Shown: piece by piece, positions 1 to 64,000 of the stretch
Layout of the letters: the number at the start of each line of letters is the position of its first letter
How positions within the stretch are numbered: position 1 is the stretch's first letter
Source of the DNA: an uncultured Verrucomicrobiae bacterium
GTDB lineage: Bacteria > Verrucomicrobiota > Verrucomicrobiia > Limisphaerales > Palsa-1400
Assembly: GCA_963764165.1 (NCBI GenBank)
Contig: CAVXRD010000002.1
Span: 512,001 to 576,000 of the forward strand
Reading direction: 5' to 3'
Length of the DNA: 64,000 bases
Notes under the pieces: model-generated
What the model saw: the letters and a program-made list of their open reading frames with translations, nothing else
Told to the model about the DNA's origin: nothing
Database searches by the model: none
Translations under genes and position numbers: made by a program

Positions 1-1
1 G

Positions 2-940
2 AAAGCCAAAGCGCTGGCCGTTTTCCATCGCGTGGCTGTGGCCGAGGCGAAGATTCACGGGCAAACAGTCGAGGATGTTCATTTTCACGAAGTCGGCGCG
101 GTTGATTCGATTGTTGACATCGTGGGCGCTTGCGTGGCGCTGGAATTTTTCGACCAGCCGCGCGTGCTGGCCTCGGCGGTGGTCGACGGCAACGGATGGA
201 TTGATTGCGCCCACGGGCGCTTTCCCATCCCTGCTCCGGCGACGCTGGAAATTCTTGCTGCGCGCGCTATTCCGATTTCACAGTGCGACGAACCGAACGA
301 GCTCATCACTCCCACAGGCGCGGCGTTGCTGGCGGAATTTGTAGAATCCTTCGGTCCGATGGCGGGGCTTGCGCCGGAGCGCATTGGTTTCGGCGTCGGA
401 GGGCGCGATAACAAAACACGCCCTAACGTCCTCCGCGCCATCTTGGGAAGCAGCGCCTCCACGCCCACCGCGAACGATTGGGAAACCGACACCATCGCCA
501 TCTTGGAAACCAATATCGACGACGGGAATCCCGAATGGCTCGGCCACCTGGTGGAAAAAGTCATGGCCGCGGGGGCGCTGGACGTTTGCCAAACACCGGT
601 GCTGATGAAAAAAAACCGTCCCGGGGTTCTATTGACAATCTTGTGCGAGCCGGAAAAAGCCGATACATTCAGCGAATGGATATTGCGAAACACGAGCGCG
701 TTCGGAGTCCGGCGGACATTGGCCGAACGCCGGAAATTGCGGCGCGAGTTCCGGACGGTGTCAACGCCCTTCGGCGCGGTTGCGATAAAAATCGGCTCGC
801 TCAATGGCGGGATTTTGCAGACCGCGCCGGAGTATGAATCGTGCAAAAAATTGGCGGAGGAAAAAGGCGTGCCGATAAAAACGGTTTATGAAGCTGCGCT
901 CGCCGCGGTCATCGCGGAACGCGGGCCATCCCCAGCATGA
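2..940 (+). CDS. larC: Nickel pincer cofactor nickel-insertion protein LarC (5' partial, runs off window start)
   Basis: HFHEVGAVDSIVDIVG, PAPAT, ELITPTGAA, ETNIDD, MKKNRPG and APEYESC motifs; frame is open from position 2. Confidence 0.92.
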   Translation, partial: KAKALAVFHRVAVAEAKIHGQTVEDVHFHEVGAVDSIVDIVGACVALEFFDQPRVLASAVVDGNGWIDCAHGRFPIPAPATLEILAARAIPISQCDEPNELITPTGAALLAEFVESFGPMAGLAPERIGFGVGGRDNKTRPNVLRAILGSSASTPTANDWETDTIAILETNIDDGNPEWLGHLVEKVMAAGALDVCQTPVLMKKNRPGVLLTILCEPEKADTFSEWILRNTSAFGVRRTLAERRKLRREFRTVSTPFGAVAIKIGSLNGGILQTAPEYESCKKLAEEKGVPIKTVYEAALAAVIAERGPSPA

Positions 941-1662
941 GCCAACCCAGCCCCATCCGAGTGGCGATCGAGCCCTGCCTGGCGGTGGTCATCCCTGTTT
1001 TCAACGAGGCATCCACCATTGCCAACGTCCTCGCCACCGTGGTGAGGCAGCCGCTGGTGAAGGAAATTATTATTGTTGACGATGCCTCCCGCGATAAAAC
1101 ATGGGAAACGCTGCAGGCGCTGCTCGCGCAATACCCCATCATCCGGCTTTTCCAGCACACGTTCAACCAGGGCAAAGGCGCCGCGCTGCGGACGGGCTTC
1201 GCCAAGGTGACCGCGCCGCTGGCCATCGTGCAGGACGCGGATCTTGAATACGACCCCGCCGATTACGCCGCGCTCTGCCGCCCCATTCTCGCGGGCAAGG
1301 CGGATGTGGTGATGGGTTCGCGCTTCGTCGGCACCGGCGAGCATCGCGTGCTCTATTACTGGCATTCAGTGGGAAACCGCTTCCTGACAATGCTCTCCAA
1401 CATGGCGACGGACATCAACCTGACCGACATGGAGACGGGCTACAAAGTGTTCCGCCGCGAGATCATTCAGAACGTGGTCATCGAGGAAAACCGATTCGGA
1501 TTCGAGCCCGAAATCGTCGCCAAGGTGAGCAAGCTGGGAGTGCGCATTTACGAGGTGCCGATTTCCTACCACGGCCGCACTTATGCCGAGGGCAAAAAGA
1601 TCGGCTGGCGCGACGGAATCAGCGCTTTTCGCTGCATTTTCAAATATAATTTCTTAAGGTAG
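937..1662 (+). CDS. Glycosyltransferase family 2 (polyprenol-phosphate mannose synthase-like)
   Basis: VVIPVFNE, IVDDASRD, NQGKGAA, QDADLEYDP and DMETGYK motifs; ATGA overlap with larC. Confidence 0.92.
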   Translation: MSQPSPIRVAIEPCLAVVIPVFNEASTIANVLATVVRQPLVKEIIIVDDASRDKTWETLQALLAQYPIIRLFQHTFNQGKGAALRTGFAKVTAPLAIVQDADLEYDPADYAALCRPILAGKADVVMGSRFVGTGEHRVLYYWHSVGNRFLTMLSNMATDINLTDMETGYKVFRREIIQNVVIEENRFGFEPEIVAKVSKLGVRIYEVPISYHGRTYAEGKKIGWRDGISAFRCIFKYNFLR

Positions 1663-1699
1663 GGACGCCGAGGCGCCAGGGGCCATGGAGTTTTTTTGC

Positions 1700-1728
1700 T
1701 TGCCTCGCTCCGAACCCCTCTCTACGAT
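1700..1728 (+). promoter_or_regulatory. Sigma70-like promoter of tRNA-Val
   Basis: TTGCCT-N17-TACGAT, 13 nt before the tRNA. Confidence 0.55.
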
Positions 1729-1741
1729 GCCGGGCAGTGAG

Positions 1742-1816
1742 GCGCGGTTAGCTCAGTGGTAGAGCATCACCTTGACACGGTGGGGGTCACAGGTTCAAGC
1801 CCTGTATCGCGCACCA
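1742..1816 (+). tRNA. tRNA-Val(GAC)
   Basis: Acceptor stem GCGCGGT/ATCGCGC, anticodon arm TCACC-TTGACAC-GGTGG, GGTTCAAGC T-loop, encoded CCA. Confidence 0.97.
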
Positions 1817-1862
1817 TCGAAAGAGGAGGAAAGTTTTGACATCTTAGAAAGTACAGTTACCT

Positions 1863-2669
1863 TTGAAGAAAGCTATGCTTATGAAGAATTCGCCTGTGCC
1901 CCATAAATTTTCCAGGGCCTTTACGTTGATCGAAATGCTCGTCGTGATCGCGATCATCGGCATCCTCGCCGGAATGCTTCTGCCGGCCCTCGGCAAGGCG
2001 AAAATCAACGCGCAGCGCAAAGTCTGTCAAACCGAAGAAGTCGGTTTGGTCGCCGCCATCGAACAGTATTACTCCACTTACAGCCGGGTGCCCGCTTCCA
2101 CCAATGTCCTGAATTCCCAGCCGACCAATGATTTCGTGTTTGGCACTGTCGCAACCCACGGATCCAGCACGGCGCCGTTCCCGACTGGATTGCCGACTGA
2201 CTTTAGTTCCGGCTCCCCCGCCCCATTGAGTGTTTACACGACTGGCGAAGCGGGTCCCGCCTATCAAAACAACAATTCCGAAGTCATTGCAATTTTGCGC
2301 GACGACCCATTTTACCCGGAACAACAGGCAAATGGCGCCACGACGCAGGGCCATATCTACAACCCGACGTCGCCCGGCCTTTTTTCCGCAAAGACCGTTG
2401 CCACCGTAAACCAGCCCGGCATTTGCTCCACAAACGATGTTCTTTATGATCCATGGGGCGAGCCCTATATGATTTCCCTCGACATTAACGGCGATAATCG
2501 TGTTGTTGATACGACGTTGAGCCAGATGTACTTCGCTCAATACGGAACCAACCTTTACATCCCGGGGCACGCGGTGGTCTGGTCCGCCGGGCCGACGAAG
2601 CAGCTCAATACGAAGCTGGGGGTCAACGCCTCAATCAACAAATACATGGTCACCAGCGGCGGGTTCTAA
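1863..2669 (+). CDS. Prepilin-type N-terminal cleavage/methylation domain protein (pseudopilin-like); true start may be a nearby ATG
   Basis: RAFTLIEMLVVIAIIGILAGMLLPAL motif; DPWGEPY and VWSAGP motifs typical of GspG-like pseudopilins. Confidence 0.85.
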   Translation: MKKAMLMKNSPVPHKFSRAFTLIEMLVVIAIIGILAGMLLPALGKAKINAQRKVCQTEEVGLVAAIEQYYSTYSRVPASTNVLNSQPTNDFVFGTVATHGSSTAPFPTGLPTDFSSGSPAPLSVYTTGEAGPAYQNNNSEVIAILRDDPFYPEQQANGATTQGHIYNPTSPGLFSAKTVATVNQPGICSTNDVLYDPWGEPYMISLDINGDNRVVDTTLSQMYFAQYGTNLYIPGHAVVWSAGPTKQLNTKLGVNASINKYMVTSGGF

Positions 2670-2730
2670 CTGCTGCCGATCTTTCCTCATTGCCTCGCGG
2701 TGGGTTTTAGTGTCCCCTTTGCGGGCAAAC

Positions 2731-3279
2731 ATGGCTGTTAAACTTTCAACGCTGTCCATTTGTCTCGGGCTCGGACTCGCCGCAATCAATTTGATTGGGC
2801 TGCTCTTTCCCGCCCAATTTCGGGAAAATGCGCGAAAATTCCCCCGCTCCATTATGCCGGGTTATCTGATGATGATCGCGGGCACGCTTTGGTTCGTTTG
2901 GAATGTCCGCCACGAATCACTGGCGGATTTTGAAAATCTTAAGCCGCTTCTGTTCACCCTCTTCATCGCCGTCGGGCTGGGAACATGCATTTTTGTGAAG
3001 GATTTTCTGGCCGTGCGAGGATTGGCTGTTTTGCTCCTGCTGCTGGGCAAACTCATGGTGGATTCCGAGCGCTGGGTTGAAACGGATTGGCGCCTGGTCA
3101 TCGCATTTTGGGCATATTTGCTCGTGCTGGCCGGAATGTGGTTCACCATTTCGCCGTGGCGGATGCGCGATGTTGTCAATTGGAACACCGCGACCGAAGG
3201 CCGCACCCGGCTGACCAGTGGCGTTCGGTTTGCCTTCGGCGTGTTTGTGGCAGCGCTCGGTTTTACCGTGTTCAAATAG
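2731..3279 (+). CDS. Hypothetical multi-pass membrane protein
   Basis: About six hydrophobic segments; start ATG 2731 or GTG 2710. Confidence 0.75.
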   Translation: MAVKLSTLSICLGLGLAAINLIGLLFPAQFRENARKFPRSIMPGYLMMIAGTLWFVWNVRHESLADFENLKPLLFTLFIAVGLGTCIFVKDFLAVRGLAVLLLLLGKLMVDSERWVETDWRLVIAFWAYLLVLAGMWFTISPWRMRDVVNWNTATEGRTRLTSGVRFAFGVFVAALGFTVFK

Positions 3280-3311
3280 GCCGCTGCCTTAAAAGGTAGG
3301 GACGCCTCGCC

Positions 3312-4994
3312 GAGACTGTCTCAAAACGTTTTAGTCTGGCCGATCTGGTTATATGGGCACCAATAGGGGCTGTGGAAACGGGTGTCAACTTTTAGTTGTC
3401 AGAGCGTGGCTGGCGTCAGCGATGACGCCAAGCTTCCCTTTCCCTCCTTTTTTAGGCCGCCATCGCCAAATTTCCTTCAACCGCGGCGGTTTTGACTTCC
3501 ATTTTCGGCGTCTGGACCCGGGCCTGCCACTTTTTATAGAGGATTCGCAGGTTCAAGGTGGCGCATAACAAGGCCCATTGGGCTTGCACGGCTTCCAGAC
3601 CCCAAACTGTCCAACGCCGAAAGCCGTCGTGTTGCTTGAGCTGCCCAAACCGGCGTTCGATGATCTCTTTGCGCTTTCCATAAAGCGCGGCGGGTCCTGG
3701 CTCTTGCAGCCGGGCCCGCATGGCTTGCACCAGCGTGGTGTGCGGCCACACTTCGACTTGCCGCCCTTTGGGATCGCGGCTGCAGAGGGCGCGCACGGGA
3801 CAGTCTCGGTGATGGCAGCGGAAGCGCTCAACGGTCTGGCCTTTCTTGGTGGTCTGGCCTTCGTGGTCCAGAAGGCGCTCTTGCGGGCAGGTGACGGTGT
3901 GGGCCGCCTCGTCATAATGAAAATGCTGCGTCGCGTAGGCGTTGTCGTGGGCTGGCTTGCCCTCCGCCGGCGGGGCCAGCACATTCATCTGCTGTTCCAC
4001 GGCCGCTTTCAAGTCGGCCCCGCCCCCATAGCCGGCGTCGGCGGCGGTGAGGGTTGGAATGGCCGCCGGACCGAGGTTTTGCCTCGCTTCTTCAATCATG
4101 GGGACCAGCTGGCCGGCGTCGGTTTCCTGGCGGGTGGCTTGACAGGCGACCATGATGCCCTCCTGGCTGTCGGCCACCGCCTGGGCGTTGTAGGCAAAGC
4201 GGTTGGTGTCGCCGACTTTCATCCGGCGCGCCTCCGGTTCGGCTGGATGGTAATGGTGGCGCCCGTCGGCCTGCAGCTGGGCCAGGCCTTTTTTGATTTC
4301 CTCGCGCAGGGCCTGGCGCTGGGCCAACCCGGCGGGCAGCCGGCAGCCCGGTGCGCTGGAATCCTGGTTCTCCGCCACGACTTTGAGCTCGATTTCCTCC
4401 AAGGCGCCATCCAGCTGGGCCAGGAGCTTCTCCATGTAAACCTTGCTCCAGCCCTGCGGCCCGCTGCAGGCGGCTTGAATCTTGGTGCCGTCCAACGCTT
4501 GCAAGGCAAATCCCACCGCCCCGGTGCGGAGGGCCAGCTGCACGGTTTGCTTGAAAACCTGGCGCAGGGCCTTTTTGTTTCCGTCCCAGAACCGCCAGAG
4601 GCTGTTGTGGTCGGGGGCGTTGAGCCCCGTCAGCCACAGCAGCGAGACATGCTCCGTGCAGGCGGTTTCCAGCTTGCGGGTGGAGCGAATGCGGTGGAAA
4701 TAACCGTAAAGCCAAATCTTGAGCAGGAGGCTGGGGGCATAGGGCGGACGGCCTTCGGCGGCGGCGGGAATGACAAACCCAAGCTGGGGCAGATCCAACT
4801 GGTCGACAAATTCGCGCAGGAAGCGGGCGGGATGGTCGGCGGACACCCAGTCCTCCAGGGCGGGCGGGAGGAGGAACTGCTGTCCGTAATCAGGGGCAAT
4901 CGGTTGAGCCATATTTGTTGAACGGCATTGTCAACTAAAGGCTCACATATTGTCAAATACATTCCTCAAAAAACAGAAGTTTTGAGACAATCTC
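3312..4994 (-). mobile_element. IS1182-family insertion sequence
   Basis: 16-bp terminal inverted repeats GAGACTGTCTCAAAAC (3312-3327) and GTTTTGAGACAATCTC (4979-4994), 15/16 match; 4-bp target duplication CGCC (3308-3311, 4995-4998). Confidence 0.93.
3452..4912 (-). CDS. IS1182-family DDE transposase
   Basis: LLPPALEDWVSADHPAR, GRPPYAP, PDHNSL, DGTKIQA, YNAQ, ADAGY and IERRFGQLK motifs. Confidence 0.93.
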   Translation of the reverse strand: MAQPIAPDYGQQFLLPPALEDWVSADHPARFLREFVDQLDLPQLGFVIPAAAEGRPPYAPSLLLKIWLYGYFHRIRSTRKLETACTEHVSLLWLTGLNAPDHNSLWRFWDGNKKALRQVFKQTVQLALRTGAVGFALQALDGTKIQAACSGPQGWSKVYMEKLLAQLDGALEEIELKVVAENQDSSAPGCRLPAGLAQRQALREEIKKGLAQLQADGRHHYHPAEPEARRMKVGDTNRFAYNAQAVADSQEGIMVACQATRQETDAGQLVPMIEEARQNLGPAAIPTLTAADAGYGGGADLKAAVEQQMNVLAPPAEGKPAHDNAYATQHFHYDEAAHTVTCPQERLLDHEGQTTKKGQTVERFRCHHRDCPVRALCSRDPKGRQVEVWPHTTLVQAMRARLQEPGPAALYGKRKEIIERRFGQLKQHDGFRRWTVWGLEAVQAQWALLCATLNLRILYKKWQARVQTPKMEVKTAAVEGNLAMAA

Positions 4995-5081
4995 CGCCGA
5001 GGCGTCCGTGGGTGAGGCGTTATTCACGCGCAGGCCGGTGAACTAATCCCGCGCAACCGGACGCCTCGGCGAGGCGCTACC
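4995..5081. repeat. GTAG-type REP pair; the left copy is split by the IS and its other half lies at 3295-3311
   Basis: Reconstructed empty site GGTAGGGACGCCTCGCCGAGGCGTCCG plus inverted copy CGGACGCCTCGGCGAGGCGCTACC (5058-5081); homologous intact pair at 41429-41507. Confidence 0.85.
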
Positions 5082-5154
5082 TCAACGCAATCCTTGCGGC
5101 GCATGGGAATTTTTGCAACACTGCCCTCCGACAACTAGAAAGCATCCGACAGCC

Positions 5155-6771
5155 GTGGTCCTTGAATACCTAAATCGAAAATCGCGCACGACCCTGGCTC
5201 TGCTGGGACTCCTCGTGACGATTTTCTTCGGCCAACTGGACTACATCACCGGCCCGGGAACCGCGATGATGGCGTTCTATCTCATCCCGATTTGTTTCGT
5301 CGCGTGGTTCGCCGGACGCTGGCCCGGGATTATCATCGCGGTCCTTTCCAGCTCGATTTATTACCTCGCCAAATTGATGGATCCCGGCGTCATCGACAAT
5401 TCGCTCCAACTTTTCTGGAACGCCGTGCAGCGCCTCAGTGTTTATGCGACACTCGCTGCCCTGACCTCCGAAGTCGCCCGCCGAAAGCAAGTCGAGCAGG
5501 CCCTGCGCCGGTCCCAGGAAGGATTGGAAACGCGCGTGCAGGAGCGCACCCATGAACTCGCCGAAGCCAACGAAGCGCTGCGCCTCGAGGTCATCGAACG
5601 CACGCAGGCGCAGACGGCGCTCAAGTCGCTGAATGAAACGCTGGAGCAGCGCGTCGCGGAACGAAGCGCCGCCGCCGAGCAGCGAGCCAAGGATCTTGCC
5701 AAATCCGAAGATGCCTTCCGACGGCAAACCAACATTCTTCAATCGATTCTCAACAGCATGGGCGACGGCGTCATTGTGGCGGATGCGAGTGGCAAAATTC
5801 TGCTCTACAACCCAGCGGCGGAACGGCTGATGCGCGCCGGCCTCGGCACGGTTGCGCCGGGTGATTCCTTTGAGCAATATCAGACCTATCTATCCGATGC
5901 GCTCACGGCCTTTCCGACCAACGAGCATCCCCTGCTCCGCGCCATGCGCGGCGAAGCCATCGACGGCGCGGAAGTCATTCTCCGCAAAACCGATTCGTCG
6001 GAAGGCTTTTGGCTGACGGCCACCGGCCGCCCGCTCATTGATGAGTACGGCCGTCTGCAAGGCGGTGTCGTCGTTTACACGGATTTGAGCGCGCGCAAGG
6101 CGATGGAGCGCCAGGTGGCGGACATCAGCGATCGCGAACAGCGCCGCATCGGCCAGGATTTGCACGACACGCTCTGCCAGCAATTGGTCAGCATCGCCTA
6201 CGCGTCGGAATTGCTGCGCGAAAAACTGGACCGCCGCCATTTGCCCGAAGCCGCGCAGGCGGGCCACATCAGCGAGATGATCAACGACGGCATCACCCAG
6301 GCGCGCCACCTCGCCCGCGGGCTGTATCCGGTGCGGCTGGAAATGGAAGGCCTGGCCTCGGGATTGGAGGAACTGGCAGAGACGATCCAATTGCACAATA
6401 GTGTCACTTGCCACTTCTCGTGCGAGGAACATATCTTGATCCATGACACAGTCGCTGGGAACAACCTCTATCGCATCGCGCAGGAAGCGGTGAACAACGC
6501 CTTGAAGCATGGCCACTGCAAGAACATATCGATCGGCCTTGGCGCGGTGGATGAGGAAGTCATCTTGACAGTCAAGGACGACGGCAGCGGGTTTCCGGAA
6601 AACATGGAGTCACGGTCCGGGATGGGGCTGCACATCATGAATTATCGGGCAAAAATGATCGGCGCTTCCCTGGATATTCGACGCGGGGCGGGAGGCGGCA
6701 CCATTGTGATTTGCTCGTTCCACAACGAACATCAAAGCGCCGTGCGAAACGACCTCGCGGGCAAGGATTGA
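5155..6771 (+). CDS. Membrane-bound PAS-domain sensor histidine kinase (HisKA_3, NarX/UhpB-like); start uncertain
   Basis: N-terminal TM segments, coiled coil, PAS region, EQRRIGQDLHDTLCQ H-box, QEAVNNALKH N-box, DDGSGF and GMGL G-boxes. Confidence 0.9.
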   Translation: MVLEYLNRKSRTTLALLGLLVTIFFGQLDYITGPGTAMMAFYLIPICFVAWFAGRWPGIIIAVLSSSIYYLAKLMDPGVIDNSLQLFWNAVQRLSVYATLAALTSEVARRKQVEQALRRSQEGLETRVQERTHELAEANEALRLEVIERTQAQTALKSLNETLEQRVAERSAAAEQRAKDLAKSEDAFRRQTNILQSILNSMGDGVIVADASGKILLYNPAAERLMRAGLGTVAPGDSFEQYQTYLSDALTAFPTNEHPLLRAMRGEAIDGAEVILRKTDSSEGFWLTATGRPLIDEYGRLQGGVVVYTDLSARKAMERQVADISDREQRRIGQDLHDTLCQQLVSIAYASELLREKLDRRHLPEAAQAGHISEMINDGITQARHLARGLYPVRLEMEGLASGLEELAETIQLHNSVTCHFSCEEHILIHDTVAGNNLYRIAQEAVNNALKHGHCKNISIGLGAVDEEVILTVKDDGSGFPENMESRSGMGLHIMNYRAKMIGASLDIRRGAGGGTIVICSFHNEHQSAVRNDLAGKD

Positions 6772-6801
6772 CGGGCGTCCGCCCAAAGGAAACCAACTTT
6801 C

Positions 6802-8163
6802 ATGTCTACTCCCGCCCCTTCAGCCATCGCCACCGGCGAAGTCCGGCCAGGTGCCGCCCCTGGCCGCCTGTCGCAATTGCGGGGCATGGATTACTCCGTG
6901 CTCCAGCAGTGCATGCATTGCGGCCTCTGCCTGCCATCTTGTCCCACTTACGACGCCACGAAACTTGAGCGCAATAGTCCGCGCGGGCGGATTGCGCTGA
7001 TGCGGGCCATCGCCGATGGCCGCCTGGAGGCCACGCGCACGTTTGCGGAGGAAATGTATTTCTGCCTGGGCTGCCTCGCTTGCATGACCGCCTGCCCGGC
7101 CGGTGTCAACTACGCGGAGCTTTTTGAGCACGCCCGCGCCGAGGCCGAGGAAAGCCAGGTGCTGAGTTCGCCGAAGCGCAATTTCATCCGCTGGCTGACC
7201 ATCGGCTGGCTGTTCATGGATTTGTCCCGCCTCCGATTTGTCGGAAGCACGATCCGGCTTTACCAGCGGGTGGGATTGCAAAAGCTGCTCCGCTCCTGCG
7301 GCGTTCTGAAACTGCTCCCGCGCCGTTTGCAAGAACTGGAAGCGATGACCCCGACCATCCAGCCCAAATTCTCATCTGCTCTCATTGCTCCCATAACTCC
7401 CCCTGCAGGCCCCAAAAAATACCGCGTCGCCCTGCTGACCGGCTGCGCCCAGGATCTCATGTACAGCGACGTCAACCGCGACACCGCCGAAGTGCTCGCG
7501 CGCAACGGCTGCGAAGTGGTGACGCCACGCGATCAGCAATGCTGCGGCTCGCTCCACGCCCACAATGGCGAACTCGAACTCGCCCGGCAGCTCGCCCGCA
7601 AAAGCATCGACCAATTCCCTCCGGAACAATTCGACGCGATCATCAGCAACGCGGCCGGCTGCGGCTCCCACTTGAAACACTACGGCCCGCTGCTGGCGGG
7701 CGACCCGGTTTATTGCAAACGCGCGGAATTGTGGGACAAGAAACTGAAAGACATTCACCAGTGGCTCGGCGCCATCGGGCTGACCCCACCCAGACCGGGC
7801 GTGGCGGCACAAAGCGTCACCTACCACGAAGCCTGCCATTTGTGCCACGGCCAGAAAATCACCTTGGAACCCCGTCAGCTTTTGCGTTCCATTCCGGGCC
7901 TGAAGCTGACCGAGTTGCCCGAGAGCAATTGGTGTTGCGGCAGCGCCGGAATTTACAACGTCATCCAGCCGGAAATGGCGAATCAGCTTCTGGATCGCAA
8001 GCTCAAGCACATCGTGTCAACAGAAGCGCAGGTGATCGCGACCGGAAATCCCGGCTGCCTCGCGCATATTGCCAACGGCCTGCGCCGGGAGAAAATGAGC
8101 ATCCGCCTTGTCCATCCGATCACGCTCCTGGCGGAAGCCTATCGGGCGGAAGCGCGAGGCTGA
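6802..8163 (+). CDS. glcF: Glycolate oxidase iron-sulfur subunit GlcF-like (4Fe-4S plus two CCG domains)
   Basis: CMHCGLCLPSCPTY, SPRGRI, CLGCLACMTACP, QCCG, WCCGSAGIYN and NPGC motifs. Confidence 0.88.
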   Translation: MSTPAPSAIATGEVRPGAAPGRLSQLRGMDYSVLQQCMHCGLCLPSCPTYDATKLERNSPRGRIALMRAIADGRLEATRTFAEEMYFCLGCLACMTACPAGVNYAELFEHARAEAEESQVLSSPKRNFIRWLTIGWLFMDLSRLRFVGSTIRLYQRVGLQKLLRSCGVLKLLPRRLQELEAMTPTIQPKFSSALIAPITPPAGPKKYRVALLTGCAQDLMYSDVNRDTAEVLARNGCEVVTPRDQQCCGSLHAHNGELELARQLARKSIDQFPPEQFDAIISNAAGCGSHLKHYGPLLAGDPVYCKRAELWDKKLKDIHQWLGAIGLTPPRPGVAAQSVTYHEACHLCHGQKITLEPRQLLRSIPGLKLTELPESNWCCGSAGIYNVIQPEMANQLLDRKLKHIVSTEAQVIATGNPGCLAHIANGLRREKMSIRLVHPITLLAEAYRAEARG

Positions 8164-8216
8164 CAAACCCCTTTTTTCTAGGACCAATAGGACGAATAGG
8201 ACCTATTTCTTTCGGC

Positions 8217-11042
8217 TTACTCCACTGTTCTTCCCGCCGCGTTGGTGGAAACCAGGCGGTAGAACATCATGGGGGTGGTTGGCTGGCCGGTGAGCAGATT
8301 GCTGCCGCCTGCCGTCGTGATCCCGTTGCTCACCACTGTCCAGCTTGCGCGGTCGCTCAGGTTGCTGGTTTCTTCCAGGATCAAATTCGCGGGCCAGCTC
8401 AAGGATAATGTGCCTGCGCTGCTGCCGGCGGCGGGCGCTGTCAGGCTGATGGCCGGGCCGTTGGGGGCCATGGTTTGGCCGCCGCCCGCCACATGCGCGG
8501 TGGTGCCGTTCAAGACGTTGTAATCGGGGCCAAATTCCCAGGTCGTTCCCGCGCTGTCGGTGGCGGTGGCGCTCAAGTAGCTGCCGGTTGGCACCGCCAC
8601 CGGCAGGGTCACGGTGAAACTCACCTGGCCGGTGGCGCCGGTGGCGATGTTGGTGGCTCCCAAATAGGTTATGCCTTCGCCATAGCCGGTGGGGTCGGCG
8701 GCGCGGTTGAGGTAGAATTGCACGTAGAAGTGGCCGTTGACGTAGGTGCTCATCCCGGCCTGGATGGTGGTGCTGTTGGTCGGCACCGGCACAAACGGCG
8801 CGCCCAGGGTCGGGAGGCCCGAGCCGGGGGCCGGGTTGTTGCTCTGGCCGTTCCAGGCGGTGTTGCTGCTGGTGCTGGCTACGCTGGTGATGGTCACCAG
8901 GTTGGTGATGGTTTCTCCCGCCAGGTTGATGACGATGCCCCAGCCGGCGTTGGAGAAAATGCTGTTGCCCTGGATGAAGTTGCCCACGCATCCGGCCCGC
9001 ACCCGCACGCCGTCATACTGCGCGGTCAGGGCGTAGCCAATGTGGTTGGCCGCAAAATAGTTGGTGCCTCCGACCAGGTTGTTGCTGGCGGTGTCCAACA
9101 AATCAATGTTGTGCCATTGGTTGCCCAGCGGGCTGACGCCGTCGGCCTGGAGGCCGATGTAGTTGCCCTGGATGGTGTTGTTGTTGGCCCCGGGGTCGCC
9201 GATCGAGATGCCTTCCTCGCTGTTGCCGGAAACCACGTTGCCTTGGCCCGGGGCCGAGCCGCCGATCAGGTTGCCGCCCGAGCTGTAGGAATAGATGCCG
9301 CCCTGCAGGTTGCCCACCGCGTGTGTGCCGGTGAGGTCAGTGCCGACGTAATTGCCCTGGATGACGGTGCCTGCGGTGGCCGCTCCGTTCAAGCTGATGC
9401 CGCTGACGCCGTTGCCGGAGATGATGTTGCGGGCCAGGTCGTTGCTCCCGCCAATCACGTTGCCGGGCGCATTGGTCAGGGCGATGCCGGAATAGGCGTT
9501 GGACACCGCCGTTTTTCCCGCCGCGTCGGTGCCGATCAGGTTGCCTTCGATCACATTGCCCGAGACGCCGATGACGAAGATGCCGTTGGCCCCGTTGCCG
9601 GAGATGAGGTTGCCCAAGCCGGGGATGACCCCGCCCACCGTGTTGCCGGAGGCCGCCAGGTAAATGCCTGCCGCGCTGTTGGGCATCGCCTTTTCCCCGG
9701 TGGCATTGACCCCGATGCTGTTTCCTTCAATGACGTTGCCGGTGGCGCTGCTGGCCAGCACCAGGCCGTTGCCGGTGTTGCCGGAAATGAGGTTGCCGGG
9801 GCCCACCACGTTGGAGATCCCGCCCACGATCTCCACCCCGCCCAAGGTGTTGGGCAGCGGGTTGGCTCCCGCGGCGCTGGCGCCAATGTCATTTCCCTCA
9901 ATGCTGTTGCCGATGGAGGCCGAATAGACCAGCACCCCAAATTGCTTGTTGCCCGAAATGACGTTGCCCCCGCCCAGCACGTTGCTGGAGGCGGCGTTGA
10001 AGGTCACCCCGTTGGTTTGGTTGGGCAGCGCGATTTTCCCGGTGGCGTCGGCGCCAATATAATTTCCGCTGATGACATTGTTGGTCGAGAGCGCTGTCCA
10101 GATGTAAACCCCGCTGTCGCCGTTGCCCGAAAGCACGTTGCTGGTGATGGTGGTATAGGCGGCCCCGTTGAGCGTGATGCCGTCCGCCCCATTGGCCAGC
10201 GCCGCGCCGCCGTTGGAGCTGACCCCGATGTAATTGCCCGCCACCGCGTTGCTCAGGGTCGGGCCGCTCAAAAAGTAAACCCCGCTCTGGCCGTTGCCGG
10301 AGATGACGTTGCCGGGGCCAATCAGGTTGGAGGAAGCCGTGGCCACTTCAAAGCCGTTGTAAACATTGCTCAGCGCCACCGTCCCGGTGGCATCGGTCCC
10401 GATGAAATTGCCCGAAATGACATTGCCCGCCGTCCCCGCGGTGTAAAGATAGACGCCATTCTGGTTCCCGCCCGAAATGACATTGCGCGCCGCCGGCGTC
10501 GAGCCGCCAATCAGGTTGCCCGCCGAACCCATCACCATCAACCCGCCCTCCCCGTTGGCCCGGGCCACCGTGCCGGTGGGATCGGTGCCCAGGAAATTGC
10601 CCTGGATGACATTGCTCCCCAGCGATTGCAGCCGGATGGCGTCGCGCGGGCAGCGATTGATGGCCAGCCCCTTGACCGTGCTGCCGCCCGCCAAAATCAG
10701 CAGCCCATCCGTCTGCGAGGGCAGGCTCGAGCCATTGATCTCAATCAGCGGCTTGCCCGCATAGCCAAGCTGCGAGGTGCCGTCAATAACGACCGGGTCA
10801 TTGACCGCCGGCAGCGCCGACAGCGGCGTGATGGCAAAGGGCGCCGTCCCCACGATTTCAAACTCGATGGTGTCCAAACCCGGATTGGCATTGGCATCCA
10901 GCAGCGCCTGGCGGAGCGACCCCGGCCCGCTGTCAGCCGTGGTGAGCACGGGAAAAATCGAGGCTTGCAGCGGCACCGCCGCCAGCAGGGAAAGAAAGGC
11001 CGCACCGCCGCCAAACACAACAGAACCGGGGAAAAGCTTCAT
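8217..11042 (-). CDS. Large secreted right-handed parallel beta-helix repeat protein
   Basis: Signal peptide, DSGPGSLRQA motif, many (G)NxISGN / GNxIGTDATG repeats, ATATDSAGTTWEF module, Gly/Asn/Ser/Thr-rich. Confidence 0.85.
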   Translation of the reverse strand: MKLFPGSVVFGGGAAFLSLLAAVPLQASIFPVLTTADSGPGSLRQALLDANANPGLDTIEFEIVGTAPFAITPLSALPAVNDPVVIDGTSQLGYAGKPLIEINGSSLPSQTDGLLILAGGSTVKGLAINRCPRDAIRLQSLGSNVIQGNFLGTDPTGTVARANGEGGLMVMGSAGNLIGGSTPAARNVISGGNQNGVYLYTAGTAGNVISGNFIGTDATGTVALSNVYNGFEVATASSNLIGPGNVISGNGQSGVYFLSGPTLSNAVAGNYIGVSSNGGAALANGADGITLNGAAYTTITSNVLSGNGDSGVYIWTALSTNNVISGNYIGADATGKIALPNQTNGVTFNAASSNVLGGGNVISGNKQFGVLVYSASIGNSIEGNDIGASAAGANPLPNTLGGVEIVGGISNVVGPGNLISGNTGNGLVLASSATGNVIEGNSIGVNATGEKAMPNSAAGIYLAASGNTVGGVIPGLGNLISGNGANGIFVIGVSGNVIEGNLIGTDAAGKTAVSNAYSGIALTNAPGNVIGGSNDLARNIISGNGVSGISLNGAATAGTVIQGNYVGTDLTGTHAVGNLQGGIYSYSSGGNLIGGSAPGQGNVVSGNSEEGISIGDPGANNNTIQGNYIGLQADGVSPLGNQWHNIDLLDTASNNLVGGTNYFAANHIGYALTAQYDGVRVRAGCVGNFIQGNSIFSNAGWGIVINLAGETITNLVTITSVASTSSNTAWNGQSNNPAPGSGLPTLGAPFVPVPTNSTTIQAGMSTYVNGHFYVQFYLNRAADPTGYGEGITYLGATNIATGATGQVSFTVTLPVAVPTGSYLSATATDSAGTTWEFGPDYNVLNGTTAHVAGGGQTMAPNGPAISLTAPAAGSSAGTLSLSWPANLILEETSNLSDRASWTVVSNGITTAGGSNLLTGQPTTPMMFYRLVSTNAAGRTVE

Positions 11043-11210
11043 GGCAAAAGAATAGATTGGAGAATAGATTGGGCCGCCAAGGGCGCCTCCGGCGCAGGCA
11101 AACGCAGCCGAGCCGGACAGCCCAAAGGACAGCTCCAACTAAAAGCCCAAACAGGGCGAAACGTCCAGCCAAAAGGCGCAAAAAGCACAAAAAATAAATC
11201 AAGTTCACCC

Positions 11211-11238
11211 TTGACTCTTCCGATCAGGCAGGTAGGAT
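11211..11238 (+). promoter_or_regulatory. Sigma70-like promoter
   Basis: TTGACT-N16-TAGGAT upstream of ORF 11297. Confidence 0.5.
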
Positions 11239-11296
11239 GCGTACGTTAGAAGTAGCGTATCTTAAGCCAAAATAATTGAAAAACTAACTACTGAAT

Positions 11297-12160
11297 ATGA
11301 ACAACAAGTTTATGACCATGATCAGCACCGTGACGCTGATCTCTGGCCTGACAATCAGCCCGGCGGCCCTTGCGCTGGACACAGCCCAAGTCAGCCGCGC
11401 CCTGGCCGGTTCGACCGTGCTGGAGCTGCCTGTCAAAGCGGCCAGCCTGGTAAGCCAAGCCACGCCTGCGGAACAGAGCCCGATGGCAGCCGCCGCCGTC
11501 AAAGCCGCGCTGAGCATCAGCCCCTCCGCAACCGTGTCTGTGGTTTCGGCCATGTCCCGGCAAACTCCCTCGACGGCCCCCGTGGTGGCCGCGACCGCCA
11601 GCGCGATGCAGCATCGCCGTTTGGCCGAGATTGCCAAGGCCGCATCAACCGCCGCCCCCGCCCAGGCCGCCGAAATCGTCTCGGCCCTGATCAGGCAATA
11701 TCCGCAGGACTACGGCGTCATCGCCAAAGCCGCTGCCGAAGGCGCCCCGATTTTCAGCCGCCAGATCCTGGCGGCGGTGGGAGAACAAATCCCCGCCCTG
11801 AAGAAGTCCATCCAGGCCGCCGCCGCCCGCACCGCTGAGAAGACCAGCCCGGCCGACGTGCAAGGCATCCTGACGGAGAGCTACAACGAAGCCTTGACCT
11901 CCGGCATCAGCGTGACACCGATGCTCCTGGTGGCCAACACCGGAACGCCCGCCGCCGCCGCCGTTGCCGCCGCCCCGCTCATCAGCGTCGGCGCCCCGAC
12001 GATCTCCGGCGGAGCGCCCATCACCGGCCCGCAAGTAAGCCCCGCGGTGGCGCCGCCCGTATTGGGCCCGCCCTTCACCCCGACGCCCGGCCCGGCCGTC
12101 ATCTACACACCCGGCGACGCGACCCAAGGCCCCGGCCCCGGCCGCTACGGCTCGCCGTAG
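11297..12160 (+). CDS. Secreted Ala/Pro-rich hypothetical protein
   Basis: Signal peptide (PAALA), Ala-rich helical repeats, Pro/Gly-rich tail; own promoter and terminator. Confidence 0.75.
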   Translation: MNNKFMTMISTVTLISGLTISPAALALDTAQVSRALAGSTVLELPVKAASLVSQATPAEQSPMAAAAVKAALSISPSATVSVVSAMSRQTPSTAPVVAATASAMQHRRLAEIAKAASTAAPAQAAEIVSALIRQYPQDYGVIAKAAAEGAPIFSRQILAAVGEQIPALKKSIQAAAARTAEKTSPADVQGILTESYNEALTSGISVTPMLLVANTGTPAAAAVAAAPLISVGAPTISGGAPITGPQVSPAVAPPVLGPPFTPTPGPAVIYTPGDATQGPGPGRYGSP

Positions 12161-12220
12161 ACTTCAAGTTCGAGTTGAACTTGAGACCACGACAGAACCA
12201 CGCTTAAAGAACGCTTTTGA

Positions 12221-12256
12221 AAGGGCGAAGCAGAAATGCTTCGCCCTTGTTGTTTT
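12221..12256 (+). terminator. Rho-independent terminator
   Basis: 12-bp stem AAGGGCGAAGCA-GAAA-TGCTTCGCCCTT followed by GTTGTTTT. Confidence 0.8.
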
Positions 12257-12400
12257 CTTGCGGCAGGGCGAGCGATCCCTGAAATGTTAGAAATGAGTCG
12301 GCTGCGAAAAGATTAAATTGCGGCTCCAACGAGTCTCGCCTCGCCAAAACAATCCAGACAAAACGGTTGCATAGGCAGCCGTTTTGGGGAATATACGGAA

Positions 12401-13576
12401 ATGCGAGCGCGATTCTGGCTGGTCCTTTCCGTCGCCTTAAATGTTCTTCTGGCGATTGGCCTCGTTATCGCGAAGAAGCCTGGGGAGCAAGAAATGGATT
12501 CCGATAGCCCGGCTCCCACCGTGCTGGTCAAAACGAACGTCGTTGTTCGGCAGGAGAATTTCACTTGGGACCAAATACGATCGACTAACTACGCGACATT
12601 AATCACCAACCTGCGCGCCATCGGCTGCCCCGAACAAGTCATCCGCGATCTTGTGGTGTCCGACATCAACCGAATTTATGCCACCAGACGGCTGACAGAG
12701 GTGAATTTTCCAAATTTCCAGTGGTGGAAATCGAATCCGGATCCGGCATTGACGAAAGCAGCGGAAGACAAACTGCAAGCTCTCGAATCCGAACGGCGGG
12801 ACTTGCTGACCGGACTGCTCGGCCAGGGTTGGGATGCGGAAAGCAAGGAAGCGATTGCAGCGCGAGGCGGCATAACTTTGACCGGGCCGCTGCTGGGCGA
12901 ATTGTCGCCGTCCGCGAAACAGGCGATTCTCGACATCGTGGCGGCGGCGCAGCTTAAGATTGATGCCTACCAGCAGCAACAACGGCTGGCGGGCGCCGCG
13001 GTCGACCCGATGCAAATGGTTCGCCTGCGAGAAGAACCTTTGACAGCCCTGGCGTCGGTGATGGAGCCCGCCCCCTACGATGAATTTCTCCTGCGATATT
13101 CCCCTGCCGCGCAGCAGCTCCGCGACATGATGAAGACGATGACTTTGACGCCAGACCAATTCAGCGCCCTTTACAACGCGCTGAGCGGCATCATCGGCCA
13201 GCCGGTCTTTTTCTATTCCGGCTCGGATCCGGCCTTGGCGAAGCAGCAACAGCAACTGGCCACGCAAAGCGAGGCCGTCATCAAAACAATTTTGGGAGAA
13301 GCCTACGCGACCTACCAATTGAACCAGGATCCTGTTTACCAGAACACGCAGGCGCTCGCGCAACAGTTGAGCTTGCCGGCAAAAATGATTGTGCCGCTGT
13401 ATCAAATCAGCCGGGCGTCGCAGGCAGAGATGGATCGCATCCGCTCCGACGACACCTTGAGCAACGATGAGAAAATTCAAGCGCTCTCGCAAACGCGGGT
13501 GGAAGAAGAGCAGACAGTGGAGCAATTGCTGGGCCCGGATGCATTCGAGCGCTGGCTTGAGTCGCAAGAGAAATAG
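12401..13576 (+). CDS. Membrane-anchored helical hypothetical protein
   Basis: N-terminal TM (SVALNVLLAIG), LRAIGCPEQVIRDLV motif, Gln-rich helical body. Confidence 0.75.
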   Translation: MRARFWLVLSVALNVLLAIGLVIAKKPGEQEMDSDSPAPTVLVKTNVVVRQENFTWDQIRSTNYATLITNLRAIGCPEQVIRDLVVSDINRIYATRRLTEVNFPNFQWWKSNPDPALTKAAEDKLQALESERRDLLTGLLGQGWDAESKEAIAARGGITLTGPLLGELSPSAKQAILDIVAAAQLKIDAYQQQQRLAGAAVDPMQMVRLREEPLTALASVMEPAPYDEFLLRYSPAAQQLRDMMKTMTLTPDQFSALYNALSGIIGQPVFFYSGSDPALAKQQQQLATQSEAVIKTILGEAYATYQLNQDPVYQNTQALAQQLSLPAKMIVPLYQISRASQAEMDRIRSDDTLSNDEKIQALSQTRVEEEQTVEQLLGPDAFERWLESQEK

Positions 13577-13595
13577 CGGGCCTTCCAGCCGATCG

Positions 13596-13967
13596 TCAGG
13601 CCTCTTCCGAATCGAGCCGGTCATCGTGGTTGGCCGCGCTTGCGGCATAAAAAAAGCCGCCCGCCACAATGATTGCAACGACGACAACCAATCCCGCTTG
13701 GACAATCGGATTCTTCAGCGTTTGCTGCATCTCGCTGGCAAACACCGCTTGCTTTCCCAGAAGCATTTCCGACTGGCGGGTGGCGCTCTTGTCTTCTCCG
13801 GCGACGGGCAAAGGGCTCTCGCCCGCCGGGGAGCGGGTGCCGAGCCAATAAACTCCGTCCGCCGCAAAAACGCCGAACGCCAGCACGACAGCGCCAATCA
13901 TTCGCAAGCGCCGCGCGCGCTGTCTCGCATTGAAAGCCCCACCGGAGTCTGTTTTCGTCGTTTCCAT
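13596..13967 (-). CDS. Small two-TM hypothetical protein
   Basis: Two hydrophobic segments; fills the gap between flanking genes. Confidence 0.6.
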   Translation of the reverse strand: METTKTDSGGAFNARQRARRLRMIGAVVLAFGVFAADGVYWLGTRSPAGESPLPVAGEDKSATRQSEMLLGKQAVFASEMQQTLKNPIVQAGLVVVVAIIVAGGFFYAASAANHDDRLDSEEA

Positions 13968-14155
13968 CGTCGAAAGGATGCAACGGGAATCGAATCCGTC
14001 AAGCGTCTCAAGGCCAATGTTCTATATTTGACAGGCTGGAGTTTGATTAGAAATGGGCTCCGTGGCATGGCCCGCCTGCTTCTTATCGAACCCCAATGCA
14101 CGATTGACAGAGAAGAATACTCGCAAAGCCGCCAGCATTCCGCAACAATCCCGCC

Positions 14156-14779
14156 ATGAGCGCAGGCATATCTCGATGGCTGGGAACGGTAATCAGTTCC
14201 GTCCGCCGGTCGCAATCGGCCCTCTGGCGAATGGAAGCCCGGCTAAAGGGCGCGGAGTGCGACCCCACAGTCGTGTTTGCAGGGCGCCCTATTGTTAGTG
14301 TCGCGCCCGACTCCGTCTTGAGCCTTGGACGAAATGTGACGCTGGCCAGCGCGGTGCGGGCAACTCCGCTAGCGTGCTTTCAGCCTTGTGTCATCCGAAC
14401 CCTGGCGCCGAACGCCCGGCTCACTCTCGGCGCGAATTCAGGCATGAGTGGCACCGTGGTATGCGCCGCCTCGTCCATCGAAATCGGGGAAGGAACCCTG
14501 ATTGGTTCCGGCGCGATGATTATTGACAACGATTTCCACGAGCTTTCGCCGGAAGGATGGCGGGAGGCAAGCCCTTCCAATGCACGCCCCATCAAAATTG
14601 GACGCGAAGTTTTCATAGGTGCGCGCGCCATCATTCTTAAAGGGGTTACGATTGGGGATCGGGCCATTGTGGGAGCCGGCTCGGTGGTCACCCGAGATGT
14701 GCCGGCAAATTGCCTTGCGACGGGCAATCCGGCTTCGGTTCGCCCCAAAAAGACAGGCGCCGCAATGCTCCCAACCTGA
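14156..14779 (+). CDS. Hexapeptide-repeat O-acyltransferase (maltose acetyltransferase-like)
   Basis: DNDFH, IGREVFIGARAIILKGVTIGDRAIVGAGSVVTRDVP and GNPA motifs. Confidence 0.9.
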   Translation: MSAGISRWLGTVISSVRRSQSALWRMEARLKGAECDPTVVFAGRPIVSVAPDSVLSLGRNVTLASAVRATPLACFQPCVIRTLAPNARLTLGANSGMSGTVVCAASSIEIGEGTLIGSGAMIIDNDFHELSPEGWREASPSNARPIKIGREVFIGARAIILKGVTIGDRAIVGAGSVVTRDVPANCLATGNPASVRPKKTGAAMLPT

Positions 14780-14838
14780 TCGGAAATTTGCCCAGCCATG
14801 AAAACACAGGACAACCTCGTTTTGCCTCGAGCCCCGTC

Positions 14839-16017
14839 ATGACGCCATTGACCGTTGCCTGGATCTCCGATTTCCCCATCGAATGGCTGCCCGATGGGCC
14901 TGCGGAAGTGTTGCGCCTCCCCCGCCAGCATCCGGCCATGTGGGAAGTGGTCTTGCTGGGCGAGTTCGAGCGGAATCCCGCGTTGCAGCTTCATATCATC
15001 GCGCTGCGCTCGGGCATTGAGCGATCTTTTTCGTTCCAACGCAACGGGGTCACTTTCCACGTCGTCAAATACTGGGGCGGAACGCGCGCCCCAAGTTTTT
15101 TCTGGGTCGACACGCTGCTCATAAAACGTGTCCTCAAAAAGATTAAGCCTCAGGTGGTTCATGCCTGGGGCAATGAGAGAGGCGCGGGCCTGATCGCCAC
15201 CCGATGCAAGTGGCCTTTCCTGATTACGATTCAAGGATTGTTCAACTGGTACCGCCAGCACATTCCCATGTCGAAGCATGAGCGCCTGGCTGTTCTGGCG
15301 GAAAAGCTAAGCGTGTCAGGAAGCGCGCACGTCACGGCTGAAACCAAGTTTTCCATAGAATTTCTGCGGCAAATGAACCCGCGTCTCAACCTCTATCAGG
15401 TTGAGCACGCCCCAAGCTGGCTTTTTCACCACATCAAGCGCCAGCCCGCCACCGAGCCAATTCGATTCATGACCGCTGGAACCATCAACCATCGGAAAGG
15501 ATCCGATTTGCTCCTAAAAGCTCTCAATGAATTGGTGAATGAAATGCCGTTTCAATTAGTGATCGTCGGAGACCCCAATGCTTCGTTCCTTGACCCGTTA
15601 AAAGCCACGTTGTCCAAAGCATTATGGGATCGGATCGAATTCAAGGGGCACTTGAAACCGGAACAAGTCGCCAGCGAACTGAGCATGGCGACGATCATGC
15701 TGTTTCCCACGCGGGTGGACAACAGCCCCAACGCGGTCAAAGAGGCGGTCGTGGCAGGTGTGCCAGTCGTTGCCAGCGCCGTAGGAGGAATTCCCGATTA
15801 CGTCATACCCCAAAAAAACGGCATCCTTTTCGAGCCAGGGAATCTCGCGGAATTTATTAAAGCCATTCGGGAGGCCTGCCGGCATCCGTTGTTTCGAATG
15901 GGCCAGATCGCCCCCGAAAACCTAATCGCCAGCCGCGAGTATCTTTCCCCATCCCGCATGGCCACGCTTTTTTTGGATGCGTATCAAAGGGTTTGCGCGG
16001 GGCGGGGAAAGGAGTGA
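14839..16017 (+). CDS. Glycosyltransferase family 4 (start uncertain)
   Basis: RKG motif and DNSPNAVKEAVVAGVPVVASAVGGIPD GT-B motif. Confidence 0.88.
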   Translation: MTPLTVAWISDFPIEWLPDGPAEVLRLPRQHPAMWEVVLLGEFERNPALQLHIIALRSGIERSFSFQRNGVTFHVVKYWGGTRAPSFFWVDTLLIKRVLKKIKPQVVHAWGNERGAGLIATRCKWPFLITIQGLFNWYRQHIPMSKHERLAVLAEKLSVSGSAHVTAETKFSIEFLRQMNPRLNLYQVEHAPSWLFHHIKRQPATEPIRFMTAGTINHRKGSDLLLKALNELVNEMPFQLVIVGDPNASFLDPLKATLSKALWDRIEFKGHLKPEQVASELSMATIMLFPTRVDNSPNAVKEAVVAGVPVVASAVGGIPDYVIPQKNGILFEPGNLAEFIKAIREACRHPLFRMGQIAPENLIASREYLSPSRMATLFLDAYQRVCAGRGKE

Positions 16018-16136
16018 ATGCAATGGAAAAGTTTGGTCGCCAATTTGTCAGCATCCGAAAATCGCCAAATCGCTTTTGTTAGTGCAATCTCCGCTCATTC
16101 TGCTCACCATCGTTACCTAAGCAAACGAACATAAGT

Positions 16137-16379
16137 ATGAACGGGCAAGAGAAGAATGGGGGCGAACTATTTATCGTTGATAACAGCGACGATAAATGGA
16201 AGGGGTTAAAATATCTTCAAGACTGGACGGAAATCGCCAGCGGATTTGACATCGCCAGCGGTTATTTTGAGATTGGCGCGCTCCTCGCCCTGGATGGCAA
16301 ATGGCAAAAGCTGGACAGCATTCGCATTCTCATGGGAGATCAGGCAACGGAACGCACCCGACAGGCGAACGCCCATTGA
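16137..16379 (+). pseudogene. Truncated N-terminal fragment of a PLD-like/helicase defence-type protein
   Basis: FIVDNS...FDIASGYFEIGALLAL...IRILMG resembles the N-terminus of large PLD-domain/SNF2 helicase proteins, but the frame stops after 80 codons. Confidence 0.6.
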
Positions 16380-16401
16380 TGATGACGAGGCTTTGAATTC
16401 C

Positions 16402-17298
16402 GTGGAGGCGGTGCAGCATCTTTTTGTGGACGAGGCTGGCACGCCTACTCTCTTCCACGAAAGCGGAAAAGTGATTGTGGATACGTTTGGGTGTTCCCGT
16501 TTTTTCATCCTCGGAAAGCTCGAGGTTGAAAATCCAGAAGGGCTGGCTGGAAGTCTGACCGAATTGCGTCAGCAGATGCTCGCTGACCCGATGCTTTCTG
16601 GCACGGAATCCTTCAAGCCGGAACGCCGGAAAACTGCCGTCGCATTCCACGCCAAGGACGATTTGCCGGAAGTTCGGTTTCGGGTGTTTGATTTATTACG
16701 GCAATTCGGCAACCAATTGCGTTTCTATGCCGTCGTCTGCGACAAGCAGGAACTCGCCAAGGTCGAGGCGGCAAAGCGCGCCGATCATCCCGGTTACCGC
16801 TTCAACGAAAACTCCGTCTATGATTCGCTGATGCGCGAGTTGTTTGGAAAATTTCATCGATTGGCTGATCGCTATGATGTTTGCGTGGCAAAACGCGGCA
16901 ACAGCAAACGCGACGAGGCCCTTAAAACGGCCCTGGCTCACGCTGAGGCGGATTTCGAGCGGAAATTTGGCTTTGGCCGCGGTGGTCCCGACGCGTGGAC
17001 GGTGACGGTGCAATCGTCAAAGGACAATCCCTGCCTTCAGGCGGTGGATTATTTTCTTTGGGCTTTGCAGCGATTTTACGAAGTCAAATTCAACGCGGAA
17101 ACCAAACAGCATCAGATTGATCCGAGGACCGGGTTCGTCATCCGGGAAGACAGGTTTTTGAACGCCGTCTGGCCCCAAGTGAGCGAAATCCACGACCTCC
17201 ATTTTGGCAAACCACACGGAACGTTTTTCACGGTCCAAACCCCATTGAAGCTGTCAGAACGGTTTCCTCCGCCAAAGCCGAAAAAGAAAAAACCGTGA
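16402..17298 (+). CDS. DUF3800-domain protein (RNase H-like fold); start uncertain, frame open from 16246
   Basis: N-terminal LFVDEAG acidic motif, FHAKDD, and C-terminal LQAVDYFLWA (QxxD) motif. Confidence 0.8.
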   Translation: MEAVQHLFVDEAGTPTLFHESGKVIVDTFGCSRFFILGKLEVENPEGLAGSLTELRQQMLADPMLSGTESFKPERRKTAVAFHAKDDLPEVRFRVFDLLRQFGNQLRFYAVVCDKQELAKVEAAKRADHPGYRFNENSVYDSLMRELFGKFHRLADRYDVCVAKRGNSKRDEALKTALAHAEADFERKFGFGRGGPDAWTVTVQSSKDNPCLQAVDYFLWALQRFYEVKFNAETKQHQIDPRTGFVIREDRFLNAVWPQVSEIHDLHFGKPHGTFFTVQTPLKLSERFPPPKPKKKKP

Positions 17299-17349
17299 GT
17301 ATAGGAACCCCGAAGGTTCTCACGGCACGAGGCCGATTTTTGCTCACGG
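17293..17349 (+). ncRNA. Candidate structured RNA (three-way junction) at the 3' end of the DUF3800 gene
   Basis: Outer stem CCGTGAGT/GCTCACGG enclosing hairpins GGAACC-CCGAA-GGTTCT and CGGC-ACGAG-GCCG. Confidence 0.55.
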
Positions 17350-17442
17350 CACAGGTAATTTATTTACCCATGGAGATTTGTAAAGACACATTTTGTGCAT
17401 TTCTCGATTTCATGCGCAAATATTTTCGAAAAATCGTGCCAA

Positions 17443-17487
17443 AAACACTCCGGTAGGTTTTCCATCCCGCGCCATCCGTGCCAAAGT
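17443..17487 (+). promoter_or_regulatory. Bipartite dyad plus extended -10-like motif, copy 1
   Basis: AAACACT-CCGGT-AGGTTTTC-N16-TGCCAAAGT; same spacing at 48075 and 61618. Confidence 0.6.
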
Positions 17488-17553
17488 GCGTTCATGTGTA
17501 TATATGATAGGACTGCGAGGAAAGGACTGAGCAGGAACAATTCATTTGGATTT

Positions 17554-17698
17554 GGGAGCGCGACTGTCTCGGTCGCTCTGGGCGGCGTTTCGCCGAACAA
17601 TTCCATAGGATTTTGGCTATCACGGGTTAGTGAGATGCCTTTGCTCGAAGAGTTTTCGGCGGGACGCCGAAAACAGCGGTCGAGACGACCGCGCTCCC
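17554..17698. repeat. Inverted pair of GGGAGCGCG-type REP-like repeats
   Basis: Arms 17554-17602 and 17650-17698 are imperfect reverse complements; the right arm recurs at 43421-43470 (47/50 identical). Confidence 0.75.
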
Positions 17699-17789
17699 CG
17701 AAGCCAACTGCATGAGGTATCTTTATGATAGGACTGAGACGAAAGAACTGAGGACTGAGGTTCTGGGGGCGAGTTTCGCCTCAAAGTCG

Positions 17790-17829
17790 TTGCACGCTAT
17801 TGCACCCTATTGCACCCTATTGCACCCTT
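17790..17829. repeat. 10-bp tandem repeat (TTGCACCCTA x4, imperfect)
   Basis: TTGCACGCTA TTGCACCCTA TTGCACCCTA TTGCACCCTT. Confidence 0.9.
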
Positions 17830-17895
17830 GAGTTTTTATCACATAAATTGCACCTTCCGAACTCGGGAAGAGTCGCCGGAGCCGTCCCTTCTGAT

Positions 17896-18037
17896 TCCCT
17901 CGCCCTGCGAAGCAGGGAGAGGGCTAGGGAGAGGGGCACCGGGATCGCAGGACCAGTTGCCCGCTATGAACACGTCAAGTCGAACTCTACAAAATCCCCT
18001 CTCTCCGGCTCTCTCCCCGAAAGCGGGGCGAGAGGGA
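17896..18037. repeat. Inverted pair of CCCTCTCCC/GGGAGAGGG-type palindromic repeats
   Basis: TCCCTCGCCCTGCGAAGCAGGGAGAGGGCTAGGGAGAGGGG and inverted CCCCTCTCTCCGGCTCTCTCCCCGAAAGCGGGGCGAGAGGGA. Confidence 0.7.
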
Positions 18038-18158
18038 AAGACACCAATTCCACGGTTAGCGCTTATGGCGAGGCGTCTACCTTGGAATCAAGATGCCTCT
18101 GCCCCGACGCTCGCCATGCCAGACGTTGACACCGCCAGCAGGCATCAAGTAATTAAAG

Positions 18159-19391
18159 ATGAGTTTGACTCTAACTAGCCATCAGGTCTCCGCTCCGCCC
18201 AGAAACGCATCCACTGCGAGTCCTTTGCGAATACTGCTGGTGGGCGGCGGGCCGGTCTTTGATCTTGGCGGCATGGGCAAGGTCGTCCAATCGATGATCG
18301 CCGAACTTTCCAAAGAGTTCAGCCTGAGCCTGGCGGCTCCTGACATCGATGCCCCCGGTCTGACGAAGGATTTGGCGTCGTGCCTGCATCACCGCATCAA
18401 AGTTCCGGTGCATCATTGGAATCGGGCGGCGGCGCATGAATTCGTTGAGCAGGTTAAGGCGGAAAAATACGACTTGATCCACTTGCACGGCGGAACGTTC
18501 ACCTTTGATGCGCATATTCCGTGGCGCAGCCCGCTCCATCGGCTTTGTCTGGCGGGAGTGCCTTGGGTTTTAACCAATCATTGCGCCCCCTCTTTTACCG
18601 AAGGATTGTTTGCTCCGAATTATCCGCGCGCATTGAAGCCTTTGAAATCATTTTTGGCTTGGGCGTCCTGGAGTTTTTTGCTGTCTGCCGGGCAGGAGGT
18701 CTTCGTTTCGGACGAAAACCGGGGCCAGATCGACCGCTGGTTTCCATGGGCAAAACGGAAAATGAGAACGATTTACCCGTCGCTCTTGCAAGGGTCGCCG
18801 CCGAAGCCTGTGCTTTCGCCCGAGGTCATCACCATTGCGAATCTGGGCCATATCGCGTGGAGAAAAGGGCAGCACGATTTGCTGACGGCGTTTGCGGCGG
18901 CGCACCAGAAATTTCCGCAACTCCGGCTGATCCTGGCCGGGCCGGATATCGACGATGGCTGCGGCGCCTGGGTGCGTGGCGAGATCGGCCGGCTAAAACT
19001 GGAGTCCGCCGTGCAGATGCCGGGAGGATTGACGGACAAATCGGCGTTTTGGAAGTCGGTCGACGTTTATGTGCAGCCCGCCCATTACGAAGGCTCTCCG
19101 ATGTCCCTGATGGAAGCGCTTTGGCAAGGCAAACCCTCCATTGGGACGCGGGTTTCAGGCATTCCAGAAATGATCCAGCACGATTTCAACGGTCTGCTGG
19201 TCGAACCTCGGAAGCCGACGGAAATGGCGGCGGCCATCGAGCGTTTAGTGGTCGAATCCGAAACGCGCCGCCGGCTTAGCCAAAACGCCGCCGCTTACGT
19301 CCAAAGCAAAGGCATGACCAGCTCGGCCATGTGCCTGAAATACAGAGATTTGTACGAAACGATTTGCGCCGGATCCCGGCAGCACATATGA
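18159..19391 (+). CDS. Glycosyltransferase family 4
   Basis: GGMG N-terminal motif, RKGQ, EGSPMSLMEALWQGKPSIGTRVSGIPE. Confidence 0.9.
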   Translation: MSLTLTSHQVSAPPRNASTASPLRILLVGGGPVFDLGGMGKVVQSMIAELSKEFSLSLAAPDIDAPGLTKDLASCLHHRIKVPVHHWNRAAAHEFVEQVKAEKYDLIHLHGGTFTFDAHIPWRSPLHRLCLAGVPWVLTNHCAPSFTEGLFAPNYPRALKPLKSFLAWASWSFLLSAGQEVFVSDENRGQIDRWFPWAKRKMRTIYPSLLQGSPPKPVLSPEVITIANLGHIAWRKGQHDLLTAFAAAHQKFPQLRLILAGPDIDDGCGAWVRGEIGRLKLESAVQMPGGLTDKSAFWKSVDVYVQPAHYEGSPMSLMEALWQGKPSIGTRVSGIPEMIQHDFNGLLVEPRKPTEMAAAIERLVVESETRRRLSQNAAAYVQSKGMTSSAMCLKYRDLYETICAGSRQHI

Positions 19392-20599
19392 AAACAGAAG
19401 CAACTGGTGGATTGGTTTTCCGTCCGGAAAGTTTCGTGGTGGCATCGTTTGCCCGATGCGGGCACGACAATTTTGCGCGGTCATTGGAGAAGCATGGCCT
19501 GCTCGCTTTTTATGCACTGGGGACTCGGCGAGGGACGGAAGGGGTTTCGGAGCAACACACTCGCCTGAAACCCGCATTTGGACTGCTGGCGTATGCAGCG
19601 ACCAGGTTCCTCCCAACTTCCCGGGCTGAGTCGTTTCGATTCAGGCTCTACCCGCTCTATGATCGCTGGGTCCGATCTCTCCTTCGCCCCGGGCAGCACC
19701 TCTTGACCAGCTTTGGTTTTGCCAATGCGGCGATGAGGCGATGCAAGGAACATGGGGGAACGACGTTTCTCGACGCTCAAAATTCGCATCCGCGCGTATT
19801 TTGGGATCTCCTGATGGAGGAGCACAAAAAATGGGGGTCACCCTACCCACCCGTCGCCAAGCATTTCAATGATCGCGGATTGGAGAGCGTCAAGCGTTCC
19901 GACTACGTGTTCGCGTGCAGCCCGTTTGTGCGGGATTCTTTTTTGGAGCAGGGATTGGAGCCGCGGCGGGTTTTATTGTATGATCAGCCCGTAAACTTGG
20001 GGTGGTTCAAACCGCCGACCGATCCACGCCCCGCCTCCCGGCCCTTGACTTTGCTCAATACCGGAGCGCTCTGCCTGCGCAAAGGAACCCCTTACTTGCT
20101 GGAAGCGTTTCGTTTGATTCGGAAAAAGGTGCCGGACGCTGTTTTGCGTTTGAGCCAAATTGTGCGGGAGGATGTCCGGGAAATCTTGAATCGTCATAGC
20201 GATTTGCCCATTGAATGGGCGCCGCCGCTTAATTTGGGAATCAAGGAGCAGCGCCAACGCTACGTGGAGAGGTTTCAAACTTCGGACATCTTTGTTTTCC
20301 CCACCATTGAAGAAGGCTTTGCCTTCGTGGTGAAGGAAGCGCTGGCCTGCGGCCTTCCCGTGATTACCACGCGGAACAGCGGCGCTTCCGACGTGATTCG
20401 CTCGGGGGAAAATGGCGAGCTTGTTCCCATCCGTGATCCCGAAGCGGTGGCGAATGCTGTCTTAGCGTGGTGGGCGAGAATTCAAGCCGGCAGACGGCTG
20501 CAAAATCTGGATCAAACCCGAACTTCGCTCGGCTTCGATGCGTTCGATAAGAGCATCATGGATATTTTGGCGACGCTGGGAACGCTTCCCGTTCGATAA
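19388..20599 (+). CDS. Glycosyltransferase family 4
   Basis: LRKG and FPTIEEGFAFVVKEALACGLPVITT motifs; ATGA overlap with the upstream GT. Confidence 0.9.
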   Translation: MKTEATGGLVFRPESFVVASFARCGHDNFARSLEKHGLLAFYALGTRRGTEGVSEQHTRLKPAFGLLAYAATRFLPTSRAESFRFRLYPLYDRWVRSLLRPGQHLLTSFGFANAAMRRCKEHGGTTFLDAQNSHPRVFWDLLMEEHKKWGSPYPPVAKHFNDRGLESVKRSDYVFACSPFVRDSFLEQGLEPRRVLLYDQPVNLGWFKPPTDPRPASRPLTLLNTGALCLRKGTPYLLEAFRLIRKKVPDAVLRLSQIVREDVREILNRHSDLPIEWAPPLNLGIKEQRQRYVERFQTSDIFVFPTIEEGFAFVVKEALACGLPVITTRNSGASDVIRSGENGELVPIRDPEAVANAVLAWWARIQAGRRLQNLDQTRTSLGFDAFDKSIMDILATLGTLPVR

Positions 20600-20619
20600 A
20601 GCGCGCTTGCCGTTCTTTC

Positions 20620-22164
20620 TCATTTTGCAAAACCAGTGCGATAAAGAATCGGCTGCATCCAGACCGGAGCGCGGCGGCACACTTCTATCCGCAACGACGC
20701 TCCCAGGCCATAACGCACAAACATCAAAGCCGTCCACGCGCCCACAATCGCTGCGTTGGCAATGAGCCGCTGGAGAGGCGGCAGATTGCGGGCCAGCCAC
20801 CAAACCAAAAACGCGACTGGCGCCACCGTTGCGGCCAGGGCAAGAGTGCTTCTGTGCCAATGAGCCATGTCGGCCCAAGTCAGGTGAAAATACCCGCGCG
20901 TCCGCCACAGCCCATAGGCGCAGCTCCAGCAAAGACTGCACAAAACAGACACAGCCAGCATGAGAGTGATGCCTCCGAAGCGATAAAATAGAACAGTGAG
21001 TGTGATAAATGAGATTCCCTCGACAAAATACACATAGCGCAGGAAGCGGAAAACCTTCGTTTGCCCCACCAGGCCCGTATGCGCTTTTGCGGTGACGCAT
21101 AATACCAGCCAAACGGCGAGAAGCATATCGTTCACCGGCGGCCATCCGAATTCGCCCTTGGTCCAAACTTGGACAAAAGAGTTATTCGTGACGGCCAGGA
21201 CAGCGCCGGCGGCGACAGCCAAGTTGGTGGATAGGACCGCCACATCCCGGAACCGCTGCATCAACCTGTCCCGCTGGCCTTGCACCATCATTTCGGCCAG
21301 AGCCGAGGATGAGAAATCAAAAATCCTCCCGACGAATTGCAGGAGAAGGACAAACGCGCGCGTGGTGACGCTCCAGACAGCAGCGGCATCCAGCCCCATC
21401 AGCCGCGTCAAGAGCACAGCCTGGCTGGCGTTGACAAGCTGGGCTCCGAGGGTGTAAACGAAGATGTCCCGACCAAAGGCAAATAATTCCAGGAATCCCT
21501 TCCAAGAGGGCCGCCCCCACTGGCCGCGCGCCGGGAGCAGGCCGAGTTTGCAGCACCAAATCCCATTGATGGCTGCGGTCAAAATGACGCCGGCTGCCTG
21601 TCCCCACATCAAGCTGTAGACTCCCGCACCCTTGGCAAACGCCAGCCACATGACCCCGCCGTTGACAACCAATGAAAATGCGCCGCTATAGTTCGCGACA
21701 TCGAATCTCTGGTGGGCGATCAGTATGTTGCTAATGATCCGGGTGGCGAACAAGGTTCCGGTGACGCCCGCCTGGGCGATCAAGAGCCAGAAAAACTCGC
21801 GCTCGAATCTCGCCTCGATATTCAGGAGCGGCCCGGCCACAAACGCGAGAATGCATCCGGCACAGCAAACCAGGCAGGCCTGAGATATGCCCACCCAGGC
21901 ACCCGTTTGAATCATGCCTCCATACGCGCCCGGCTCCTTGTGATCCTTGTAGTCAATAAGAATCCGCGCGGATGCCGATGTGATGCCAAGATCAATCAAA
22001 GCGATGTAGCCCGCGATCTGCGTCGTAATGGCCCACAGGCCGAACTCCGGCTTCCCCAAAAAGTGAAGGGCGAGGCGCACCGACCCCAGCGTAAACAAGA
22101 CGTTCAATCCCAGCAGCACGTAACCGGAAAGCAGGGAATGCGTGAATCTCTTAATGCGTGACAT
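20620..22164 (-). CDS. wzx: Polysaccharide flippase (Wzx/MOP superfamily)
   Basis: About 12-14 TM segments, LGKPEFGLW...DLGI N-terminal motif, glycan-cluster context. Confidence 0.8.
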   Translation of the reverse strand: MSRIKRFTHSLLSGYVLLGLNVLFTLGSVRLALHFLGKPEFGLWAITTQIAGYIALIDLGITSASARILIDYKDHKEPGAYGGMIQTGAWVGISQACLVCCAGCILAFVAGPLLNIEARFEREFFWLLIAQAGVTGTLFATRIISNILIAHQRFDVANYSGAFSLVVNGGVMWLAFAKGAGVYSLMWGQAAGVILTAAINGIWCCKLGLLPARGQWGRPSWKGFLELFAFGRDIFVYTLGAQLVNASQAVLLTRLMGLDAAAVWSVTTRAFVLLLQFVGRIFDFSSSALAEMMVQGQRDRLMQRFRDVAVLSTNLAVAAGAVLAVTNNSFVQVWTKGEFGWPPVNDMLLAVWLVLCVTAKAHTGLVGQTKVFRFLRYVYFVEGISFITLTVLFYRFGGITLMLAVSVLCSLCWSCAYGLWRTRGYFHLTWADMAHWHRSTLALAATVAPVAFLVWWLARNLPPLQRLIANAAIVGAWTALMFVRYGLGASLRIEVCRRAPVWMQPILYRTGFAK

Positions 22165-22217
22165 GGAAATCGAATCAGCCGGGGGAATTACATTGCAACC
22201 GGCTCACATCGCGCTTG

Positions 22218-23084
22218 TTACCGAAAGTTCCCGCGAAGCACCGACTCGTCATCGATGCGCCGATAAAACCTTGGATCAAAGTCTGACTCAAAAACTGCCT
22301 TTCTCATTCTCTTGATTGACTTCTTTAGCGGCTTGGGAATGCAGGATTTCCACGACCGCCCCGCGGCGGCATTCTTCGCGCTCTGGTCCCACATGGAGAC
22401 ATAGTCACTCTGTTGCGGCGGAACCTTGAAGATCTCGACCTCGGCAATCCGTTTGGCAATCACGCTGATATAGGTCGGCTTGCTGTTGACGAGTTCGACG
22501 CGCTGGCGCATTTTTTCCGGGTCGCTCACAATGTACCAGGGCCCCGGTGGAACCACCTCGCGAAGAAGAACCGCCACCAGTTCGAAGCCGTTGGCAGCCG
22601 AGAAGATGCGGAAGATCAGCTCTGGACTGAACTGCCAGAAGCCGTGCCCGGTGCAATTGTTGGCGCAATTCACCTGGGTGAAGAAGCCGCCCACCTTGAC
22701 AAGTTCCATGCAATTCTTGAATGCCTGCGGGACATTGAAGACGTGCTCGATGCTGCCGCCGTCATGCACCAGGGAGAATTTGCCCCGCCACTGCTCGGGC
22801 AGCGGGACGTTCATATCAAAGAGGACGGTTGCTTGCTCGTAAGGCGATACATCAATGGAATCGACACTCTTGGCGCCAAGTTGTTTGAAAAATTCATCAG
22901 AATACTGGTTGTTTTTGATAAAGGCCCCGGCATCCAAGTGGATGCCGTGGGTAGCAAAAACGCGGCGCAAGGCAGATTCTCCCGGACAAAAAGACTGGCG
23001 GCCGATTGTGGCCGTTTGGGAGAAATCCACGCCGAGCGACTTGGCTGCGCACAGCAGCATGGCTGAAGTCTCGTCTAATCCCAT
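22218..23084 (-). CDS. SAM-dependent methyltransferase-like protein
   Basis: SIDVSPYEQA, FDMN and DGGSIEHVFN...LVKVGG class I MTase-like motifs. Confidence 0.7.
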   Translation of the reverse strand: MGLDETSAMLLCAAKSLGVDFSQTATIGRQSFCPGESALRRVFATHGIHLDAGAFIKNNQYSDEFFKQLGAKSVDSIDVSPYEQATVLFDMNVPLPEQWRGKFSLVHDGGSIEHVFNVPQAFKNCMELVKVGGFFTQVNCANNCTGHGFWQFSPELIFRIFSAANGFELVAVLLREVVPPGPWYIVSDPEKMRQRVELVNSKPTYISVIAKRIAEVEIFKVPPQQSDYVSMWDQSAKNAAAGRSWKSCIPKPLKKSIKRMRKAVFESDFDPRFYRRIDDESVLRGNFR

Positions 23085-23260
23085 AACGCAGAAATGATTG
23101 GGTCGATGTTCACGAACCTCAAGCATGGTCTGAGCAATTCCGGGTGCTTACAAGTTTATTTGCTGCTCTGGCGCTTCGATGGGCGCGCCAGGCAATGCTC
23201 CTCTATGCGTTTGGTTTCCTTGTGCCTTGCAAGTTGCGGCCCCGCCGTTAAGATTCAGCG

Positions 23261-24013
23261 GTGAATTCGGAGAGTTTTTACGATCAATATTGGGCCAACG
23301 GCCTCCACGTAATGGGACCCAAGTGGGACGAACGGGAATTTAAGCGCGTGATGGGCCCGCTTATTGGCCGCGAACACGTGCTGGATTATGGGTGTGGCGT
23401 CGGCCATTACTACCAGCATTTGCTGGCCCCGGCAGTCAAATCCTACGCCGGGGCCGACGTGGCGCCGATGGCCTTGGAAACCTTGCGACGCCGCGGTTAT
23501 GAGGCATTTCCAATCGACCCCGACAAAGCCTCTATCGAATGCCCGGACTCGAGCTTCGACGGCGCTGTGTGTGTGGAAGTGCTCGAACACCTCTTTGATC
23601 CGTTGAAAGCCGCCCGCGAACTGTTCCGTGTTTTGAAGCCCGGTGGTGTGCTCGTGGCGACGGTGCCAAATTTCGGATACCATCCGTGGCGGTTAATGGC
23701 GTTATTGCGAGCCCAAGTGCCTTCGGAGCCGGAGGACGCGAAGAAGAATCGGTTTAACGGCGTCCATATTCGCTATTTCAGCAAGCTGATGTTTCATCGC
23801 CTGCTGGTGGGCGCGGGCTTCACCCAGGTCACGATTGGCAGTTTTGACCAGTCCAGCATCTGGGATGTGACCCGCGGGATGGGGCCGATGGCATATGTGA
23901 GCGACTGGGCCAGAAAGACCCTTCCGAGGCCGTTTCACATGGGGTTTTTGCAAGACGTCTGGCCAAATGTCTGCGCCGCGCGGCTCAAGGCAGTTGCGTA
24001 TCGCGCTTCATGA
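23261..24013 (+). CDS. Class I SAM-dependent methyltransferase
   Basis: VLDYGCGVG, FDGAVCVEVLEHL and RVLKPGG motifs. Confidence 0.92.
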   Translation: MNSESFYDQYWANGLHVMGPKWDEREFKRVMGPLIGREHVLDYGCGVGHYYQHLLAPAVKSYAGADVAPMALETLRRRGYEAFPIDPDKASIECPDSSFDGAVCVEVLEHLFDPLKAARELFRVLKPGGVLVATVPNFGYHPWRLMALLRAQVPSEPEDAKKNRFNGVHIRYFSKLMFHRLLVGAGFTQVTIGSFDQSSIWDVTRGMGPMAYVSDWARKTLPRPFHMGFLQDVWPNVCAARLKAVAYRAS

Positions 24014-24133
24014 AAACCCTGCTGTCGGGACACCTAATATTTGCATGACGACGCGTTGATGGCGTTGGCTAAGGCGGAAACCTTGTCCAATGCAAAATCT
24101 TCCTTCCTGCAAGCGGGAGACGCGTTGCTTTGA

Positions 24134-24734
24134 CATGGGATCGGCATTCTCGCCGGTAAAATTAGCGGTGCTTTTCGTCTGGATGACTGCGCTGGCGGCT
24201 TTCGGAGATCCCGTTGGGACGATGTTCACCTATCAGGGGTGTTTGGCGAGCGGCAATTGTCCTGTTAATGGCAGCTTTGACCTGCGATTTGAAATTTATG
24301 ACGCACCCACCGATGGCACCGGCCTAGGAGTCGTGCTCACCAACGCCGTGCCGATCAGCAACGGGGTTTTCGCCGTGTCGCTCGATTTCGGAACGGGCGT
24401 TTTCGCAGGGCAGGCGCTCTGGCTGCAAATCTCCGCGAAGACCAATCTCGCCTCCGACTTCGCCGCCTTGGCGCCGCGGCTGCCGCTGACTGCCGTGCCT
24501 TATTCCGTGGATTCGGCCACTGTTGACTCAGTGCCAGCCAGCCGAATAAGCGGCCTCCTGCCAAATAGCCTGCTTCCGACCAATGTGGCTTTGGTTGGAC
24601 AAAGCCAGGTTTTTACGGGCTCAAATTATTTCCAAGGGCCAGCCATCCTCACCAACCCTGCCAACATGTTCACGGGCCAGTTTTTTTGGGATGGCACCGG
24701 GACCCGACGTTTTACGTCACCAACGGTGTCATAG
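24134..24734 (+). pseudogene. Truncated N-terminal part of a secreted FTYQG-type surface protein
   Basis: Signal peptide, FTYQGCL...GSFDLRFEIYDA...NGVFAVSLDFG...LAPRLPLTAVPYS; ends abruptly after FTGQFFWDGTG. Confidence 0.55.
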
Positions 24735-25054
24735 TGAAGGTGCGCTAACCCGAATCATCCGGATCCACAGTTGATTTGCGATGGGCCGTCGCGTTCCATC
24801 CCACAGATGGAACGAAAAATCATCTTGCCTCCCCCCAAAATGAATTGCCCCCACCTTGGATTCGCGGTAAAATCGTGTTTTGATTGCAACGATGAGTAAA
24901 CGAAATGCGAGTGTCTGGGCCGCCGCCGTGAAGCAAAAGTCACGAGACCTGTCTCACTCCCTGCCAGTTAAACGAGCCTCGTGGATATCCGGCGCGAAGT
25001 GATCGAAAAAGCGGCGGGATCGCGCCGCGGAGACGCGATACGGCTTTAATCTTT

Positions 25055-26221
25055 ATGCCAACCGCCGAACACCGCGGGCCAAAAACACACTGGCTGGATT
25101 CCTGGCATGTCGATCCCAGCCTGAATCGGAATTATGATTTTATCGACGGCCTTCGCGGGATCGCGATCTTGATGGTGCTCGTCTGCCATCACCTCTACTT
25201 CAATCCAGCGGGGAGCAAAGCCGAGCATTTTGTCGGCGGCATGGTCGAGGGATGCGGACGCGGAGTTTCTCTCTTTTTTGCGCTTTCGGGCTTTCTGATT
25301 TCCTGGCCGTTCTGGAAGCGCAAATTCGCCGCCTCCCCGGAGGCGGTCCCGAAGCGTTACGGCTGGAGGCGCTTTTGGAAAATCTATCCTCCGCTGGCGC
25401 TTTCCATTCTTGTGTTCGTCCCCATCTTTGCCCTGGCCTCGGGAGATGGGTCGTATTGGTGGATCGGCGCAAAATGGCTGGCAGGACTGCCGTTGCTGGT
25501 GCCTGTCAGCGGCAGCGTCAACCCCGTGATGTGGACGCTGGTGGTCGAAGCGCAATTCTATGCGGTGCTCCCGCTATTGTTTGTGGCCCTGAAAAAACTC
25601 CCACCCAAAATCTGCCTCTGGCTCATTCCGCTGCTGTTTTTCGCCGTCCCCGCTGGCTTCCGTCTTCTGACGGGGCTTTCGGCCACTTTCCGTCCGGAAA
25701 TCAACTCGCATTTTCCTTCGATGTTGGATTGTTTTTGTTTGGGAGTGCTGATGGGTGGTTTGGAGAATGCGGGGCTGCTGAGGAAATCCTGGGCGCACAT
25801 TGGCGTCGTCGGGCTGGTCCTCTGGCCGGTCGTTTTGCTTGCCTTTGGCTGGATAGAGACGCATCCGCAAAACCCCCGCGCCGCGCTGGAGGCCGCCGCG
25901 GACTGGATTTCAAAAATCGCGTCGGGCTGCCTGCTCTGCTACGTAGCCGACCCGCGGCATTCGATTGCCAGGATGTTGTGCGCTCCATGGCTGCGCTGGT
26001 GCGGCATCGTGAGCTATGAATGGTATCTGTTCCATCAACCCATTAATGGTTGGGCAAGGCATTACTTTGGGCCGGCTGGAGGCTCGGTTTTCAAATACGC
26101 CGCGATCGCAGGAGGGTCTCTCCTTTTCACCACGATTCTCATCGCCGTGATTTACCGCTGGTTCTCCCTGCCACTCCTTAGGTACGGACGAGGCGGGGCC
26201 GGATCGAAAGTTCTTGCTTAG
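25055..26221 (+). CDS. Acyltransferase family 3 (OafA-like O-acyltransferase)
   Basis: IDGLRGIAILMV, GVSLFFALSGFLI, RRFWKIYP, WTLVVEAQFY and SYEWYLFH motifs. Confidence 0.92.
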   Translation: MPTAEHRGPKTHWLDSWHVDPSLNRNYDFIDGLRGIAILMVLVCHHLYFNPAGSKAEHFVGGMVEGCGRGVSLFFALSGFLISWPFWKRKFAASPEAVPKRYGWRRFWKIYPPLALSILVFVPIFALASGDGSYWWIGAKWLAGLPLLVPVSGSVNPVMWTLVVEAQFYAVLPLLFVALKKLPPKICLWLIPLLFFAVPAGFRLLTGLSATFRPEINSHFPSMLDCFCLGVLMGGLENAGLLRKSWAHIGVVGLVLWPVVLLAFGWIETHPQNPRAALEAAADWISKIASGCLLCYVADPRHSIARMLCAPWLRWCGIVSYEWYLFHQPINGWARHYFGPAGGSVFKYAAIAGGSLLFTTILIAVIYRWFSLPLLRYGRGGAGSKVLA

Positions 26222-26254
26222 CGGGTGAGCGCCGAGGCAGCATAACTAGCACGA

Positions 26255-27781
26255 ATGTATAGATTCCAGCGCCTCCTGACGTTATATGCCGTAGCGATCC
26301 CATTGGCCCTGATGCTGGGCTGGCTGGCGGCGACGCCTGATTCGGCAAGCATTGCGATGGTGGGACTGGTATTTTTCGTCCTGGCCCTGCCGCTGCTGAC
26401 GCAGCATAGCCATGGTTTTTTGATTATTCTTTGGAATTCGGCATTCATGGCGGGTTTTTTGCCTGGCGCGCTGCCGTTTTGGATGATATTCGGTTTTCTG
26501 ACTTTTGGAATTGGGCTGGTTTATTCAACTTTGTCGCGTCGGCCTTTCCTCCGTGCGCCGGAAATGACGAAGCCTCTCATCGCTTTTGCGATCTTGATTT
26601 TATTGACGGCGAGGCTTCGAGGAGGGTTGGGGTTGCACAGCTTTGGCAGCAGTTCTTTCGGCGGAAAAAACTATTTTTACATAGTTAGCGCGATCATTGG
26701 GTACTTTGGGCTCGTTTCGCAGCCCGTGCCGATGGCGCAGAGAATCCCGTGCGTGCGCTGGTTCTTTGCTTCCGGTATTACATTCGCACTGGCCAATCTT
26801 GGGTATATCCTGGGTACGAGTTTTTATTTTATTTATCTCTTTGTCAGCGCTGGCTCGGCAACCAGCCAGGCGGCTGCGGATTATTCGGACACCGCCATAA
26901 GGCGGTTTAGCGGATTCGGCCCTGCCGCCATTGGATTGATGGCGCTGGTCATTTCAAAATGGGGGATAACTGGAATCCTTCAGTGGTTAAAGCCGTGGCG
27001 GCTTTTGCTATTTTCCCTTGCGTGGGCAGCAGCCCTTCTGAGCGGTTTTCGCGCGGAGCTGCTTTTCCTTACGATCTTTTTTGTCATACAGTTTCTTGTG
27101 GAAGGACTCTGGAAAACGGCTTGGCTGCCTATTTTCTGTTTGCTGGGCGTCTTGTGCGCTGCTCCGGTGCTTCTCTACCTCGACCATATGCCGCGGGCCA
27201 TTCAGCGCACCTTGGCGTTCTTGCCGGTTACGATTGATCCGAGCGTCCGCGAAGAGGCCGAAGCATCGTCCCAGTGGCGGTTCGACATGTGGGCTGAAGC
27301 CTTAAAGGAAGTCCCCAGATATCTCCTGCTGGGAAAGGGGTATGCCATCGACCCGACTGAACTCTATTTGACGGAAGAGGCGGCTCGAAGAGGCGCCTTG
27401 CCCGGATATGAAGTCTCCCGGCTGTCGGGCGACTATCATAGTGGACCGCTATCCGTATTGATCCCATTCGGCGTTGCCGGCTCCGCCATCTTCCTTTGGC
27501 TGCTTTGGGCAGGCCTTAAGGTTGTGTATTCCAATTTTCGGTATGGCGAATCCAATCTCAAGCTGATCAATGGCGTGCTGTTCTCGTATTTCCTGGCTCA
27601 AGTGATTGCCTTTTTCTTTATTTTTGGGGCCTTGAGTTCCCAGCTTTCGGTTTTCCTGGGAGTGGTGGGACTAAGCGTGAGCGTGAACCGAGGGGTATGC
27701 AGACGGGCTGTTTCCGTTGCCCCAATGCCATCTACTTCGTCTTCGCCTCTGACATCACCGTCGCCTGTGGCAACCACATGA
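26255..27781 (+). CDS. O-antigen ligase/polymerase (Wzy_C)-like membrane protein, paralog 1
   Basis: About 12 TM segments, SGFR motif, periplasmic WRFDMW...LLGKGY...GDYHSGPLS. Confidence 0.7.
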   Translation: MYRFQRLLTLYAVAIPLALMLGWLAATPDSASIAMVGLVFFVLALPLLTQHSHGFLIILWNSAFMAGFLPGALPFWMIFGFLTFGIGLVYSTLSRRPFLRAPEMTKPLIAFAILILLTARLRGGLGLHSFGSSSFGGKNYFYIVSAIIGYFGLVSQPVPMAQRIPCVRWFFASGITFALANLGYILGTSFYFIYLFVSAGSATSQAAADYSDTAIRRFSGFGPAAIGLMALVISKWGITGILQWLKPWRLLLFSLAWAAALLSGFRAELLFLTIFFVIQFLVEGLWKTAWLPIFCLLGVLCAAPVLLYLDHMPRAIQRTLAFLPVTIDPSVREEAEASSQWRFDMWAEALKEVPRYLLLGKGYAIDPTELYLTEEAARRGALPGYEVSRLSGDYHSGPLSVLIPFGVAGSAIFLWLLWAGLKVVYSNFRYGESNLKLINGVLFSYFLAQVIAFFFIFGALSSQLSVFLGVVGLSVSVNRGVCRRAVSVAPMPSTSSSPLTSPSPVATT

Positions 27782-27984
27782 TCACCCTTGCTATGCAGAG
27801 AGGTTTGTATTCCAAGCACCGGCCGGAATATCCGCGCAAGTTTATGGGCGACGGAGCTTCGGGCACTCGGTCAGCGAACAACCAGCTTGCAATGGGATTC
27901 CCGAACAGGATTTTCGACGCCCGCGGATTAACGAATGCTTCCGCCTATTCTTTGGCGCCGCTCTAACATCTTGCGATAAATTGA

Positions 27985-29487
27985 ATGAACCGATTTTCGC
28001 AACGCATACTCGCATATTTCATCGGCATCCCTCTGGCCGTTGGGTTGGGTTATCTCGTGGCAACCCCGGATATGACGAATATCGCCACCGTTGGATTCGT
28101 GGTGTTCTGCTTATCGCTTCCACTCATCATCCAGTGGCACCATAAACTTGTTATCATTTTTTGGAATTCAGCGTTCGTGCTGGGTTTTTTGCCCGGGCAG
28201 CCCAGGTCATGGCTCGTTTTGGCGCTGCTTGGATTCGGCATCGCGTGGGTCAACCGGGTCTTGGGTCTCAAATCGTTCCTGTCCGTGCCGGAAGTCAACC
28301 GCCCCCTGGCGCTTATTTCATTGACAGTGGCTGCCACTGCCGTAATCCGGGGCGGACTCGGGCTGCGTGTATTTGGCAGCGCGGAATATGGATCCAAAAG
28401 CTACATTTACGTGCTGGCCTCCGTTCTCGGGTATTTTGCGCTCACTTCTGAAAGAATTTCGCTGCAAGACAGCCAGCGGGCTGCCAATTGGTTTTTTCTT
28501 TCCAGCGTTTCTTACGCCCTCGGAAATCTTGTTTATGCGCTGGGCCCTGCGTTTTACTTCCTCTTTGCCGTGATTCCGCCGGACTTTATCGGATCCCAGG
28601 TCGCCTCGGGATGGGATCCGAACATAGTCAATCGGTTGGGCGGATTGGGGCCGGCGGGCGCGGGTTTGCTTTGTTTTGCCATGGCGCGCTGGGGACTTCG
28701 AGGCTCGCTCCAATGGGAAAAGCCATGGCGCTACGGCTGTCTGCTGCTGGCATTGGCATGCGGCCTGTTTTGCGGTTTTCGTGCGGAGTTGATCTTAATC
28801 ATGAGCTTGCTGGTGGTGCAGTTTTTTGTCGAAGGGCTGTGGAAAACAGCGTTATTGCCTGTGGTGCTCTTGGCTATCGCGTGCGCGCTTCCACTCTTGC
28901 TTGTCTCTGAAAAGCTGCCGCGCGCCGTCCAGCGGAGCCTGGCGTTCCTGCCCATTTCGATCAGTTCAGACGTGAAGGAAGAGACGGTCTCTTCCACCGA
29001 GTGGCGGCTGCAGATGTGGGGTGATATTCTGAGTCAAATTCCCAAATACCTGATTGTAGGAAAAGGATACGTCATCGACCCGGGAGAGCTTTACCTGACC
29101 ACCGAGGCCGTGCGGTCGGGACTTCTTCCGAGTTACGCAGCCTTCGAAGTAGGCGGTGACTTTCACAGCGGTCCGCTGTCGGTGCTGATCCCCTTTGGTA
29201 TCTTTGGCTGCATCGGCTTCGTCTGGCTGATATTCGCGGGGATCAAAGTGCTCTATCTCAATTACCGCTATGGCGATGCGCGCCTGAAGAAAATAAATTC
29301 ACTCCTTCTTACTTATTACATGACGCAAGCATTGTGTTTTATTTTTGTCTTTGGCGCCATGAGCGGTCAATTATATATATTTACTGGATTGCTGGGGTTC
29401 AGCGTGAGCCTCAATCATGGTGTTTGCAGGAAGGCAGCGCCTCGGGCCGTCCTGGCTCCGTCCGCCGCCCTCCTGGAGCCTGCTTGA
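27985..29487 (+). CDS. O-antigen ligase/polymerase (Wzy_C)-like membrane protein, paralog 2
   Basis: Colinear with paralog 1: CGFR, WRLQMW...IVGKGY...GDFHSGPLS. Confidence 0.7.
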   Translation: MNRFSQRILAYFIGIPLAVGLGYLVATPDMTNIATVGFVVFCLSLPLIIQWHHKLVIIFWNSAFVLGFLPGQPRSWLVLALLGFGIAWVNRVLGLKSFLSVPEVNRPLALISLTVAATAVIRGGLGLRVFGSAEYGSKSYIYVLASVLGYFALTSERISLQDSQRAANWFFLSSVSYALGNLVYALGPAFYFLFAVIPPDFIGSQVASGWDPNIVNRLGGLGPAGAGLLCFAMARWGLRGSLQWEKPWRYGCLLLALACGLFCGFRAELILIMSLLVVQFFVEGLWKTALLPVVLLAIACALPLLLVSEKLPRAVQRSLAFLPISISSDVKEETVSSTEWRLQMWGDILSQIPKYLIVGKGYVIDPGELYLTTEAVRSGLLPSYAAFEVGGDFHSGPLSVLIPFGIFGCIGFVWLIFAGIKVLYLNYRYGDARLKKINSLLLTYYMTQALCFIFVFGAMSGQLYIFTGLLGFSVSLNHGVCRKAAPRAVLAPSAALLEPA

Positions 29488-29492
29488 TTTGC

Positions 29493-30350
29493 ATGCGTTT
29501 TTCCGTTGTCACCCCCAGCTTTAAGCAGTCCCAGTGGCTGAAGCTTTGCGTCGCGTCCGTCGCCGATCAAGGCGTTGAGCACGAGCACATTGTCCAGGAC
29601 GCCGGCTCAACGGACGGCACGCTCGACTGGCTTTTGAGCGACCGGCGCGTGAAGGCGTTTTCGGAAAAGGACGCGGGCATGTATGATGCCGTCAATCGGG
29701 GCCTCAAACGCGCCTCCGGCGAGATTCTCTCCTACCTCAATTGCGACGAACAATATCTGCCGGGGGCGCTGGCGGCGGTTGGCGATTACTTTGACCAACA
29801 CCCGTCAGTGGGCTTGCTTTTCGGCAATTGCCTGATCGTCGATCCAAAGGGAGAGCTGGTGTGCTATCGAAAGGTGCAAACGCCCTCCAAATATCACGTC
29901 ATGATTTCTCATTTGCCGACCTTCACCGCCGCCATGTTTTTCCGCCGGTCGCTCATTGACGAGCACAATCTTTTCTTCGACATCAAATGGCGTGATTGCG
30001 GTGATGCCGAATGGGTGTTGCGCGCGATGAACAAAGGAGTTCGCGTCGGAACGCTTGATAAATTTATTTCAACCTTCGCCGACACGGGCGAGAACATGAA
30101 CCTCGGCGCCAACGCCCAACGAGAGCGAAAGGCGATTTCAGACTCCGCGCCAGCCTGGGCTCGCAAACTCTCCCCGCTGCTTATTATGCGGCATCGTCTC
30201 CGGAGGCTGGCGGCGGGCGCCTACCGGCAGAAACCCTTTGACTACGCCATTTACACGATGGACAGCACCCATTCCCGCAAGAAAATCCACGCGGCAAATC
30301 CAAGTTTCAAATGGACGAGCCGGATGGAGTCGGTTTTCAAGCGCCTGTGA
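29493..30350 (+). CDS. Glycosyltransferase family 2 (WcaE-like)
   Basis: FSVVTPSF, VQDAGSTDGT, DAGMYDAVNRG and YLNCDEQY motifs. Confidence 0.92.
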   Translation: MRFSVVTPSFKQSQWLKLCVASVADQGVEHEHIVQDAGSTDGTLDWLLSDRRVKAFSEKDAGMYDAVNRGLKRASGEILSYLNCDEQYLPGALAAVGDYFDQHPSVGLLFGNCLIVDPKGELVCYRKVQTPSKYHVMISHLPTFTAAMFFRRSLIDEHNLFFDIKWRDCGDAEWVLRAMNKGVRVGTLDKFISTFADTGENMNLGANAQRERKAISDSAPAWARKLSPLLIMRHRLRRLAAGAYRQKPFDYAIYTMDSTHSRKKIHAANPSFKWTSRMESVFKRL

Positions 30351-30458
30351 GCGGGCGCCGGAATTGATCGAATCAACCTGATCGAAATTCACTGTTGCTT
30401 TGCCGTTCGCGGCTGTGATATTGCTTAAGGCGATTCTGAGAGACTTGGTAAGTTTTCA

Positions 30459-30543
30459 GCCCGCGTGGCGGAATTGGCAGACGCGCTAGATTCAGGTTCT
30501 AGTGAGTAACATCGTACAGGTTCAAGTCCTGTCGCGGGCACCA
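30459..30543 (+). tRNA. tRNA-Leu(CAG)
   Basis: GCCCGCG/CGCGGGC acceptor stem, CTAGA-TTCAGGT-TCTAG anticodon arm, long variable arm, GGTTCAAGT T-loop, CCA. Confidence 0.97.
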
Positions 30544-30587
30544 AATAAACCCTGACAACAGAGTTTCTCTCGCGAGAACATACAATC

Positions 30588-32195
30588 ATGGGTTTGAGCA
30601 TAAGACAGGCAACTGCGGCAGATGCTCCCGAGTGGCTGAGTCTCGTCCGGGCAACCCTCGGCGATTCCTACCCCGGGAAGGACCTGTATGATATCAAATG
30701 CATCCGGGCCCTGCTCGACCCGGGCAATGGCGAAGAAACCTGGGTGGCCGAATCATCCGGCAGACTTTCCGGCAGTGTATCTTTCCTCAAGCCCTGGGGG
30801 CCGGATGGCAATCCGGTAGCCAATCTCGGCCGCAATCTTCTGCGTCCCGAGAGCGTGGCCGACAACTCCGCCGCCGCCCTCCTCCATGCGGTCAACGAAA
30901 TCGCCACCAAGCGCGGAGAGATGAGCATCGTGCGCCTCGCCGCCGACGACAACGCCCAGCAAGTCCTGTTTGAGAAAATGGGCTACGTTTGTGTCGGGTT
31001 TCAGCCAAGCAAGCACATGCTTCAGCAGCGCGTCGGCATTCTTTTTTACGTGCGAGGGGCGAACTCCGTCCTGGTGACGCGTCATCCGCTTTCTGAATCG
31101 CTGCCGCAGGTCAGCGAGCTGGCCACCGCCGCCCTGGAAAACCTCCAGATTCCTGTTCATATGACAGTGCGGGATGGGGCCTGCGGCTACCCGCTCACAT
31201 CGGATTTCAAAATTCACGACGCGACGCCGGAAGATTTTGAGCGATGGCATTCCAAGCTGGGGAACATCAATCCTCCCATCGAGGTTTCCGGCCATTTCAA
31301 CTGCGGTTTTGGCATGATGCGGCTGCCCGCTGACCGCAAGCCGCGGGCATTCCTCGGAATCCGGGGCGAGAGAATTTCATCCGGGATGAGCTGTTATTTT
31401 GACGAACAGGACCGCTGCGACAGAATCATCGATGCCTTTTCCTGTGACGATATTTCCATGGGCGCCCTGCTCGCCCACGTCGTCAAAACGATGCAGACGC
31501 AGACCAATGCTGTTTACACGGAGGTTGATATTCTGGCCACCGCGCCGCGTCTGCTGAAAAGCGCTGAACAGCTTGGATTTGTTCCGGTGGCTTACCTGCC
31601 CGCTTTCTATTGCCGCAACGGTCAATATGCGGACGTGGTCAAGATGGTTAAATTGCACGTGAGCTATTCGCTCGAGCCGGGAGGTTTCACAAGCCACGCC
31701 AGATCCATCGTCCAGATCATCGACCGCAATTTTGAAGACCAGAAAATGGGGCTGGCCATCATCAATCTGCTGCGTCCGCTCTCCATGTTCGGGAACCTCG
31801 GGGACGGCGAATTGCGGAAGATGGCGCGGCTGTTCGTGCAAAAACTTTACCGCCCTGGCGAGCAAGTGTTTGCCCGCGGCGAATCGGGAGACGAAGCGTT
31901 TGTCGTGCTCCGTGGAAAAATCAATATTCAAATGGACCTGAACGCCCCTCCCATAGCGCAAATCTCGGATGGCAAGATCATGGGGGAGCTGGCGTTCCTG
32001 GATGGCTCCCCTCGCACCGCCTTTGCCATCGCCGCCGTTCCGACCATTTTGCTGGTGATGAAGCGCGATGCCTTCACCGAACTTGTCCGCCGGGAGCCGA
32101 CGCTGGGGATGATGGTGATGCGAAATCTGGCGCAAGATCTCGCCGCCAAACTGCGCACGGTCAACGAATCCCTGGCCGCTGGCAAAAAGACGTAA
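30588..32195 (+). CDS. GNAT-like domain(s) plus C-terminal cyclic-nucleotide-binding domain protein
   Basis: IRQATAADA and LFEKMGY GNAT-like motifs; PGEQVFARGESGD...GELAFLDGSPRTA cNMP-binding cassette. Confidence 0.8.
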   Translation: MGLSIRQATAADAPEWLSLVRATLGDSYPGKDLYDIKCIRALLDPGNGEETWVAESSGRLSGSVSFLKPWGPDGNPVANLGRNLLRPESVADNSAAALLHAVNEIATKRGEMSIVRLAADDNAQQVLFEKMGYVCVGFQPSKHMLQQRVGILFYVRGANSVLVTRHPLSESLPQVSELATAALENLQIPVHMTVRDGACGYPLTSDFKIHDATPEDFERWHSKLGNINPPIEVSGHFNCGFGMMRLPADRKPRAFLGIRGERISSGMSCYFDEQDRCDRIIDAFSCDDISMGALLAHVVKTMQTQTNAVYTEVDILATAPRLLKSAEQLGFVPVAYLPAFYCRNGQYADVVKMVKLHVSYSLEPGGFTSHARSIVQIIDRNFEDQKMGLAIINLLRPLSMFGNLGDGELRKMARLFVQKLYRPGEQVFARGESGDEAFVVLRGKINIQMDLNAPPIAQISDGKIMGELAFLDGSPRTAFAIAAVPTILLVMKRDAFTELVRREPTLGMMVMRNLAQDLAAKLRTVNESLAAGKKT

Positions 32196-32339
32196 CCACG
32201 CGCCGCGTGTTTAGACACTCGCAGAATCGGAAATCAGAAACCAGGCATCCGTCTTGTCCCTTGATCTCATTCCGGCCGAGGTCGAATGCTCGTTCGGACG
32301 GCTTGCCTAAAATGACACTGATTCGTGGATGAAAATTCG

Positions 32340-33605
32340 TTACGCATTCGGCTTTTGTTCTATCTCTTCAGGCCTTTCCGGATCTCCGCCAACGAGGTCG
32401 CCGGCCCGGCCCGAGCGCCAGCGGCGCAGCGTCCGCGCGAATTTAATCGGCCAGTCTCTGTCCATGAAAGGCTTTTCCAGAAAGACAAACAGCAACGCGC
32501 ACGCCGAAACGATGGTCGTTGTGATAAGGGCAAACTGAATCAGCAAGTCCAGGGACAGGTTTGCCACTCGAATCTTCTCAGTAAACCTAAAAGCAAACAA
32601 AAGGATGAAGTCGTGGTACAAGTAAATTGTATAACACATTCCGCCTATGACAGCGACCCACGAATTCCGCAGGAGCCGAGCGGCCAGCACGCCTCGAAAC
32701 GCCGCCAGAAAACATGCAAAAACGGCCACCGGAAGAAGAACTGAAATCAAGTGCCCAGTGGCAAGAACCACCACAGCCAGCGCAATCGCGAACCCCAAGT
32801 CCCACCAAGGGGAGCGGCTGAGCGACTCCAGCCTGCCGTCCACGAAAAGGTCCGCGAACAAAAATCCAACCAGAAACAAATGCAAGTTCCCGGCCAATGA
32901 TGTCCAATATCGATAGTAGCTTCCGAAAAAGCATTCGGCGCACACGCCCGCGGCAATCAAAGCAATGAAGCAAGACCACCGGAGTATTTTATCTTTAACG
33001 AAGAAGATTCGAGCCAACCACGGCGCGAGCAGATAAAACTGAACCTCTACCTCAAGCGACCAAAGCACGATATTGGGGTAGGCATGGTATCCAAAGATCG
33101 CACTGTGCGCATAAATAAGGCTGCTGGAAATATGCGCGAGGGCAAACTGGAACCAGTCTGGATTGTGATATAAGCGCGTTTGCGACGGCGTGTGCCGTAA
33201 AACGAACGCGCAGAGCGCCAGCATAATGACGAGTTGAATGACGTAGGGCGGCTCAATCCTCGTCAAGCGCCGAAGGTAATACTCGCGCAAGTTTACAGCG
33301 GGCGCCCCGCGAAGTGCGTGCCGGGCAAATGGAACTGAAAGGATAAATCCGCTGATCGAAAAAAACAACGAGACCCCATAATGGCCTGCCGCAAAAACGG
33401 TGTTCAGCCAAAAAACGGGTTGCGTCCCCCCAGGGTTTGTGAACCCGCGCCGGACGGAATACATGCCTCGGACATGGTATGCGATAACTGCCATAATCGC
33501 CAAGAATCGAAGTCCATCAATCTGCGGGAGGATTTTCCTCCCAGGCGTCGTGACACGTGAAAGCCTTCCCAACAGATTCAATTTCAGATTCTTTAGGAAT
33601 AACAT
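32340..33605 (-). CDS. Acyltransferase family 3 (OafA-like)
   Basis: IDGLRFLAI, GVSLFFSISGFIL, RRLTRIEPPY, WSLEVEVQFY and YTIYLYH motifs. Confidence 0.92.
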   Translation of the reverse strand: MLFLKNLKLNLLGRLSRVTTPGRKILPQIDGLRFLAIMAVIAYHVRGMYSVRRGFTNPGGTQPVFWLNTVFAAGHYGVSLFFSISGFILSVPFARHALRGAPAVNLREYYLRRLTRIEPPYVIQLVIMLALCAFVLRHTPSQTRLYHNPDWFQFALAHISSSLIYAHSAIFGYHAYPNIVLWSLEVEVQFYLLAPWLARIFFVKDKILRWSCFIALIAAGVCAECFFGSYYRYWTSLAGNLHLFLVGFLFADLFVDGRLESLSRSPWWDLGFAIALAVVVLATGHLISVLLPVAVFACFLAAFRGVLAARLLRNSWVAVIGGMCYTIYLYHDFILLFAFRFTEKIRVANLSLDLLIQFALITTTIVSACALLFVFLEKPFMDRDWPIKFARTLRRWRSGRAGDLVGGDPERPEEIEQKPNA

Positions 33606-33872
33606 GAGGGAGGATTACGGACTCAATCCCGCATCGGCCTTTCTCGCCAGATGGAAAGCTGCGCTTGGAGAGCAGAAAAGGCCCTCAAAAGGCGCATTTC
33701 CGCTTCAACGAACATGGTAGAATAGGCTCCTGCCCGCACTGCGCATAATTAGCCGCGACGACAGGCCGGAGCAATGAGCATTTCACGGTATTTCCAAAGC
33801 GATGCCGTGGGAGCCGATCTATTCCCAATCGTTTGAGCGAAGCGTTCTTTTTGAACATAATATTGATGGGAC

Positions 33873-33901
33873 TTGTCAAGAAAGAGTTTGTGTTGTATAA
33901 T
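33873..33901 (+). promoter_or_regulatory. Near-consensus sigma70 promoter
   Basis: TTGTCA-N17-TATAAT. Confidence 0.7.
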
Positions 33902-33926
33902 CGCTCCCCGGTTCGGCGAATACCTT

Positions 33927-34556
33927 ATGCGCAATTATATTTTTGGAAGTAAGAGCATGGATGACAACGCAGGCGCACTCCGTTCCCTTTTACTTTTCGC
34001 GCGACGATCGGCGAGTTTCCAATATGGCAGGCTCTTTTGCTTGGCGGCCGTGTTAACTTTGGTGCTTGCCCGTGGAGTAATTCTGCAAGCCCAGGTGGCG
34101 AGTTCCCCGTCGCAATTGGTGCGTCCCATAATGAAAGACCCGAACAAGCGGGTTGCTCCCAATAGCCTCGGTCGCGATTCAGCAAGCTCGGATGGGTCTA
34201 CGAATCCGCATACTTCCACCCGCCTCGCGCCAATGCGCCCGGCGGAGCCAACCTCCATTGTCGCAAAGGTGGATCCGGCCTTCGCGGCTTCAACGCTAAC
34301 CTTGGTCGGAACGGTGGATGGTTTGAGAGGCACTCTGTATGTGACAAATATTAGCTCGTCCGCCGTCAAGCCCCTTTTGCAAGTCGCGGTGTGTGATCAG
34401 AAAGGATTTAAGGTGGACGTCATCAACAAGACCGGTTCATTGCTGGAACCAAATGCCAGCGAGAAACTCGTTGTGGTTGGGACGAATCTCAACGCGATGG
34501 ACCTGAAACTCGTGCGCCTGGCGCCGGCCACCGGAGCGGCGGCAACAGCCAAATAG
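33927..34556 (+). CDS. Hypothetical exported protein (start uncertain)
   Basis: Hydrophobic segment followed by a low-complexity linker and a small beta-rich domain; downstream of a consensus promoter. Confidence 0.55.
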   Translation: MRNYIFGSKSMDDNAGALRSLLLFARRSASFQYGRLFCLAAVLTLVLARGVILQAQVASSPSQLVRPIMKDPNKRVAPNSLGRDSASSDGSTNPHTSTRLAPMRPAEPTSIVAKVDPAFAASTLTLVGTVDGLRGTLYVTNISSSAVKPLLQVAVCDQKGFKVDVINKTGSLLEPNASEKLVVVGTNLNAMDLKLVRLAPATGAAATAK

Positions 34557-34561
34557 TCAGA

Positions 34562-34643
34562 CGGCAGGGCGAGACTCGGTCGAGCCCTGATTAAATTCCC
34601 GTCCCAAAATCCAATCAGGGCTCGACACAGTCTCGCCCTGCCG
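34562..34643. repeat. Long REP-like inverted repeat between convergent genes
   Basis: 31-bp arms CGGCAGGGCGAGACTCGGTCGAGCCCTGATT / AATCAGGGCTCGACACAGTCTCGCCCTGCCG (29/31); related to 56756-56822. Confidence 0.8.
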
Positions 34644-36003
34644 AGTTGGTCTGCAGCTTCCGCGCCCGCCAAATGTAGACCGGCAAGCCGAGGCTGATGA
34701 GTCCGAGGCCAACCGCGGATTCCTTTGGGTTCGTCATCAATGTATTGGCCAGCAGCCAAAGCGCGACCGCGATGAAAATGATTGGCACCGCCGGATATCC
34801 CAATGTTTTGTACGGGCGCGGCGCATCGGGCTGTCTCCGTCGCAGGACAAAAACCGCACCGGTCGCCGCCGCGTAAAAAATCATGCTCGCGAAAATGACG
34901 CAGTCGGTTAATTGGTCGAACGTGGCCGAAATCACCAGCAGCGAGGCCCACAAACCTTGCAGCAGAATCGCCGACACCGGCACGGCGGATTTTCCACCGA
35001 GCTTCCCGAAGCTCTCAAAAAACAAACCGTCCCGCGCCATCGCATAAGGTATCCGCGCGCCGGTCAGAATCGACCCGTTCAGCGCGCCAATAGTTGACAG
35101 CATCGCGGCGATGGCTACCAACTCCGCTCCGGAGCCCGGCAAGAAAGTCTGCGCCGCTTTCGACGCGACCGGCAGCGTCGCCTTGCCAAAACTGGTGCTG
35201 GAGGAGGCGATTTCGCCAATCGGAAGCGCGTAGAAATAAGCGACATTCACCACGCCATACACCAGCAGCACAATCGCCATTCCCACGATGAGCGCGCGAG
35301 GAATGTTGCGGCCCGGATCGCGAACTTCCCCCGCCGCCATCGGCATATTGTTCCAGCCGTCGAAAGCCCACAACGCCGCCAGCATCGCCGCGCCAAAAGC
35401 GGAAAAACCGCACCAATTTGGAATGCCGGGAGGCGTCCGGAAATGCTCCCACGACGCGGAGCGGGCAAAGAAAAACACGCCTCCCGCAATGGTCGCGATG
35501 GCCAGCACCTTGGCCAGCGTCAGCGCCGCCTGCACGTGCCCGCCGATGGCGACGCGAAGGCAATTGATTCCCGAGAAAGCCAAAATCACCGCAACCCCCA
35601 CCGCCTTCGTCCACGCCGAACTCATCGGCAGCAAAACAGCCAGAAATGTTGCGAAGGCCGCGCCGAAACTGGCGATCGAACCGGTGGAACCAATGACAAG
35701 GCGCATCCAGCCGAAGAGAAATGCGGGAATATTCCCGTAGGCCACGCGCAGGTAAACGTATTCTCCCCCTGCGTTGGGAAGCATTGCGCCAAGCTCGGCG
35801 TAACTCAGCGCCCCGGCGAGCGACAACATTCCCGCCGCTGCCCACCCCAGCAAAACCATCCACGGCGTTCCCACCGCCTGGGCCATGCGGCTTGTTTTCA
35901 GGAAGACACCAGTGCCGATAATTGTCCCGACCACCAGAGAAGTGGTGGCGCTGAAATCCAGTCCGCGAACCAGCTCGTGTTTGTCCTTGGCGAGGTCAGC
36001 CAC
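34615..36003 (-). CDS. APC-family amino acid permease
   Basis: GTIIGTGVF, YAELGAMLPNAGGEY, WAFDGW, GEVRDPGRNIPRA and RPYKTLGYP motifs; about 12 TM. Confidence 0.93.
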   Translation of the reverse strand: MADLAKDKHELVRGLDFSATTSLVVGTIIGTGVFLKTSRMAQAVGTPWMVLLGWAAAGMLSLAGALSYAELGAMLPNAGGEYVYLRVAYGNIPAFLFGWMRLVIGSTGSIASFGAAFATFLAVLLPMSSAWTKAVGVAVILAFSGINCLRVAIGGHVQAALTLAKVLAIATIAGGVFFFARSASWEHFRTPPGIPNWCGFSAFGAAMLAALWAFDGWNNMPMAAGEVRDPGRNIPRALIVGMAIVLLVYGVVNVAYFYALPIGEIASSSTSFGKATLPVASKAAQTFLPGSGAELVAIAAMLSTIGALNGSILTGARIPYAMARDGLFFESFGKLGGKSAVPVSAILLQGLWASLLVISATFDQLTDCVIFASMIFYAAATGAVFVLRRRQPDAPRPYKTLGYPAVPIIFIAVALWLLANTLMTNPKESAVGLGLISLGLPVYIWRARKLQTNSAGRDCVEP

Positions 36004-36004
36004 G

Positions 36005-36781
36005 TCAAAATTGGATGGCCGGCAAGAGCCACTTTTTCTGGCGTTTCAGATATTCGGGCTCCGGCATTTGCACCAGCACCGGCTTGGACGCGCCGTCGAG
36101 CCAGCCCAGCAAGGTCTCCATTGAGCTTTCCTTCATCGCCGTGCAGCCGCTGGTCGGCTTGCCCGGCCCTTTCCAAATGTGCATGAAAACACAGGAACCG
36201 GCCCCAGGCACCACGCCTCCAGAATTGTGGGCCACGAAAATTCCAAGCTTATACTCATCATCCGCCATTTTCATTTTCTCGGAGCTTTTCCAGTCGGGCT
36301 TCTCCACTGCCTTGCGATCCTTGACGATATTGTAATAGGTGGAATTGGTGTCGTCGATGCACTCGACACTGGAAGTGCATTGGATGTAAGGCAGTTTAAT
36401 TTCGGTGACGTCGTCCGGCGCGGCGTAGCCAAAGGCATAGGGAAGATGGAAAATACCGGCCGGGCTTCTGCCGTCGCCCTCGTGTTTTTGCGGATCATTC
36501 GGCACCAGGGCTGCGGGCTGATTGGTCATGCCAAGCCCCCACCCCATCCCGCTCCGGCCAACGACAATCGGCATTGCCGTCCCGACCTGGTCCCATCCGT
36601 TCTCCTTGCGTTCAAAATATCGCAACGTGCCGTCCGTGGCCGTCCAGTCCTTGGTGGTGACCACCACCATTTGGCGGGACATCGACATAGTTTCGAGGAG
36701 TGGAATCTGCGCATTTGCCTGCGCCGCGAGGGCGACAGAGGCCAAAGCCACAGCGGCACAGAGCTTACTCAAAAAAAGCAC
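36005..36781 (-). CDS. L,D-transpeptidase (YkuD-like) family secreted protein
   Basis: Signal peptide, KHEGDGRSPAG, GSCVFMH...PTSGC catalytic His/Cys motif. Confidence 0.85.
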   Translation of the reverse strand: MLFLSKLCAAVALASVALAAQANAQIPLLETMSMSRQMVVVTTKDWTATDGTLRYFERKENGWDQVGTAMPIVVGRSGMGWGLGMTNQPAALVPNDPQKHEGDGRSPAGIFHLPYAFGYAAPDDVTEIKLPYIQCTSSVECIDDTNSTYYNIVKDRKAVEKPDWKSSEKMKMADDEYKLGIFVAHNSGGVVPGAGSCVFMHIWKGPGKPTSGCTAMKESSMETLLGWLDGASKPVLVQMPEPEYLKRQKKWLLPAIQF

Positions 36782-36850
36782 GGCGGGATGTTGACAAATG
36801 TTACGATTTCAAGGCAAGCTGAATCCCCCGTTGCCAAAGAATGGAGTGGA

Positions 36851-37003
36851 GTGGCCAAGAAACCCAAGAGTTTTTATTATCTGCTGCCGGGTCAGGGGCG
36901 CGGAGCGCGGAAGCGCTTCATACGCAACCTGATCGCGGCGATCATTGTGGGGATTATTACCTGCGGGCTTCTGGCATGGGTCTGCTATCTCATTGCAACC
37001 TAA
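36851..37003 (+). CDS. Small single-TM protein (50 aa), below the ORF-track cutoff as an independent ORF
   Basis: GTG start; AKKPKSFYYLLPGQGRGARKR followed by a hydrophobic helix. Confidence 0.6.
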   Translation: MAKKPKSFYYLLPGQGRGARKRFIRNLIAAIIVGIITCGLLAWVCYLIAT

Positions 37004-37027
37004 ACACAACGTCTTGAATAATTGCCT

Positions 37028-37858
37028 GTGGCAATTATTCAAGACGTTGTGTTCGAAAGCATCCTTAACGTCTCCGGGCTGACGATTCGCCGGGGGCAAA
37101 CAGTTATTCTCGATGCCATCCACTGGCGTGTTGAACCTGGCCAGCACTGGGTCATTCTCGGCGCGAACGGTTCTGGAAAAACATCGCTGCTGGCCGCTTT
37201 GACCGGTTACTTGACGCCGTCGTCCGGGGAAGTTGAAGTTCTCGGGCATCGTTATGGCCGTTCCGATTGGCGGGAACTGCGCCAGCGCCTTGGATTAGTC
37301 AGTTCCGCCATCCGCCAAAGAATTCCCGACGACGAACCCGCCTTGGACACTGTTGCCAGCGGAAAATTTGCGATGATCGATTTCTGGGGCAAAATGACCG
37401 CCGCAGACCGCCGCCGCGCCGCGCGGATTTTAAAGCAGGTCGAATGCGAACCGCTGGCCTCGCGCCCATGGCTGTATCTGTCCCAAGGCGAGCGCCAGCG
37501 CGTCCTGATTGGCCGCGCTCTGATGGCCGAACCCGCGATTCTTATCCTGGACGAGCCGTGCGCCGGACTTGATCCGGCGGCGCGCGAACGGTTCCTTCAA
37601 TTCCTCCAGCGCCTCGGCCAGCAGAAGAACGGGCCGACGCTGGTACTGGTGACGCATCACGTCGAAGAAATCATGCCCGTCTTCTCACATGTGCTGATTT
37701 TGAAGAGCGCGAAAGTGATGAAATCGGGTGAATTAAAAACCGTCTTGACCTCCGCCGCGCTGTCCGCCGCCTTCAACGAAACCGCCCGCCTCCGCCGCAA
37801 AAACGGCAGATATCAACTCACACTGTCCCGTCAAACACAATGGAAGCTGGACTCTTGA
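37028..37858 (+). CDS. ABC transporter ATP-binding protein (ModF/YlmA-like); start uncertain
   Basis: GANGSGKT Walker A, LSQGE signature, ILDEP Walker B, VTHH. Confidence 0.92.
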   Translation: MAIIQDVVFESILNVSGLTIRRGQTVILDAIHWRVEPGQHWVILGANGSGKTSLLAALTGYLTPSSGEVEVLGHRYGRSDWRELRQRLGLVSSAIRQRIPDDEPALDTVASGKFAMIDFWGKMTAADRRRAARILKQVECEPLASRPWLYLSQGERQRVLIGRALMAEPAILILDEPCAGLDPAARERFLQFLQRLGQQKNGPTLVLVTHHVEEIMPVFSHVLILKSAKVMKSGELKTVLTSAALSAAFNETARLRRKNGRYQLTLSRQTQWKLDS

Positions 37859-37884
37859 CCCCAGCAGGCAGTCCTCGCTTCACT

Positions 37885-38748
37885 TCAACCCGTCGGGATG
37901 CGATTGGCCAGATCAACAAAAAATTCTTTTGACCAAAGCTCAACCTCGCGAGGGTCTTGCAGAAAAACCCGCACCTCATTGGCAGCCTCCCGGAAATTGA
38001 TTTCACCAAAGCGCTTTACGAGCAGAGCTTTTAAACTCTCCGTCGCAAGGGGTTCTCCCTTCCAGTATTTGGACTGGCGCATTCGGGCATCGAGGTGCTT
38101 CAAGTTGGGCACAACTTTTCGCCCCACATACCAGACGAAGTCATAATAATCCCGGCCCTTTACGCGGTTCTTCCACCCCCGGCACAAAACGGCGTGAAGC
38201 TTGCCAGCGAAAAGACTGCCCAGATCATAGAGCCTGACCTGGTAGGGAGTCGGCAAGATCTGGGAACGAAACTCGGTGCTGGCATCCGGCGGTGGCTGGA
38301 GATCCATCTCCAGCTTGATTCTAATTTTCTGATCCGAGTGCATTCTTCGCGCAAGCTCAGGAGGCGCGCCAATATAAAGCAGATTAAGCTGTGTGCTTCC
38401 TTTTAGAAATGCTGATTCAATCCCGGTTCGATTCCCCGATGAGCGACTCTCTGCTTCGAAAGTAAAACCCCAAGATTTCAGTTCGGTGCCAATGTCCGAT
38501 AGATACCGGTCAAGTCTAACGTCGGCGTTTGCTTCGAGCAGCGAAAAATCGAGATCCTCCGAGAATCGCCGCAGTCCGTGAAAGATTCTCAAAGCAGTGC
38601 CTCCATAAAAAGCGGCATTGGCGAAAAACCCCCTTCGCCACAGGCCGAGCAACGCCAGTTCTTGGACCACTTCACGCGCCGCATTCTGGTAATCAAGCTG
38701 AGTCTTTGGCTGGTAGGCAGCCAGCATGTCCCTTAGAGCGGAGTTCAT
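37885..38748 (-). CDS. abiEii: AbiEii-family nucleotidyltransferase toxin (type IV TA)
   Basis: FYGGTALRIFHGLRRFSEDLDF, KLHA and KGRDYYD motifs. Confidence 0.9.
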   Translation of the reverse strand: MNSALRDMLAAYQPKTQLDYQNAAREVVQELALLGLWRRGFFANAAFYGGTALRIFHGLRRFSEDLDFSLLEANADVRLDRYLSDIGTELKSWGFTFEAESRSSGNRTGIESAFLKGSTQLNLLYIGAPPELARRMHSDQKIRIKLEMDLQPPPDASTEFRSQILPTPYQVRLYDLGSLFAGKLHAVLCRGWKNRVKGRDYYDFVWYVGRKVVPNLKHLDARMRQSKYWKGEPLATESLKALLVKRFGEINFREAANEVRVFLQDPREVELWSKEFFVDLANRIPTG

Positions 38749-39371
38749 TTAACGAAACCTTTCTTCAACGCAAATTGCCGGAGCAACCGAACAGCGGGGC
38801 TGCCATAGTTGACTGCACAGGATGCAAGTTCGGCCTTGTCCAAGCTCGTTCCAAGATCAATTCTCATTCCTTCGAGCCAGCGGGCTACGTCAGGCAGTGA
38901 TCGGAAGCCCGCCTCGAGAGCAATACGGTCACAAAGACCCTTTGTGGGGCTGGCTATGAGAAAAGGCAGATCCAAGTTCGTCACGCGCCGGATTCCCACA
39001 GGATAAACCTCTTCCGGCACATGCCGGTAATGATAGCGTCCAAAGGCGTTCTCGAAACTGGCCGCACGCTTGGTGGTCGCTGAGATGCATTCAATAACGG
39101 CTTCCGGTATCATTCCGTGCCATGCAAGCGCCGTTTCAAAGCTGACGTAGGAAGGACCATAGATGGAACCAGCCAAGCAACGAGCATCAATGTTCGGCCG
39201 ATTCGCATAAAGTCCGCGACGCAGTTGAATCAGCTCGCCGGAGCTTAACATTCTCGCAATTTTCCCACGAACATCGGAAACATCGTGCAGCAAATGTCGC
39301 ATGCGAATCGTGTCCAAAAGCAAATCTTGGCCAACGTCGGACGGGTGCTCAATTGTCTGATTAGGATGCAT
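38745..39371 (-). CDS. abiEi: AbiEi-family antitoxin/transcriptional regulator
   Basis: LIQLRRGLY, PSYVSFETALAWHGMIPE and ASPTKGLCD motifs; 4-nt overlap with the toxin. Confidence 0.85.
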   Translation of the reverse strand: MHPNQTIEHPSDVGQDLLLDTIRMRHLLHDVSDVRGKIARMLSSGELIQLRRGLYANRPNIDARCLAGSIYGPSYVSFETALAWHGMIPEAVIECISATTKRAASFENAFGRYHYRHVPEEVYPVGIRRVTNLDLPFLIASPTKGLCDRIALEAGFRSLPDVARWLEGMRIDLGTSLDKAELASCAVNYGSPAVRLLRQFALKKGFVK

Positions 39372-39472
39372 TATTTTAACGAGATAGTTGCATTTTAGGC
39401 AACTTTCTTGTAAAAATCAAACGTTTTTTATATTGTGTCTAATTGCCTCAACGACCTTGCTGCGCGACCGCT

Positions 39473-40330
39473 CTACGGGGGAAAACCAAACGACATTTTG
39501 ACGACCGAGTACTCGGGATGAATCCGTCCCTCTGTGGTTCGAATGACTAGTGGCGGTTCCGTCCAGGGCCTTTCGCATGCGGTTGGAGGAAGATCGGTCG
39601 TTTTGGCCATGCAAAATAGACCCAACAACGGAGGCTCGGGCTCGCGCAGCGTCACCGGGCGCCATCGAATGATCGTCAAACCCGCCGTCGTCGCGGCGGC
39701 TTCGACCCGGCTTTTTTGCGCGGGCGGAATCACTGGAAATACGCACACAAAAACTCCGCCGGGGTTCAGCCGCAGCGCCGCGTTGGCGCAATAATCGGAG
39801 ACATCGCCGCGCATTTCAAAACGGCAGGCAATTTTCTGGGGATGGTCCCCTTCGACGCCGCTGCCCGGCGGAAAATAGGGCGGGCTGCCAAGTATTAAAT
39901 CGAACTTTTCCTCCAGAGGCAAAACGGAGCGATCGCGGAAATCGCCGTGACGGATTTCGTAGCGCGCCTCCAGCCCATTCCAACGAGCCGATTTCCGGGC
40001 CAGGCGCGCGCTTTCTTCCTGCGCTTCGACCGTGACAAACCTCGCGCCCGCCAGCCGCCAGGCGGCAATCATTCCCACGGCGCCCAGTCCGCTGCCAAGA
40101 TCAAGGACTCTTTGCGCGGTCGGACAACAGGTCGTGCCATACCATGCTGTCAAGACGTCATCTGTCGAAAACCGGTGGCCATCGGCCAGTTGAAAAAGCC
40201 GAAAGTAGCCGCTGATGGCATCCAATGTTTCACCCGGTTCCACGACTGGCCCGCCGCCGAGTGCGCCGGGCGGAATCGGTCCCGGTTTGGCCCAGCCTTT
40301 AAATAGAGGTTCGGTGTGATCGCCGCCCAT
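39473..40330 (-). CDS. SAM-dependent N6-adenine methyltransferase (tRNA1Val m6A37 TrmN6/YfiC-like)
   Basis: GHRFSTDD, VLDLGSGLG, VEAQ and SPPYF motifs. Confidence 0.8.
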   Translation of the reverse strand: MGGDHTEPLFKGWAKPGPIPPGALGGGPVVEPGETLDAISGYFRLFQLADGHRFSTDDVLTAWYGTTCCPTAQRVLDLGSGLGAVGMIAAWRLAGARFVTVEAQEESARLARKSARWNGLEARYEIRHGDFRDRSVLPLEEKFDLILGSPPYFPPGSGVEGDHPQKIACRFEMRGDVSDYCANAALRLNPGGVFVCVFPVIPPAQKSRVEAAATTAGLTIIRWRPVTLREPEPPLLGLFCMAKTTDLPPTACERPWTEPPLVIRTTEGRIHPEYSVVKMSFGFPP

Positions 40331-40347
40331 GCCAGCAAGGTCGTTCT

Positions 40348-40629
40348 TCAATCGCCCAAATCCTGCGGGCCGTAGCGCGACCATGCCCAGATTCCCGCGA
40401 TCAATGCCACCGCCGTCACGCTCATCCAAATCGCGGACGAAATAAAATACGAGATGCCGATCATCGCCAATCCGCCAAACCACGGCCCCGCTGAACGCTG
40501 CTTTTTTCCGTAGATTGAAAAGCCGATCCCAATCGAACCCCAAATCAACGAGGCGATCAGCGTTGCCGTGCTGAACGAAAACGGCATACTCGGCCCGTTC
40601 TGAAAAGAATTAAGTGCGTTGGTGTCCAC
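40348..40629 (-). CDS. Small membrane protein
   Basis: Three hydrophobic segments, GIGFSIYGKKQ motif. Confidence 0.7.
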   Translation of the reverse strand: MDTNALNSFQNGPSMPFSFSTATLIASLIWGSIGIGFSIYGKKQRSAGPWFGGLAMIGISYFISSAIWMSVTAVALIAGIWAWSRYGPQDLGD

Positions 40630-40650
40630 GATTTCCCTTGCAGCGCGCCG

Positions 40651-41418
40651 CTACTTGCTTATGCCGCGCTCGCTGGCGCGGACAAACTCTGTCAAATGCT
40701 TCAACTCCGGCAGCGCCGGCAGCGTTGATTCCATTTTTGATAGCGCGTTTGAAATGGTCAGGCCGTCGCGAAAAAGAATTTTGTAAGCCTGCTTGAGCGC
40801 GGCCTGGGCTTCCTCGGAAACGCCGTTGCGCTCCAATCCAACTTTGTTGATCGTGCGCGTGCAGGCGGGGTTTCCGTCGGCCAGCATGTAAGGCGGGACG
40901 TCCTGCACCACCTTCGAGCAGCCGCCGATGATCGCCATCGTCCCGATGCGGCAAAATTGATGCACCGCCGCCAATCCTCCGATGACCGCGCGATCCTCCA
41001 CCGTAATGTGCCCCGCCAGCGTCGCCACGTTGGACATGATGATGTGATTGCCCAGAGTGACATTATGCGCAATGTGGCAATAGGCCAGAATATGATTGTT
41101 CGATCCGACCGTCGTCACCTCGCCATCGCCCGTGGCGCTATGGATGGTGACGTATTCGCGAAACGTATTGTGGCTTCCGATCGCGGTGCGGGTGATGCCT
41201 CCCTTCCACTTCAAGTCCTGCGTTTTCAGCCCAATGCTCGCGAACGGGAAAATCTCGTTGCTCTCGCCCAGTGTCGTATGGCCATCAATGACAACGTGCG
41301 AATGAAGCTGGCATCGGTCGCCCAGCGTCACATGCTCGCCGATCACGCAATACGGGCCGATCTCGCATCCCTCGCCGATGCTCGCGTTTTTATGAATGAC
41401 AGCCGTCGGATGAATCAT
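40651..41418 (-). CDS. lpxA: UDP-N-acetylglucosamine O-acyltransferase LpxA
   Basis: MIHPTAVI start, hexapeptide repeats, QDLKW, HIAH, LAGH, VHQF and QDVPPY motifs. Confidence 0.96.
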   Translation of the reverse strand: MIHPTAVIHKNASIGEGCEIGPYCVIGEHVTLGDRCQLHSHVVIDGHTTLGESNEIFPFASIGLKTQDLKWKGGITRTAIGSHNTFREYVTIHSATGDGEVTTVGSNNHILAYCHIAHNVTLGNHIIMSNVATLAGHITVEDRAVIGGLAAVHQFCRIGTMAIIGGCSKVVQDVPPYMLADGNPACTRTINKVGLERNGVSEEAQAALKQAYKILFRDGLTISNALSKMESTLPALPELKHLTEFVRASERGISK

Positions 41419-41428
41419 GCCGATAAGA

Positions 41429-41507
41429 GGTAGGGACGCCTCGCCAAGGCGTTCGGGGGGTGGCATTTTTCACGCGCAACCGGACGCCTCGGCGAGGCGT
41501 CCCTGCC
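41429..41507. repeat. Intact GTAG-type REP pair between fabZ and lpxA
   Basis: GGTAGGGACGCCTCGCCAAGGCGTTCG and inverted CGGACGCCTCGGCGAGGCGTCCCTGCC. Confidence 0.85.
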
Positions 41508-41545
41508 TAAAATAACAACGATTTCCATAAGTTTCCGACAGCCGA

Positions 41546-42889
41546 TTAACTTCGCGCAAAAAGCATGAACGTCACTTCCGCTTCGCTGACGACTTCGCCG
41601 TTCACAAGACATGTGCCCTTCGCCTTGCCGATTTTCCCCCGCGATTTCGTCAACTCCACGTCGATATGCATCGTGTCGCCCGGCCGCACCGGCTTGCGCC
41701 AGCGGACGCTTTCAGCGGACATGAAGTAAGCCAGCTTGCCGAAGTTTTCGGCCTGGCGAAGCATCATCACTCCGGCCACCTGCGCAATCGCCTCCAGTTG
41801 CAGCACGCCCGGCATGATCGGCTGGTTCGGAAAATGCCCCTGAAAAAACGGCTCATTGATCGTCACGTTTTTCACACCAACGATTTTATTGCCATCAATC
41901 TTAATGATCTTGTCCACCATCAGGAACGGATAGCGGTGCGGCAAAACCTTCATCAAACGATCCGTGTCCAATTCCTCACCGTCGCGAATGACCACTGGTT
42001 CTCCGGGCGCGGATGGCGGCGGCGGTGGCGGCACAAAACTTTGCGCCGCTTCGATTGGCTTGCGCCTCTGGGCGGCAATCTGCCGGGCCACCTCGCAATT
42101 GGCCGCGTGGCTCGGTTTCACCGCCACGATGTGCGCCGCGATGGGGCAGCCGATCAGCGAAAGATCGCCGATGATGTCCAAAATCTTGTGCCGGACAAAC
42201 TCCTCCGGATAGCGCAATGGCTCGGTGGTCAGGATGGCATCATCCCGGATGACCACGGCGTTTTCCAGGCTGCCGCCTTTAATCAAGCCGCTTTTGATGA
42301 GGTATTCAATTTCCTCGAAGAAACAAAACGTCCGCGCGCTGGCCAAGTCACGCTCCCACGTCTCCGGCGTCACTTCGACGCTGAAAAACTGGGTGAAGCG
42401 GCCTTTGGAATCCGCGCTTGTGCAGGTGATTTTGAACGCTTCGTGCGGAAATACAGAAATCGTCGTGTCGTCCTTCTGAAAATAAATGGGCGACGTGACC
42501 TTGAACACTTCGCGCGGTTCGTCCTGCGCGGCAACACCGGCCGACTCGATCATCTTGACGTATTCCTGCGCGCTGCCATCGCCGATCGGCGGTTCATTGG
42601 CGTCCAATTCCACAATGGCGTTATCAACACCTCGTCCGGCAAAAGCGGCCAGAACGTGTTCAACGGTGAGGATTTTGGCATTACCCTTGGAAATGGCGGT
42701 GGAACGGTTGGTGGCGGAAACATTGCCAACGCAGGCTTCAATTTCCGGCTTTCCCTCCAGATCCACGCGCCGAAACCGAATCCCGGAATTAGGCGGAGCC
42801 GGCAGGAAGGTCATATTGACCCGGTTGCCGCTATGGAGTCCTATTCCCGCGAAACTCGCCGACTGCCGCAGAGTCTGTTGATGTAACAC
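41546..42889 (-). CDS. lpxC/fabZ: Bifunctional LpxC/FabZ
   Basis: GIGLHSG, TVEH, ARTF and RHKILD (LpxC), then poly-Pro linker, then LPHRYPFLMVD and FFQGHFP...MPGVLQLEA (FabZ). Confidence 0.96.
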   Translation of the reverse strand: MLHQQTLRQSASFAGIGLHSGNRVNMTFLPAPPNSGIRFRRVDLEGKPEIEACVGNVSATNRSTAISKGNAKILTVEHVLAAFAGRGVDNAIVELDANEPPIGDGSAQEYVKMIESAGVAAQDEPREVFKVTSPIYFQKDDTTISVFPHEAFKITCTSADSKGRFTQFFSVEVTPETWERDLASARTFCFFEEIEYLIKSGLIKGGSLENAVVIRDDAILTTEPLRYPEEFVRHKILDIIGDLSLIGCPIAAHIVAVKPSHAANCEVARQIAAQRRKPIEAAQSFVPPPPPPSAPGEPVVIRDGEELDTDRLMKVLPHRYPFLMVDKIIKIDGNKIVGVKNVTINEPFFQGHFPNQPIMPGVLQLEAIAQVAGVMMLRQAENFGKLAYFMSAESVRWRKPVRPGDTMHIDVELTKSRGKIGKAKGTCLVNGEVVSEAEVTFMLFARS

Positions 42890-43064
42890 CGCTGCATTTA
42901 GCCAACCCCGGCCCGGAAAGCCAATACGATTTTGCAGCCCATTCGAAGGACTACGGCGACCCGCTGCCGGTTTGCCCCGCGCCCGTTGACACCCCAAAGA
43001 GCGTCAATCATTCAGAGCAGAAGCCCAGTGTTCCAGCGCGCAGCGATAGCGATAGCCAGCCCAG

Positions 43065-43216
43065 CAATCCTGAAAGGATTGAATCATTCAGCCCACGGTT
43101 GGCCGATTCAGAGAGGCCTGCCCTGGGTAACGGCGTTCGAAGCCCACAACCCTGAAAGGGTTGAATCAGTCCCACAGATACCGTTCGTCCAACGCGATTT
43201 CGTGCCGCTGCAACAC
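43065..43216 (-). mobile_element. Remnant of an IS200/RAYT-like (Y1) element: two hairpin repeats plus transposase C-terminus
   Basis: CAATCCTGAAAGGATTGAATC (43065) and CAACCCTGAAAGGGTTGAATC (43147); minus strand 43216-43166 reads VLQRHEIALDERYLWD*. Confidence 0.6.
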
Positions 43217-43420
43217 CGTGACCCCTTTGACGTCGACGGCGCCACTCGCACCTTGCCAAGCGTGTCAAGGCGCTGGGCAATAAAGCCCGCAAAGGGTTCA
43301 ACGATATGGCCGAAGATCGAAGATCGACATTCGGCGGGCGCCGCGGATTCGACACCCCCGGGCGTTTTGGGACGCTTTGGCGCCGCATCTGTCGCGCATC
43401 GAGATGGACGACACGCAATG

Positions 43421-43470
43421 GAGTTTTCGGCGGGACGCCGAAGACGGCGGTCGGGACGACCGCGCTCCCC
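43421..43470. repeat. Single copy of the REP-like repeat seen at 17650-17699
   Basis: 47 of 50 nt identical. Confidence 0.85.
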
Positions 43471-43620
43471 TAATCTGTCTCACGCCCCACCCCAGACGGT
43501 TTGGCCGCTTTTATCTTGATGCGCGGCCCATGGCGGGCTACCCTGCTCAGCTATTAACCGTGGCAGATCTCATGCGACCCGTTCATCCGTGTTTCTGCCG
43601 GTTTGCCGCGCCAAATCATC

Positions 43621-46600
43621 ATGAGAGCCTTTCTGTTTCGGAAGACCCCCGCCGCCTTTTTCGCTTCTTTGTTTTGGGCTTTTGCCATGGCCACGGTGAA
43701 TGAACAAGCCGAGCCTGTTCTCGGCCCTGCCCCGTCGATGGCGCTTCCAGCCGCCGCGCCTGCCATGGCGAAGCCCGGCGCAACCACCCCTCGCAAGGAT
43801 GACGCCAATGGAAATGTGGTGTTCACGGTCAACGGTAATTCGCGCGAAGAGGTTAGGGAATTCTACAACGGGGTTTATCTGGCATCCGAAAATGTGCCGA
43901 TGGAGTCCACGGCAAATGACGCCAACTGCTTTCCCGGCACAAATTCCGCGGCTTTTCAAGATTCAATTCAATGGCGAATCAACTGGTTCCGCGCCTTGGC
44001 GGGAATCCCGGCGGACATCACGTTTTCCGATTCGGAAGCAACCAACTGCCAGTCCGCGGCGCTGATGCTATCTGTCAATAATATGCTGGCGCACTCAGGC
44101 GTGCCTTTAACCTGGTCTTGCTTTGCGACGAATGGAACGAACGCCCTGTCTGCATCCAATATCGCGCTTGGCCTCAATGGACCGGATGCCATCACTGGAT
44201 ACGTGTGGGATTACGGGATGGAGAATTACTTCGTCGGGCATCGGAGGTTTATTTTGTATCCGCAAACGCAGGTCATGGCCACTGGCGATGTTCCGGCTCA
44301 GGACGGCCACTTGCCCGCCAACGACACGTTCGTCATTGATTCCAATTACGGCGGGCCTCGGCCTGCCACCACGCATCCCTTCGTCGCCTGGCCACCGCCC
44401 GGCTACGTCCCCTATCAGGTCGTCTTTCCCCAATGGTCGTTCGCCATGGGGACGCCTGCGGATATCGCCCTGGCGGAGATCACGATGCTCAGCAACGGAG
44501 TGCCGATGGCTGTCCAGACACAGCGGTTTTCCGGCGATGACGGCGAGGACACGATCGTCTGGTATCCAGCGGGCTTGGATTATACGAGCTACAATGCGCG
44601 CTTCCCGTTCGATGGAAATGATACGGTTTACACAATTTCGATCTCCAACATTATCGAGCAGTCGGGCACGGTTTCTGTCACTTATTGCGTTACCAATTTT
44701 GATCCCGCCGTGCCGGGGCCGGACTATGTCCCGCCTGCGGTGACGGGCCCGGCTGTTGTCGCCACGAACCTGTCAAACAATTACTCCGTCACGCCGTCCG
44801 CCAATCCAAACACGACGGGTTATCAATGGCTGGTTGCTTCCCTGGTCAGCGGCAATCTCACGGACAATGCCACCAGCGGATTGAAGAATTTTACCATGTC
44901 GCCGGCGCCGTTGGCCTCCGTGATCTCGAATGCGCCGGTTGGCTCGGGAAAATGCTTTCATTTGACCCATCATGCGGACACCGCGCAACTGCTTGAATTC
45001 AACGAGACTGTTTTTCCGGCCACGAATACGACCCTGAAATTCCAGAGCTATCTGGGACTGTCAACCGCCAGCGAAGTCGCGCGCGTGCAGGTCTCGACCG
45101 ACGCGGGAAAAACGTGGACCGACATTTTCACGCAGGCCGGCCCGTCGGGCCAGTCTTCTTTCTCTTCCAAGACGTTGTCGCTGGCAAAGTACGCGGGCGA
45201 AATGACGCAAGTGCGCTTCAATTACGATTATATTGGCAGCGGCTCGTATTACTCGCAGACCGCGCCCGGCTTCGGATGGTCTATTCAAAATATCGCGCTG
45301 GCGAATGCCGGCCAATTGGTTGACAGCACGACGAACTATGCCACCTCCCCGCAGTTCACCTTCGTGCCGACCCAGCCGGGCAGTTGGGCGCTCTTGGCTC
45401 GGCCGGTGATTTTTGGGCTGTTTGGCCTCAATTGGTCGGCGGCCTTGGCGGTTGAAACCCCGCCTGCCATCACGTCACAGCCGGCCAATGTCACGGTGGC
45501 CGAGGGCGGAACGGCAACTTTTCGCGTCGGACTAACCGGACCCGGCACGTTTTCCTATCAATGGCAATTCAACGGAACGAACATCCCCGCCGCCACAAAT
45601 TCCGCTTGCGCGGTGAAAAATGCGCAGTTGTTCCAAGCCGGTTCTTACGATGTCGTCGTTGCCACCGGCATCGGCGGAGCGAGTGTCACAAGCTCCATCG
45701 CCACGCTGACGGTGACGCCAACTCTCGGAAAACTCCACATCACGGGGCAGCCACAAAGCATTTCCGCGCCCATTGGAGGCGAAGCTTTCTTTAGCGTCTC
45801 GGCGATCGGAGAATCCGCCCTCAGCTATCGATGGGCCAAAAACGGGGCGAGCCTTTCTGAAGAGGGCGAATTCAGCGGCACGACAAATCCCGTCCTTGCC
45901 ATGACTGGAGTTCAGCCAAGCGACGCTGGCAGTTATAGTGTCGTTATCTCAGATGATCGCGGAACAGTGAAAAGCGCGGCGGCCGTTTTAACCGTCGAGG
46001 CGGCAATTTCTGTCGTCGTTTCGGGCAACGGCACGGTCTCCCCAAATTACGGCGGCAAAACGCTGCCAGTCGGAAAGACCTACACGATGACAGCCAAGGC
46101 CGGCCCCGGCGCCATCTTCGCCGGCTGGGGAGGCGCGGTCATCACAAACTCGGCCGCCGCTAAATTCATCGTGGAAAGCAACATGAGTTTCACCGCCACG
46201 TTTGTGACGAATCCGTTCATCCCGCTTCAAGGATCGTATTATGGGCTCTTTTGGCCGGACGGTTCGCCGCGCAATCAGACCAACTCCGGCGCGGTCACTT
46301 TGACCGTGAGCAGCCAGGGAGCGCTTTCTGGAAAATTGACCATTGGAACAAACACACCATCGCTGACCGGCCAGTTTTCTCTCGACGGTTTGGCAACCAT
46401 CGTCACGCCACGCAAGGGATCATCCACTCTGACGACGACGCTCCAGTTGAATGCGGCTGAGCAGACAATTTCCGGCGCGATCACCGACGGTTCGTTTACT
46501 TCGAGCCTTCTTGCCAACCAGCAAGTCTTCAGCACAAAACATTCGGCCATTAATTACGCGGGAAAATACACACTGGTCATTCCCGGCCAGCCGATTTCAG

Positions 46601-47238
46601 CGGACGGCCCGTTCGGGGCAAGTTTCGGAACCGCGACGGTCGCCACCAGCGGCGCGATCACTTTCAGCGGCACGCTTGCGGACGGAACCGCCGTAAGCCA
46701 ATCGAGCTACGTTTCGGAGGATGGCTATTGGCCATTATACATTCCCCTTTACAGCGGCAACGGCTCGCTCCTGAGTTGGAATTATTTCGGTCCCAGCCGC
46801 GCCGCCATTGCCGCGGCGAATGCCTTCGGGCTTTCCGCGGACGCAAGCTGGATCTGCCTCACCAACAAGATCAAAACCTCCCTCTACCGCGCGGGCTTCA
46901 CCAACGATCCAACCCCGGTATACGCCTCAACCTACGCAAGCTCGAACACGGTGAATTTGACGAACGGCCAAGTCACCTTGTTGCTGGAAAACGGATTCAC
47001 CGACACCATCCCGGTCAACATCAGCAAAGGCAAAGTCACTCTCGCGGGGGCCAACACAAACAAATTATCGTTGACGATCAGCCCCAGCACAGGCGCCATC
47101 AGCGGCACCTTCACCAATGGCTCCAAGACGCCGATAAAAATCAGCGGAATGCTCCTGCAAAGCGGCACCAACGCCGCCGGCTATTTCAGCGTCTCGAACA
47201 CGCCGGGCCTTTTTCTGCTGAGGCCGCCGTCAGAGTAA
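43621..47238 (+). CDS. Large secreted protein with CAP/SCP-like domain and tandem Ig-like domains
   Basis: RINWFRALAG and VGHRRFIL (CAP-like); two ITxQP...YQW/YRW...AGSYxVV Ig repeats; Ser/Thr-rich beta C-terminus. Confidence 0.85.
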   Translation: MRAFLFRKTPAAFFASLFWAFAMATVNEQAEPVLGPAPSMALPAAAPAMAKPGATTPRKDDANGNVVFTVNGNSREEVREFYNGVYLASENVPMESTANDANCFPGTNSAAFQDSIQWRINWFRALAGIPADITFSDSEATNCQSAALMLSVNNMLAHSGVPLTWSCFATNGTNALSASNIALGLNGPDAITGYVWDYGMENYFVGHRRFILYPQTQVMATGDVPAQDGHLPANDTFVIDSNYGGPRPATTHPFVAWPPPGYVPYQVVFPQWSFAMGTPADIALAEITMLSNGVPMAVQTQRFSGDDGEDTIVWYPAGLDYTSYNARFPFDGNDTVYTISISNIIEQSGTVSVTYCVTNFDPAVPGPDYVPPAVTGPAVVATNLSNNYSVTPSANPNTTGYQWLVASLVSGNLTDNATSGLKNFTMSPAPLASVISNAPVGSGKCFHLTHHADTAQLLEFNETVFPATNTTLKFQSYLGLSTASEVARVQVSTDAGKTWTDIFTQAGPSGQSSFSSKTLSLAKYAGEMTQVRFNYDYIGSGSYYSQTAPGFGWSIQNIALANAGQLVDSTTNYATSPQFTFVPTQPGSWALLARPVIFGLFGLNWSAALAVETPPAITSQPANVTVAEGGTATFRVGLTGPGTFSYQWQFNGTNIPAATNSACAVKNAQLFQAGSYDVVVATGIGGASVTSSIATLTVTPTLGKLHITGQPQSISAPIGGEAFFSVSAIGESALSYRWAKNGASLSEEGEFSGTTNPVLAMTGVQPSDAGSYSVVISDDRGTVKSAAAVLTVEAAISVVVSGNGTVSPNYGGKTLPVGKTYTMTAKAGPGAIFAGWGGAVITNSAAAKFIVESNMSFTATFVTNPFIPLQGSYYGLFWPDGSPRNQTNSGAVTLTVSSQGALSGKLTIGTNTPSLTGQFSLDGLATIVTPRKGSSTLTTTLQLNAAEQTISGAITDGSFTSSLLANQQVFSTKHSAINYAGKYTLVIPGQPISADGPFGASFGTATVATSGAITFSGTLADGTAVSQSSYVSEDGYWPLYIPLYSGNGSLLSWNYFGPSRAAIAAANAFGLSADASWICLTNKIKTSLYRAGFTNDPTPVYASTYASSNTVNLTNGQVTLLLENGFTDTIPVNISKGKVTLAGANTNKLSLTISPSTGAISGTFTNGSKTPIKISGMLLQSGTNAAGYFSVSNTPGLFLLRPPSE

Positions 47239-47250
47239 TGGCTCGCCAGT

Positions 47251-47700
47251 CTAACTGGGGGCAGCGAGTCGGTTTCGCGCTCGCTTAATCGTTGCGTTAT
47301 ATCTGGAGAGAATAACAGTCTGCGCAATCCGCACGGGGTTCTTAAGCGAGTGCTCCCATATTCGGATAACGCGCCAGCCGCGTTTCCGGAGAATTTTGCC
47401 CACCGCCACATCGCGCGCTTTATTCCTGCGAATTTTTGGAAGCCAATACTCCTTTCGGCTCCCAGGCATCCGGCCATGCCAGCGGCAGCCGTGCCAGAAA
47501 CAGCCATCCACGAAGACCGCCATGCGCTCTTTCGGGAATACAAAATCGGGCCGTCCGGGAACACGCTGATTCCGGCGCCATCCCGTAATGCCGCTGGCTC
47601 TGAAAATGGCGGCCAGCTTCACTTCCGTGCTTTTGTTGTTGGTCGACCTAATGGCCGCCATCACGCGCGACCGCTTCTCCACTGTGAACACATCTGGCAC
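47251..47700 (-). CDS. vsr: Very short patch repair endonuclease
   Basis: DVFTVEKRSRVMAAIRS, GRPDFVF, FVDGCFWHGC, RNKARD and GWRVIRIWEH motifs. Confidence 0.95.
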   Translation of the reverse strand: MPDVFTVEKRSRVMAAIRSTNNKSTEVKLAAIFRASGITGWRRNQRVPGRPDFVFPKERMAVFVDGCFWHGCRWHGRMPGSRKEYWLPKIRRNKARDVAVGKILRKRGWRVIRIWEHSLKNPVRIAQTVILSRYNATIKRARNRLAAPS

Positions 47701-48074
47701 GGAAAGATGTTTACACCACCTCCCGGCCGCATAAAACCGGAAAGAACCCCAATTATTGGCAAGGGCACAAATCAGATTTTGCAAACTGATTTTCGCCCCT
47801 CCATGCCGTCGGCTCAGATTTTGTTTGCTTGGATTTGATTCGCTCCTGCGACAAATGCTCCTCAACAAAGGACTCCCCGGAAGGTGGTTAATCAACTTTC
47901 AAACCAGGCCAGACAGCGCTGGCACACCGTGGCATCGGCTCGGCGCAGCGAGCCGGCCCGGCCAAAAGCTGCTGTCCGCCCTGTTGGCGAATTTGGGCGG
48001 GGCAGGCTCATGTTTTTGAGCCATGCCCCACTAAATCGTGCAAAAATGCATTTTTTTGTGAAAAAAGCGGCCAA

Positions 48075-48119
48075 AAAACCTCTGGTAGGTTTTCTGTTTG
48101 CCTCCGCGCCTGCCAAAGT
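48075..48119 (+). promoter_or_regulatory. Bipartite dyad plus extended -10-like motif, copy 2, upstream of the phage-like operon
   Basis: AAAACCT-CTGGT-AGGTTTTC-N16-TGCCAAAGT with AT-rich upstream tract. Confidence 0.65.
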
Positions 48120-48196
48120 CGTGGCGCATGAGACGACTTAACAGTGTGTCCGGCGCCAAAACGCCCGACTTAGCCAGCCAATAAAATCACCATTCT

Positions 48197-48403
48197 ATGA
48201 AGAAAAAATTCGCGTCTATCCTCGCTGCGGCGGCGTTCGCCACCGCGGGCTGCAAAAATCCACTCGCCATTTCGGGCGACTACGCCACGCCAAAACAAAC
48301 GATCAGCGGCGGCGTCACAACAACCACCAACAGCGTCATTGTGACGGGTGGATACTCAACAACCAATCAAACCATCGGCGGTTCCGTCACCGTTGGAAAA
48401 TAG
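48197..48403 (+). CDS. Small lipoprotein
   Basis: MKKK, hydrophobic stretch, TAGC lipobox; internal repeat (GxY.T..QTI.G.VT x2). Confidence 0.75.
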   Translation: MKKKFASILAAAAFATAGCKNPLAISGDYATPKQTISGGVTTTTNSVIVTGGYSTTNQTIGGSVTVGK

Positions 48404-48412
48404 GAAAACGAT

Positions 48413-48778
48413 ATGCGAAAACTATTATTCCAAGCCTTGTTGCCAAGTTCCTTGTTTCTCCAGGCTTGCGCTTGTCCGCACCGCAAGGCGGTTTCGTCGC
48501 ATGAGGTCGAGACCTACGCCGGGCGCGTGGACGGATTGGTCCGCCGCGAAACCTGGCGCGATTCCGAACAGGGGGGCGGGCAATTCGTCTTCACCGATCC
48601 ATCGGCGGCGCAACTGTTCGCCTCGCACACCAACCAATCGGCCCTCGGCGGCGGCTCCGTCTTCAGCGCGGGCGCGGTCGCCGTCGCGGTCGACACCAAC
48701 ACGCCGGCCATCATCGGCGCAGCGGGAACGGCAGTCGGAAATGTCATCGGCGCGGCGGCCAAGACCTCTGTCAAATAG
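48413..48778 (+). CDS. Small putative lipoprotein
   Basis: MRK, hydrophobic stretch, LQAC lipobox-like; C-terminal Gly/Ala-rich helix (IIGAAGTAVGNVIGAAA). Confidence 0.65.
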   Translation: MRKLLFQALLPSSLFLQACACPHRKAVSSHEVETYAGRVDGLVRRETWRDSEQGGGQFVFTDPSAAQLFASHTNQSALGGGSVFSAGAVAVAVDTNTPAIIGAAGTAVGNVIGAAAKTSVK

Positions 48779-48782
48779 ATCC

Positions 48783-49592
48783 ATGAATACCCCATCCCCC
48801 AATCAATTCGATCCCCACAACGCCCGCGCGCTGTGTCTCGCCAGCGCTGAGGCTTATAATGCTGACGCGACTCCTCCCGAATCTTCCCTGCGATGCGAGG
48901 CCGCGGACACTCATGTTTGCATCCAGCGCCGCACCTCTTTCTCCGAGAGCGACGGCGGCGAAATGACCATCGCGTTTCGCGGCACCGCCGATTGGCGCAA
49001 CGCCCTGACCGATATGGATTGCAAGCTCATCCACGCCGGCGGCTATCGCGTCCACCGCGGTTTCCACCAGGCCGTCGAAGCCATCGACGCCAGCCTCACG
49101 GCTGCGCTGGGCGACGTTTCGGGCATGCGCCTGTGGGTCACCGGGCATTCCCTCGGCGGCGCGCTGGCGGAATTGTGGGCGCTGCGCGCGCTCGAGCGCG
49201 GCCATGACATAGCTGGAGTTTACACCTTCGGCCAGCCGCGCGTGGGCGATGCCGCGTTCGCCGCCTATTACGATTCACTGCTCAAGCCGCGCACATTCCG
49301 CGTCGTTCACGGCGACGATGTCGTCCCGCGAATTCCGTGGCTCCTCGCCAAGTATCGCCATGCCGGGAACGAAATCTTTTACCCCCGCGCCTCTTCGGCG
49401 GCATGGATCGCAAATTGTTCGTGGTGGCGGAAATTAATGTTTGACGTTGCGGCGGTCACCGGGGACTTGCGGGCAGGCCGCATCGGAGCATTGGACAGCC
49501 ATCACATCAGCAACTATCTCGCGCTCTTTTTCGAAACAGCGCCGTCCCGAACCTCAAACCGCTCCAACTCAAATTCCCATGATATTCTCTGA
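48783..49592 (+). CDS. Class 3 lipase family protein
   Basis: IAFRGT, VHRGF, TGHSLGGA, YTFGQPRVG, DVVPRIP and C-terminal His motifs. Confidence 0.92.
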   Translation: MNTPSPNQFDPHNARALCLASAEAYNADATPPESSLRCEAADTHVCIQRRTSFSESDGGEMTIAFRGTADWRNALTDMDCKLIHAGGYRVHRGFHQAVEAIDASLTAALGDVSGMRLWVTGHSLGGALAELWALRALERGHDIAGVYTFGQPRVGDAAFAAYYDSLLKPRTFRVVHGDDVVPRIPWLLAKYRHAGNEIFYPRASSAAWIANCSWWRKLMFDVAAVTGDLRAGRIGALDSHHISNYLALFFETAPSRTSNRSNSNSHDIL

Positions 49593-50004
49593 CATCTCCA
49601 ACGCTGAACTCGGCGCGTGGGTTTACGCCCTCGCGACCGTCATCCAAATCGTGAGCACCATCGCGATTCTCATCACCATTAATTCCAAGCAAAAACGGGA
49701 AATCAGTTTTGCGGGGGAAACAGTGGAGCGGAAGGAATTCGACAAGCATGTGGCCGAGAATTCCCTCGTTCACCAGCAGCTCTTTGCCAAAATCGGCGGC
49801 GTCGAGCGTGGGCTGGAATCGCGCCTCGCTTCCCGCATGGACAAATTCGAAACCGAAAGCGAGGACTCCCGCCGTTTGTTTCATCGCGACATCAGCGCCA
49901 TCGGCAACGACGTCGCCGCCCTCAAGAAGGAAGCCGAATTGGCCAACCAGCGTTCGCTCCAGATGGACGCGAAGATCGACCGCCTCATTGAACGCCCGAA
50001 ATAG
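49579..50004 (+). CDS. N-terminal TM plus coiled-coil phage-type protein (position of Mu gp25)
   Basis: Single TM followed by a heptad-rich region ending KIDRLIER; synteny. Confidence 0.6.
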   Translation: MIFSDISNAELGAWVYALATVIQIVSTIAILITINSKQKREISFAGETVERKEFDKHVAENSLVHQQLFAKIGGVERGLESRLASRMDKFETESEDSRRLFHRDISAIGNDVAALKKEAELANQRSLQMDAKIDRLIERPK

Positions 50005-50016
50005 AAGAATCCCACC

Positions 50017-50289
50017 ATGATACCCACCGACAAAATCGAACTCTTCGACAACGCCCTGCTGAAAATTCTCGAGGCCAACAATACGCCTTGGGGTTTGCAA
50101 TCGGCGGCCTTGTGCATGTTTGCCCGCGAATTTGGTTTCGCGCCCTCCGCGCCGGAAGCCGTCCCGCGCCTTGAGTATTTGACAGCCAAAGGAATGGCGC
50201 AGGAAGTTTCCAAGCAATTGAGCAAGGCCAATCGCGCCTGGAAAATCACGGACGCCGGACGCCGCTACCTCGACGAACAAGGACTCTGA
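50017..50289 (+). CDS. Small winged-helix protein (Mu gp26-like)
   Basis: 90 aa; LEYLTAKG...WKITDAGRRYL winged-helix end; synteny before terminase genes. Confidence 0.6.
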   Translation: MIPTDKIELFDNALLKILEANNTPWGLQSAALCMFAREFGFAPSAPEAVPRLEYLTAKGMAQEVSKQLSKANRAWKITDAGRRYLDEQGL

Positions 50290-50294
50290 ACCAT

Positions 50295-50771
50295 ATGAGA
50301 ACCAACGACGAACTATCAGCCCTCAACGCCCTGCCCGCGCCGCAGCAACAGGAAATTCTCGAATTTCTGGAGGGTGGCGAGAATAAACCGGGGCGCTCCG
50401 CCGGCGAATGCGCCGAATGGCTTGCGGAGCGCGGCATCGCTGCAAACGTCGAAGCCATCCAGCGTTGGCAAACGCGGCAACTGCATCGCATTCGCATGGA
50501 ATGGTGCGAATCGATGACCGCCATCGCAATTGAAGACGCCCGCCGCCCGAACCACGTTTATTCAGACGAGGAGCTGCTGAGCATCGGCATCCGCCTTTTC
50601 AACGCGCTCGTCGTAAAAACGTGCCGGCACGAAAACCTCACACGAAATCAAACCGCGGAAATCCGGCGGCAAGCAATGATCCGCCTCGAGCACGAACTCG
50701 TCACGGAACTGGAGAAGTTCGCCGCAGCCAATTCTCATTCATCCCCTCCCTCCCATCCCTCGCATCTATGA
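50295..50771 (+). CDS. Putative small terminase/HTH protein (Mu gp27/DUF3486-like)
   Basis: LNALP..QQ.I...L...ECAEWLAERGI....AIQRW HTH pattern; ATGA-coupled to TerL. Confidence 0.6.
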   Translation: MRTNDELSALNALPAPQQQEILEFLEGGENKPGRSAGECAEWLAERGIAANVEAIQRWQTRQLHRIRMEWCESMTAIAIEDARRPNHVYSDEELLSIGIRLFNALVVKTCRHENLTRNQTAEIRRQAMIRLEHELVTELEKFAAANSHSSPPSHPSHL

Positions 50772-52279
50772 ACGATTCACCACCGCCACCCGCCCCCAAT
50801 ATTCTGGATCGCACTTTTGCCGCCCCCGGAGCGGAGCTTCTGCCTTACCAAAAAGACTGGGCCAATGACTCATCGCGATGGAAATTTGGCCTGATGTCCC
50901 GCCAAGTCGGAAAGGACTTTGCCGCGGGCTTCGAAGGCGTCCGCGATTGCGTGGAGGCCGAGCTGGCCGGAAGAAAAGTGACATGGCTGATCGCCGCGCC
51001 CTCGGAACGGCAATCGCTCGAATCGTTGAACAAATGGAAAAATTGGGCCGAATCCTTTCACCTCGCGCTGGAAGGCGAAGAAATCGAACGTGCCGATGGC
51101 TCAGAGAGCCTGCTCTCGTCCGCCAGCATCACGTTTCCCAACGGCAGCCGCGTCATCGCCGTCCCCGGCCAGCCGGACACCGTGCGGGGATTCAGCGCCA
51201 ACATATTATTGACAGAATTCGCTTTCTTCGAGCGGCCTGAAGCCACCTGGCGGGCCATCCTTCCGAGCATCACCAATTCCAAAAGTGGCGGCGTCAAGAA
51301 AGTCCGCCTCATCACCACTCCCAACGGACTCGGCAACAAGGCGCATGACCTGTGGATCAAAAATTATCGCCCGCCCGGAAATTCTGCAACGGAATCGCGC
51401 GGTCAAACTGCTGCGCCGCCGGGCGCGAGTTCCCTTCTCCCATCGCCGATGTGGAAGTGCCATTTTGTTGACATACACAAGGCCGTCGCGCAGGGATTGC
51501 GGGCGGATATTGAGGAATTGAGGGCGGCGCTGGACGACCCGGAAGGCTGGTCGCAGGAATTTGAGTGCCAGTTCCTCGACGTCCAATCCGTCCTGCTCCC
51601 CTACGAACTCATCGCGACTTGCGAAAGCGCGGAAGCCACCGTCACCGCGCCGTTGGACTTCTGGCAAGCCGCCGCCGGGAGCCCGCTCGCGATGGGAATT
51701 GATTTCGGCCGCCGGCGGGACTTGACCGTCGCGTGGACACTCGCGCGCGTGGGCGACGTCTGGCAGACAATTGAAGTCCTGGTGCTCGACCAAACTCCCA
51801 CCGATCAGCAGGTGGAGATTTTGCGCCCGCGCATCCGCCGTTGCGGGCGCGTTTGCGTGGATTACACCGGGCCGGGCGTGGGTTTTGGCGATTACCTGGT
51901 GAAGGAATTCCACGAATTCAACCCGGCCCAGCACACGTTCGGCAAAATCGAGCCATGCACCTTTTCGCAAAACCTGAAAGTCGACATCTTCAGCAAATTG
52001 CGCATGGCCTTCGAGCATCGGGAATTGCGCGTGCCCGTCAACCGGGACATCCGCGAAGATTTGCATTCCCTCAGCCGCGTGAGCAATCCCAACGGCCAAA
52101 TCACCTACCGCGCCTCGCACACCGCCGACGGCCACGCCGACCGCGCCACCGCGCTGGCCCTGGCCCTTCGCGCGACAGGCGGCGGCGTCGGACAATCCGC
52201 TGCCGAATCCATCCCCCGCCCTCCCAATCCGCGAGATCTGGCCATGGCATCGGGCAATCGCAGCCGGTGGACATTATGA
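50768..52279 (+). CDS. terL: Terminase large subunit (Mu gp28-like)
   Basis: LLPYQ, SRQVGKD, SERQS, PDTVRG, LTEFAF, TTPNG, QEFECQF; nuclease motifs GIDFGRRRD, VDYTGPG and HADRATALAL. Confidence 0.9.
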   Translation: MNDSPPPPAPNILDRTFAAPGAELLPYQKDWANDSSRWKFGLMSRQVGKDFAAGFEGVRDCVEAELAGRKVTWLIAAPSERQSLESLNKWKNWAESFHLALEGEEIERADGSESLLSSASITFPNGSRVIAVPGQPDTVRGFSANILLTEFAFFERPEATWRAILPSITNSKSGGVKKVRLITTPNGLGNKAHDLWIKNYRPPGNSATESRGQTAAPPGASSLLPSPMWKCHFVDIHKAVAQGLRADIEELRAALDDPEGWSQEFECQFLDVQSVLLPYELIATCESAEATVTAPLDFWQAAAGSPLAMGIDFGRRRDLTVAWTLARVGDVWQTIEVLVLDQTPTDQQVEILRPRIRRCGRVCVDYTGPGVGFGDYLVKEFHEFNPAQHTFGKIEPCTFSQNLKVDIFSKLRMAFEHRELRVPVNRDIREDLHSLSRVSNPNGQITYRASHTADGHADRATALALALRATGGGVGQSAAESIPRPPNPRDLAMASGNRSRWTL

Positions 52280-52284
52280 ATGCC

Positions 52285-52629
52285 TCATCTGTTTTTGACG
52301 CCCCGTTTTCGGGCTGTCGCCGAGGCTTTGCGGCCAAGAATTGCCCCAACGTCTCGCGCGCCGTGCAAAACCCGGACAATCTCGACAGGGCGGCGCTTGC
52401 GCCTGTAAATAATCAAGTAACGCCTTACAAGCCAGAACTGCAGAGGTTCGTCCGCCAGGTCACCCCGCGAATGGCCAATCCCGGGCGTCGTGGCCAACTT
52501 GTTAAAAGCCTCGAAGATATCATCCCGCACGCGGTCAGCGGCATCAGGATTCTGCAATTCGATGGCATAATAATCCCAGATCTCGTCCAAATCGCCGCTT
52601 GCGGCGGGCGAAATAAGGAAGTCACTCAT
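52285..52629 (-). CDS. parE: ParE/RelE-family toxin
   Basis: SPAASGDLDEIWDY, PGIGHSR, YLIIYR and IVRVLHGARD motifs. Confidence 0.92.
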   Translation of the reverse strand: MSDFLISPAASGDLDEIWDYYAIELQNPDAADRVRDDIFEAFNKLATTPGIGHSRGDLADEPLQFWLVRRYLIIYRRKRRPVEIVRVLHGARDVGAILGRKASATARKRGVKNR

Positions 52630-52892
52630 CGCTTGCGCGCGCGAAATTGGGCGCTCCGTTTCTTCATGCGCGCGTAAACCTGCTCACCACTGATGCCCTC
52701 ACCACGATCTAGTTCATTGAGGCCGGCCCGGATCTTTTTTCGCGCTTCATCCAAGTGCAGGGCTCGCAGATGATCTTGGTCCTCCAAGAGCCGCAGCCCT
52801 TCACGGATGACTTCGCTGGCAGATTGGTAGAGGCCGCTTTGCACCTTCCGGTTTACAAGCTGCTCCAATTCGGGAGTTAACGAAACATTCAT
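52626..52892 (-). CDS. parD: ParD-family (CC2985-like) antitoxin
   Basis: MNVSLTPELE...SGLYQSASEVIREGLRLL; 4-nt overlap with the toxin. Confidence 0.92.
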   Translation of the reverse strand: MNVSLTPELEQLVNRKVQSGLYQSASEVIREGLRLLEDQDHLRALHLDEARKKIRAGLNELDRGEGISGEQVYARMKKRSAQFRARKR

Positions 52893-53080
52893 ATTGATTG
52901 GCTGCCGTCAGCATATCCCGGCTGCGCCAAATACCAAGGAATAACCAAGCCTGTTATCGCAAAACGGATGTGCCAAAGTGATCGCATGAGTGAATATGTT
53001 AGGACGGAGAGGACGGGATTGAAGACCGAGGACTGCGGCGCGGGCGGCGTTTCGACCGCAGCCAAGGCGAACGACTGTCA

Positions 53081-53122
53081 CCAAATCTAGGCTATTCCAA
53101 CCAAATCCAACCAAATCCAACC
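53081..53122. repeat. 10-bp tandem repeat (CCAAATCCAA, degenerate x4)
   Basis: CCAAATCTAG GCTATTCCAA CCAAATCCAA CCAAATCCAA CC followed by a T-tract. Confidence 0.8.
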
Positions 53123-53200
53123 TGTTTTTTGAAAAATGAAATTATGGCGAATTAAGCCTTTGATGCGCGCGGGCGTTATTTTAAGCTGGCGTAACAACCA

Positions 53201-53353
53201 ATGTGGACCTTGCTCAAAGAGTTCCTTAAGTTTTGCCGCCAGGAGAAAAAATGGTGGCTGGTGCCGCTTATTGTCCTGCTGCTGGTGCTCGGCGCGATCA
53301 TCGTCTTCACCGCCACTTCCGGCATCGCCTGGGCGCTCTATCCTTTCATGTAA
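53201..53353 (+). CDS. DUF5989/SxtK-like small membrane protein (50 aa, absent from ORF track)
   Basis: MWTLLKEFLKFCRQEKKWWLVPLIVLLLVLG...WALYPFM; KKWWLxP motif next to a carbamoyltransferase. Confidence 0.85.
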   Translation: MWTLLKEFLKFCRQEKKWWLVPLIVLLLVLGAIIVFTATSGIAWALYPFM

Positions 53354-53357
53354 TGTT

Positions 53358-55172
53358 GTGAAATGGATCTTAGGCATTTCCGCCTATTACCACGATTCCG
53401 CGGCCGCCCTGCTGCGCGATGGCCAGATTTTCGCCGCCGCCCAGGAGGAACGCTTCACGCGAATCAAAAACGAGCCGGATTTTCCCAAGCTCGCCATTGA
53501 GTTCTGCCTGCGGCGCGCGGGGTTGAAGCCGTCGGAATTGGACTGCGTTGTGTTTTACGACAAGCCCGTTTTGAAATTCGCGCGCCTGCTGGAAACGTAT
53601 CTCGCGGTCGCGCCCGGCGGCTGGCGGACGTTTCCAGAAGTAGTGTCCAATTGGCTCGGCGGAAAACTGGATTTGCGAAAAACCATTCGACAGGAATTGC
53701 CCGGCTTGCGAGCCGATTGCCCGATTCTTTTCACCGCGCATCACCAGGCCCACGCGGCCAGCGCGTTCTATCCTTCGCCATTCGAGACGGCGGCCATTCT
53801 GACCATCGACGCGGTCGGCGAATGGGCCACGACGACCATCGGGCGCGGGCGCGGCGATGACATCGAACTTCTGGAGGAAATTCGTTTTCCGCATTCGCTG
53901 GGCATGTTGTATTCGGCCTTCACGGACTACTGCGGGTTCCGCATCAATTCCGGCGAATACAAATTGATGGGCCTCGCGCCTTATGGCGAACCACTCTATG
54001 CCGACGCGATTTTTCGCGAATTGATCGATCTCAAGCCCGACGGATCGTTTTGGCTGAATCTCGATTATTTCAACTTCCTCCGCGGCACGACGATGACGAA
54101 CGCCCGGTTTCACGATTTGTTCGGAGGACCGCCGCGCAAACATGACGAACCGCTCCAGCAACGCCACATGGACGTGGCGCGCTCAATCCAGGCCGTAACA
54201 GAGGAAGTAGTCTTGCGCCTGGCCCGGCACGCGAAGGAATTGACGGGCGAAAAGAATCTCTGCCTCGCGGGCGGCGTCGCGCTCAATTGCGTGGCCAACG
54301 GGCGCCTGCTGCGGGAGCGTGTATTTGACAACATTTGGATCCAACCGGCGGCCAGCGATGCGGGCGGAGCGCTGGGCGCGGCCCTGGCGGCGTGGCACAC
54401 GCGGCGCGACAAGTCCGTTCCGCGCCCTCCTAAAACCGATGCCATGCAAGGCTCCTTGCTCGGCCCGGATTTTTCCGATGCGGAAATCGAAGCGACCCTG
54501 CGCAGCCACGACGCGAAGTTCCGACAGCTCGCCACCAGCGAGATGCTGGATGCCGTCGTGAAATTGCTGCAAGATGGCAAAGTCATCGGCTGGTTCCAGG
54601 GGCGGATGGAATTTGGCCCGCGCGCCTTGGGCAATCGCTCAATAATCGGAGATGCCCGTTCTCCACGAATGCAATCGGTGATGAACTTGAAGGTGAAGTT
54701 CCGTGAGTCGTTCCGCCCATTCGCGCCAATCGTCCGCCGCGAGCGGCTCGGCGATTATTTCGATTTGACGGAAGATTCACCCTACATGCTGCTGGTCGCT
54801 CCGATTCTGCCGAGCTTGCGGCTGCCCAATCCCGCTGGCATGCGCGGCTTGGAATTATTGAAACAGACGCGCAGCACGCTCCCCGCCATCACGCACGTTG
54901 ATTATTCCGCGCGAATCCAAACGGTGAAGCGCGAGGACAACGCGCTGCTGTATGAATTGCTTTCGCGGTTCGAGCAAGCGACTGGCTGCGGCGTGCTTGT
55001 CAATACTTCGTTTAACGTGCGCGGCGAGCCGGTCGTATGCTCGCCCGAGGATGCCTACCGCTGTTTCGTCCACACGGAAATGGATTATCTCGTGATGGGA
55101 AACTTTCTGCTGGATCGATTGGAGCAGCCAGCCCGCAACGTCGAGCGCCGCGTCGCGCCGCAACTGGACTAA
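53358..55172 (+). CDS. Carbamoyltransferase (NodU/CmcH/SxtI family)
   Basis: LGISAYYHDSAA, QEERFTR, HHQAHAAS, GEYKLMGLAPYG, GGVALNC, EFGPRALGNRS and NTSFN motifs. Confidence 0.95.
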   Translation: MKWILGISAYYHDSAAALLRDGQIFAAAQEERFTRIKNEPDFPKLAIEFCLRRAGLKPSELDCVVFYDKPVLKFARLLETYLAVAPGGWRTFPEVVSNWLGGKLDLRKTIRQELPGLRADCPILFTAHHQAHAASAFYPSPFETAAILTIDAVGEWATTTIGRGRGDDIELLEEIRFPHSLGMLYSAFTDYCGFRINSGEYKLMGLAPYGEPLYADAIFRELIDLKPDGSFWLNLDYFNFLRGTTMTNARFHDLFGGPPRKHDEPLQQRHMDVARSIQAVTEEVVLRLARHAKELTGEKNLCLAGGVALNCVANGRLLRERVFDNIWIQPAASDAGGALGAALAAWHTRRDKSVPRPPKTDAMQGSLLGPDFSDAEIEATLRSHDAKFRQLATSEMLDAVVKLLQDGKVIGWFQGRMEFGPRALGNRSIIGDARSPRMQSVMNLKVKFRESFRPFAPIVRRERLGDYFDLTEDSPYMLLVAPILPSLRLPNPAGMRGLELLKQTRSTLPAITHVDYSARIQTVKREDNALLYELLSRFEQATGCGVLVNTSFNVRGEPVVCSPEDAYRCFVHTEMDYLVMGNFLLDRLEQPARNVERRVAPQLD

Positions 55173-55181
55173 AACAAGAAC

Positions 55182-55589
55182 GTGAAAAGCCAGCCAAACA
55201 TAAAGGAAGATCCAAAGGAATGGCGCAAAGCCGGTCTGATGAGCGCGGGAGGATTGGCCGTCGGCATGAGCATCCTGCGGTGGCGTCACGTGCTGCCGGT
55301 GAGGGCGTGGGAATGCATTCTGGCCGCGCTCGTGCTGGTCGCGCTGGCGGCCATCGCGAAGCCGCGCCTGTTCCGCGGATTGTATCGCTTCACGACGCAA
55401 CTGAGTTTCGTGCTTGGAAAAGTCATCGGGCGAATTCTGCTGGCGGCATTCTTCTTCCTCGTGATCGTGCCGCTCGCCTTGGTTTGGCGGGTGATGGGAA
55501 AAGACCCGCTGAAATTGCGCCGGCCCACCAATGCGCAAACATATTGGACAAAGGCGCGACCGGCGTCTTCACTGGAGAATCTGTTTTGA
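55182..55589 (+). CDS. SxtJ-family membrane protein
   Basis: TM segments, GKDPLKL...TYW...LENLF ending; directly after the carbamoyltransferase. Confidence 0.8.
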   Translation: MKSQPNIKEDPKEWRKAGLMSAGGLAVGMSILRWRHVLPVRAWECILAALVLVALAAIAKPRLFRGLYRFTTQLSFVLGKVIGRILLAAFFFLVIVPLALVWRVMGKDPLKLRRPTNAQTYWTKARPASSLENLF

Positions 55590-55609
55590 GCACTCTAACA
55601 TCGCCGCAC

Positions 55610-56716
55610 ATGAATTTGGACATCGCATGGGCTAAGGCCGCGGATTTGTCGACCGTTCCATCGCCGTCGCTGCTGCTGGGCTTGCAGGCCATCGAGCGGA
55701 ATTTGCAAACCATGCTCGCCATGGCTGGCTCCCCTGCCCGCCTTCGCCCGCACGTCAAAACACACAAGCTCGGATGGCTGGTCGAACGGCAGATTGCGCT
55801 TGGGATTTCAACTTTCAAGTGCGCCACCATCGCCGAGGCGGAAATGTGCGCGCTGGCGGGCGCGGCGGATGTCCTCATTGCCTTCCAGCCGGTCGGCCCG
55901 AACATCGCCCGGATGCTGGCCTTGCGCGCCAAATATCCGTCAACTAAATTCTCCACGCTCGTCGATGACATGGGCGTTTTGAAAGCCCTCGCGGCCACCG
56001 GGGAGCCGCTTGAAGTTCTTCTTGACCTCGATGTGGGCCAGCATCGCACTGGCGTTGCCTCGGGACCGGAGGCGGTTGACCTGTATCGGGCGCTGGCGGC
56101 GGCCAAATCGCTGATCCCAGGCGGACTGCACACTTACGACGGGCATTTGAGCCAGACGGATTTCGCCGTCCGCGCCGCGGCCTGCAACGAAGCGGTGGAG
56201 TCGGTCGAGAAATTGCGCGCCGAGTTGCTGGCGCTTGGTTTTCCCGTGCCGAAAATTGTGGCGGGCGGAAGCCCCACTTTTCCCATTCACGCCAAGCGTG
56301 GCAGCCATGTGCAATGCAGTCCGGGAACGACCGTTCTTTGGGACGCATCCTCCGCCATCAAAACTCCCGATCTCGATTTTGCGCCCGCAGCCGTTCTTTT
56401 GACACGCGTCGTGAGCAAGCCGGGCGGAAATCGCGTATGCCTTGATCTCGGCCACAAGGCGGTTGGCTCGGAGATGCCGCATCCGCGCGTCGTTTTTCCC
56501 GATTTGCCGGACGCGCAATTCATCACGCACTCCGAGGAGCATCTGGTGTTGGAAACCGCGTCGGCAAATCGCATTTCGGTGGGCGATGAATTTCTGGGAG
56601 TGCCGTGGCACGTCTGCCCCTCGGTCGCCCTGCACGCGGAAGCCGTTTTGATTGACAGCGGCAAGGTGACCGGGCAGAGCCGCATTGAAGCGCGGGCGCG
56701 AAAACTCACGATATGA
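55610..56716 (+). CDS. D-threonine aldolase/DSD1-like fold-type III PLP enzyme
   Basis: LRPHVKTHK, CATIAEAE, HRTG, YDGH, DLGHKAV, SEEH and PWHVCP motifs. Confidence 0.9.
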   Translation: MNLDIAWAKAADLSTVPSPSLLLGLQAIERNLQTMLAMAGSPARLRPHVKTHKLGWLVERQIALGISTFKCATIAEAEMCALAGAADVLIAFQPVGPNIARMLALRAKYPSTKFSTLVDDMGVLKALAATGEPLEVLLDLDVGQHRTGVASGPEAVDLYRALAAAKSLIPGGLHTYDGHLSQTDFAVRAAACNEAVESVEKLRAELLALGFPVPKIVAGGSPTFPIHAKRGSHVQCSPGTTVLWDASSAIKTPDLDFAPAAVLLTRVVSKPGGNRVCLDLGHKAVGSEMPHPRVVFPDLPDAQFITHSEEHLVLETASANRISVGDEFLGVPWHVCPSVALHAEAVLIDSGKVTGQSRIEARARKLTI

Positions 56717-56755
56717 CCCCCAAATCAAGAGCACCGCTCGCCTGGCAGGTGAGCA

Positions 56756-56822
56756 CGGTAGGGCGAGGCTCCCGCCGAGCCATCTTCGCGAGGAATGGCT
56801 CGGCGGGAGCCTCGCCCTACCG
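56756..56822. repeat. Perfect 28-bp-arm GTAG-type REP inverted repeat
   Basis: CGGTAGGGCGAGGCTCCCGCCGAGCCAT-N11-ATGGCTCGGCGGGAGCCTCGCCCTACCG. Confidence 0.9.
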
Positions 56823-56843
56823 AACCCCACTAGCAATTCGCGT

Positions 56844-58181
56844 ATGACATCGCGCGAGTGGTATTTAATTGCGCTCGCGGTGACCGGAGTCGGATTGCTC
56901 GTGCTGCTGGTTTCATGGGCGCGGCTCAATGCTTTCCTCGCTCTGCTTGCCGCCGCGCTGGTGGTTGGAGTGGCCGCGCATCAGCCCTTGATGGCCGTGG
57001 CCAATTCGTTTCAGGACGGTTTGGGATCCACCTTGCGCGGCGTGGCGGCGGTGATTTGCCTCGGGACAATGCTTGGCAAATTGCTGGCGGAATCGCGCGG
57101 AGCGGAAGTGCTGGCGAAGAATTTCGCGGCGGCCTTTGGCCCGAAGCGCGTGGGCTTGTGCCTCATGGCGCTGGCTCTGACGGTCGGGTTGACGGTGTGG
57201 TTCCCGGTGGGCCTTATTATGTTGACACCGGTCCTGAACAAGCTCGTGCAGGAAACGAAACGGCCGTTTCTCTATCTTGCTTTGCCGATGCTGACACCGC
57301 TTTCGGTGATGCATGGATTGATGCCGCCGCATCCCGGGCCGGTGCTGGCCATCAACGCGCTCCACGCCAACACAGGCAAAGTGCTGCTGTGGGGTTTGGT
57401 GCTGGGAATACCGGTCGCGATCATTGCCGGGCCGATCTTCGCGCGATTGGCGGATCCTCGCGGGACCAGCAAAGGCGTGGCGGCTGACGAGCCGGAGCCG
57501 CATCCCGGCTCGCGCCCGCCGACTTTTGGTTTGACGCTCTTTTCCATGCTGCTGCCCGTCGGTTTGATGACCATCGCTTCCATCGCGGATGTAACGATGG
57601 CGGATGGGCGGGTTCGGCACATGCTGGATTTTGCGGGCAATTCCTCGGTGGCGCTCTTCATCGCCGTGCTTTTTGCGCACTGGTCGCTCGGGGTGCGCTG
57701 CGGATTTCGGGCGGGGCTTTTGCTCAAATTCACGGAGGATGCGGTTGCCGCCATCGGCATGACCATTCTCATTGTGGGAGGTGGCGGAGGCTTTGCCCAC
57801 GTCCTGCAAACGACCGGCGCGGCCGATTCTATGGGCTCGCTGGCTGCGGCGATTCATCTGCCTCCCCTGCTCTATTGCTGGATGGTTTCAGCATTCATCC
57901 GCGTGGCGACCGGCTCGTCGACTGTTGCATTGACAGCAGCTTCCGCCGTGATGGCGCCCGTAATAACGGCGGATCCGACCATCAATCGCGAGCTGGCGGT
58001 GATCTCGATTGGCTGCGGCTCGCTCTTTCTTTCGCATCTCAATGACGGCGGATTTTGGATTGTCAAAGACCGGCTGAACTTATCGGTCGCCGAAACGTTT
58101 CGCGTGTGGTCAGTCTGTGAAACCATCATTGGATTGTCCGGCCTCGGGCTGACACTGCTGGCCAACGCGATTGTCAAATGA
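56844..58181 (+). CDS. GntP-family sugar acid:H+ symporter
   Basis: LGKLLAESRGA, HGLMPPHPGP, RVATGSSTVA and SHLNDGGFW motifs. Confidence 0.92.
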   Translation: MTSREWYLIALAVTGVGLLVLLVSWARLNAFLALLAAALVVGVAAHQPLMAVANSFQDGLGSTLRGVAAVICLGTMLGKLLAESRGAEVLAKNFAAAFGPKRVGLCLMALALTVGLTVWFPVGLIMLTPVLNKLVQETKRPFLYLALPMLTPLSVMHGLMPPHPGPVLAINALHANTGKVLLWGLVLGIPVAIIAGPIFARLADPRGTSKGVAADEPEPHPGSRPPTFGLTLFSMLLPVGLMTIASIADVTMADGRVRHMLDFAGNSSVALFIAVLFAHWSLGVRCGFRAGLLLKFTEDAVAAIGMTILIVGGGGGFAHVLQTTGAADSMGSLAAAIHLPPLLYCWMVSAFIRVATGSSTVALTAASAVMAPVITADPTINRELAVISIGCGSLFLSHLNDGGFWIVKDRLNLSVAETFRVWSVCETIIGLSGLGLTLLANAIVK

Positions 58182-59254
58182 GCCATCCTTTTCTCCTCGA
58201 CGCGCACCTCGACCTCGCACTGAATGCCATCGAATGGAATCGCGATTTGACGCGGCCCCTCTCCGAACTTCGCGAAGCCGAGGCCGGCATGAATGACAAG
58301 CGCGGACGCGGGCGAGGAACTGTGTGCTTCCCGGAAATGCGGCGCGGCAAAGTGGGTTTGGCGGTGGTGACGCAGCTTGCGCGTGTCAGCACGAACGATG
58401 GACTCAATCCCGTCGCCGTCTGGCAATCCCCCGCGCAGGCGTGGGCCATGACGCAAGGGCAACTGGCCTGGTACCGCGCCATGCACGAAGCGAGAGAAAT
58501 CCGGATGATTGACAACCGCATCGCTCTGGATGAGCACGTCGCGAGTTTGGAGAAAGGCGAAGCTGGCGCGATTGGCTGCATTCTCAGCCTCGAAGGCGCG
58601 GATTCGCTCATCTCGCTGGCGCACCTGGAGCGAGCTTATTCGCGAGGACTGCGCGCGATCGGCCCCGCGCACTACGGGCCGGGACGTTACGCCCAAGGCA
58701 CCAAATCCACCGGCGGGCTTCCGGCGACGGGGCGTGAACTGCTCAAGGAAATGGAGCGGCTTGGAATTATTCTTGACGTAACGCATTTCACGGACGAGTG
58801 CTTTTGGGAGGCGCTGGAAATTTACCCGGGGCCGGTTTGGGCCAGCCATCACAATTGCCGCGCGCTTGTCGCCGGCCAGCGCCAATTGAGCGACGATCAA
58901 ATCAAGGCGCTGATTGAGCGTGACGCCGTCATTGGCGCGGCGATGGACGGGTGGATGATCGTGCCAGATTGGATCCAGGGCCAGACCACTTCCGACGAGC
59001 GCGATTTGAAACTGGAGCAATTGGTTTTTCATATTGACCACATCTGTCAACTATCCGGCAATTCCAATCACGTGGGCCTCGGCTCGGATTTGGACGGCGG
59101 ATTTGGAACAGAGCAAACGCCGCTCGATTTGAACAGCATTGGCGACATGGGAACGCTGCTGGATTTGCTGCGCGCGCGCGGCTGGAGCGAGAACGACCTT
59201 GCCAAATTCGCGCACGGAAATTTCCTGCGGGTTCTGCGCCGCGCCCTGCCGTGA
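58178..59254 (+). CDS. Membrane dipeptidase family (peptidase M19)
   Basis: DAHLD, SLEGAD, LDVTH, ASHHN, HIDHIC and GSDLDGG motifs. Confidence 0.9.
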   Translation: MSHPFLLDAHLDLALNAIEWNRDLTRPLSELREAEAGMNDKRGRGRGTVCFPEMRRGKVGLAVVTQLARVSTNDGLNPVAVWQSPAQAWAMTQGQLAWYRAMHEAREIRMIDNRIALDEHVASLEKGEAGAIGCILSLEGADSLISLAHLERAYSRGLRAIGPAHYGPGRYAQGTKSTGGLPATGRELLKEMERLGIILDVTHFTDECFWEALEIYPGPVWASHHNCRALVAGQRQLSDDQIKALIERDAVIGAAMDGWMIVPDWIQGQTTSDERDLKLEQLVFHIDHICQLSGNSNHVGLGSDLDGGFGTEQTPLDLNSIGDMGTLLDLLRARGWSENDLAKFAHGNFLRVLRRALP

Positions 59255-59315
59255 ACCATTGCGAGCGGGGCGCAGACCTACCGGCGCAATCAGGGAAAAA
59301 ATGAGGTGAATTTTC

Positions 59316-59344
59316 TTGCAGGAACGGCGTGCAGAGCGCATGAT
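59316..59344 (+). promoter_or_regulatory. Sigma70-like promoter upstream of the 6S RNA candidate
   Basis: TTGCAG-N17-CATGAT with AT-rich upstream segment. Confidence 0.45.
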
Positions 59345-59438
59345 GAGAACATTGGAACTGCACGCGGGGAAAGTGCAGCCGCTCTTTGGAAAAACGGGTT
59401 GCCGCGGCCGTTCAAATAACAACCGCGGACTACAATTT

Positions 59439-59615
59439 ACCCTGCCATGCTCGTGATTAAAAACAAAGTCCTTGAACCGTAAATAGTCAGCAAGGAGCCC
59501 TAACCTCGGTAGTGGCCGACAGGCCTTGACTGGAAGTCGTAAGCAATCGACTCGGCTCCAAATGTTCATACCAGCAGTTCAAAGGAACTGTTTATACACG
59601 GCATTACGGTGGGGT
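59439..59615 (+). ncRNA. ssrS: 6S RNA (probable)
   Basis: About 180-nt rod: ACCCTGCC/GGTGGGGT closing stem, ATGC-CGTG/CACG-GCAT, TCCTTGAAC/GTTCAAAGGA, central A-rich bubble, GGAGCC/GGCTCC inner stem, 3' T-run. Confidence 0.8.
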
Positions 59616-59720
59616 TTTTTTATTGGCGGGAACGCCTCCCTTGGCGGCTAATGGTCCTTGTCCTCATCCCGGATTTCAAATTGGGTTGACCTCGAAGCCC
59701 GCGGCGGTATCGTGCGCTTC

Positions 59721-60815
59721 ATGAAATCGCTGTATCTGCTGCCGATGCTGGCTGTGGTCATGTCGGCATTCTCCCAAAACGGCCCCGCTCCTGAAGTTTC
59801 CGCCGATGGCCGCGTCACCTTCCGCCTGAAATCCACCAACGCGCAAAGCGTGCTGGTGCAGTGCGAGAGCCTGGCTCGTGAGCCCATGGCCAAGGATGAC
59901 AAGGGGGTCTGGTCCTTCACCACGCCGGCGCTGGAGCCGGATTTTTACGGATACTCCTTTATTGTTGACGGCGTGCGGGCGCTGGATTTGAACAACCCGC
60001 TGCAAAAATACAATCTTCTCAACACGGAAAGCCAGGTTCACGTTCCCGGCCCGGCTTCCCTTGCGTGGGAAGTCAACGATGTTCCGCACGGCGTCATTCA
60101 TCGCCACTTTTACCATTCCAAGGCGGCCGGGGATGACCGCGCGTTCTTCGTCTATACGCCGCCGGGATATTCCATTTCCGGCCCCGCCCTGCCGGTCTTT
60201 TGCCTGCTGCATGGATTCAGTGATGACGCGTCCGCCTGGTGTTCGGTGGGCCAGGCGAATATTATTTTTGACAACCTGATTGCCCGCGGAGAGGCCAAGC
60301 CGATGGTGGTCGTCATGCCGCTCGGATACGGAACGATGGAAGCGCTTTACCGCAACGGCCGCGCGCGGGATCCCGGGTTTAACCAGCGCAGCACAAACCA
60401 GTTTCGCGCGACGTTGATGGATGAGGTTCTGCCGCAAGTGGAAGCCGCCTATCACGTTTCCAGCGATCGCCAGCAGCGCGCCATCGCCGGACTCTCGATG
60501 GGCGGGGCGGAATCTCTCACGGTGGGGTTGAATAACCTCGATCACTTCTCGTGGATCGGCGCGTTCAGCGCCGGCGGGGTCGGCACGAATTTCCCGGCGA
60601 CCTTTCCGACGCTTGACGCCACGGCCAACGACCGCCTTCGCCTGCTGTGGATCGCCTGCGGGAAAGAGGATGGGCTGTTCGAGCCAAACCGGAAATTCGC
60701 GGAGTGGCTCGACAGCAAAGGCGTGCATCACACCTGGACAGAAACCGCCGGCGCCCACAGCTGGCGGGTGTGGCGGCGGAATTTAGCGGCCTTCACTCCG
60801 CTTCTTTTCAAGTAA
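59721..60815 (+). CDS. Secreted carbohydrate esterase (N-terminal E-set/CBM48-like domain plus enterochelin-esterase-like hydrolase)
   Basis: Signal peptide, VYTPPGY, LLHG, AIAGLSMGG, GAFS, CGKED and GAHSW motifs. Confidence 0.9.
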   Translation: MKSLYLLPMLAVVMSAFSQNGPAPEVSADGRVTFRLKSTNAQSVLVQCESLAREPMAKDDKGVWSFTTPALEPDFYGYSFIVDGVRALDLNNPLQKYNLLNTESQVHVPGPASLAWEVNDVPHGVIHRHFYHSKAAGDDRAFFVYTPPGYSISGPALPVFCLLHGFSDDASAWCSVGQANIIFDNLIARGEAKPMVVVMPLGYGTMEALYRNGRARDPGFNQRSTNQFRATLMDEVLPQVEAAYHVSSDRQQRAIAGLSMGGAESLTVGLNNLDHFSWIGAFSAGGVGTNFPATFPTLDATANDRLRLLWIACGKEDGLFEPNRKFAEWLDSKGVHHTWTETAGAHSWRVWRRNLAAFTPLLFK

Positions 60816-60835
60816 CTTGCGAAACGGGCGAGGCG

Positions 60836-61552
60836 ATGAAATGGTACGTTGGCACCAGCGGATTCTCCTACAAGGAATGGCGCGGGCCGTTTTATCCCGA
60901 AAAACTGCCCGCCAGGCGCATGCTCAATTTCTACGCCGGGCATTTTCGCTCGGTGGAAATGAACGGCACTTTTTACCGCCTGCCGAAAGCGAGCGCCATC
61001 GAGGCGTGGACGAGGGAAGTGCCGCCTGATTTCAAGGTTGTCCTCAAGGCGCCGCAAAAAATGACGCATCGCGAGCGCTTGAAAAACTCAGCCAAGTCCG
61101 CGAAGGAATTTCTTGAATTGGCAAATGTCCTTGGCCCGCGCATGGGGCCCGTGCTTTTCCAACTGCCCGGATTCATCAAGAAAGACCAACCGCTCCTGGG
61201 CGATTTTCTGGCCATGCTGGACGGCCGCTGCCGTGCCGCATTTGAATTCCGCCACCAGAGCTGGTTTGAGGACGATGTGTTCGCGACGCTGAAGAAGCAT
61301 CAGGCAGCCTTGTGCATCGCCGATGCGGAAAACGACCTGATTATCCCATTTGTCGCAACGGCGAAATGGGGCTATTTGCGATTGCGGAGGACCGTTTACA
61401 AAAAGGCCGTGCTCAAGGCGTGGGCCAGCCGCATCGCTGCGCAAAAATGGAAGGAAGCTTTTGTTTTTTTCAAACACGACGACATTGGACGCGGGCCGAA
61501 GATGGCGCGACAATTTCTTGCGTTGGCCGGGCCGCCGCCAGGCAGTGACTAA
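60836..61552 (+). CDS. DUF72 family protein
   Basis: VGTSGFSYKEW, VEMNGTFY, LFQLP, EFRHQSW and YLRLR motifs. Confidence 0.92.
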   Translation: MKWYVGTSGFSYKEWRGPFYPEKLPARRMLNFYAGHFRSVEMNGTFYRLPKASAIEAWTREVPPDFKVVLKAPQKMTHRERLKNSAKSAKEFLELANVLGPRMGPVLFQLPGFIKKDQPLLGDFLAMLDGRCRAAFEFRHQSWFEDDVFATLKKHQAALCIADAENDLIIPFVATAKWGYLRLRRTVYKKAVLKAWASRIAAQKWKEAFVFFKHDDIGRGPKMARQFLALAGPPPGSD

Positions 61553-61617
61553 GCGACCCGTTCCGTTGGCGTTATTCGTTTCAATTTTTCCCAATATTTC
61601 TTCAGAAATCGCGCTGA

Positions 61618-61662
61618 AAAACCTCTGGCAGGTTTTCTGATTTCATTTCCATGTGCCACACT
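61618..61662 (+). promoter_or_regulatory. Bipartite dyad plus extended -10-like motif, copy 3
   Basis: AAAACCT-CTGGC-AGGTTTTC-N16-TGCCACACT. Confidence 0.6.
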
Positions 61663-61717
61663 GCCTCCATCCATGAATATATGACAGCACCGCGGAACCG
61701 GCTCCCGCCGCCTCCCG

Positions 61718-61739
61718 AATTGTCACGCAATTGTCACGA
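61718..61739 (+). promoter_or_regulatory. Pho box upstream of pstS
   Basis: Two 11-bp direct repeats AATTGTCACGC/AATTGTCACGA matching the TGTCA core of PhoB boxes. Confidence 0.75.
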
Positions 61740-61807
61740 GGTTTCCTTTTCTTCGCCTTATGGCGTGGATAAACTGCCGCCATGGTTGCAGCGGCTCGGA
61801 TTGTGAG

Positions 61808-62839
61808 ATGAAGATGCATGGAACGTTGACAAGGCTGGCGCGCGCGATGGTGAGCACGGCTATTGTCTTGGCGTGCGCGGGGCGCGTGCCGGCTCAATTG
61901 CTCATTAACGGCGCGGGCGCAACCTTTCCCTATCCCATTTACTCCAAATGGTTTGACGAATACAGCAGGGTCGATCCTTCCGTTCGCTTCAATTACCAGT
62001 CCATCGGCTCCGGCGGCGGACAGAAACAAATCATGCAGGGGACGGTCGATTTCGGCGCGACGGACGGGCCCATGAGCGACCAGAACCTCTCCAAGGCGCC
62101 CGCAAAAATTCTCCACGTCCCCACGGTGGCCGGGGCGGACGTCATTGCTTACAATTTGCCAGGCGCGCCGAAGCTGCGCCTGGACGGCGCAGCCATTGCC
62201 GCCATGTTCCTCGGCCAGATCACCCGCTGGAACGACTCGCGGCTGGCGGCGCTTAATCCGGGTGTCGCTTTGCCGGCGATGGATTTGCTGCTGGTGCATC
62301 GCGCGGATGGGAGCGGGACGACTTACATTTTCGCCGATTACCTGAGCAGCGTCAGCCCGGAATGGCTGCGCCGGGTTGGGCGCGGCACCTCTGTCAAATG
62401 GCCGGCGGGACTCGGCGCGGAAGGAAACGAGGGCGTGACCAGCCAAATAAAAACAATGCCCGGCGCGGTCGGCTACGTGGAGTTGATTTACGCGGTGCAG
62501 AACAAGCTTTCCTGCGCCACTGTCAAGAATGCGGCGGGAAATTTTATCGCGCCGTCTGTGAAGTCCGTGGCCGAGGCGCTGGACGCCGCGACGATTCCCG
62601 ATGATTTCCGCTTTTCCATGGTCAATCTCGCGGCCCCAAAAGCCTATCCGATATCCGGCGCGACATGGCTGCTGATTTACCAGCAGCAGCGCGATCCGGT
62701 CAAAGGCAGAAAATTAGTGGAGTTCCTTAAGTGGGCCATGAAAGATGGCGAAGCCATGGCGCCATCGCTCGACTACGCTCCCTTGCCGCCCGCGTTGCAC
62801 AAACGCGTGCTGGCTCAAATCGAGGGCATACGGTATTAA
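61808..62839 (+). CDS. pstS: Phosphate ABC transporter substrate-binding protein
   Basis: GAGATFPYP, YQSIGSGGG, DFGATD, RADGSGTT and YPISG motifs. Confidence 0.96.
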   Translation: MKMHGTLTRLARAMVSTAIVLACAGRVPAQLLINGAGATFPYPIYSKWFDEYSRVDPSVRFNYQSIGSGGGQKQIMQGTVDFGATDGPMSDQNLSKAPAKILHVPTVAGADVIAYNLPGAPKLRLDGAAIAAMFLGQITRWNDSRLAALNPGVALPAMDLLLVHRADGSGTTYIFADYLSSVSPEWLRRVGRGTSVKWPAGLGAEGNEGVTSQIKTMPGAVGYVELIYAVQNKLSCATVKNAAGNFIAPSVKSVAEALDAATIPDDFRFSMVNLAAPKAYPISGATWLLIYQQQRDPVKGRKLVEFLKWAMKDGEAMAPSLDYAPLPPALHKRVLAQIEGIRY

Positions 62840-62848
62840 AGCGCGCCA

Positions 62849-63811
62849 ATGAACGCAGCCGCCACAGAGCGAAGCATGATTCTCGCCCCGCCGTCGAAGG
62901 CGGGCGACGCGATTTTCCGAGGGCTGACCTGGGCCATGGCGATGTCGGTGTTCGTGCTCATCGTCGTGCTGGGCTGGGAACTGTTTCAAGGCTCCAAACT
63001 TTCGGTGAAGCAATTTGGCTGGCCGTTTTTAGTCCGCGCAGACTGGAATCCCGTCAGCGGAGAATTCGGGGCGCTGCCGTTCATTTTTGGCACGATGGTG
63101 ACTTCCGTCCTGGGTTTATTGATCGCCCTGCCGCTGAGCCTCGGCGCAGCCATCTATTTGACAGAGCTTGCGCCGAAATGGATTCGCCAGCCCGCGATGA
63201 CCTTGATCGAATTGCTCGCGGCCGTGCCCAGCATTGTTTTGGGGCTTTGGGGGATGGCGGTGCTTGCTCCCTGGCTGGGCGAGCACGTATATCCGCTTTT
63301 GCAGAAGGCGTTTGGTTTTCTGCCGATTTTCCAGGGTCACATCTACGGGCCTTCGATTCTTTCGGCGGCCATCATCGTGGCGATCATGATTGTTCCCATT
63401 GTCACATCGATAGCGCGCGAGGTCTTCCGTTCCGTGCCAGACTCGCAGCGCGAAGCCGCCTTCGCCCTCGGTGCGACGCGCTGGGAAGTCATCCAACTCG
63501 CCGTTTTGAAAGGATCGCGCCGCGGCATTTTCGGCGCTGCCATGCTCGGCCTTGGCCGCGCTCTGGGCGAAACGATGGCGGTGACAATGGTGATCGGCAA
63601 CAGCACGACGATCCCGAAATCGCTCTTCGCCCCGGGCTGCACATTGGCCAGCGGATTGGCGACGGAATTTGGCGAAGCTTCGGACGATATGTATTTGAGC
63701 GCGCTGTTCGAGCTTGGCTTGGTGCTTTTGCTGGTGACGATTGTCACGAATATTTTGGCGCATGTGCTCGTCGGCGCCGTCACCAAACCAGCGCAGGCCG
63801 CCAGCGGATGA
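62849..63811 (+). CDS. pstC: Phosphate ABC transporter permease
   Basis: ELLAAVPSIVLGLWG, EAAFALGATRWE and GRALGETMAV motifs. Confidence 0.96.
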   Translation: MNAAATERSMILAPPSKAGDAIFRGLTWAMAMSVFVLIVVLGWELFQGSKLSVKQFGWPFLVRADWNPVSGEFGALPFIFGTMVTSVLGLLIALPLSLGAAIYLTELAPKWIRQPAMTLIELLAAVPSIVLGLWGMAVLAPWLGEHVYPLLQKAFGFLPIFQGHIYGPSILSAAIIVAIMIVPIVTSIAREVFRSVPDSQREAAFALGATRWEVIQLAVLKGSRRGIFGAAMLGLGRALGETMAVTMVIGNSTTIPKSLFAPGCTLASGLATEFGEASDDMYLSALFELGLVLLLVTIVTNILAHVLVGAVTKPAQAASG

Positions 63812-64000
63812 GCGAGCGCCTCACCCAACGCCGCCGTTTTGCCAGCGCCGCCGTTTCGGCGCTTTGCCTGCTCAGCGCCATCGTCGTGATGCTGCCGATG
63901 GCTTTCATCCTGTTCCATTTGATCCGCCTCGGGGCCGGCGCCATCGACTGGAATTTTTTCACCCAATTGCCAAAGCCCGCCGGCCAGCCCGGGGGCGGAA
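63808..64000 (+). CDS. pstA: Phosphate ABC transporter permease PstA (3' partial)
   Basis: ATGA overlap with pstC; MSERLTQRRR...TM...WNFFTQLPKPAGQPGG. Confidence 0.85.
   Translation, partial: MSERLTQRRRFASAAVSALCLLSAIVVMLPMAFILFHLIRLGAGAIDWNFFTQLPKPAGQPGGG

Follow-up and report, generated by a model that had tools for sequence, protein, structure and literature searches.

The window, that is the whole stretch of 64,000 nucleotides that was analysed, carries an operon whose last gene encodes the large subunit of a terminase (TerL), and this operon is headed by a promoter-like element. Two further copies of the element are dispersed in the same window. The features considered here are:

17430..17487, plus strand: dispersed promoter-like copy lacking an ORF, with an ATG at 17494
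17790..17829, plus strand: four-unit 10-bp phased array of the TTGCACCCTA type that follows the 17443 copy and precedes a glycosyltransferase gene
48063..48119, plus strand: promoter-like element of the terminase operon, with the dyad core at 48079-48089, TG at 48111-48112 and the -10-like CAAAGT at 48114-48119
48197..48403, plus strand: gene for a 68-aa lipoprotein-like product, the first of the late operon, 57% to the prophage homolog and kept in relatives
48413..48778, plus strand: gene for a lipoprotein-like product of about 110-120 aa, with a putative lysis role suggested by position alone
48783..49592, plus strand: Lipase_3 family gene with counterparts in the prophage and in free phages, absent from the operon of the relative G001
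49579..50004, plus strand: membrane/coiled-coil gene (dN/dS 0.09-0.24), presumably at the position of Mu gp25
50017..50289, plus strand: 90-aa winged-helix gene (phrog_2440, E 9e-6), which we take to occupy the position of Mu gp26
50295..50771, plus strand: gp27/small-terminase-like gene of the operon, fast-evolving (dN/dS about 0.45) and without the C-terminal tail that most relatives and the dispersed copies keep
50768..52279, plus strand: TerL, the last operon gene, with no portal after it
61606..61662, plus strand: dispersed copy lacking an ORF, flanked by a DUF72 gene and a pstS-like gene
61720..61737, plus strand: TTGTCAC direct repeat with 11-bp spacing

The copy at 48075 is best read as an old, orthologous one that heads the terminase operon, and the array at 17790..17829 is a candidate packaging-site-like array. 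The TTGTCAC repeat, which we take to resemble a Pho box, may be either a short module array or the Pho box of the phosphate operon.

The terminase operon is flanked on the minus strand by a gene for a Vsr endonuclease (47251-47895) and by a ParE-type toxin-antitoxin pair (52285-52892), and an AbiE-type pair lies further upstream (37885-39371, minus strand). A cluster with a small ORF, a carbamoyltransferase and an SxtJ-family membrane gene is located at 53201-55589 (plus strand). Between lpxC and the gene for an Ig-domain surface protein (about 42950-43250) we observed a REP-like palindromic region, and within it, at about 42952-43068, the C-terminal fragment of a gp27-like gene of a second family. 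An Rfam scan of the window detected a 6S RNA (59436-59619, plus strand) and tRNAs at 1742-1813 and 30459-30540, and it detected no family at the three motif sites.

According to the original prediction the intergenic sites at 17443-17487, 48075-48119 and 61618-61662 share a dyad followed by a C, a spacer of 16 nt and TGCCA(A/C)A(G/C)T. All of these parts are present at the three sites, and CATG follows 5, 7 and 9 nt downstream. The window contains three matches compared with 0.12 expected on a shuffled background, and none of 100 shuffles produced at least three. A scan of the whole genome (G000; 7.0 Mb, five contigs, 4,814 genes by our own gene caller) with a position weight matrix revealed 65 copies with scores of 29 to 128 bits, and the reversed genome yielded 0 copies, the best score being -14. 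The expectation that further copies would keep the spacing was borne out as well: the TG and the -10 box stand at the exact distance in 55 of the 65 copies, are off by one in four and are unmatched in six. Based on our own gene calls for G000, all 65 copies are intergenic.

The most conserved columns among the 65 copies are the A and the T of the -10 box (91% each) and the TG (82 and 91%), so a -10 element is recognisable from column conservation, and a typical -35 is absent. The first ATG or GTG begins 6 nt past the -10 in 38 copies and 5-8 nt past it in 50. If the purine about 6-7 nt past the -10, within this first ATG or GTG, is taken as +1, the centre of the dyad is located near -42. The element is present in the form originally described, but that description was too short, since a AAAATCGTGCC box and T-tracts are also found upstream; homology among the copies usually extends 50-400 nt to either side. 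Likewise, the dyad A4CCT/AGGT4 is present at the sites, but its long form is not the part that is conserved across relatives. The conserved core consists there of CCnnC-N-GTnGG, 21 nt and TG-n4-A-n-T. Left-hand T-runs replace the A-runs in two genera, and the A4/T4 arms are absent from the variants of G006 and G008.

Two additional structures were noticed around the motif. One is a distinct 30-bp inverted-repeat module, which frequently adjoins it at -45 to -66 and is also found alone upstream of genes; of its 55 matches in the genome, 24 are near the motif (for example L016, L017 and L022). Short inverted repeats (GAG..CTC or GAAC..GTTC) lie just past the presumed start at 48120-48160 of the window and at the equivalent places in G001, G003 and G004; they occur at operon copies and at copies leading gp27-like genes and could form a hairpin in the 5' RNA.

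The different sequence and equal length of the three spacers had been taken as a sign of selection on a promoter rather than of recent duplication. For the scattered copies this argument does not hold, because their spacers fall into duplicated subfamilies. The nearest-neighbour identity of the spacers is 13.3 of 16 positions, compared with 10.9 in column shuffles (maximum 11.3 in 200 shuffles). The spacer at 17443 is identical to that of two further copies, and the spacer at 61618 matches other copies at 15 of 16 positions. Only the spacer of the terminase operon copy at 48075 is unique among the three window sites (10 of 16).

Portal, capsid, tail and DUF3486-like genes had been predicted downstream of other copies, and such genes were found. 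In addition to the 48075 copy ahead of the TerL operon, one copy on contig C1 heads an operon with portal, protease, capsid-like, gp36 and tail genes, and two copies head gp27/small-terminase-like genes (phrog_426). The phage gene set is divided into four chromosomal modules in G000: lysis-like genes with the terminase; the portal-capsid-tail operon; a repressor 1 with a MuB-like stub, accompanied in some genomes by Gam; and a repressor 2 with a gene for a tandem HTH_17 protein. The label of the capsid gene is based on its position, on phage homologs and on an atlas cluster. Tape-measure-like, gpF-like and gpG-like genes were not found in the head-tail operon. Outside the prophage, G000 has no homolog of the last phage tail gene, which is tape-measure-like by position and not by a database match, or of the gpF-like and gpG-like genes, and the operon ends of G001, G004 and G008 gave no tape-measure-like gene either. 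G006 retains a 127-aa stub. MuA and a full MuB were not found in G000 outside the separate prophage, and the early modules of relatives contain the MuB-like stub only.

Single-copy portal orthologs at 65-76% are present in 11 of 120 relatives. In 10 of these 11 (portal at least 65%) a variant of the motif precedes the portal gene, as read by eye and with a regular expression; the exception is the prophage-like G014. The ten relatives with both a motif-headed portal and the HTH_17 gene belong to four genera. All seven of them in which DNA upstream of the terminase operon is available carry a variant there too (G001, G003, G004, G006, G008, G019 and G025, the last with a deviating -10), and three genomes of another genus have related dyads ahead of stand-alone terminase operons. 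Synteny of the head-tail operon holds in every relative that was read. The orthologs of TerL are on a different contig than the portal or at a great distance from it, except in G014; none was found in G011, and in G017 there is a contig-end piece only. Because the motif is kept ahead of both operons in the relatives, common control of the scattered phage genes is supported.

In G014 (L141) the genes appear to form a contiguous prophage in decay. Its two late operons have a palindromic upstream element in common, which differs from the motif and takes its place. G006 carries three extra copies of TerL outside the operon (L138, L139 and L137), one directly behind the motif and one with boxes of the repressor 1 type upstream.

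In six pairwise comparisons the dN/dS values of the portal, protease, capsid, tail tube and TerL genes were 0.05-0.28. The dS of the structural genes is similar to that of the host gene ilvE but near saturation. Trees of the portal, the HTH_17 protein and repressor 2 recover the genera, and the 11 host portals form one clade (support 99/98) apart from those of phages. Frameshifts affect the capsid gene of G004 and G019, and the portal of G022 contains a stop, which may reflect either decay or assembly errors. As judged from these comparisons, both operons are vertically inherited under purifying selection, lack a transposase and are in this sense GTA-like.

G000 also contains a complete-looking Mu-like transposable prophage with a head module of the HK97 type (contig C4, about 317000-352000; L070, L240) and a ribbon-helix-helix-like repressor pair. 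Its late operon is headed by one copy of the motif with a perfect dyad and with the 21-nt gap and the -10 of the portal promoter. The tail genes of the prophage are 60-86% identical to the distal genes of the domesticated operon, which suggests recent exchange. Relatives of the capsid at 61-64% were found on seven IMG/VR contigs, and in five of six mapped IMG/VR contigs the lipase and TerL genes are contiguous with portal and capsid genes. A family of ORFs of 60-70 aa is represented before the late promoter of the prophage (L070:7249-7461) and by duplicated stand-alone copies in G011 (L307 and L308). A 71-aa ORF before this promoter was considered as the activator and rejected, as it has no other copy in G000 and occurs in only one of 60 relatives.

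The Mor/C family, whose members activate the corresponding promoters of Mu, was not found: PF08765 was detected in none of five genomes. Another candidate is encoded upstream of ilvE-mcsA-mcsB-clpC, where repressor 2 faces the stand-alone gene for the tandem HTH_17 protein (contig C1, 1228977-1229435). A Pfam search assigned this protein of 152 aa to HTH_17 (E 1e-9), as it did 13 of 16 aligned members, and the protein is homologous to the product of the first early gene of these prophages (E 1e-15). The predicted structure consists of two winged-helix-like units (pLDDT 89), and a Foldseek search with the model returned BldC and RdfS at a probability of 0.96-0.99 but with E above 0.05. Of 120 relatives, 10 have a close ortholog (39-54%), and these are the very ten that carry the motif; weaker orthologs were found in four genomes from the genus that has the related dyad. 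The gene adjoins repressor 2 in all ten and ilvE in seven. On this evidence we lean slightly towards this excisionase-type protein as the activator. The co-occurrence with the motif is among kin and may correspond to one inheritance event. Proteins of the BldC/Xis type recognise direct-repeat sites, unlike the dyad with 5-bp arms found here, and a literature look-up for a tandem winged-helix activator found none.

Other candidates were tried and set aside. Repressor 1, an XRE-type protein encoded near ftsZ, faces an 84-aa ORF, the MuB-like stub and Gam, and its orthologs (48-67%) are found in the same ten relatives. It is unlikely to bind the motif, because the divergent region has TGTTA-N5-TAACA boxes of its own and these operators differ from the motif. 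Among the tail operons examined, only those of the genus contain a sigma-region-4-like ORF of 94 aa; the distribution of Gam is patchy.

Most genes next to a copy in G000 are unrelated host genes at a distance of 200-900 nt, which by inspection we take to include gyrB, smc, dnaK, lepA and rpsL. The next gene is co-oriented with the copy in 64 of 65 cases compared with 56% expected (p 2e-15), and tandem gaps are divided 38:1. Since the motif varies by genome, a first strict pattern missed most relatives. With a general pattern we obtained 42, 39, 8, 5, 20, 79, 10 and 19 matches in eight of the 11 genomes with the phage set, and at most three in each of 50 other genomes; controls gave 0-3. In the remaining three, G011, G019 and G025, there were 1, 3 and 3 matches and thus no expansion, which counts against the explanation preferred below. 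In each genome the dispersed copies match the operon variant of that genome, and 78 copies of G008 are nearly identical.

We read 67 sites in eight relatives, among them 14 of 78 in G008, 14 of 20 in G006 and 17 of 36 in G001. Twenty-five were set aside, 17 because they head operons, TerL or gp27-like genes and eight because they gave no match. The 42 remaining host-adjacent sites show a weaker orientation bias than G000 (31 co-oriented, 31:11), and only two of them share a co-oriented next gene with a copy of G000. As so few sites are common and the positions are lineage-specific, the scattered copies do not constitute a conserved host regulon. Taken together, the layout of a Mu-type late promoter and the common control of scattered phage genes remain from the original interpretation, but the Mor/C activator and the regulon of host genes do not.

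Both motif-led gp27-like genes of G000 end in a 10-bp phased array directly past the stop. Arrays were detected downstream of 38 of the 65 copies, compared with 9 of 400 control gaps, and upstream of none. Of 35 full-length gp27-like genes, 16 have an array at the stop, compared with 6 of 300 control genes; the 35 genes come from several genomes, and two rows of this set represent one locus. In G000 and G001 the operon version of gp27 no longer has its C-terminal tail, and in G019 the gene is deleted; the dispersed copies of G000 and G001 keep the tail. The dispersed copies also keep a conserved N-terminal region matching phrog_426, and the operon copy is degenerate. Because arrays accompany 38 copies and two copies head gp27-like genes, most copies look like deleted units of promoter, small-terminase gene and array. 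We infer that a full unit comprises the promoter, a gp27-like gene and an array, with the copies lacking an ORF as its deletions, and such units are possibly packaging-start modules. In G000 gp27-like genes stand behind only 2 of the 65 copies, which counts against the preferred explanation. A tight link is opposed by the low share of gp27-like loci with the motif upstream (11 of 52), by a second gp27-like family in G000 that uses another promoter, by the 47 of 75 TTGCACCCTA arrays away from the motif and by G002. This last genome has six gp27-like matches and no portal, TerL or motif, so gp27-like units exist independently of this system.

This second family is represented by six loci in G000 (L071-L076) that are 88-95% identical, some of them broken or interrupted by an IS. 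For its promoter the genome has 13 promoter-like and 43 upstream-module matches. Upstream of these genes, on the other strand, lies a TTGCACCCTA array. By eye, a stretch resembling an IHF site was seen in upstream arrays.

These data allow several explanations. The operon copies could be late promoters and the scattered ones selfish non-autonomous repeats, similar to MITEs or REPINs or moved by a recombinase, which captured a promoter; the arrays would then be arm-type sites of a recombinase and not packaging sites. Copy numbers from 1-3 up to 79 between genomes, the near identity of the copies in G008 and the lineage-specific positions fit this reading, as do the copies among REP-like palindromes and other modules, the 47 of 75 TTGCACCCTA arrays that are not near the motif and the gp27-like genes of G002 in the absence of operons. 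However, MITEs and REPINs have fixed ends with terminal inverted repeats, whereas the homology boundaries among the copies are spread over hundreds of bases without such ends. The arrays at the 3' ends of gp27-like genes and the dispersed copies that follow the operon variant of their own genome also argue against it, and the orientation bias suggests that the promoter matters. We consider this explanation unlikely. Still less probable is a true regulon, in which the activator would turn on about 60 host genes that support particle production. The co-orientation in 64 of 65 cases is in its favour and is not tied to GC skew, with which 24 of 48 copies agree; this ratio also led us to reject a replichore effect. 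Many of the next genes are, by inspection, core genes. Yet the next genes are hardly ever shared with relatives and the bias is weaker there, most copies are separated from the gene by 200-900 nt that include arrays and T-tracts, and the spacers are duplicated.

A slowly decaying grounded prophage, or a set kept only for lysis or empty particles without DNA transfer, would leave the motif as a relic promoter. The missing tape-measure-like, gpF-like and gpG-like genes, the capsid frameshifts in two genomes and the failure to find the whole set in G002 point in this direction, but the low dN/dS of TerL and portal across four genera, the separate loci each with a promoter copy of its own and the synteny of the regulator module are opposed to it, and we find it very improbable. 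Finally, the motif could be the site of a host factor, for example a sigma-54 promoter read from the other strand, a structured RNA or a terminator. Boxes similar to TGGCACG were present on the reverse strand of 57 of the 65 copies, but a full -24/-12 match occurred in one copy only, which led us to discard the sigma-54 reading. Moreover, G006 and G008 have not kept the A4/T4 arms, no Rfam family was detected at the sites and only genomes that carry the phage set have the motif, so that a host-factor site is scarcely credible.

We regard it as likely that the motif is the activator-dependent late promoter of a split, domesticated Mu-like gene set, vertically inherited within a verrucomicrobial clade, and that most scattered copies are internally deleted amplified units. 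In the proposed mechanism, release of repressor 2 would let the tandem HTH_17 protein be made, which would bind the dyad centred near -42, stand in for a -35 box and switch on both operons together with the dispersed gp27-like genes. The dispersed gp27-like proteins would then recruit the single large terminase. These proteins might bind the arrays at the 3' ends of their own genes, an assumption with somewhat less than an even chance; if gp27-like proteins on arrays recruit TerL, host DNA would be packaged from many starting sites. It is similarly conceivable, with the balance a little on the negative side, that particles carry and deliver DNA. More speculative and rather doubtful is the full version, a Mu-derived GTA with its packaging specificity outside the operon, in which one activator would serve dozens of promoter/small-terminase/pac-like modules, starts upstream of core genes would be programmed and evolvable, and the modules would compete as selfish drivers.

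The late promoters of Mu have a -10, no -35 and a C/Mor dyad centred at -43.5, and Plys, PI, PP, Pmom and Pm resemble the motif in the -10, the lack of a typical -35, a dyad with arms of about 5 bp (near -43 in Mu and, with +1 placed as above, near -42 here) and the AT-rich upstream DNA (PMC2582627, PMC4390567). Mu also has one copy before lysis/terminase genes and one before head genes. In contrast to Mu, no Mor/C gene was found here, a tandem HTH_17 protein is the candidate activator, the genes are split between host loci and there are dozens of extra copies.

Judged by its sequence, the gene set is phage-derived, vertically inherited and under purifying selection, without replication or transposition genes of its own, and in this it fits the picture by which GTAs are recognised in genomes. 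RcGTA has a dedicated activator, GafA (PMC9638019), and FpGTA is a published split system with operons I and II (PMC12946183). Both are similar to the present system in being phage-derived, replication-less and multi-locus, with a dedicated activator candidate near the -35/-10. The present set differs in its Mu-like origin and its missing tape-measure-like gene. Small terminases contact TerL via the C-terminus, and those of known GTAs are without a DNA-binding domain (PMC11841831); compared with the latter, the dispersed gp27-like genes have retained a conserved N-terminal region and occur together with arrays. The pac site of P1 consists of hexamer repeats inside the pacA gene and is alike in that short repeated units are tied to a small-terminase gene (PMC10028697). 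Here, in contrast, dozens of copies with differing unit sequences are located at the 3' end of the gene and across the host chromosome. SaPI/PICI satellites use a TerS of their own to redirect the packaging of a helper. An extra small terminase could act similarly here, but integrase and replication genes are lacking and the helper would be a domesticated host system.

Literature searches on a verrucomicrobial Mu-like GTA, on DUF3486 and on programmed GTA packaging sites revealed no description of this system among the freely accessible papers listed. The system appears undescribed and is probably GTA-like. The results provide a wiring diagram, comprising repressors, a candidate activator, the promoter and two structural operons, for a possible GTA in Verrucomicrobia, and they propose a late-gene activator outside the Mor/C family for a group of Mu-like phages. 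The natural promoter variants across the genera would permit swaps of activators and promoters. The analysis also suggests a reason why orphan DUF3486/gp27 genes and 10-bp arrays are so numerous in these genomes. Should the arrays mark packaging starts, they would represent a non-random, site-programmed alternative to the known ways in which GTAs choose DNA, and a site-programmed, distributed packaging system would, if true, be new in kind.
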